From Gemmatimonadota bacterium (GTDB lineage: Bacteria > Latescibacterota > UBA2968 > UBA8231), in assembly GCA_038128265.1 (NCBI GenBank), contig JAYPJE010000046.1, positions 1 to 32,331 on the forward strand: a stretch of 32,331 nt of DNA. The letters are read 5' to 3'. The position numbers and the translations under genes were made by a program. Shown piece after piece: positions 1 through 32,331 of this stretch; the first letter of the stretch is position 1; every line of letters begins with the position of its first letter. The notes below the pieces were generated by a model. It saw only the letters and a program-made list of their open reading frames with translations. It searched no databases and was not told where the DNA came from.

Positions 1-76
1 GGTCTTTGGGTGATTGGCGTATCTCGTCTAGGCCGGCCTCGAGCTGTTCTGTGGTCAGGTGGGCTGCAGTCGTCAT
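1..76 (-). CDS. N-terminus of a probable MOSC-domain protein (partial, runs off the left edge; not in the ORF track)
   Basis: ATG at 76-74 with GGAGAA about 8 nt upstream. It translates as MTTAAHLTTEQLEAGLDEIRQSPKD, which resembles the 'HLTxxELEAGLDEIRxSPxD' start of a MOSC-domain family. It lies co-directionally downstream of modC. Confidence 0.6.
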   Translation of the reverse strand, partial: MTTAAHLTTEQLEAGLDEIRQSPKD

Positions 77-150
77 GGTATGGTTTCTCCGTGTAATGAA
101 ATGCGCTTGAACGCTAAGTTAAGCAATCGCAGGGTCGTGCATAAAGTGAA

Positions 151-1230
151 CTAATCGACGCGAGGGCCCAAGCGCAGCGCGTTGGTCTTGATCAGACAGA
201 AAACCTCTTGCCCCTCTTCCAGTGCGAGTTCTCTCAGTGCTTCCCCGGTAATTTTAGCCGCGATTCTCCGCCCTACGTCGATATAGATTAAATAGGTGCC
301 GTCTACGAATGTGATCTGTGCTATGGTTCCGCGCAGCGCGTTGCGAATGCTCAAGCCGTCCGGTGACCGCCGCGAGAGAATGATGTCGTCGGCGCGCAGG
401 CCGATAAAAATGTGCTGGCCAGCGGGTTGCTCGACAGGGGGTATCTTGAGCTCTTGTGCGCCGCAGCGCGCCCGGCTGAAACCTGCCCCCGATGGCGATT
501 CGAGCAGCTCGACCTGCAGCACGTTTTCAAAGCCGTGTTCCCCCAATAGGGGCAAGACGCCCGGTTCGGTGGCGATTCTAAAAAAATCCCCGTGCGCCAG
601 CACCTGGCCGCGCTCTAACATGATGACCTGTCCAGTCAACTCGAGAATCTCGGCGACGGAATGGCTGACGTAGAGCATGGGAATGGCCAGCTCGGTGCGG
701 ATGTGGCGCAGGTAGGGTATGATTCGGCTCTTTAGTCCTTGATCGAGCGCGGCTAGCGGTTCGTCCATCAGCAGCAGGCGCGGCGAGCAGAGCAAGGCAC
801 GTCCTAGGGCCACGCGCTGGCGTTCGCCGCCCGACAGGCCGGCGGGCCGGCGCCCAAGCAGCGGTCCGATCTCCAGCAGCTCGACGATTTGATCTGGAGC
901 GAAGCGCCGCGCATTGCTCGGCAGCAGGTCGTAGCCGTAGCACAGGTTGCGTTCGACGCTAAGGTGGGGAAAGAGCAGGTCCTGCTGAAAGACGTAGCCA
1001 ATGCCGCGCCGCTCCGGCACCAGATGGATGCCGCGTTCGGAGGAAAACAGCACGTCGCCGTCAACGGTGATTTCGCCCCGGTCAGGGCACAGCAGGCCGG
1101 CGATCATATGGAGCAGCGAGGTCTTGCCCGCCCCAGAAGGGCCGTAGAGTGCGGTGGTTGCGTAGCGGCATTCGAGATCGACCGACAGCGTGAAATCGGT
1201 CAGCTTGTGCTCTATATCGAGGCGCAGCAC
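151..1230 (-). CDS. modC: Molybdate ABC transporter ATP-binding subunit
   Basis: Walker A GPSGAGKT, signature LSGGE, Walker B LLLMDEP, GIGYVFQ and a C-terminal TOBE-like region (LSIRNALRG). The likely start is GTG at 1230, next to the modB stop; the ORF-track extension to 1527 overlaps modB. Confidence 0.93.
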   Translation of the reverse strand: MLRLDIEHKLTDFTLSVDLECRYATTALYGPSGAGKTSLLHMIAGLLCPDRGEITVDGDVLFSSERGIHLVPERRGIGYVFQQDLLFPHLSVERNLCYGYDLLPSNARRFAPDQIVELLEIGPLLGRRPAGLSGGERQRVALGRALLCSPRLLLMDEPLAALDQGLKSRIIPYLRHIRTELAIPMLYVSHSVAEILELTGQVIMLERGQVLAHGDFFRIATEPGVLPLLGEHGFENVLQVELLESPSGAGFSRARCGAQELKIPPVEQPAGQHIFIGLRADDIILSRRSPDGLSIRNALRGTIAQITFVDGTYLIYIDVGRRIAAKITGEALRELALEEGQEVFCLIKTNALRLGPRVD

Positions 1231-1231
1231 G

Positions 1232-1906
1232 CTAGGATCTCCGCATGCGCCGGGCGGTCCATTCGCTGGCGATGAGCGCGGCCAGTGCAATGGCAATGGA
1301 TATGACGACGAGCCGAGCGGCGGCCGCTTCGCCGTCGGGTTGGTTGAGGTAGGTATAGATCGCCGCCGGCAGCGTGCGCGTCTGTCCGGCAATGTTGGAT
1401 ACAAAGGTGATCGTGGCGCCAAACTCGCCCAAGCTACGGGCAAAGGCCAGCAGGGCGCCGACGAGGAGTCCGGGCAGAGCCAGGGGTAAGGTAATCGTGC
1501 AGAAGGTGCGCAACTTGGATGCGCCAAGCGTGCGCGCGACCCGCTCGAGCTGCGGGTCGACTTCTTCTATGCTCAGGCGCACCGAGCGCAGGACGAGCGG
1601 AAAGGCGACGACGGCTGAAGCGACGACGGCCCCCTTCCAGTCAAAGGCCAGCGTGAGACCAAGTGCATCCAGCGTCGGCCCGAGCGGTCCACGGCGTCCG
1701 AAGAGCAGCAGGAGTAGGTAGCCAGTGACGACCGGCGGTAGTACGAGCGGCAGATGGCACAGACCGTCGACTACGATCTTGAGGGGGAAGTCGCGTCGGG
1801 CTAGCAGCCAGCCTAGGGCCACGGCTGGTGGCAGGGTGACGGCGACGCAGCACAGCGCCACGCGCAGCGAGAGGCTAAGGACCTCCCATTCCTCAGCGCT
1901 GAGCAC
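1232..1906 (-). CDS. modB: Molybdate ABC transporter permease
   Basis: Motifs LPLVLPPVVTGY, ARTLGAS and FARSLGEFGAT. GTG start at 1906 with GGAGAG RBS; overlaps the modA 3' end. Confidence 0.95.
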   Translation of the reverse strand: MLSAEEWEVLSLSLRVALCCVAVTLPPAVALGWLLARRDFPLKIVVDGLCHLPLVLPPVVTGYLLLLLFGRRGPLGPTLDALGLTLAFDWKGAVVASAVVAFPLVLRSVRLSIEEVDPQLERVARTLGASKLRTFCTITLPLALPGLLVGALLAFARSLGEFGATITFVSNIAGQTRTLPAAIYTYLNQPDGEAAAARLVVISIAIALAALIASEWTARRMRRS

Positions 1907-2681
1907 GGGGCATCTCTCCAATCGGTGTAAAGCCGCGGCGGCTGAATAGGGCTTGGGCCTCTGTAGAGCGAAGATGCTCAAAAAGGCGACGCACGTCGGG
2001 GCGGTCGCGACCGGCAACGATTGCAGCCGGGTAGCGAATCGGTACATGCAGGCTGTCGGGCAAGGTCGCCACGATTTGCACGCCGTCGCTGATAGCCACA
2101 TCGGTAGCGTAGACGATGCCGAGCGCGCACTCGCCGCGCGCGACATAGGCCAGCGCCGCGCGCACGTCGGGTGAAGGGGCCAGTCGCCGCTCGAGCGCAC
2201 TCCACCAGCCCAGCCGCTGTAGCGCTTGCTGCGCATACATGCCGGCCGGCACGTGGGAAGGATCGCCTAGAGCAATGCGCCCACTGAACGCACCGGCCAA
2301 ATCAAAGGTGCGTTGCACGTCGATGGCTATGGGGCTATCGGTCGGTGTGACCAGCACGAGTGCGTTGCCCAACAGATCGACGCGCGTGGTCGAGTCGACT
2401 AGCCCACGCTGCTGCAGGTAGTCCATCCACAGCGCATTGGCCGAAAGATAGATGTCGGCCGGTGCGCCGGCCTCGATTTGCTTTGCCAGCGTTGAAGAAC
2501 TGGCAAAGGAGAGGCGAACGTCGGCAAAGCGTGCGCGCGGAAGCAGCTCTTGCAGTGTCGTACTCAGACTCGCCGCTGCGTAGAGCACCACGGGCTCGTC
2601 TGCCGGTGCGGGGCGTGCACTGCATAAGACCAACGCAGCTAAGAGTGAGAGTCGGCAAGCATACATGACATTGGAGAACAT
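1893..2681 (-). CDS. modA: Molybdate ABC transporter substrate-binding protein
   Basis: Signal-peptide-like N-terminus, YAAASL, FASSSTLAKQIEAGAPADIYLSAN, VPAGMYA and GIVYATD. An alternative start is at 2666. Confidence 0.95.
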   Translation of the reverse strand: MFSNVMYACRLSLLAALVLCSARPAPADEPVVLYAAASLSTTLQELLPRARFADVRLSFASSSTLAKQIEAGAPADIYLSANALWMDYLQQRGLVDSTTRVDLLGNALVLVTPTDSPIAIDVQRTFDLAGAFSGRIALGDPSHVPAGMYAQQALQRLGWWSALERRLAPSPDVRAALAYVARGECALGIVYATDVAISDGVQIVATLPDSLHVPIRYPAAIVAGRDRPDVRRLFEHLRSTEAQALFSRRGFTPIGEMPRAQR

Positions 2682-2742
2682 CGCCCCATGCGGTCTCTAA
2701 GGCAATGCGCACATGAGATATGCGGAGCCCCGTCTGGCGCGA

Positions 2743-5097
2743 CTAGCCATGCCAGAAGTGCTCCAGCATGTGCCCGATCTCTTCGCCGCTGCGCACGGTG
2801 TGCACGCCGTGCCAAAACGGGGGAAAGAGGCGGCGATAGCGCGGCTGATCAAAGCGGCGGTCCAGCAGTAAAACGATGCCGCGATCGGCGTCGGTGCGGA
2901 TGACGCGCCCGGCCGCCTGCAGCACGCGGTTCATGCCGGGAAAGGTATAGGCGTAGTCGAAGCCGGGCAGATCAGCGCCGTCAAAGTAGTGGCGAATCAG
3001 ATCGCGCTCTAAACAGATCTGCGGCAGGCCAACGCCGACGATGACGGCGCCGACGAGGCGATCGCCGACTAGGTCGATGCCCTCGCCGAAAATGCCGCCC
3101 ATCACGGCAAAGCCAACGGTCGTCTGCGCATTGTCCTCGGCAAAGACGGCCAGAAACTCCTCGCGCCGATGCTCGGGCATAGACGTTTCCTGCACCAGTA
3201 TATCGATGTCTGGATGGCTTTCGGCAAAGCGCTCGGCCACTTCCTGCATGTAGCGATAGGAGGGAAAGAAGGCCAGGTAGTTTCCCGTGCGCTGGCTGGC
3301 GGCTACGGCGATCGATTCGGCGACCTCGCCGTAGCTTGCTTCGCGCTTTTTATAGGTCGTCTCTATTTGGTCTGCTAGCAGCAGGCGCAGATTATCGCGT
3401 GGGAAGGGTGAGTCGAGACTGAGCAGTGGATCGTCCTCATCGCCTCCCAAGATTTGGCGAAAATAGTCCAGCGGCGTCAGCGTGGCGGAAAAAAAGACGG
3501 CCGATGCACCGCGCCTGAGCGCGTCGCGGATATTTTTTGACGGATCGATGTTGTAGAGCCGTAGGTATACCTCCTTGTGCTCCTTCTCGGCATAGGTGGT
3601 ATAGCGCTCGTCGTAGAGCTCGGCGATGCGCGTGAAGGCCAGCGCGCGGAAATAGACGTCGATCAGCGCGTCAAAATAGAGGAGCCCGGCACCGCGCGAC
3701 AGAACGCGCTCTGTTTCGCGCAGAAACTTCTCCAATTTGGGTAGGATTTCCTTGGGCAGCTGTGGGTCGATCCAGGCGCTGCCATCGCCTTCCTTTTCGA
3801 CTTTTTTACCTAAACCCAGCAGATATTTATTGATGTCGCCGAGCAGTTTGCCCAGCGACGGCTGGTCTTTTGCTACGAGGCGCCGCAGGCCGAGTATTTC
3901 GCTCTTGTAGAGATCGGCCGAAAACATCTCTCTCGCGCGATCAACTAGATTGTGCGCTTCGTCGATAAGAAAGGCATAGCGTCCGCCTTCTTCCTCGAAA
4001 AAGCGCTTTAGATGGGCGCGTGGATCAAAGACGTAGTTGTAGTCGCAAATGATGATGTCGGACCACAGGGACAGATCGAGGGAAAATTCAAAGGGGCACA
4101 CTTGGTGTTTCTGCGCGTATTCCTCGATGCGCGCGCGCGTAAAGGCATCGTGTTGAAAGGCATCTTCGAGCGCATCGTTGATGCGGTCGAAATAGCCGAT
4201 GGCAAAGGAGCACTGGTCCGGGTCGCACGAACTGCCGCCGTTGGGTTTGAAGCAGATCTTATCGCGGGCCGTTAGCGTGAGACTTTTGAGCTGCACGCCG
4301 CTCGCGCGCATATCGTCGACCGCCTTTTCGGCTACGGTGCGGCCAATGGTTTTAGCCGTCAGATAAAAAAGCTTTTCGGCGTGGCCGAGGCCAAGGGCCT
4401 TCACGGCGGGAAAGAGCGTGGAGATGGTCTTGCCGATGCCGGTGGGCGCCTGGGCAAAAACGCGCCCATCGTTTTCTATGGCGCGATAGGTGGCCACGGC
4501 TAGCGCGCGCTGACCAGGGCGATAGTCGGGAAAGGGAAATTGCAGCGTTTCAATGGTTACGTCGCGCTCGCTGCACCAGCTGTGATAGATGCGCGCCCAG
4601 TGCATATAGCGCTCAATTAGGTCTTCGAAAAAGTCCAGCAGTGCACGCCGTGTAAAAGTGCGGCGGTCTTCGTGGCGCTCCATGCTTTCGAGCTGCACGT
4701 AGGTCAGCTGCACGTCGACCTGCTCCAACTCGTGCTGAATGGCCAGGATACTGGCGTAGACCTTAGCCTGTGCCCAGTGCACGGGCACGTCGTCCATATC
4801 GGGATCGAGCGCGCCTTCGGTCGTTTTGATTTCCTCGACCAGCACGGTGTCGTCTTCGACGAGCAAGCCGTCGACGCGGCCGTTAATTTCTAGTTCGAGG
4901 TTGTCGACTTCTACGCGATAGGATAGGGGCACTTCCGCCTGATAGTGCTCCGGGCGAGCGCGCTGCACGCGCTGGTGGCCGCGCGTGCCTTCTACGAGGC
5001 GGTCGGGGTTGCCAAAGCCGCCAGAGACGAGATCGCCGGAGCGCAGCACAAAGCCGACGAGGGCGCGGACAGAAGTTTTTAGCAGACGCGTGCTCAT
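2743..5097 (-). CDS. DinG/Rad3/XPD-family Fe-S ATP-dependent DNA helicase with an N-terminal PD-(D/E)XK (RecB/Cas4-like) nuclease domain
   Basis: Q motif FPFPDYRPGQ, APTGIGKT, DEAH, SATL, EGID and QAAGRVIR. Four Cys (KICF..SCDPDQC..VCPFE) fit an Fe-S cluster. The N-terminus has GTRGH..E..GRVDG..EEIKT..QAKVY nuclease motifs. Confidence 0.9.
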   Translation of the reverse strand: MSTRLLKTSVRALVGFVLRSGDLVSGGFGNPDRLVEGTRGHQRVQRARPEHYQAEVPLSYRVEVDNLELEINGRVDGLLVEDDTVLVEEIKTTEGALDPDMDDVPVHWAQAKVYASILAIQHELEQVDVQLTYVQLESMERHEDRRTFTRRALLDFFEDLIERYMHWARIYHSWCSERDVTIETLQFPFPDYRPGQRALAVATYRAIENDGRVFAQAPTGIGKTISTLFPAVKALGLGHAEKLFYLTAKTIGRTVAEKAVDDMRASGVQLKSLTLTARDKICFKPNGGSSCDPDQCSFAIGYFDRINDALEDAFQHDAFTRARIEEYAQKHQVCPFEFSLDLSLWSDIIICDYNYVFDPRAHLKRFFEEEGGRYAFLIDEAHNLVDRAREMFSADLYKSEILGLRRLVAKDQPSLGKLLGDINKYLLGLGKKVEKEGDGSAWIDPQLPKEILPKLEKFLRETERVLSRGAGLLYFDALIDVYFRALAFTRIAELYDERYTTYAEKEHKEVYLRLYNIDPSKNIRDALRRGASAVFFSATLTPLDYFRQILGGDEDDPLLSLDSPFPRDNLRLLLADQIETTYKKREASYGEVAESIAVAASQRTGNYLAFFPSYRYMQEVAERFAESHPDIDILVQETSMPEHRREEFLAVFAEDNAQTTVGFAVMGGIFGEGIDLVGDRLVGAVIVGVGLPQICLERDLIRHYFDGADLPGFDYAYTFPGMNRVLQAAGRVIRTDADRGIVLLLDRRFDQPRYRRLFPPFWHGVHTVRSGEEIGHMLEHFWHG

Positions 5098-5250
5098 GGT
5101 GGATTTATCTAAAGATAGGGGCTATTTTAGGCGGCGCTACTGGAGCGGCTCATGGGTATGCCCCGCGTTTTTGGTCGTGCGCGATCCCCGATGGGGATGC
5201 TCTGTATGCGTGCAATTGGACGGAGATCGCATTGAAATGGGAGAGCTACG

Positions 5251-6132
5251 ATGAACGAAGAAGTCGAGGTGCGGCTAGGGGTTATTGGCGGTTCGGGTCT
5301 GTATCAGATGGAGGGCGCCGAGGTGGTTGCCGAACACGCCCTCAGCACGCCTTTTGGTGCGACATCGGACGCGGTAATTGAGACGCGCATCGACGGACGC
5401 ACGGCGTTTTTTCTACCGCGCCACGGCCGCGGCCATCGGCTGCTGCCTTCGGAAGTGCCGGCGCGCGCCAATATCTGTGCGCTAAAGATGCTCGGGGTTA
5501 CGCACGTGATGGCGGTCAGCGCCTGCGGCATTATGCGCGAAGAGATTGCGCCGGGCGATATGGTCGTGCCCGACCAAATTTTTGATCGCACGCGCGGTCA
5601 GCGCCCGTCGACGTTTTTTGGCGAAGGCATTGTTGGCCACCTGCCCTTTGCCGATCCCTTTTGCGAGGAACTGCGCACAACGCTGCTGCAGTCGGCCGCA
5701 GCCGAGGGGGCTACGGTGCACGCAGGTGGCACGTACATATGCATGGAAGGGCCGCTCTTTTCCACGCGCGCCGAGTCGAATTTCTATCGAAACACCGTCG
5801 ATGCGGCGGTGATTGGCATGACGGCCCTGCCCGAGGCCAAGCTGGCGCGCGAGGCCGAGCTGTGCTACGCCATGCTGGCGATGGGCACCGATTACGACTG
5901 CTGGCACGAAGAGGAAGAAGACGTGACGATCGAGCAGGTATTGGCCGTTATGCACGGCAACGCCGCAACGGCTAACCATATCGTGCGGCGCGTGGCGGGG
6001 GCGTTGCCGGCCACGTCGTCGTGTGCGTGCCTGAGCGCTGCGCAATACGCCATTGTGACGGATCGCGAAAAGATTCCGCGCGAGACGGTCGAGAAACTGC
6101 GGCCGATCTACGGACGCTACTTGGAGCAATAG
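5251..6132 (+). CDS. mtnP: S-methyl-5'-thioadenosine phosphorylase
   Basis: Motifs GVIGGSGLY, LPRHGRGH, EGPLFSTRAES, IGMT..PEAKLAREAE and TDYDCW. GGGAGAG RBS. Confidence 0.92.
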   Translation: MNEEVEVRLGVIGGSGLYQMEGAEVVAEHALSTPFGATSDAVIETRIDGRTAFFLPRHGRGHRLLPSEVPARANICALKMLGVTHVMAVSACGIMREEIAPGDMVVPDQIFDRTRGQRPSTFFGEGIVGHLPFADPFCEELRTTLLQSAAAEGATVHAGGTYICMEGPLFSTRAESNFYRNTVDAAVIGMTALPEAKLAREAELCYAMLAMGTDYDCWHEEEEDVTIEQVLAVMHGNAATANHIVRRVAGALPATSSCACLSAAQYAIVTDREKIPRETVEKLRPIYGRYLEQ

Positions 6133-6173
6133 GCGCAGGCCAGAAGAACGATTCGGCCCGCGCCCGTCCGCCG

Positions 6174-7448
6174 TTACTTCTTGCGTTTGCCCTTTACTTT
6201 TTCCACGCGTCGCACGGTGCTGCCATCCTGGACGGCATCGTAGAGAGCGGCAAACTCTCTGCTGCCATCGTCTTCGACGGGCACGCACTCGGAGCCGGCT
6301 TCGCACACCGGCATGGCATCGCGCGGGTAGGCGCCGTGCAGCGCCTGCTTCGAGCAGCCGTAGTAGGTCACCTCGCCGTTGGCGCGCGCGTAGCGGTAGA
6401 CGTGGCGCGGCGGGTCAACCCAGGTGTAGTCGACCTGGTATTTTTCAATGGCTTTCTCGTCGATTTCCAGCCCCAGCCCCGGTCGTTCGGGCACGCGGTA
6501 GTAGCCGCCGCGCAGTTCGATCGGCTCATTGATGAGCTGCTTCTTCCAAATATTCATGCAGGTAATGGCCGGCCACTTGGCCTGCGGGCAGACGGCGCCC
6601 AAATGGGCAGCCCACGTCGTGGTGACGCCGGTGCCGACTAGCTGCAGCCAGAACGGCTTGTTGGCCGCGTCGGAAATGGCTGACTGTTGCATGATGTTGC
6701 GCGCCCCGGCACAGACGACAAAGCCGTCGGCCACGTCGTGGTGCAGCGTCGTCATAATGGGCGGACTGCCAAAGTGCATGGCGACGGGGCGATCGATGCG
6801 GTTGCGAATCTGCGCGTTGCCGGCTACGTCGCTCTGCGGAATCGGCGTCTCGATCATGGCCACCTGCTCGTACTGCTCGAGCGTAGAGAGAAATTCGACG
6901 GCGCTGGCGGCGTTGCCGAGCGTGCTGTTAAAGTCGAGATCGAGCTTGAACTGCGATGGAACGACCTTGATAATGGAGCGAATGGCGTCGTGCAGATCGT
7001 ACCAGGTGCGCGCCTTGAGCTTGGCCGTCATATAGCCGGCCTTTACGGCGTCGGTGCACTGGCGCGCCCAGTCCTTAGAGGGCATATCCATGGCCCACCA
7101 GGACAGCGGACACCAGTCGCGCACCTTGGTGCCGAGCAGGCGGTAGGCCGGGGTGCCTAGCTTTTTGCCAACGGCGTCAAAAAGCGCCATCTGCACGCCG
7201 GCTCCCAGTCCATCATCCCACAGCAGGTCGGCGGCGGTCTTGCCGACGATGCGCTCTTCGATGTCGCTCGGCACCTTTGACCAGGTGTAGTTGGGAATGG
7301 TCTCGCCCCAGCCCACGGTGCCGTCGTCCATTTCCAGCTTGCAGAGCTGAACGATGCGCCAGTGCGGCAGCCAGTACTTCATATGTGCGTTGGTATGGGC
7401 GGTAAACGGCACGTCGAGATGGATGAGCTGGACCGATTTAATTCGCAT
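6174..7448 (-). CDS. Mandelate racemase/muconate lactonizing enzyme (enolase superfamily) protein
   Basis: Capping-domain GWGE and MALFDAVGK..P.YRLLG, KLK, D (LDFN), E (IETP) and VPERPGLG. It carries an extra C-terminal extension. Confidence 0.85.
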   Translation of the reverse strand: MRIKSVQLIHLDVPFTAHTNAHMKYWLPHWRIVQLCKLEMDDGTVGWGETIPNYTWSKVPSDIEERIVGKTAADLLWDDGLGAGVQMALFDAVGKKLGTPAYRLLGTKVRDWCPLSWWAMDMPSKDWARQCTDAVKAGYMTAKLKARTWYDLHDAIRSIIKVVPSQFKLDLDFNSTLGNAASAVEFLSTLEQYEQVAMIETPIPQSDVAGNAQIRNRIDRPVAMHFGSPPIMTTLHHDVADGFVVCAGARNIMQQSAISDAANKPFWLQLVGTGVTTTWAAHLGAVCPQAKWPAITCMNIWKKQLINEPIELRGGYYRVPERPGLGLEIDEKAIEKYQVDYTWVDPPRHVYRYARANGEVTYYGCSKQALHGAYPRDAMPVCEAGSECVPVEDDGSREFAALYDAVQDGSTVRRVEKVKGKRKK

Positions 7449-7485
7449 GCGAGCCTTCTTGGTTAGGGAGAGAGGGTGGGCGCAC

Positions 7486-7514
7486 TAGATAGAAGAGTTG
7501 GGTGCAAATGTCAA
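7486..7514 (-). promoter_or_regulatory. Sigma70-type promoter for the enolase-family gene
   Basis: The minus strand reads TTGACA-N17-TATCTA, ending about 37 nt upstream of the ATG at 7448. Confidence 0.6.
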
Positions 7515-7659
7515 GCAATTGGAGGAAATGTAACAATGAGCCGCCGGTATTTAGTTCAAATGCGGCCGACACCGGGTGATTTGATGGACAGACAGCAGTC
7601 GTATGCGCGGCGTTTAGATAGCCTGCCCGCTGGGTCGATTTCTTCGTACATTCAACGGC

Positions 7660-9780
7660 ATGGAAATACGCGAATTGGCCGAGCGCATTCTCTTGGGAGA
7701 TCGCTGGGAAGATAAATTGGTCGAATTCGATGCCTGCGAAGACAGTCGACCGGGAGGAGAGCTGACCGTGCCCGACGGACCCGGGCGTCCGCCGGGTTTG
7801 GGGCTGGACGAGTGGCACGGACGCGAAAAAATGCGCTTTCGCGACGTGGGCAAGCTGCACTCGGAGAGGGAGCGCGGTCTAGTGCTGCACTTCTTTGCCA
7901 ACCACGAACTGCTGGCGCTGGAGCTAATGGCGCTGGTGTTGCTCAAGTTTCCAGACGCACCGCCAACGTTTCGCCGCGGCGTGGTGCACACGCTGCGAGA
8001 CGAGCAGGAACACGTGCGCATGTATCGGCGGCGCATGGCCGAGATTGGCGTCGAGTTCGGTCAGATTCCGGTGAGCGACTATTTCTGGAAGGCGATTGCG
8101 CCGATGCAAAGCCCGCGCGATTTCGTCACGGGCCTGAGCATGACGCTGGAACAGGCCAACCTTGACTATGCCGTGCACTACGCAGAGGTATATGAGCAGC
8201 TGGGCGATAGTGCGACGGCTGCAATTCTCAAGCAGATCTACCGCGATGAGATAAGCCACGTCAAGCACGGTCTGCGCTGGTTTGAGCGCTGGCGCAGTCC
8301 CGAACAGACGCAGTGGCAGGCCTACAGAAGCGCGCTGCCCGAGCCGCTGAGTCCGGCGCGCGCCAAGGGCATTGGCTTTAACCGCAAGGGGCGGCTTAGA
8401 GCCGGTCTACAAGCCGAGTATATAGACGAGCTGGAGATTTTCTCGCGCTCGCGCGGACGCTGTCCCGACGTGTTCTGGTTTAATCCAAACTGCGAAGGCG
8501 AAGTGGCGTCGGGTCGAGCCGGCGACCAGGCGTCCAAGTTGGTCAGCCAGCTAGCCGAAGATCTGCGCGCCTTGCCGATGCTCTACTGCGCACAGGACGA
8601 TGTGGTATTAGTCGAGCACCGTCCGAGCGTGGACTTTCTGCGCCGGCTGCGTGGGCTGGGTTTCACCGTGCCGGAATTTGTCGAATACGGTAGCGGCGGT
8701 GCGGGCGTGAAGGCGCTGGCCGAGCGCAAGCTGCACGGGTTGCGCCCCTGGGGTTGGAGTCCGCAGAGCGCGACATTTCTCAAACCGCTAGCCGATGGAC
8801 TAGCCTCCGGCGAGGCGCTGCGCTGGCGATCGGATTGGCAGGTGCTCTATTCCAAGGCGTGGAGTGCCGAGCGGCTGCGCGCCTTTTTGCGCGAATCGAA
8901 TGACGCGTGGCTGTGCGATGCGGATGTCGTCGGTCGCGTGTGTCAGACGGCCGATGCAGTGGAGGCATTGCTGGCCGACTGGACGGCGTGGGACGAGGTT
9001 GTGATCAAGGCGGCGATCGAATCTTCGGGGCGCGGACACATTCACGCGCGCGGCGGTCAGCTGCGCCCCGAACAGCGCGGCTGGTTGGAGAATGTGCTGG
9101 CGCGCCACGGTGCGGTCGTAGTCGAGCCGTGGCTGGACAAGGTGCTGGACCTGTCGCTGCACCTCGACGTAGACGCCCACGGGCAGGTGCAAGTGGCCGG
9201 CTGGACGCGCTTTTTCACCGATGCGCGCGGCCAGTATCGCGGCACGCTCGTCGGACAGATGGTGTCTGGCCTAGAGGAGGAGACCAAGAAGTTTATCTAC
9301 GGAGACGGCCGCGACCCGCGCCGCCTGCAGCGGCTGGGCGAGCAGCTGGGGCACCACATCGGCGGCGCCCTAGCGCAGCTGGGTTATGTTGGTCCGGTGG
9401 GCGTCGACGCGCTGGTGTATCGCAGCGGTTCGGACCTGAGCCTCAAACCCATTGTAGAAATCAATCCGCGTACCAGCATGGGCCGCGTTGCCTTGGCGCT
9501 GCGCCAGCGAGTTAACTCTGCGCGCACGGCGCTGTGGCTAGTCGTGACGCAGCGCGAGGCGCAAGCGGCTGGCTTCGATACGCTGGGAAAGTGGGCCGAG
9601 CGCTTTGCAGCCGCCTGGCCGGCACGCCTGGCTGAAGATGGGGCTCAGCTGAGCGAAGGGGCGCTATTTGTTACGGATCCGACTCGTGCCCGTACATGCG
9701 CTGGCCTGCTGCTGGTTGAGCAGACGCTCGGAGCGTGTCGCCGGCGGGCGCGAGAGATGGGCCTAGTCATCGGTATCTGA
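7660..9780 (+). CDS. Ferritin-like (DUF455-type) di-iron domain fused to an ATP-grasp-like domain
   Basis: The N-terminal ANHELLALEL, DEQEH, LEQANLD and DEISH give an E..ExxH..E..ExxH di-iron pattern. The C-terminal VVIKA..SSGRG, VVEPWL..DLS, GYVGPVGVDA and VEINPR are ATP-grasp motifs. Confidence 0.75.
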   Translation: MEIRELAERILLGDRWEDKLVEFDACEDSRPGGELTVPDGPGRPPGLGLDEWHGREKMRFRDVGKLHSERERGLVLHFFANHELLALELMALVLLKFPDAPPTFRRGVVHTLRDEQEHVRMYRRRMAEIGVEFGQIPVSDYFWKAIAPMQSPRDFVTGLSMTLEQANLDYAVHYAEVYEQLGDSATAAILKQIYRDEISHVKHGLRWFERWRSPEQTQWQAYRSALPEPLSPARAKGIGFNRKGRLRAGLQAEYIDELEIFSRSRGRCPDVFWFNPNCEGEVASGRAGDQASKLVSQLAEDLRALPMLYCAQDDVVLVEHRPSVDFLRRLRGLGFTVPEFVEYGSGGAGVKALAERKLHGLRPWGWSPQSATFLKPLADGLASGEALRWRSDWQVLYSKAWSAERLRAFLRESNDAWLCDADVVGRVCQTADAVEALLADWTAWDEVVIKAAIESSGRGHIHARGGQLRPEQRGWLENVLARHGAVVVEPWLDKVLDLSLHLDVDAHGQVQVAGWTRFFTDARGQYRGTLVGQMVSGLEEETKKFIYGDGRDPRRLQRLGEQLGHHIGGALAQLGYVGPVGVDALVYRSGSDLSLKPIVEINPRTSMGRVALALRQRVNSARTALWLVVTQREAQAAGFDTLGKWAERFAAAWPARLAEDGAQLSEGALFVTDPTRARTCAGLLLVEQTLGACRRRAREMGLVIGI

Positions 9781-9791
9781 AGGACCAGCGC

Positions 9792-10922
9792 TCATTCGTG
9801 TTGGTGGCCGCCTGGTGCGTGCGCCTGGTGGACGAAATCTTCCCACCACCGGGTTTGCGGAATAGACTCGCCGTACACCGTTGTTTGTCCAACGATCGGC
9901 GTGGCCGCGCGCGCACCGGCCGCATCAGCGGCCACGCGCAGGCGCTGCATGGGCTCATGCCAGGGGTGCAGCGCCAGATTGAGGGTGCCCCAGTGAATGG
10001 GGTGTAGCACATCGCCACCTAGATCGATATGGGCTTGCACGCTCTCCTCGGGAAACATGTGAACGTGGCGCCAGTGCTCGTTGTAGGCACCGCATTCGAT
10101 AAACGTCATGTGGAAGGGTCCGTAGCGCCTGCCAATCTCTCTAAAGCCGTCAAAGTAACCCGAGTCGCCGCTGATGTATACCCGGTGGTTCGGTCCGTTC
10201 ACCACCCATGAAGTCCACAGCGTTTTATTGCGGTCCGTTAGGCTGCGCCCAGAAAAATGCTGTGCCGGCGTCGAAACAACGGTCAGTTCATCGTTTACAG
10301 GCAGTTCCTGCCACCAGTCGAGTTCGCGAATCTTGGCTTGTGAAATACCCCAATCGGCTAGGCGTTTGCCAACGCCTAGCCCGACGATAAAGAGCGACGT
10401 CTTTTCGTTTAGCTTCTCGATAGAGGATTTGTTGAGGTGGTCGTAGTGGTCGTGCGAAATAAGCACGGCATCCACGCGCGGCAGCCGTTCTATTTTAAGC
10501 GGCACGTCGCCATTATAGCGCGAAGGGCCCAAAATCGACACGCGCTTTGCGAAGACCGGATCGGAGAGCAGGCGAAAGCCGTCGACGTTTAGCATGAGCG
10601 AAGAATGACCGAGCCACGTTGCGTTGAGCTGATCTCTTTCCGTCTGCAGGAATGCGCTTAGGTCGACTGCTTGGCGAGGCAGGGCAACTTCCGGTGTGCG
10701 CGCATCGCCGCCAAATAGAAATTGGGGAATGAGCTTTAGGCCTTGCCACGCGGAGAGCGAAGGCGCCTCGACTGCGTTGCGGAAGGTGCCGTCTTGATAT
10801 TGCGGAGACTGTTCCCAGCGCGCCCGCTGCGCGTGACTGCCGTAGGTTAGCCACGCAGAGCATGCATTGTAGAGGACGATGATAGCCAGTCCAAAGGAGA
10901 AGAGGATGTTGCTCTTACTCAT
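9792..10922 (-). CDS. MBL-fold metallo-hydrolase, NAPE-PLD/RomA-like, with an N-terminal signal or anchor
   Basis: Motifs TWLGHSS, DPVF, ISHDHYDH (HxHxDH), PAQHFSGR, GDSGY, GAY and PIHWGT. Confidence 0.88.
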   Translation of the reverse strand: MSKSNILFSFGLAIIVLYNACSAWLTYGSHAQRARWEQSPQYQDGTFRNAVEAPSLSAWQGLKLIPQFLFGGDARTPEVALPRQAVDLSAFLQTERDQLNATWLGHSSLMLNVDGFRLLSDPVFAKRVSILGPSRYNGDVPLKIERLPRVDAVLISHDHYDHLNKSSIEKLNEKTSLFIVGLGVGKRLADWGISQAKIRELDWWQELPVNDELTVVSTPAQHFSGRSLTDRNKTLWTSWVVNGPNHRVYISGDSGYFDGFREIGRRYGPFHMTFIECGAYNEHWRHVHMFPEESVQAHIDLGGDVLHPIHWGTLNLALHPWHEPMQRLRVAADAAGARAATPIVGQTTVYGESIPQTRWWEDFVHQAHAPGGHQHE

Positions 10923-11335
10923 CGGGCAGCGATCTGGTTGGTAAATAGCGCATCGAGTTCGGGCGGAAAGCCGGGGCGTCCGTCGCGGTTGAGGCAGGTG
11001 CCCGTAAAGCGGCCCTGCAGAACGAGGACGTCGTCGCGGCGTCGTATCTCTTGCACAAAGAGAAAGCGCACTCGCCCCTGGCGCTCGGCGCGAAGGTGAA
11101 TGGTGAAATCGTCGCCGCTGCGCAGGGAATGCTTGTAGTCTATTTCGCAGCGCGTGAGCACGAGGTCGTGGCCCTGTTCGTGCAGTTGGGCGAAGTCAAA
11201 TCCACAGGTGCGCAAAAACTGATGGCGCGCGTGCTCGAGGTAGTTTTGGTACACGGCGTTGTTGACGATGCCCTGCAGGTCGCATTCGTAGTCGCGAACG
11301 CTCAAGTCTAGGCTAAAACTAAAATCGGTCGACAC
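10919..11335 (-). CDS. Acyl-CoA thioesterase (4HBT/YbgC hotdog fold)
   Basis: VRDYECDLQGIVNNAVYQNYLEHAR motif. GTG start with GGAGG RBS; the stop overlaps the next ATG (ATGA). Confidence 0.9.
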   Translation of the reverse strand: MSTDFSFSLDLSVRDYECDLQGIVNNAVYQNYLEHARHQFLRTCGFDFAQLHEQGHDLVLTRCEIDYKHSLRSGDDFTIHLRAERQGRVRFLFVQEIRRRDDVLVLQGRFTGTCLNRDGRPGFPPELDALFTNQIAAR

Positions 11336-11347
11336 GTACGCCTCCGT

Positions 11348-12250
11348 TTAAAGCTCAATTTGAGTCGCAGCGTGGAGCGCTGCTAGTGCAAAGAGGACCG
11401 AGGGGGCGATGAGGAGGGCCGCTAGCCACAGCGCGTAGCGAGAAGCATGGTCGCTGCGCGGCACGAAGAAGAGGGCGAGGGCGAGGGGGAATGCGGGTAG
11501 GTATACCAGCACCTTGGGCATGTAGCTGGTGTAGGAGAACAGGTGGGTAAATAGGCCGAGAACGACGGCAATGGCGGCGGCTTTTTTAACGCCTAGCAGC
11601 GCGGCCAGCGTGCGTTTGCCCGCGCGCCGGTCTGCTGCGGCATCGGGCAAGGTGAAGGCGATGGCCGCCGCGACCTGCAGATAGATATAGGCCGATATAA
11701 GAGCGATAAGTGATAGGGGATCACCGCTGGCAGAGAATGTGGGCAGGTGACCGGTCTGTCCGTAGAAACCGGCCAGGGGTAAGATGCATCCAACTCCGAG
11801 TGCCTGCAGTAGTTCGCCGCCACCGCGGTAGTTTAGGCGCAGCGGAGGCAGGCTATAGGCCCACAGCAAGAAGAGGCCACCGATAAAGAGCACGGGTGCC
11901 AGCGGGCGCTGGAGTAAGAAGGCGAATAGCAAGCCGAGTGCGACGACGGCCCACCCGGCAGCGCTGCCAGCGCGCTGCAGCGCTTCGGGACGTAGGCTCT
12001 GTTCGACGAGAACGCGCGAGCCACCCGAGAAGGCCGTTGGCGTGTCGTTGAGGGCATCGGCTCGCTGATCAGCCCAATCGTTTAAGAAGACGATGTAGAG
12101 CTGCATACACAGGCCATAGAGGACTAGCCACAGGCCGATTGCTGGTGAGAAGGCCGCGTGTGCTGTATAGGCCAGTGCCTGACCAAAGGCCAGCGGCAGC
12201 TGTATGTTGACCGCAGCGGCGGGACGCGCTGCCTGTAACCAGGCACGCAT
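11348..12250 (-). CDS. UbiA-family prenyltransferase, MenA-like
   Basis: Motifs WLQAARP, NDWADQRAD (NDxxDxxxD), FSGGSR, YSLPPLRLNYRGGGE and DAAADRRAGKRTL, with multiple TM segments. The ATG at 12250 overlaps the upstream TAA (TAATG). Confidence 0.82.
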   Translation of the reverse strand: MRAWLQAARPAAAVNIQLPLAFGQALAYTAHAAFSPAIGLWLVLYGLCMQLYIVFLNDWADQRADALNDTPTAFSGGSRVLVEQSLRPEALQRAGSAAGWAVVALGLLFAFLLQRPLAPVLFIGGLFLLWAYSLPPLRLNYRGGGELLQALGVGCILPLAGFYGQTGHLPTFSASGDPLSLIALISAYIYLQVAAAIAFTLPDAAADRRAGKRTLAALLGVKKAAAIAVVLGLFTHLFSYTSYMPKVLVYLPAFPLALALFFVPRSDHASRYALWLAALLIAPSVLFALAALHAATQIEL

Positions 12251-13572
12251 TAGCGCAGGGCGAAAGTGGAGAGCACGGCGGCGTGGTCGCTGGGCCACTG
12301 CACGGGATGCTGGTCAATTACCCGTGCGTCCGTGCAGTGCAGGTGTGCACCGCGATAGTAGACGTAGTCAATGCGGTCTTGCCAACTGCGCGGATTGCGC
12401 GGCGTCCACGTGCGACCGGGCTGGGCTACGGGATCGGGGTGTATCTGGCGATAGGCATCCAAGAAGCCGGTATCGGCCATATCCCTGCTGACGGGCCATT
12501 CCACGGTCAAGTTGCAGTGCAGCGGGCTGGCCGCCGGCGTCCAATCGAGGTGCGACGGGCTATTGAAATCGCCGGCGATAACCAGCGGAATGGCATCGTC
12601 CAAATGGGGCTGCAACTCTTCGAGAATAGCGCGTATCTCGCCGCCGCGCGTTTCGTGCTCTGCGGATATGAGGCCGTCGGCGGTCGCATCCGCGCGCTGC
12701 ACGTCGTTGCAGAAGTCGGGCAGGTAGTGAAGCCAGAGGCTGAACAGTTTGAGCGCCTGCCCGGGAGCCAGCTGCAGGGTGGCCCCGCCAAGATTGAACG
12801 GGCGAAAGTGATGGTGGTGTTCGCTGGCAGGATAGCGGCTGATAATGGAGAGATTGGACGAGCGCAGATAGAGGTGGTAGCCGAGCGCGTCGGCGATGCG
12901 CGGTCCCGAACCGTAGGTCTCCTGCATGGCGACGATGTCGGCCCCGCTGGCGCGAATGCATTCGACGACGCGCTCTACGCCCGTATCGATGCCGTCTTCG
13001 CGGCCGCCGTTCCAAATATTCCACGCCAGTACGCGCAGCGGTGCATCAGGTGCGTGTTGTGGATAGACCGCGGCCGCCTGTCCGCTGCGCCGCTGGTAGA
13101 GTTGGGCGATATCTTCGCTCGAGCGCACGTCGTTCCAGCGCTTAAGGTCCTCCACGTGCGCGGGGGCTGGATCGAGAGAGACGGTTTCGCTGGCATAGGT
13201 GCAGGCCAACCCAGTCAGCGAGTATAGGGCGACCTGCTGGCCGTCAAAGTAGAGCCGTGCCTGGCCGCGCGATTCGTCAATGGAGAAAGCGAGCAGGTGC
13301 CAATCGCCGTCGTCGAGGCGCTGCCGCGCCGTCGGTTGATAGTCGAGGCGCTGCTGTCCGTCGCCTACATTCCACGCCCAGGCTCCGTTGGGCTGTAGGG
13401 CAATGGCCCAGCCCGGCAGCTGGCCGCTGGTGCGCGAGTGGCCGTAATTGGTGCGCTCCGTGTAGTCGCGTATCTCGCCGCTGTTCCAGTCTTTGTTGCT
13501 GGCTATGGCGGGATAGTTATTGGCAGGTCTATCGGCGCGCGCCCACAGGGCAATGGTGAAGGAAGCATCCAT
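12250..13572 (-). CDS. LamG/concanavalin-like domain plus endonuclease/exonuclease/phosphatase (EEP) domain protein
   Basis: LamG-like SFTIALW, DGDWHLLA and RLYFDG. EEP motifs WNIW, DIVAMQE, GDFN, RIDYVY and WPSDH. The likely start is ATG 13572; the ORF-track extension overlaps the divergent gene. Confidence 0.85.
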   Translation of the reverse strand: MDASFTIALWARADRPANNYPAIASNKDWNSGEIRDYTERTNYGHSRTSGQLPGWAIALQPNGAWAWNVGDGQQRLDYQPTARQRLDDGDWHLLAFSIDESRGQARLYFDGQQVALYSLTGLACTYASETVSLDPAPAHVEDLKRWNDVRSSEDIAQLYQRRSGQAAAVYPQHAPDAPLRVLAWNIWNGGREDGIDTGVERVVECIRASGADIVAMQETYGSGPRIADALGYHLYLRSSNLSIISRYPASEHHHHFRPFNLGGATLQLAPGQALKLFSLWLHYLPDFCNDVQRADATADGLISAEHETRGGEIRAILEELQPHLDDAIPLVIAGDFNSPSHLDWTPAASPLHCNLTVEWPVSRDMADTGFLDAYRQIHPDPVAQPGRTWTPRNPRSWQDRIDYVYYRGAHLHCTDARVIDQHPVQWPSDHAAVLSTFALR

Positions 13573-13590
13573 AGGGCAATAATACGTCGC

Positions 13591-13619
13591 TTGTTGCTGG
13601 AGAGCCAGTTGGCTATTTT
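13591..13619 (+). promoter_or_regulatory. Possible sigma70 promoter for the UxuA-like operon
   Basis: TTGTTG-N17-TATTTT lies upstream of the GAGGAG RBS and ATG 13657. Confidence 0.4.
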
Positions 13620-13656
13620 GTGCCGCTCGCGTAGCTACCAACGAGGAGAAATCGAC

Positions 13657-14619
13657 ATGTTTAAAATTTCCGTATGGCACGGCAATTTGTCCGATGCCTA
13701 TTTGCGCTTTGTTACGCAGCTGGGCGTCGATTGCTTGGATTTTGGCCAGGGTGACTTTTTTCCCGGAGTTAAAGAGCAGGGTTATCCCGACTTGGACGAA
13801 CTGCTGAAGATCAAAAAGAAAGTGCGCTCCTGGGGGCTCGATTTTAACCGGGTTACGCTGCCGGATATGACGGAGCGCTTCATGAAAGGCGAAGAAGGCG
13901 GCGAGGTCGAGCTGGAAAATACCTGCCATGCCCTCAAAGTATTTGCCGAGGCCGGCGTGCCGATTGCGCGCCAACGCCTAGCCGGCGACGTCTTTCCGTG
14001 GATGTCCAAGCGCTGGAACTCAGAGCACCGGGGCGGCTATCGCTATCGCTCGGAAAGCGTGGCGTTGGCCGAAGAGGACAAGGGACCGCCGCCGCCAGAA
14101 GAGCTGGAGCTGTGGTGGCAGCGCTTTTGCGCCGTCTACGAGCAGTTGGTACCCATCGCCGAAGAGGGCGGTATAAAGCTGGCCATTCATCCGTCCGACG
14201 CACCCTTTCCCGACACGCCGCTGGGAGGGCTAGGCTATCATCGGGTGATCGATGCCTTCCCCAGCAAACAGGTGGGCTACCTCTACTGCTGCGGCACGCG
14301 GGCGCAGGCCGGCGGTTCGCCGCTCGTGCTGGATGAATTGCACAACTACGGGCGCAAGGGACGGCTCTTTATGATCCACCTGCGCAACGTGCGCGGTTCG
14401 TTGGCCACGGCCGGAGGTTTTGAGGAAGTGCTGCTCGACGACGGCGATATGAATCCGGCCAAAATTCTGCTGGAGCTGCGGCGTGTGGGCTTTGACGGCT
14501 GCATCAATCCAGACCACATACCGCTATTAGAAGGCGATGAAGGCACGCTCACCAAGGGAATGGCCTATAGCGTGGGCTATTTAAAGGCGCTCTTTGCGGC
14601 CATGGCGGTAGTTGGATGA
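13657..14619 (+). CDS. Mannonate dehydratase (UxuA)-like TIM-barrel dehydratase, paralogue 1
   Basis: Motifs LVPIAEEGGIKLAIHPSD, IHLRNVRG, FEEVLLDDGDMN and INPDH. The strong RBS GAGGAG puts the start at 13657. Confidence 0.8.
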   Translation: MFKISVWHGNLSDAYLRFVTQLGVDCLDFGQGDFFPGVKEQGYPDLDELLKIKKKVRSWGLDFNRVTLPDMTERFMKGEEGGEVELENTCHALKVFAEAGVPIARQRLAGDVFPWMSKRWNSEHRGGYRYRSESVALAEEDKGPPPPEELELWWQRFCAVYEQLVPIAEEGGIKLAIHPSDAPFPDTPLGGLGYHRVIDAFPSKQVGYLYCCGTRAQAGGSPLVLDELHNYGRKGRLFMIHLRNVRGSLATAGGFEEVLLDDGDMNPAKILLELRRVGFDGCINPDHIPLLEGDEGTLTKGMAYSVGYLKALFAAMAVVG

Positions 14620-15818
14620 GCGCTAGAAAAAAGATTGCCGCCATCGTCACGGAGTACCGGCCGCGCTCGCACGCCGACGTGATTGTCACCAAGTTCCTGC
14701 ACGGCTTTCCCATCGACGATGGGTTGATGACTCCGCGCGTAGACATCGCCTCGCTGTACTTGGACCAGATACCCGACAACGACCTTGGCGTGGGGATTGC
14801 TGAGGAGCACGGTATTCCGCTCTACGACAGCATCAACGCCGCGCTGTGCTTGGGCGGTAGTGAGCTGGCCGTAGACGGCGTGCTGCTCATCGGCGAACAC
14901 GGCGACTACGCGTGGAACGAGAAGGAGCAACACCTCTATCCGCGCCGCTATTTTATGGAGCAGATTTGCGGCGCCATGGCTACCGCCGGGCGCGGCGTGC
15001 CGGTTTTTAACGATAAGCACCTGTCGTACAGCTGGGCCGATGCCAAGTGGATGTACGATCGCGCGCAGGCACTGGGCGCGCCGTTTATGGCTGGTTCATC
15101 GCTGCCGGTGGGCTGGCGCTCGCCGTGGGTAGAGCACCCTCTCGATAGTCCGCTCGAAGAGTCAGTTGCCATTGGTTTTTCTGGCTTGGATATCTATGGT
15201 TTTCACACGCTCGAAGTGCTGCAGTGTATGGCTGAACGTCGCCGGGGAGGCGAAACGGGTGTGGCGGCCGTAACCTGTCTCGAAGGCGAGGCCGTATGGC
15301 AGGCCGCTGCCGATGGTCTGTTTTCAATGGATTTGGCCCAGGCGGCCTGCGCCGAGATCGAGAACAAACCGGATGGCACTATGCAGCAGCACTGCGAAAA
15401 TCCGGCCCTTTTTTTAGTAGAGTACCGCGATGGGTTTAAGGGGTCGGTGCTGATGCTCAACGGCTACATCACCGATTTGGCCTATGCTGGACGCGTAGAT
15501 GGCCGGATCGAAGCCTGCGAATTTTATCTGCAAGGGCACGGCGGCGAGAGCGGTGCCTATGCGCATTTTAGCTATTTATCGCTCAACGTTGAAGAGATGT
15601 TTGTCTCCGGACAGCCGCAGTATCCGGTCGAGCGCACGCTGCTGACCAGCGGTATTCTCGAGGCGGCGCTCGACTCCCGCTACCGCGGTCACGTGCGCGT
15701 GGAAACGCCTTGGCTCGATACGCGCTACAGATCATACGAAGACTTTGCGTGGCGACCGCGGGGCGAGCGGCCGACGGGAGCATGTCTGGATCCGTTTCCG
15801 CCAGAAGGGAAGGCATAG
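14616..15818 (+). CDS. Conserved hypothetical protein, distant Gfo/Idh/MocA-like oxidoreductase fold
   Basis: Motifs VDGVLLIGEHGDY, PVFNDKHL (in place of the usual EKP), MAGSS and YGFHTLE. It overlaps the upstream stop (ATGA). Confidence 0.6.
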   Translation: MSARKKIAAIVTEYRPRSHADVIVTKFLHGFPIDDGLMTPRVDIASLYLDQIPDNDLGVGIAEEHGIPLYDSINAALCLGGSELAVDGVLLIGEHGDYAWNEKEQHLYPRRYFMEQICGAMATAGRGVPVFNDKHLSYSWADAKWMYDRAQALGAPFMAGSSLPVGWRSPWVEHPLDSPLEESVAIGFSGLDIYGFHTLEVLQCMAERRRGGETGVAAVTCLEGEAVWQAAADGLFSMDLAQAACAEIENKPDGTMQQHCENPALFLVEYRDGFKGSVLMLNGYITDLAYAGRVDGRIEACEFYLQGHGGESGAYAHFSYLSLNVEEMFVSGQPQYPVERTLLTSGILEAALDSRYRGHVRVETPWLDTRYRSYEDFAWRPRGERPTGACLDPFPPEGKA

Positions 15819-16655
15819 ATGGGCGTTGTACTAACGGGATTCGCCGACGAAATTGGTCCCGATCCACAGCTGCAGATTGCTACGCTGCAGGAGGCGGGGC
15901 TGCGCTTTTTGGAACTGCGCGCCGTTGGCGGCAAGGGCGTGCTCGACCTGGACGACGGACAGGCCGCCGAATTTAAGCGCGCGTTGGATGCGGCCGGCAT
16001 CGGCGTGTCGTCGATCGGTTCGCCCATCGGCAAGGTGCAGGTGCGCAGCGATCTGGTCGACCACTTTGCGCGCTTTGAGACGGCGCTGGAGCGCGCGCAG
16101 TTTTTCGAAGCGCGCTATGTGCGCGTTTTTTCGTTCTACCACGAAGGCGAAGAGGCCGCCGCCTGTCGCGGCGAGGTGATGGATTTCTTCCGTCGCATGG
16201 TTGCATCGGCGGCAGAGAGGGGGCTCGTGCTGCTGCACGAGAACGAGAGCCATATATACGGCGACGTGCCCGAGCGCTGCGCCGATTTGCTGGAAACGGT
16301 GGCTCATCCTGCTTTACGCGCTGCGTTCGATCCGGCCAACTTTATTCAAGTTGGCGCCGATCCGCTGCGTGCCGCCTGGCCGCTGCTGGAGAGGCACACC
16401 GAGTACTTCCATATCAAAGACGCGCTCGCCGCATCGCGCGCGGTGGTGCCGGCCGGCTACGGAGACGGTGGGCTTGAGGAGATCCTTCGCCGCGCGCTCG
16501 CCGCAGGCTTCAGCGGCTTTCTCTCGCTGGAACCGCACCTCAAGGCCGAAGATCCCGTGCACGGCGGCACGGGGCCGGAGCGCTTCGCCAAGGCAGTGGC
16601 TGCCCTGCGCCAGGTGCTGGCACGCATTGGCGTAGAAGAGGAGTCGCGTGTTTAA
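15819..16655 (+). CDS. Sugar phosphate isomerase/epimerase (xylose-isomerase-like/AP endonuclease 2 TIM barrel)
   Basis: Motifs GFADE, IGSPIGK, HENE, FDPAN, HIKD and LSLEPHL form a metal-ligand pattern. Confidence 0.85.
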   Translation: MGVVLTGFADEIGPDPQLQIATLQEAGLRFLELRAVGGKGVLDLDDGQAAEFKRALDAAGIGVSSIGSPIGKVQVRSDLVDHFARFETALERAQFFEARYVRVFSFYHEGEEAAACRGEVMDFFRRMVASAAERGLVLLHENESHIYGDVPERCADLLETVAHPALRAAFDPANFIQVGADPLRAAWPLLERHTEYFHIKDALAASRAVVPAGYGDGGLEEILRRALAAGFSGFLSLEPHLKAEDPVHGGTGPERFAKAVAALRQVLARIGVEEESRV

Positions 16656-17661
16656 AATCAGCAAGGGCTTGGGTAATCTCGCAGAGGACACGCTGCGATT
16701 CTTTGCCCAGATTGGCGTCGAGCAGGTCGGTGTGCCCGCGCGGCTCAGCGACGACGTACAGTTGCGGCCGCTCGTGCCTCCGCCGCAGCTACAGGCGCCG
16801 GGTCCGCTGCCTGCGATGTGGGACGAAGCCGAGCTGCAGCGCATTGCCGATCGCGTGCGCTCCTTCGATCTGCAGCCCGCGCTTATGAACTTGCCCGTGT
16901 CGGGGCGCATCTTATTGGGCATTGAGGGGCGCGATGAAGATGTGCGCGATTTGGAGCAACGCATAGAGATGGCCGCGCGCATGGGCGTCGAGGTGCTGAC
17001 CTACAACTTTACGGCGCTGCGCGCTTCAGAGGGCTATGCTGCGCGTGCTGGTGCCGGTCGTGGAGGAGCGCACCTGCGCGACTTTGATGCAGCGCGCATC
17101 GCCGACCTGCCGCCATTGGATGACGTAGGCCAACACAGCGCCGAGCAGATGTGGGAGCGCCTAGAATTTTTTCTGCGCTCCATTGTTCCGGCGGCCGCGC
17201 GCGCAGGGCTGCGCTTGGCGCTGCACCCGAACGACCCACCGATACCAGTCTACCGGGGCGTAGCTCAGCCGCTGTGGAATTTGGATGCGATGAAGCGTTT
17301 GATCGAAGTCGTCGACAGTCCGGCGAATAGTGTCTTCTTTGATACGGGTGTTACGACTGAATATGGCGAAGATGTGGTCGAGGCGATTCGCTACTTTGGC
17401 GGGCGCGATCGCATCGGCACGGTTCATTTTCGCAACGTGCGCGTGCACGAGCCCTATTATCGCTATACGGAGACCTTTGTCGACGAGGGCGACTGCGATG
17501 TAGCAGCGTGTATGCGCGCCTTTTCTGCAGTGGGCTACGAGGGGGGCATCGACCCGGATCACACGCCGGGCATCATTGGCGACGGCGAGCAGTCACCGAT
17601 CGGCTGGGCCTATGCCGTCGGACAGCTGCGCGCGCTGCGCGCGGCCACAGTTGGGCACTGA
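16648..17661 (+). CDS. Mannonate dehydratase (UxuA)-like dehydratase, paralogue 2
   Basis: Motifs TYNF, MWERLEFFLRSIVP, LALHPNDPP, VHFRNV, ETFVDEGD and PDH.P. GTG start with GAGGAG RBS. Confidence 0.85.
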   Translation: MFKISKGLGNLAEDTLRFFAQIGVEQVGVPARLSDDVQLRPLVPPPQLQAPGPLPAMWDEAELQRIADRVRSFDLQPALMNLPVSGRILLGIEGRDEDVRDLEQRIEMAARMGVEVLTYNFTALRASEGYAARAGAGRGGAHLRDFDAARIADLPPLDDVGQHSAEQMWERLEFFLRSIVPAAARAGLRLALHPNDPPIPVYRGVAQPLWNLDAMKRLIEVVDSPANSVFFDTGVTTEYGEDVVEAIRYFGGRDRIGTVHFRNVRVHEPYYRYTETFVDEGDCDVAACMRAFSAVGYEGGIDPDHTPGIIGDGEQSPIGWAYAVGQLRALRAATVGH

Positions 17662-17691
17662 AAGCAGCTGGCTGTGCGACGCGTTTACGAC

Positions 17692-18342
17692 CTAAACTTC
17701 CTTGCCGGACAGGCGATCAAAGGGATTGACGACGCTCGAGGCGACGTTTGACAAATGAGCGCTGATGCGGCGTAGAAAGCGCGCCGCCAAGGCGAAGGGA
17801 ACGGTGTCGTTACCGCGACCATCGTCTTTGACCAGTTGTTCGATGAGTGCGCTGCTCTGCACTTTTATCTCTTCGTGTTGGCGCATCACCCCACGCGCCA
17901 AGTCGGTGTTGCTATCGCGCAGTGCTTCCGTCACTTGAGAAAAAAGCGGCGCAATAGCGCTCTGCAGTGCACGGCAGGTCTCGGCATAGGTCGAGGCACT
18001 CGGATCTAGGTCGGCCCATTCACTCAGTTCGATCAGACTCTTGGCATAGTCGCCGCTGCGCTCGATGTCGTGGACAATGCCCAATAGCGAAAGGCTTGTC
18101 GGTAGGTCCTGCTCCGGATTGAGCGTCAGGTGCTCGAAGACCATGCGGCGCACGATGCGCTCACTTGTGTTGATGTCGCGATCTTCTCGCTGCACTTCGG
18201 CGCTGTTATCCGCGTTATCCAACAAGCTGCTGCAGGCTAGATCAAACATTCGCTCGGCGCGGCCGAGCATGCCCAAGACCTCGTTTATGGCGTCGTATAG
18301 CAGCGTGGTGCGCTTGTCCGTTTCCATTATTTCCTTAAACAT
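17692..18342 (-). CDS. PhoU-domain protein
   Basis: Helical protein with DRDINTSE, DIERSGDYAK and RRISAH..N repeats. It lies 3 nt downstream of the Na/Pi cotransporter. Confidence 0.82.
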   Translation of the reverse strand: MFKEIMETDKRTTLLYDAINEVLGMLGRAERMFDLACSSLLDNADNSAEVQREDRDINTSERIVRRMVFEHLTLNPEQDLPTSLSLLGIVHDIERSGDYAKSLIELSEWADLDPSASTYAETCRALQSAIAPLFSQVTEALRDSNTDLARGVMRQHEEIKVQSSALIEQLVKDDGRGNDTVPFALAARFLRRISAHLSNVASSVVNPFDRLSGKEV

Positions 18343-18345
18343 GGT

Positions 18346-19440
18346 TCATCTCCAGAAGAAAATGAGCAGTAGCGGGATCAAATAAAAAACGCATCCCACA
18401 TAGACGAAGGCATAGATTCGGGACCGACTCGTCAATTCGGCTAGTGCGCGCGCCATTTTAAGGGGCAGTTGGCGAATCTGGGAAATGGGGTAGACAATGG
18501 CGATGCCCGTCATGTTAAAGAATAAATGGGCAAAGGCAACGGTGACAGCGGCGATATTGCCGGTGGCCAGCGACGCTAACATGGCGGTGACGGTGGTGCC
18601 GATATTCGCGCCGAGCGTGAAGGGAAAGACCTGTTCGAGCGTTAGGATACCGGCACCAATGAGGGGTACGATCATTGAGGTGGTGATAGATGAACTCTGA
18701 ACCATTATGGTGAGAATGACACCGAAGAGCATGGCAATGGGCGCTGCGCCAAATAGGTATTGGTGCAAATAGCGCTCAGCCCGCTTGACGACGACTCCAC
18801 GCGCTAGATCGACCAAAAATTTGAGGGCTAGATACATGATGATCAGGGCGACGATAAGGCATAAGACGGGATTGGATCCGAGCAGGGCGATCAACCATTT
18901 GACCACGGGTTCAGTGATCATTTTGAGCGGATTGGCGAACTTCATGCCGCCCATGCCCTGGAAGAGCGTAGCCGTCTCTTGCGCGACGTAGCGCAGGTAG
19001 CCGGTGGCAATTTCTAGCGGCAGCAGAACGAGCACGGCAATCAGGTTAAAAAAGTCGTGCACCGTGGCACCGGCCAGCGCGCGTTTAAATTCTTCTTTGC
19101 GCGTGATGTGCCCCATGGAAACCAGCGTATTGGTTACGCTGGTGCCGATATTGGCCCCCATGATGACGGGAATGGCGCCCTCGATAGTCAGCGCGCCGCC
19201 GGCGACCATGCCCACGGCAATCGACGTCGTCGTCGAGGAACTCTGTGCCAAGGTAGTGGCGAGAATGCCAGCAAAGAGGCCGACGAGTGGGTTCGACGTC
19301 ATTTCAATGAGCTGCTTGGCGAGGTCTTTGCCGAACAGCTTAAACGAGCTGCCGAGCAGGCCGATGCTGACGAGGAAGATATAAAGGATCAGCACTAGGC
19401 CGATTATTTGTAGCCACAACTGCAGCGTATCGCGTTTCAT
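18346..19440 (-). CDS. Na+/phosphate cotransporter (NptA/SLC34 family)
   Basis: Two repeats of QSSS...GANIGT. The start is ATG 19440 with a GAGGA RBS. Confidence 0.92.
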   Translation of the reverse strand: MKRDTLQLWLQIIGLVLILYIFLVSIGLLGSSFKLFGKDLAKQLIEMTSNPLVGLFAGILATTLAQSSSTTTSIAVGMVAGGALTIEGAIPVIMGANIGTSVTNTLVSMGHITRKEEFKRALAGATVHDFFNLIAVLVLLPLEIATGYLRYVAQETATLFQGMGGMKFANPLKMITEPVVKWLIALLGSNPVLCLIVALIIMYLALKFLVDLARGVVVKRAERYLHQYLFGAAPIAMLFGVILTIMVQSSSITTSMIVPLIGAGILTLEQVFPFTLGANIGTTVTAMLASLATGNIAAVTVAFAHLFFNMTGIAIVYPISQIRQLPLKMARALAELTSRSRIYAFVYVGCVFYLIPLLLIFFWR

Positions 19441-19462
19441 AGTCCTCGCGGAAGTGAAATTT

Positions 19463-19480
19463 TGTAACACAAATGTAACA
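19463..19480 (-). promoter_or_regulatory. Pho-box-like direct repeat (OmpR/PhoB-family site)
   Basis: The minus strand reads TGTTACA-TTTG-TGTTACA, a perfect 7-mer repeat with 11-bp period. It sits in an AT-rich patch 22 nt upstream of the Na/Pi transporter-phoU operon. Confidence 0.6.
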
Positions 19481-19646
19481 TAAATAAAAGGCCGGTCCAG
19501 CGACAATATCGACGGATTGCCAGGCCCGGTACGCGGGTTGCACACAGCTCAACGACGGAGTGGTATCTTTACTTATTTAGCGTATTTCCATACTTTTGCC
19601 CCCTTGTCAAAGGCCTATTTTTCCCGCCTTCTGCGGGTATATTCGC

Positions 19647-20390
19647 ATGAGTGGATACATTCATCTACAGATCGTTGAAAACGCTGAAGATGTTGCGCGC
19701 ATCGCGGCTCAGAACCTGTGCGCGCAAATACGCGAGCGCTCGGATGCAGTCTTGGGGTTGGCGACGGGATCGACCCCGGAGGCTACCTATGCCGAATTGG
19801 TGCGCGTGCACCGCGAGCACCGAGTATCGTTTTCGCGCGTGCGCAGCGTAAACCTCGACGAGTATCAGGGACTCGATGGTGCGCATGAGCATAGCTATCG
19901 CTACTATATGCAGCGCCATCTATTTGATCACGTCGATATGCGGTCGTGGAATGCGCTGCTATTAGATGGAACGGCCGTCGACGGCGAAGCTGAATGCCGC
20001 GCCTATGAAGAGCGCATTCGCGCTTTGGGCGGTGTGGATTTGTGGCTGCTGGGCATTGGCAGCAACGGCCATATTGCCTTTAACGAACCGGGTTCGACGC
20101 GGGACAGCCGCACGCGCTGTGTGCCGCTGACGGCTGAGACCATAGCCGACAATAGCCGTCTATTTGCTGCGCCTACCGAAGTGCCACGTCGCGCCTATAC
20201 GGTAGGCATTGCAACTATTATGGAGGCGCGCCGCCTGCTGCTGCTGGCCACGGGTGAGCACAAGGCGCGCGCCGTAGCGGCGGCGCTGCGCGGAGAAGAG
20301 GGGCCGCACTGCCCGGCCAGCTTTTTGCGGGGCCACGCCGAATGCACTTTTCTCATCGATCGCCAGGCGGCGTCTTTGTTAGAGAGCTGA
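19647..20390 (+). CDS. nagB: Glucosamine-6-phosphate deaminase
   Basis: Motifs GLATGSTP, NLDEY, GIGSNGHIAFNEPG, TVGIATI and PASFL. The likely start is ATG 19647. Confidence 0.92.
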   Translation: MSGYIHLQIVENAEDVARIAAQNLCAQIRERSDAVLGLATGSTPEATYAELVRVHREHRVSFSRVRSVNLDEYQGLDGAHEHSYRYYMQRHLFDHVDMRSWNALLLDGTAVDGEAECRAYEERIRALGGVDLWLLGIGSNGHIAFNEPGSTRDSRTRCVPLTAETIADNSRLFAAPTEVPRRAYTVGIATIMEARRLLLLATGEHKARAVAAALRGEEGPHCPASFLRGHAECTFLIDRQAASLLES

Positions 20391-20393
20391 TTT

Positions 20394-21590
20394 GTGATTC
20401 TAGTGCTCAACTGTGGCTCTTCTTCGCTTAAATACAGCCTCTTTGACAGCGGAGAGCGGGTCCGTGCCCGTGGCCAGGTCGATCGCATTGGTCAGAGTGC
20501 GTCGGTGGTGGAGCTCGAGTGGGGCGGCGACCGCCAATCGCACTCGGCGGTTATTGCCGACCACGTCGAGGCGCTGTCGGTCGTAGCGAGCATGTTGCAG
20601 GAAAAAGGACAGGGAGTGCATCTGCTCGAAGGCATTGGCCACCGCGTGGTGCACGGCGGCGAGTCCTTCGTCGAAGCGGCGCTGGTTACGGAACGCGTGG
20701 AGAGCGCGATTGCCGCGTGCGCTCCGCTGGCTCCGCTGCACAACCCGGCGGCGTTAGAGGGTGTGCGCGCCGCCCGACAGCTGTTTGACGGCGTTCCCCA
20801 GGTTGCCGTTTTCGACACCGCGTTTCATCAGACTATGCCGCCGCGCGCTTTCCTATATGCCGTGCCGCGCGCGCTACACGCAGAGCAGGGCATCCGACGC
20901 TATGGCTTTCACGGCACGTCGCATCGCTACGTAGCGCATCGCGCTAGCCAACTGTTGGGCGTGGCGTTGGACGAGCTGAACCTGATTACTTGCCACTTGG
21001 GCAACGGCTGCTCGCTAGCGGCTATTGCTGCCGGTTGTTCGATTGATACGACGATGGGGCTGACGCCCTTGGAAGGCGTGGCGATGGGCACGCGTTCGGG
21101 TGATGTCGACCCCGCGCTGGTCTTTCATCTGGCACGCGGCGGGATGTCGTTGGACGCAATCGAAGAGATGCTGCTGCACGAGAGCGGTTTGCTCGGCCTG
21201 TCCGCCTGTTCGCAGGACGTGCGCGAGGTGGAGGCTGCAGCGTTAGGTGGCGATCAGGCGGCTCGTGAGGCCCTTGAAGTATTCACCTATAGAGTGCGCA
21301 AAGCCGTGGGCGCATACTGCGCGGTGCTCGGTCGCGTCGACGCGCTGGTATGCACCGGGGGCATTGGTGAGAACAGCGCGTTTGTGCGCCTTCACATACT
21401 CGATGGGCTAGAGCACATGGGCATATGCATTGACCGCGTGCGCAACCGCACGCACGTGGGCAAGGAAGGCGATATATCGCACGTGGATTCGCGGGTAAAG
21501 ATTTTAGTTGTTCCTACAAACGAAGAGCTCGTGATCGCCCGCGAAGTGCGCGAAGTGCTGGCGAGGTCTGGCAATACAAGTTCCGAATGA
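20394..21590 (+). CDS. ackA: Acetate kinase
   Basis: Motifs NCGSSSLK, GHRVVHGG, PLHNP, FDTAFH, YGFHGTSH, HLGNG, MGLTPLEG, GGIGENS and PTNEE. Confidence 0.96.
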   Translation: MILVLNCGSSSLKYSLFDSGERVRARGQVDRIGQSASVVELEWGGDRQSHSAVIADHVEALSVVASMLQEKGQGVHLLEGIGHRVVHGGESFVEAALVTERVESAIAACAPLAPLHNPAALEGVRAARQLFDGVPQVAVFDTAFHQTMPPRAFLYAVPRALHAEQGIRRYGFHGTSHRYVAHRASQLLGVALDELNLITCHLGNGCSLAAIAAGCSIDTTMGLTPLEGVAMGTRSGDVDPALVFHLARGGMSLDAIEEMLLHESGLLGLSACSQDVREVEAAALGGDQAAREALEVFTYRVRKAVGAYCAVLGRVDALVCTGGIGENSAFVRLHILDGLEHMGICIDRVRNRTHVGKEGDISHVDSRVKILVVPTNEELVIAREVREVLARSGNTSSE

Positions 21591-21612
21591 GCCAATCGGC
21601 AAGGAGTGCACA

Positions 21613-23958
21613 ATGACGGACGATACCCTAACGGCAGTAGAGCGCAGAGCCCTAGAAGGCTCGCCCTTTGGCGATCTCTACGCTCCCAGGGAAAAGATGC
21701 GTACGCTGGTCGTCGACAACTTCCCCTCGCTGGGCAAACTGGCCGCCATGCGCTTTATCGAGTGGGTGCAGAGCAATCCAGGAGGCGTCGTCTCGCTGCC
21801 GACGGGTAAAACGCCCGAGCACTTTATTCGCTGGGTGATGCATCTAATGGAAGGATGGGGCACGGAAGAAGTTGTGCGCGAACTGGAAGCGAACGCCATT
21901 GACCCCGCTCAAAAACCCGACATGGCGTCCCTGCACTTTGTGCAAATCGACGAGTTCTATCCCATTGGGTCTCAGCAGGGAAACAGTTTTTACTCGTATG
22001 TAAATCGGTTTTATATCGATGGGTTTGGTTTTTCTCGCGATCGGGCGCTGCTGATAAATTGCGATGAAATTGGCCTGCTGCCGGGCCAGACCCTACAGGC
22101 GTTGTGGCCCGATGGCGAAGTCGATCTGTCGTTGCGCTACCGGGCCGCACAGGGCGCGCGCGAGAGCGTGCAGCAGCAGGCGCTTATGCGCATTGATCAG
22201 TGGTGCCAGGGCTATGAGCAGCGCATCCGTGATTTGGGCGGCATTGGCTTTTTTCTTGGCGGTATTGGCCCTGACGGACACATCGGTTTTAACGTGCGCG
22301 GTTCCGATCACTTTAGCACGACGCGCCTGACGGAAGTTAACTACGAAACGCAGGCCGCCGCTGCGGGAGATCTCGGCGGGATCGAAGTAGCACGCAAGCG
22401 GCTGGTCATTACGATCGGGTTGGGCACCATCGCCTACGACAAAAACGCGTGCGCGCTGGTAATTGCCGCCGGCGAAGCCAAGGCGGGCATTGTTGCCGAT
22501 GCCGTGCAGCAGGATAAACACGTCCACTATCCAGCGACGGCACTGCACGATTTGCCGGGTGCGCGCTTTTACATAACGCTGGGAGCGGCCAAGCTATTAG
22601 AGCGCCGGCAGTTGGACCTGCTGGTGCGGCAAGAACGCGTCGACGACGAGGCCGTCGAGAAAGTCGTAGTCGATCTATCGGTCAAGTTAAGCAAAAAACT
22701 GGACGAGCTAACGGAGTCCGATTTTGAAGCCGATGAATTTGCCCGTGCGCTCGTTGCCCGTCGTCCAGAGAGCGCACAAGAGCTCGCCGTTTCGGTGCGC
22801 GACGCATTGATCGCCAAGTTGGAGCGCGGCATGCAGACGCTGCAAGATACGCGTTTTTTGCACACCGAGCCGCACCACGACGACCTGATGCTCGGCTACT
22901 GGCCCTATATCGTGCGCCACGGTCGCCCCGCGAGCAATACGCATTATTTCGTCTGTTTGACGGGCGGCTTTACGGCCGTTACAAACCAGTTTATCTGCGA
23001 TCACATTAGGCGCCTTCGCCGCTTTCTGCGCGGCGCCGATTGCGCACAGTTGATGCGAGAGGGCTATTTCGATCCCTCCTATAGCGAGGGGCGCAATCGC
23101 GATGTGTGGCAGTATCTCGACGGTGTGGCTGCCGACGATGACGAACTGCGCAACGAGGGTATGGCGCGCCGCTTTTTGCGCAACCTGATCGATCTGTACG
23201 GTCCGATGGAAGGCGAGGCAATTGAGGCGCGCATCGAAGCGCTGGAGGTCTATTTTGCCGACCGCTATCCCGGACAAAAAGACGAGCCAGAAATACAGCG
23301 ATTAAAGAGCATGTGTCGCGAGTGGGAGGCCGAGTGCACTTGGGGTTATTTGGGTTGGAGTTGCGACAGCGTCAAGCACTTGCGTCTCAGCTTTTATACC
23401 GGGGATATATTCACGCGCGAACCCACGATGGACGGCGATGTAGTGCCTGTTATGGACTTGTTGAAAGAGGTCAACCCAGACATCGTCAGCGTTGCGCTCG
23501 ACCCCGAGGCCAGCGGACCAGATACCCACTACAAAGTCTTGCAGGCCATTACGGAAGCGCTGCGACGCTATGAGAAGTCGAGCGGCCGTTCGGATATCAA
23601 GGTGTGGGGCTACCGCAACGTATGGTTCCGCTTTCACCCGAGCGAGGCCGATATATTTGTCCCCGTATCGCTCAATATGCTGTCCGTTATGCACAGCGCG
23701 TTCATGAATACGTTTATCTCGCAGCGCGACGCGTCGTTCCCCAGCTATGAGCACGATGGACCTTTCTCAGAATTGGCGCGCAGAGTGCAGGTGGATCAGT
23801 ACCAAAAGCTCAAGACGTGTTTGGGACGCGAGTGGTTTCAGGAGCACGATAGTCCGCTGATTCGCGCGACGCGCGGGTTGGTGTATTTGAAGGAAATGGA
23901 ACTGAGTGCGTTCTACGAGCACAGCCGCACGCTTATGCTGGCGGCGGAAAATCGCTGA
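21613..23958 (+). CDS. Long glucosamine-6-phosphate deaminase-like protein with a C-terminal PIG-L/LmbE deacetylase-like domain
   Basis: N-terminal SLPTGKTP, QIDEFY and GGIGPDGHIGFN. C-terminal EPHHDD (PHxDD), LTGG and GPDTH. AAGGAG RBS. Confidence 0.82.
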   Translation: MTDDTLTAVERRALEGSPFGDLYAPREKMRTLVVDNFPSLGKLAAMRFIEWVQSNPGGVVSLPTGKTPEHFIRWVMHLMEGWGTEEVVRELEANAIDPAQKPDMASLHFVQIDEFYPIGSQQGNSFYSYVNRFYIDGFGFSRDRALLINCDEIGLLPGQTLQALWPDGEVDLSLRYRAAQGARESVQQQALMRIDQWCQGYEQRIRDLGGIGFFLGGIGPDGHIGFNVRGSDHFSTTRLTEVNYETQAAAAGDLGGIEVARKRLVITIGLGTIAYDKNACALVIAAGEAKAGIVADAVQQDKHVHYPATALHDLPGARFYITLGAAKLLERRQLDLLVRQERVDDEAVEKVVVDLSVKLSKKLDELTESDFEADEFARALVARRPESAQELAVSVRDALIAKLERGMQTLQDTRFLHTEPHHDDLMLGYWPYIVRHGRPASNTHYFVCLTGGFTAVTNQFICDHIRRLRRFLRGADCAQLMREGYFDPSYSEGRNRDVWQYLDGVAADDDELRNEGMARRFLRNLIDLYGPMEGEAIEARIEALEVYFADRYPGQKDEPEIQRLKSMCREWEAECTWGYLGWSCDSVKHLRLSFYTGDIFTREPTMDGDVVPVMDLLKEVNPDIVSVALDPEASGPDTHYKVLQAITEALRRYEKSSGRSDIKVWGYRNVWFRFHPSEADIFVPVSLNMLSVMHSAFMNTFISQRDASFPSYEHDGPFSELARRVQVDQYQKLKTCLGREWFQEHDSPLIRATRGLVYLKEMELSAFYEHSRTLMLAAENR

Positions 23959-23973
23959 TCGAGAGGATCGTGT

Positions 23974-24486
23974 ATGCTGAGTGAAAATGTGCAAGAAGCG
24001 CTGAACAATCAGCTCAATGCCGAGTTCTATTCGGCCTATTCTTATTTGTCGCTGGCTTCCTACTTTGAGGATTTAGATCTCAACGGTTTTGCCCACTGGA
24101 TGAAGATTCAGTACCAAGAGGAGCTGCTGCACGCCGATAAAATCTACACCTATATCAACAATCGCGATGGCCGCGTGAAGCTGCATCCCATTGCTGCGCC
24201 ACAGTTCGACTGGGAGTCGCCGTTGGATGCGTTTAAATTTGCCCTGGGCAACGAGCGCAAGCTGAGCGAGGATATCTACCAGGTCGTCGATATGGCGCTC
24301 AGCGAACGCGACCACGCCACGCATACGTTTATGCAGTGGTTTGTAAACGAGCAGGTCGAGGAAGAAGCTATTGTGCGCGACATCGTCAGCGATATTGAGC
24401 GCGTTATCGAGAGCAAAGATGGCCTATTTCTCATGGATCGCGACCTAGCGGGACGGCAGCCAGACTCAGTGGGGGAAAGCGCCTGA
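23974..24486 (+). CDS. ftnA: Non-heme ferritin
   Basis: Ferroxidase-centre pattern LNNQLNAEFYSAYSY, EELLH, E and FMQWFVNEQVEEE. Confidence 0.93.
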   Translation: MLSENVQEALNNQLNAEFYSAYSYLSLASYFEDLDLNGFAHWMKIQYQEELLHADKIYTYINNRDGRVKLHPIAAPQFDWESPLDAFKFALGNERKLSEDIYQVVDMALSERDHATHTFMQWFVNEQVEEEAIVRDIVSDIERVIESKDGLFLMDRDLAGRQPDSVGESA

Positions 24487-24509
24487 AGTAGGCCTTTGAA
24501 AAAACCCAC

Positions 24510-24539
24510 TTGACGTTTGATCGGTAGATTGGGCATTGT
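24510..24539 (+). promoter_or_regulatory. Putative sigma70 promoter for the intergenic RNA
   Basis: TTGACG (24510-24515)-N18-CATTGT, preceded by an A-tract (GAAAAAA). The -10 element is weak. Confidence 0.4.
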
Positions 24540-24544
24540 TGGAT

Positions 24545-24852
24545 TGAGACGAGAGAGTCGAGACTGGGCACCACCGGTCGCCGATCGAAGAGGTCCTCAA
24601 TTCGCTCTGGAGTCCTATCGAGCGCCCCATATAATCGGGTTGGCATTGGACGCAGGTGCACCGATCTGGGAAGCACTTCCCAACGGCGCCGATGGCTTGA
24701 GTGCGGATTCAACGCGGAGTGGGACCGCGGTCGTGAGTGGATAGGCCGAAACGGTTTTTCACAGGAGGTCACATGCCGCCGGACAATATAGAGCGGCTGT
24801 AGCGGTAGGTGGGTATAGTCGAATCCCAGGCCGCTGCAGCCGCTCTTTTTTT
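24545..24852 (+). ncRNA. Candidate structured non-coding RNA or leader, family unassigned
   Basis: About 300 nt with no credible long ORF, lying between convergent genes. It has several hairpins, a long-range helix (24571-24583 with 24684-24695), an upstream promoter-like sequence and a downstream terminator. Confidence 0.45.
24790..24852 (+). terminator. Intrinsic terminator, possibly bidirectional
   Basis: A 16-bp stem AGAGCGGCTGTAGCGG / CCGCTGCAGCCGCTCT (one G-U pair) is followed by a T run (24846-24852). It abuts the stop of the convergent gene. Confidence 0.75.
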
Positions 24853-26011
24853 ACCCTATGACCTCTGCTCGTTCCCAGATTTCTTTCTCGTATTCGACGC
24901 CTAAGCCCGGTCCGGTTGGCACGTCGATATAGCCGCCATCGCCAACGGTAAAGTGGGGCGCATACCAATCGGCATAGGTCACAGGTGCAGCGGGAAACTC
25001 TAAGTGGGGTCCGGTGTGCTGGACGACGGAGGCGAAGTGAAGCAGGGTGGCCAGTTCCGGATTGTGCTTGGGGCTGTGCGGCGTGACGGGTATACCGGCT
25101 TCGGCGGCCATCTGTGCCACGCGCAATGCGCGTATCAACCCACCGTTATACATCAAGTCGGGTTGAATTACATCGACGGTGCGCCGCCGTATCATCGCAC
25201 GAAAGTGGCCCATATTACAGTCCTGTTCGCCGCCGGCAACGTCGATATCGAGCGCGTCGGCGACGGCCTGCGTTTCTTCGTACTGCTCAAACGGGCAAGG
25301 TTCCTCGAAGAATGCACAGCCTAAGTCCTCCATTAAGTGTCCGATTCTAATGGCCTGTTTGTGGTCGTATGATCCGTTGGCATCTGCGTAGATCGCAACG
25401 TCAGCGCCCCACGTCGAGCGGGCTAGTTCGAGCAGCCTTTCCGCGCGTCCGGGCAGCGAGTCGGCATTGTTTGCCATGCGGCCGCCAATCTTGAGTTTGA
25501 CACCCGTAGCACCGGTTTCGGCGAGGCGTTGGCCCACCCAAGCGACCTCTTCGTCCGGCGTGGTATCTCGGCGCATGCTCGATAGGTAGATGGGAACGCG
25601 CTGGCGATAGGGCGCTCCAACAAGTTGTCCAACGCTGAGCCCGCTAACCTGTCCAATCAGATCCAATAGGGCGGCTTCGGCATAGGCGACGCAGTTCCAC
25701 AGGGCCGTGCCCTGGTACTTGTAATTGTTGCGAAATGTGTAGACTTCATTGACCAGCGTCTCGAGCTCGCGCGCGTCGCGATCGATAAAAGCGGGAGCTA
25801 CCAGATGGCGAAACATGGGTATTAAATAGGCCATACGGCTATTGGCTGTGGCCATGCCAACGGCACCGTCAGTGCTAGTGGCGCGGACGAGGTAGGTGCC
25901 GTCAAAACGCCGAACCTCGAGCGACTCTATTATCAGGGGCGCATGCCAGGCGGAGTCGAGGCCGAGGAAAGGGGGCCAGTAGTGCTGATCGGAATACGTG
26001 GATTCGAGCAT
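24851..26011 (-). CDS. Mandelate racemase/muconate lactonizing enzyme family protein (acid-sugar dehydratase-like)
   Basis: Motifs KLKIG, DAN, EEP, GEQ, QPD, PHS and PTGPGLG; the canonical D/E/E metal ligands are present. Confidence 0.88.
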   Translation of the reverse strand: MLESTYSDQHYWPPFLGLDSAWHAPLIIESLEVRRFDGTYLVRATSTDGAVGMATANSRMAYLIPMFRHLVAPAFIDRDARELETLVNEVYTFRNNYKYQGTALWNCVAYAEAALLDLIGQVSGLSVGQLVGAPYRQRVPIYLSSMRRDTTPDEEVAWVGQRLAETGATGVKLKIGGRMANNADSLPGRAERLLELARSTWGADVAIYADANGSYDHKQAIRIGHLMEDLGCAFFEEPCPFEQYEETQAVADALDIDVAGGEQDCNMGHFRAMIRRRTVDVIQPDLMYNGGLIRALRVAQMAAEAGIPVTPHSPKHNPELATLLHFASVVQHTGPHLEFPAAPVTYADWYAPHFTVGDGGYIDVPTGPGLGVEYEKEIWERAEVIG

Positions 26012-26097
26012 CGTCTACCCTCTGGGGATTGAGTCGCTGAGCGCGCCGTATTATTTTCGGCGCGTGGGAAATGACCATCCAACGCGGAGAAATGCAG

Positions 26098-26931
26098 ATG
26101 CACATTGCCGTCACCGGTGCGGCTGGCCGCATTGGCCGCTATATAGTATGCGATCTGCGCACGGCGGGCCACAGCGCGCAGGGGATAGACGTCGTGTCGG
26201 GTGCTGGTTTACAGGTGGATTTGACGGACGCCGGTCAGGTCTACGCCGCGCTAGCCGGTGCCGATGCCGTGGTGCATATGGGGGCTTGGGCCAACGCGGG
26301 TATGGTGCCGGATACGCGGACGTACGCCGACAATGTTACCGGCACGTACAACGTTTTTCAGGCATGTGCCGATCTGGGTATCAAGCGCGTAGTTTCTGCT
26401 TCCAGCAATCAGGTATACGGCTTTTTCTCGACTCCGCCGCTGTATGCGCCGATCGACGAAGTGCATCCAACGCGTCCGGTCAACAGCTACGCGCTGTCCA
26501 AACTGGCCGGTGAGCAGGCAGCCGAGTATTTTACGCGGACGCGCGGTATGGAGATCCTTTCCTTGCGCATAATGGGTGCGCGCGTGCCGGCCGAACTGCC
26601 TGGCGATATCCAACAGATTCGGGCAGATATGGCAGCGGCGGCCAAGCTGCTGTGGACGCGCAGCGACGCGCGCGATATTGCGCTGGCCTGTCGACTCGCC
26701 GTCGAAGCTGATCGCGTCGAGCCGGGCGTCTATAACATCACTGGCCCGCGCGTAGTGCTCGACGAGGAAACGCGTGCGCTCTTTGCGCGCTACTGCCCCA
26801 GCACGGAAATACGCGATGGCTTAGAAGGGCATGTCGCTCCGCTAAGCTGTGAAAAAGCGCGGCGCGCCTTTGGCTATGAGCCGCGCTATGCTTGGTCGGA
26901 GCACACCTACCATCTGGAGGATGAAGCGTGA
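26098..26931 (+). CDS. NAD-dependent epimerase/dehydratase (extended SDR; uronate-dehydrogenase-like)
   Basis: Motifs VTGAAGRIG, ASS and YALSK (YxxxK). The GGAGA RBS favours ATG 26098; 26071 and 26092 are possible. Confidence 0.85.
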   Translation: MHIAVTGAAGRIGRYIVCDLRTAGHSAQGIDVVSGAGLQVDLTDAGQVYAALAGADAVVHMGAWANAGMVPDTRTYADNVTGTYNVFQACADLGIKRVVSASSNQVYGFFSTPPLYAPIDEVHPTRPVNSYALSKLAGEQAAEYFTRTRGMEILSLRIMGARVPAELPGDIQQIRADMAAAAKLLWTRSDARDIALACRLAVEADRVEPGVYNITGPRVVLDEETRALFARYCPSTEIRDGLEGHVAPLSCEKARRAFGYEPRYAWSEHTYHLEDEA

Positions 26932-28151
26932 GTACATTAGCCATCCACGGCGGCAAACCACTGCATAACAAACCGTGGCGCACGGGTCCGTTCCACATAG
27001 GCGAAGAACTGCGCGTGCTCGAGCGCGTGCTGTCGGGGCCGGCGCTGCCGATGGCGCGGGGTCCGCGCGTGATGGCACTGCGCGAGCAGCTGCAGCGCTG
27101 CTACGGCATGCGCTATGCCGTGCCCGTCTCGTCGGGCAGTGCGGCCATTCACGTGGCGCTCTTTGCCGCAGGAGTGGGAGCCGGCGACGAAGTGATTGTG
27201 AGCCCGCTGACCGACTACGGTAGTATTATTGGCATTTTCCAGCTCAATGCGATACCGGTTTTTGCCGACGTGCGGCCGGATAGTTTGCTGATGGATGTAG
27301 CCGATGTCGAGAAAAAAATAACGCGCCATACAAAAGCGATTATGCCGGTGCACAACGGGGGATATGCCGTCGATATGCGCGCGCTGGCGAAAGTGGCCAA
27401 GCGCCGCGGCGTGAACATAGTCGAAGACTGTGCCCAGGCGCACTTGGCAATGTTGGGCAGCAAATACTTGGGCAATTACGGCGATATATCGGCTTGGAGC
27501 GTCAACGAGAGCAAGCATATGAAAGCCGGCGAGGGGGGCTTTGTGCTGACAAACCAGAAGGCCCTGGCCGAAGCGGCCGACCTCTTTGCCGATAAGTGCT
27601 ATCCGCGCTTTCCCGGCGCGCCGCCAACGCCGGCCTTTCCCGCGCTCAATGTGCGCCTTAACGAGATCAATGCGGCGCTGGCTTCCGTGCAGTTAAAGCA
27701 CCTGCCCAAGTGGATCGAGAAGCGTCGCCGCTTTGCCGATGCGCTGCATGCTGAAATGCGCGACGTGCCTGGTGTCGCTGCCGAGTGGCAGCCGCGCGGT
27801 GCGCGGCCGAGCTATTGGTGGGTGAGTTTTGCCGTCGACGAGCGCGTGCTGGGCGTCGATGCCAAGGCCTTTTGCCAGATGCTCAGCGCCGAGGGAATTC
27901 CCAGCGGTGCGCGGGTGCAGCAGTACGTGCCGGGTTGGGAGGTGTTCCGCACGCTGCACGAGAATCCGGATGCCTTTGCCAGTTACCGACCGGGCCGCTT
28001 GCAAAGGGGGCGCTACCCGCTCGACGTAGCACCCATAGCGCAGCGCGCCGAATGGGTGGTCGGCGCCGTGCGCATGACGCAGCACAACACGGTCGCCGAG
28101 GCGCGCGCAGCGGGTAGGGCCATAAAGAAAATTGTGGGGGAGCTAGTATGA
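26928..28151 (+). CDS. DegT/DnrJ/EryC1/StrS-family PLP-dependent aminotransferase
   Basis: Motifs LAIHGG, SSGSAA, GDEVI, EDCAQAH and SVNESKHMKAGEGG (PLP lysine). Confidence 0.9.
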   Translation: MSTLAIHGGKPLHNKPWRTGPFHIGEELRVLERVLSGPALPMARGPRVMALREQLQRCYGMRYAVPVSSGSAAIHVALFAAGVGAGDEVIVSPLTDYGSIIGIFQLNAIPVFADVRPDSLLMDVADVEKKITRHTKAIMPVHNGGYAVDMRALAKVAKRRGVNIVEDCAQAHLAMLGSKYLGNYGDISAWSVNESKHMKAGEGGFVLTNQKALAEAADLFADKCYPRFPGAPPTPAFPALNVRLNEINAALASVQLKHLPKWIEKRRRFADALHAEMRDVPGVAAEWQPRGARPSYWWVSFAVDERVLGVDAKAFCQMLSAEGIPSGARVQQYVPGWEVFRTLHENPDAFASYRPGRLQRGRYPLDVAPIAQRAEWVVGAVRMTQHNTVAEARAAGRAIKKIVGELV

Positions 28152-29716
28152 AGACGGACGTATTGATCATAGGTGGTGGCACCGGGGGCGTAGCGGCTGC
28201 ACTGAGCGCGGCGGCGCGGGGCAAGCGGGTCATCATGACAGAAGAAACGGATTGGGTGGGCGGACAACTGACGTCACAGGGAGTGCCGCCCGATGAACAT
28301 CCGTGGATTGAATCGTTTGGCTGCACGGCGCGCTACCGCCTTTTTCGCCAGCGAGTGCGCCGCTACTATCAGGATTTTTATCCGCTCAACCACAGCGCCT
28401 GCGCCAACCCTAGGCTGAATCCTGGCGATGGCAGTGTGTCGCGTCTGTGCGCTGAGCCACGCGTCTATTTGGCGGCCTTGGAAAGCATGATGGCTTACGA
28501 CGTAGCGCGCGGGCAGCTGCAGGTGCGTTTACGCACGCGCGCTACGGGTGTGGATGTCGACGGCGATCGCGTGCGTGCGGTGCACATTCTCGATGGGCAT
28601 ACGGGGCGCGAAGAGACGATTGAAGCGGCCTACGTGCTCGATGCGACGGAGCTGGGTGACCTCGTCAAACTGGCTGGGGTAGAATACGTTTCTGGGGCGG
28701 AATCGCAGGCGCAGACCGGCGAACTGCACGCCAGCGCTGAGGCCGATGCTGAAAACGTGCAGGCGCTGACCTGGTGCTTTGCGATGGGTTACGACCCGGA
28801 TGGACATCACGTGATTGATCGACCGGCAGCGTATGCGCGCTGGCGCGACTACGATCCGGGTCTGACGCCTTCTTGGCCGGGCAAGATGCTCGATTGGACC
28901 TACACCCATCCCATTTCGCTGGATCCCATTACGGCGACGTTTGACCCGGCGCGTGGAGAGGGGTCGCTGTGGCGCTATCGTCGACTCATTGGCAGTGCGC
29001 ACTACGCACCTGGCTGTGCGCCACACGAGGTTGCGCTGGTCAACTGGCCGCAGAACGACTATCTCGAAGGCAATATCATCGATAAGGATGAACGGGAAGT
29101 CGCCCATCACCTGGAGCAGGCGCGCGAGCTCTCAATGTGTCTTTTTTACTGGATGCAGACGGAGGCGCCGCGTGCCGACGGTGGAACGGGCTTTCCCGGG
29201 CTGTATCTGCGGCCCGACGTCATGGGCACCGACGATGGGCTGGCCAAAGCGCCCTACATCCGCGAGGCTCGGCGCATACGTGCGCGCTTTACGGTTACGG
29301 AAGAGCACGTGGGTCGCGAGGCGCGCGGCAGCGATCGAGCCGCCGAATTCAGCGACAGCGTTGGCGTGGGCTGTTATCGCATCGATCTGCATCCGAGCAC
29401 CGGGCGCGACAACTACATAGACGTCTCGTCGCTGCCCTTCCAAATTCCACTGGGAGCGCTGGTGCCCGAGCGCGTAGAAAACCTGCTTCCAGCCTGCAAA
29501 AACATCGGCAGCACGCATATTAGCAACGGCTGCTACCGCCTGCATCCAGTGGAGTGGAATATTGGCGAGGCGGCTGGAGCCCTGGCGGCGTTCTGCATTG
29601 ATGGCGACTACGTGCCACAGCAGGTGCACGAGAGCCAAGCGCTGGTCGAGCAGGTGCAGCAGCAGCTGCGCGCCGATGGTTTTGAATTGGAGTGGCCTCA
29701 GGTACACCCCGTATAA
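28148..29716 (+). CDS. FAD-dependent oxidoreductase
   Basis: Motifs DVLIIGGGTGG, EETDWVGGQLTSQGV, DATELGD, YIREARRI and YRLHPVEWNIGEAAG. Confidence 0.88.
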   Translation: MKTDVLIIGGGTGGVAAALSAAARGKRVIMTEETDWVGGQLTSQGVPPDEHPWIESFGCTARYRLFRQRVRRYYQDFYPLNHSACANPRLNPGDGSVSRLCAEPRVYLAALESMMAYDVARGQLQVRLRTRATGVDVDGDRVRAVHILDGHTGREETIEAAYVLDATELGDLVKLAGVEYVSGAESQAQTGELHASAEADAENVQALTWCFAMGYDPDGHHVIDRPAAYARWRDYDPGLTPSWPGKMLDWTYTHPISLDPITATFDPARGEGSLWRYRRLIGSAHYAPGCAPHEVALVNWPQNDYLEGNIIDKDEREVAHHLEQARELSMCLFYWMQTEAPRADGGTGFPGLYLRPDVMGTDDGLAKAPYIREARRIRARFTVTEEHVGREARGSDRAAEFSDSVGVGCYRIDLHPSTGRDNYIDVSSLPFQIPLGALVPERVENLLPACKNIGSTHISNGCYRLHPVEWNIGEAAGALAAFCIDGDYVPQQVHESQALVEQVQQQLRADGFELEWPQVHPV

Positions 29717-29731
29717 CAGAGGGAATGCTGC

Positions 29732-30730
29732 GTGGAAAAGATGAGATTCGGCATTATCGGCTGCGGCGACATCGCCGCTAATTCGTTCGCCCCTAGCTTG
29801 CTCAAGTCGGAGCAGGCCGAACTCGTGGCCGTGTGTCGCCGCGATTTGGATGGGGCGCGTGCGTTTGCCGATCGATTCGGCGGCTGCGCGGCCTACTCTT
29901 CGGCAGAAGAACTGCTGTCGGAGGGCGGTGTTGAGGCGGTGATCGTATCGACGCCAACGGACTTTCACTGTGCCTATACGACGCTGGCCGCACAGCGCGG
30001 CGCACACGTGATCTGCGAAAAGCCCATGGCACACAACCGTGAAGAATGCCGCCAGATGGTCGAGGCGTGCCGCGAAAACGATGTGGCGCTGGGCGTGGCC
30101 TACCGCCGCCGCCTCTTTCCGCAGGTGCTCAAGGCCAAGGAGCTCATTGCCGCCGGGCGTATTGGACGCGTGGTATGCGTGCGCACGCACTACAGCGGTT
30201 GGATGGGGGCGCGGCCCGGCGATTGGCGCGTGCGTCCGGACATCGGCGGTGCCATGATGGAGATGGCCGTGCACCGCCTCGAAGTGCTGCTAAACTTCGC
30301 TGCTGAGCCGGTCGAGGTGAGCGCGTTGGTCGAAACCGTTGAGCACGATTGGCCGGTCGATGATACAGATGCGATTTTGCTCAAATTTGCCGACGGTACG
30401 GTGGGCATTCATTCGACGTTGCTGTGTTCGAATCCACGGCGCGACATGGCGCATATCGATGGCACGCAGGGCCGCATTATGATCGATGCGCTGGAATTTG
30501 GCTCATCGAGTTTGAAATTGGAAACAGATGGGGGAATTGAGGAGATTCACGTCGAGCCGCTGCAGGCACCCTATTTCGATTTGCCGATGATTGACGATTT
30601 CGTCGCTGCAGCGCGCCAGGGACGCGCGCCGGTATGCGATGGATTGACAGGCTACAAGGTGCAGGCCGTAGTGGATGCGGCCTTTGAGGCGGCCCGCGTT
30701 AAGCGCACCGTAGCGGTTGAGGCTTTTTAG
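29732..30730 (+). CDS. Gfo/Idh/MocA-family oxidoreductase
   Basis: Motifs GIIGCG, STPTDFH, CEKPMA and GGAMMEMAVH. Confidence 0.92.
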   Translation: MEKMRFGIIGCGDIAANSFAPSLLKSEQAELVAVCRRDLDGARAFADRFGGCAAYSSAEELLSEGGVEAVIVSTPTDFHCAYTTLAAQRGAHVICEKPMAHNREECRQMVEACRENDVALGVAYRRRLFPQVLKAKELIAAGRIGRVVCVRTHYSGWMGARPGDWRVRPDIGGAMMEMAVHRLEVLLNFAAEPVEVSALVETVEHDWPVDDTDAILLKFADGTVGIHSTLLCSNPRRDMAHIDGTQGRIMIDALEFGSSSLKLETDGGIEEIHVEPLQAPYFDLPMIDDFVAAARQGRAPVCDGLTGYKVQAVVDAAFEAARVKRTVAVEAF

Positions 30731-30790
30731 GCGCAGATCGCGCAGCCCGCACATTTGTGTTGATACGACATCCGCTGTAGAGAGAGATAC

Positions 30791-31501
30791 ATGGGCATAC
30801 CGGAGTCGTTAGAATATTTTTTTCTCGTCATTGTATTGGCTGCCGGTGCACTTGTGGCGCTGGGCGTGCGCGCCAGCGTGCCGGCCGGCCAGTCGCTCAA
30901 CCTGTGGACGATCCGTGCGCTACTGGCCTGCACTATATGGTTGGCTTTTACGGGACAGCTAGCGCACGAGGGGTGGCTGCGCCATTTCGATCGAGGCTTG
31001 CTCCACTTGGGCGGGCTTTTTGCGTTCGCCGCTGTCCTAGTATGTGCGCTGGCCTTTGCGCCGGCTGGTCGCGCTCTTATAGAGGGTATTGGACCGGCTG
31101 TGCTGGTGGTGTTCCAAACCGTTCGCGTGCCAGTTGAAGTATTTGTATACCAGCTCTACCAGGGCGGATATGCCCCGGTGCAGATAACGTATGCCGGCCT
31201 CAACTTTGATATTTTTTCCGGGCTGACCGCACCGGCGATGGGCTGGCTGGTTTGGCGTGGCAGGGGCGGTCGCGCGATGCTGCTGTTTTGGAACGCATTC
31301 GGTTTGCTGCTGCTGTTTAACGTTGCCAGCATCGCGGCACTGTCGCTGCCCACGCCTATGCGCCTCTTTGCCAACGAGCCAACCAATATTTTCATAACCT
31401 ATCCACCGTTTGTATGGCTGCCGATGTTCCTATTGCCTCTGTTTCTACTGGGCCATTTGCTGGTCTTTCGCTGGCTGTGGTGGAATCGAAGGAAAGCGTG
31501 A
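30791..31501 (+). CDS. Hypothetical integral membrane protein
   Basis: About 7 hydrophobic segments, with FQTVRVPVE, NFDIFSGLTA and PFVWLP. Confidence 0.7.
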   Translation: MGIPESLEYFFLVIVLAAGALVALGVRASVPAGQSLNLWTIRALLACTIWLAFTGQLAHEGWLRHFDRGLLHLGGLFAFAAVLVCALAFAPAGRALIEGIGPAVLVVFQTVRVPVEVFVYQLYQGGYAPVQITYAGLNFDIFSGLTAPAMGWLVWRGRGGRAMLLFWNAFGLLLLFNVASIAALSLPTPMRLFANEPTNIFITYPPFVWLPMFLLPLFLLGHLLVFRWLWWNRRKA

Positions 31502-31505
31502 GCGC

Positions 31506-32331
31506 ATGATAGAAAAGACCAACGTCGTATTTATACTCAGCGATGACCAGGGTATTTGGGCCAATGGCTGCTACGGCAATGCGGAGATACGCACGCCGAA
31601 TATCGATCGGCTCGCGGCCACCGGCATGCGCTTTGATAACTTTTTTGTCGCTACGCCGGTGTGTTCGCCCAGCCGCGCGACCTTTCTGACCGGGCGCATC
31701 TCGTCCCAGCACGGCGTGCACGATTGGATTCGCGATGGCAATACGGGAGCGGATGCCGCCTTTTACCTAGAAGACGAAGTCGCCTATACGGACGTTATGG
31801 CACAGCACGGTTGGCGCTGCGGCCTGAGTGGCAAGTGGCATTTAGGCCATAGCCAGATCGCCCAACATGGTTTTGACCACTGGTTTGTGCATCAGCGCGG
31901 CGGCGGAGACTATAATGATGCGCCGATGATTCGCGACGGCGAGTTGATGGATGTGACCGGCTATGTGACGACGGCTATTACTGACGATGCGCTCCAGTAT
32001 ATAGGCGAATCTGCAGAGAGCAACGAACCGTTCTACCTGAGCGTGCACTACACGGCGCCGCACAGTCCGTGGACCGGTCACCCGCAAGAGATTGTCGATT
32101 CCTACGATGCCTGCGCTTTCGATTCGTGTCCGCAAGAGGTGATGCACCCGTGGGCGGTGGGCCATCCACTCAGCGAGGGGTGCTTGGGCAACCGAGAGAT
32201 GCTCAAGGGCTACTTCGCCGCCGTGACGGCAATGGATCTGGAGATTGGTCGCCTGCTCGACAAGCTAGAAGAGAGCGGGCTGCGCGAGCGGACGCTGGTC
32301 GTCTTTACTAGCGACAATGGATTTAGCTGCG
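31506..32331 (+). CDS. Formylglycine-dependent (Cys-type) sulfatase, partial (runs off the right edge; not in the ORF track)
   Basis: It translates as MIEKTNVVFILSDDQG...TPNIDRLA...VCSPSRATFLTG...GKWHLG...HYTAPHSP...VFTSDNG, containing the CxPxR motif. Confidence 0.93.
   Translation, partial: MIEKTNVVFILSDDQGIWANGCYGNAEIRTPNIDRLAATGMRFDNFFVATPVCSPSRATFLTGRISSQHGVHDWIRDGNTGADAAFYLEDEVAYTDVMAQHGWRCGLSGKWHLGHSQIAQHGFDHWFVHQRGGGDYNDAPMIRDGELMDVTGYVTTAITDDALQYIGESAESNEPFYLSVHYTAPHSPWTGHPQEIVDSYDACAFDSCPQEVMHPWAVGHPLSEGCLGNREMLKGYFAAVTAMDLEIGRLLDKLEESGLRERTLVVFTSDNGFSC

Follow-up and report, generated by a model that had tools for sequence, protein, structure and literature searches.

A lineage-restricted RNA family of Candidatus Latescibacterota with a conserved rod and an attenuator-like, putatively ribosome-sensing tail

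The window analysed here, a stretch of DNA of 32,331 nt, contains a 364-nt gap (24487-24850) that is the largest between ORFs accepted as genes, a ranking in which the last 830 nt of the window carry no gene assignment. On the 5′ side of the gap, and outside the RNA described below, lies a forward-strand ferritin gene (23974..24486; NCBIfam non-heme ferritin, below cut-off), directly preceded by nagB, an acetate kinase gene and a long NagB-like fusion gene (19596-23958). On the other side is a convergent gene of the enolase superfamily (mandelate racemase-like; 24851..26011, reverse strand; NCBIfam matches below cut-off). Ferritin is the same upstream neighbour in G001, G005, G013, G020, G029, G031 and the metagenomic locus L142, and the convergent enolase-superfamily arrangement recurs in G001 and G005. 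A preliminary description, made from the sequence alone, had singled out this gap between convergent genes and proposed that it holds an unannotated structured RNA with a promoter-like TTGACG and a strong terminator; every string that it quoted sits where it had been placed, and both boundary elements are borne out by the analyses below.

The forward-strand promoter is of the sigma70 type (24510..24539), with a −35 element TTGACG (24510-15), an 18-nt spacer and a −10 element CATTGT (24534-39). A simple promoter scanner made no call on the promoter of this copy; among the homologues, 28 of 35 have a sigma70-like site, whereas of 1000 windows of 140 nt drawn at random from this genome 23 contain one. 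Transcription would start near 24546, giving a predicted forward-strand transcript of ∼307 nt (24546..24852), an extent suggested by RNA contigs and by homology to G001. The transcript would end at an intrinsic terminator (24790..24852, forward strand), a hairpin at 24790-24846 followed by a U-tract, with a folding energy of −40.5 kcal/mol and a pair probability of 0.98, which none of 200 shuffled sequences equalled (z −7.5).

Four sequencing runs (X1-X4) were compared over 22800-26100. The only contig found there in metatranscriptome X1 spans 24557-24784 and the only one in metatranscriptome X2 spans 24572-24782, while X3 contains a contig at 24564-24805 together with short partial matches from other organisms. 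In X4, a run whose kind is unrecorded, 29 of 30 bins are covered. Such contigs carry no strand, level or true ends, RNA libraries can contain DNA, and flanks left uncovered in RNA runs do not prove that the flanking genes are silent. The presence of the stretch in three studies, in two of them without its flanks, is nevertheless as expected of a discrete, abundant RNA.

Folding of this copy alone is less informative. The gap as a whole folds better than shuffled sequences (z −3.1) because of the terminator; 24546-24787 taken alone gives z −0.5, with 65 of 200 shuffles as good, so that single-sequence folding does not establish a structure upstream of the terminator, and it is the homologues that have to carry the case. 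Across 61 related genomes, BLAST detected G001 as the only full homologue (86%, same gene order) and a short piece in G013, and covariance models were therefore needed. Between this copy and G001, 265 of 300 nt of the RNA are identical, with 41 of 59 identical in the preceding spacer and 80% and 63% at the third codon positions of the two flanking genes. The homologue set was widened in three covariance-model rounds (R1, R2 and R3). R1 matched six of 76 genomes of the family, one of them a chance fragment, R2 matched 47 of 132 genomes of the class, and R3 matched 52 of 132 (Ca. Latescibacterota) at E ≤ 0.01, a few weak matches being due to chance.

Covariation among these homologues supports a predicted rod of ∼175 nt (P2-P3-P4) that ends in two hairpins. 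The conserved closing rod (24575..24748, forward strand), found by covariation, RNAalifold and an anchored search, consists of P2 (24575-79/24744-48), a conserved 10-nt bulge on the 3′ side (24734-43), P3 (24582-87/24728-33), a purine loop (24588-91) opposite G24727, and P4 (24592-96/24722-26). P3 and P4 were predicted independently by RNAalifold from 23 diverse members aligned with plain MAFFT, with 95.6% and 93.0% of cells paired, respectively, and two-sided change at eight of the 11 pairs. P2 is supported in seven sequences, and in 19 of 23 the anchored search placed it in the same register behind a bulge of 8-10 nt. Within the rod are hairpin A (24635-64; 89% of cells paired, seven sequences) and hairpin B (24668-81; 79.5% paired, two-sided change at three of five pairs, 23 sequences). 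For P3, P4 and hairpin B together, 89.8% of cells are paired and 47 show two-sided change, vs 19.8 in shuffled alignments (0 of 500 as high) and far above all slid controls, although the shuffles ignore the relatedness of the sequences. Folding of the rod is modestly better than that of shuffles in the 23 members (median z −1.0; five below −2).

Between P4 and the hairpins, two-sequence alifold and folds of individual sequences suggest a variable inner stem (24599..24709, forward strand), in which P5 (24599-605/24703-09) and P6 (24622-26/24685-89) would lead to a three-way junction. Each carries one compensatory change in the two-sequence alifold and forms in individual folds; the two stems cannot be aligned across the family and are accordingly less certain. 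One tandem arrangement was seen at L216 (G122), where a copy that lacks the inner stem and keeps P2-P4 is immediately followed by another copy, itself partial, that has hairpins A and B. In the full-length fold of the copy in the window, P3 has a probability of 0.09, which rises to 0.82 if the tail is left out. That fold also shows a possible switch, with the 3′ strand of P3/P4 sequestering the Shine-Dalgarno sequence and AUG; it was not adopted, as no covariation for it is visible by eye in homologues. The structure thus differs greatly from the one drawn in the preliminary description, of whose six helices only hairpin B (TGGGAA/TTCCCA) holds. The proposed long-range helix has a pair probability of 0.0 (24579-83/24684-88), its strands having other, covarying partners, and in the nearest homologue pairs are broken in CGCTC/GAGCG (three of five), TTGAGT/ATTCAA (two of six), CGCGG/CCGCG (one of five) and GCCG/CGGT (one of four). 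Of the checks it had proposed, comparison with shuffles upheld the terminator and not the region before it, and the search for homologues and covariation was positive for P3, P4 and hairpin B.

The RNA is unevenly distributed. R3 matched 29 of 31 genomes in family f2, two of three in f3, eight of 22 in f4 and 12 of 75 in f1; by genus, g19 is complete (21 of 21) and g22 yields one weak match among 15. Genera g24, g25 and g29 also count as carriers, and g22, g18 and most of g14 as non-carriers. Several genomes carry two or three copies, and a metagenome scan added five loci. When all species genomes were searched with a strict pattern for the 3′ part of the RNA, 11 of 68 loci had an in-frame stop codon and 10 of these also had the hairpin, the source genomes of the 10 being labelled Ca. 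Latescibacterota (six), Gemmatimonadota/-etes (three) and Planctomycetota (one). Outside the class, searches for the RNA returned a single weak match, within an ORF, in 36 genomes of other classes and none in 151 genomes of a neighbouring phylum (one record titled Gemmatimonas) or in five other genomes; since the large searches scored only 16-18 candidates per genome, zero matches is to be read as not found. The RNA was likewise not found on the plasmids searched, and the viral contigs searched gave no accepted match, their single candidate being rejected by R3. Weak R2/R3 matches in G063, G082, G004, G113 and G137 and pattern matches in G036, G069, G025, G011, G061, G091c, G152 and G052 were inspected and attributed to chance, nine further weak R2 loci lacked the 3′ module, and the last pattern used was noisy (63 matches vs 37 for reversed-pattern controls). 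The RNA is dispensable: of 28 close ferritin loci 25 lack it, and in G020 and G031 it is truncated to its 3′ half, behind ferritin.

The preliminary description missed a conserved module at the 3′ end of the RNA, in which a Shine-Dalgarno sequence, a start codon followed by two proline codons, and the terminator hairpin succeed one another. In this copy the Shine-Dalgarno sequence AGGAGG (24763..24768, forward strand) is located 4 nt upstream of the start codon of a predicted nine-codon micro-ORF (24773..24802, forward strand; M-P-P-D-N-I-E-R-L-stop), recognized by comparison of modules, whose codons 6-10 overlap the 5′ strand of the terminator. Forty-one hand-picked modules were compared, including those of five of the 21 g19 genomes, and kin among them are not independent. 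GGAGG is present in 40 of the 41, and the start codon is ATG in 34, GTG in six and TTG in one. Proline is encoded at codon 2 in 37 modules (CCA 21, CCG 16) and at codon 3 in 36 (CCG 23, CCT 9, CCA 4), CCC occurring in none. The spacer behind the Shine-Dalgarno sequence varies from 3 to 7 nt and the ORF from six to 32 codons, yet in 36 of 41 the distance between the start codon and the conserved CG of the hairpin is 20-21 nt. Since the hairpin keeps its distance while the spacer and the ORF length vary, it is the start codon that anchors the geometry of the module, and the peptide beyond Met-Pro-Pro, which is without conservation, is immaterial.

The frequency of Pro-Pro is inflated where R2, R3 and the search patterns were used, as it forms part of them; R2 and R3 end at codon 3 and are thus blind to the hairpin. 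R1, which was made without the ORF, reached G005, G071 and G028, and these three distant matches all continue with a Shine-Dalgarno sequence, ATG CCG CCG, twelve variable bases and the 5′ strand of a terminator. Five paralogues lack Pro-Pro, and a second Shine-Dalgarno-start-hairpin unit without prolines follows in g19, G117, G118, G101, G103, G119b and G120b. CCRCC is able to pair with the Shine-Dalgarno sequence in 14 of 39 cases and with the 5′ strand of the hairpin in 20 of 39 (counts without a control), and RNA-level pairing may share in the conservation of Pro-Pro. There was no support for an enrichment of anti-Shine-Dalgarno pairing downstream of the ORF, 25 of 41 falling below the mean of the shuffles (−6.8 vs −6.3 kcal/mol). 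Loss of the 31 nt that begin with the start codon weakens the terminator, its folding energy going from −40.5 to −9.1 kcal/mol; a ribosome near the stop codon would cover roughly this stretch.

As the preliminary description had concluded, the RNA matches no tRNA, tmRNA, RNase P, SRP or riboswitch. Rfam scans of the region and of 4, 18 and 20 homologue loci returned sub-threshold matches and one unrelated tRNA, with no credible riboswitch match. A tmRNA was rejected, as ARAGORN found neither a tRNA nor a tmRNA in the window and G015 has this RNA in addition to a separate, standard tmRNA. As a separate observation, no tmRNA above the RF00023 cut-off was detected in the g1 genomes G000, G001 and G003 (84, 93 and 98% complete), nor in G000 by ARAGORN or by BLAST with the tmRNAs of two relatives; SmpB is present in G001, G002 and G003, and the absence could be due to gaps in the assemblies or to a tmRNA that is permuted or interrupted. 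SRP RNA (RF00169) gave no match here and is encoded elsewhere in G001, G015 and G028, and the RNase P RNA (RF00010) of this genome is on another contig. The T-box sequence UGGNACC occurs in one of 23 homologues, where those bases form P4, and the neighbouring genes are not related to aminoacyl-tRNA. A CsrB/RsmZ sponge was rejected on its motif content (nine GGA vs 5.9 expected, p about 0.1; no ANGGA) and because CsrA, detected in one of five genomes tested, is absent from the RNA carriers G041 and G056; a CsrA gene is located at G000:C2:108632-108790. Y RNA was rejected because TROVE (Ro60/Rsr) proteins were found in none of five genomes, three of them carriers of this RNA. A literature search on noncoding, structured or 6S RNA in Latescibacterota found no account of this RNA, although supplementary motif catalogues could hold it under another name. 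The unit seen in the preliminary description is therefore retained, on the strength of its conservation, covariation, promoter, terminator, RNA contigs and want of an Rfam match, as a real and new lineage-restricted RNA family that joins a conserved rod to an attenuator-like tail with a predicted role in sensing ribosomes.

The best explanation, adopted tentatively as falling a little short of an even call, is that of a trans-acting RNA in which termination or the stability of the 3′ end is set by the progress of a ribosome. Such a stand-alone RNA gene would have two modules. The 5′ ∼200 nt would fold into the rod, whose conserved base (P2-P3-P4) and loops form the most likely protein-binding surface, allowing the RNA to work in trans as a sponge or scaffold for a protein, and the 3′ module would be an attenuator-type ribosome sensor. 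A ribosome would load at the Shine-Dalgarno sequence and pause on Met-Pro-Pro, its front just reaching the base of the hairpin; with this pause, or with no loading, the terminator would close and the 3′ end be protected, while a ribosome that reached the stop codon would keep the 5′ strand open, so that transcription reads through or the end is left unprotected. How much RNA there is, or in what form, would then track translation status (proline, EF-P, stalling). Prolines or polyproline ahead of an intrinsic terminator have been found to increase termination without EF-P in reporter assays (PMC5021804). In the present case we infer translation of the micro-ORF, pausing, an effect on the RNA end and any function in trans. 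No partner or target was found for the proposed trans-acting RNA (CsrA in one of five genomes, TROVE in none of five).

A more far-reaching proposal, possible but doubtful, is that one RNA joins a rod that binds a protein or RNA polymerase to a ribosome sensor, and so reads Pro-Pro pausing and titrates RNA polymerase or ribosomes. It would, if true, constitute a direct RNA link from translation to global transcription or ribosome storage and a new class of abundant bacterial RNA. The family itself is undescribed; it has dozens of members, is supported by covariation and by evidence of expression, and belongs to a class in which the 6S model of Rfam matches nothing. For the combination of a large RNA body with a Met-Pro-Pro sensor, often with no gene on the 3′ side, no counterpart was found in Rfam or the literature. 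The module would be a natural, repeatedly reused Pro-Pro/terminator device of a kind demonstrated with engineered reporters in PMC5021804.

Whether the RNA acts in trans or on a gene of its own depends on what follows it. According to mechanical ORF calls, the next gene is convergent at g1 loci, at the g19 loci inspected and in G102, G103, G038, G042, G119b, G120b, G123b, G124, G125a and G100b, and lies on the same strand in G071, G029, G013, G027, G015, G028, G117, G118, G101, G058, G123a, G059b, G125b, G100a and G021. In the many copies with a convergent next gene there is therefore no downstream gene under control. Several copies do directly precede same-strand genes (CBS, epimerase, sigma factor), which counts against a stand-alone RNA and in favour of a cis-acting 5′ leader, made up of a ligand- or protein-sensing domain and a uORF attenuator for the next gene and orphaned at this locus by the convergent one. 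This leader is an unlikely alternative that nonetheless stays alive, and it preserves part of the preliminary suggestion of an orphan riboswitch-like leader. Full-length copies are found immediately 5′ of CBS genes (G058, G123a, G059b, G125b), epimerase genes (G071, G029), DegT (G013) and pntA (G015, G028), and in this window epimerase-DegT genes resume on the forward strand beyond the racemase gene. The module without the rod occurs in four g13 genomes between a promoter, with a short leader, and a DrrA-like ABC ATPase gene (below cut-off); it likewise stands 5′ of a sigma70-family gene in two genomes, G035 and G091, and as a leader in G062. On the other hand, neither the downstream genes nor the neighbours of homologues in general share a theme, there is no Rfam riboswitch match, and the RNA is conserved in full despite a convergent next gene, as in g19 (21 of 21 carriers; inspected loci convergent).

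Several of these contexts show features of their own. At L319-L322 (g13) the Shine-Dalgarno-Met-Pro-Pro-hairpin arrangement and further hairpins lie ahead of a DrrA-like ABC transporter operon, and this leader is a candidate translation-stress attenuator in its own right. At L176 and L177 (G035, G091) the module is preceded by TGGCAT-N5-TTGC, which we take to resemble a sigma54 promoter by its consensus. In a single case, one metagenomic copy is followed by a KamA-family radical SAM gene (L142:1501-2478; matches to EpmB-like families below cut-off); EpmB serves EF-P modification.

The trans-acting reading leaves room for RNA polymerase as the partner. A divergent RNAP-binding RNA of the 6S, Ms1 or CoRP type, in which the uORF module governs the level or the 3′ end, would fit a rod of about 175-200 nt that has its own promoter and is present in metatranscriptome contigs, and the role is vacant in that RF00013 matched none of 61 genomes of the class and gave no match in a search of one single genome. 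In three lineages (g9, G100 and, with the module only, g13), non-orthologous group 1/2 sigma70 genes (39-46% identity) adjoin the element; G000 has seven RpoD/RpoS-like sigma paralogues, and G015 and G028 have as many as 11 matches. However, 24 of 25 other sigma loci and all seven sigma paralogues of this genome lack the element, the distribution is patchy (f1, g22) and the apex is branched. A central bubble defines 6S RNA (PMC8876501) and is absent here: in all 23 constrained folds, 0-5 nt on the 5′ side and 0-10 nt on the 3′ side are unpaired inside P4. No 6S model matched the region at E ≤ 10 or any of 42 homologue loci. A canonical 6S RNA is thus not supported, the preliminary description having named a divergent one as the main known alternative; failing 6S membership does not exclude polymerase binding because CoRP is an RNAP-binding RNA unlike 6S (PMC11077062). 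As a reading of the locus an RNA of this type is rather unlikely, and the family offers the lineage a testable candidate for its missing polymerase-binding RNA.

The RNA might instead be a ribosome decoy that traps initiating or Pro-Pro-stalled ribosomes at the hairpin, with the rod touching the ribosome, and so stores or titrates them. A strong Shine-Dalgarno sequence, a pause motif, a hairpin at the edge of the ribosome and an irrelevant peptide would suit this role, as would the tandem duplication of the Shine-Dalgarno-start-hairpin unit in g19 and the six other genomes listed above, and there is a weak hint in the two RNA contigs that stop at codon 4 of the micro-ORF (24782, 24784). Yet where EF-P is present a pair of prolines causes a weak pause, Pro-Pro is missing from the second modules and from five paralogues, and the contig ends may reflect the terminator hairpin, the third contig reaching 24805. 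A decoy is quite improbable. Least probable of all is the suggestion, made in the preliminary description, of a 3′ element of the ferritin mRNA for iron-linked stability or termination control, since, although ferritin lies upstream in seven f1 genomes and a metagenome contig (and is divergent in G059), g1 genomes without the RNA are also without this ferritin, and the truncated copies of G020 and G031 sit behind it, the RNA has its own promoter, the X1 and X2 contigs exclude ferritin, a gene carried by 110 of 132 genomes and remote from most homologues, whose upstream neighbours are other genes, and 25 of 28 ferritin loci lack the element.

Whichever partner a trans-acting RNA may have, both of its modules have relatives in known systems. 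The rod resembles 6S RNA (RF00013) in being an irregular rod of ∼200 nt closed by its ends (closing rod P2-P4 and inner stem together, 158-204 nt), in having its own sigma70 promoter and standing alone, and in sometimes having paralogues. In contrast to 6S RNA, it has no central bubble or covariance-model match, branches at its apex in a three-way junction, carries a Shine-Dalgarno-ORF tail and is patchy in distribution. Ms1 and CoRP, from the parts of the reports considered (PMC9130861, PMC11077062), are likewise lineage-restricted structured RNAs of a group without a recognized 6S RNA; this RNA differs in having no sequence or Rfam match to them, in that its binding of RNAP is hypothetical, and in its uORF tail, which is not described in those parts.

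The tail has the conserved Shine-Dalgarno sequence and start codon and the ORF overlapping a terminator hairpin that mark uORF attenuators, for which the ilvB motif is a comparison (PMC11109978), whereas a consistent same-strand downstream gene is found only with the module-only g13 leaders. In pyrL of pyrBI (PMC5021804) and the vmlR leader (PMC9226507), a short ORF also overlaps or abuts an intrinsic terminator and the position of the ribosome can decide whether the hairpin forms; prolines make the ORF EF-P-sensitive in attenuators of this type. Those leaders have a fixed downstream operon, whereas here the module is attached to a conserved domain of 200 nt and often has no gene to control. 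The Streptococcus fthC uORF motif, compared by its description only (PMC11109978), has a hairpin, an SD-like stretch, an AUG, a stop codon in the next stem and a terminator, and differs in always preceding one gene, in belonging to another lineage and in having no large rod described. The closest parallel for an attenuator-derived RNA at work in trans is rnTrpL/peTrpL (PMC12612679), a leader RNA with a micro-ORF that is released, acts in trans and has an abundance tied to translation; there the peptide and the operon are conserved, unlike here, where the peptide past Met-Pro-Pro is not conserved and the copies share no common operon.
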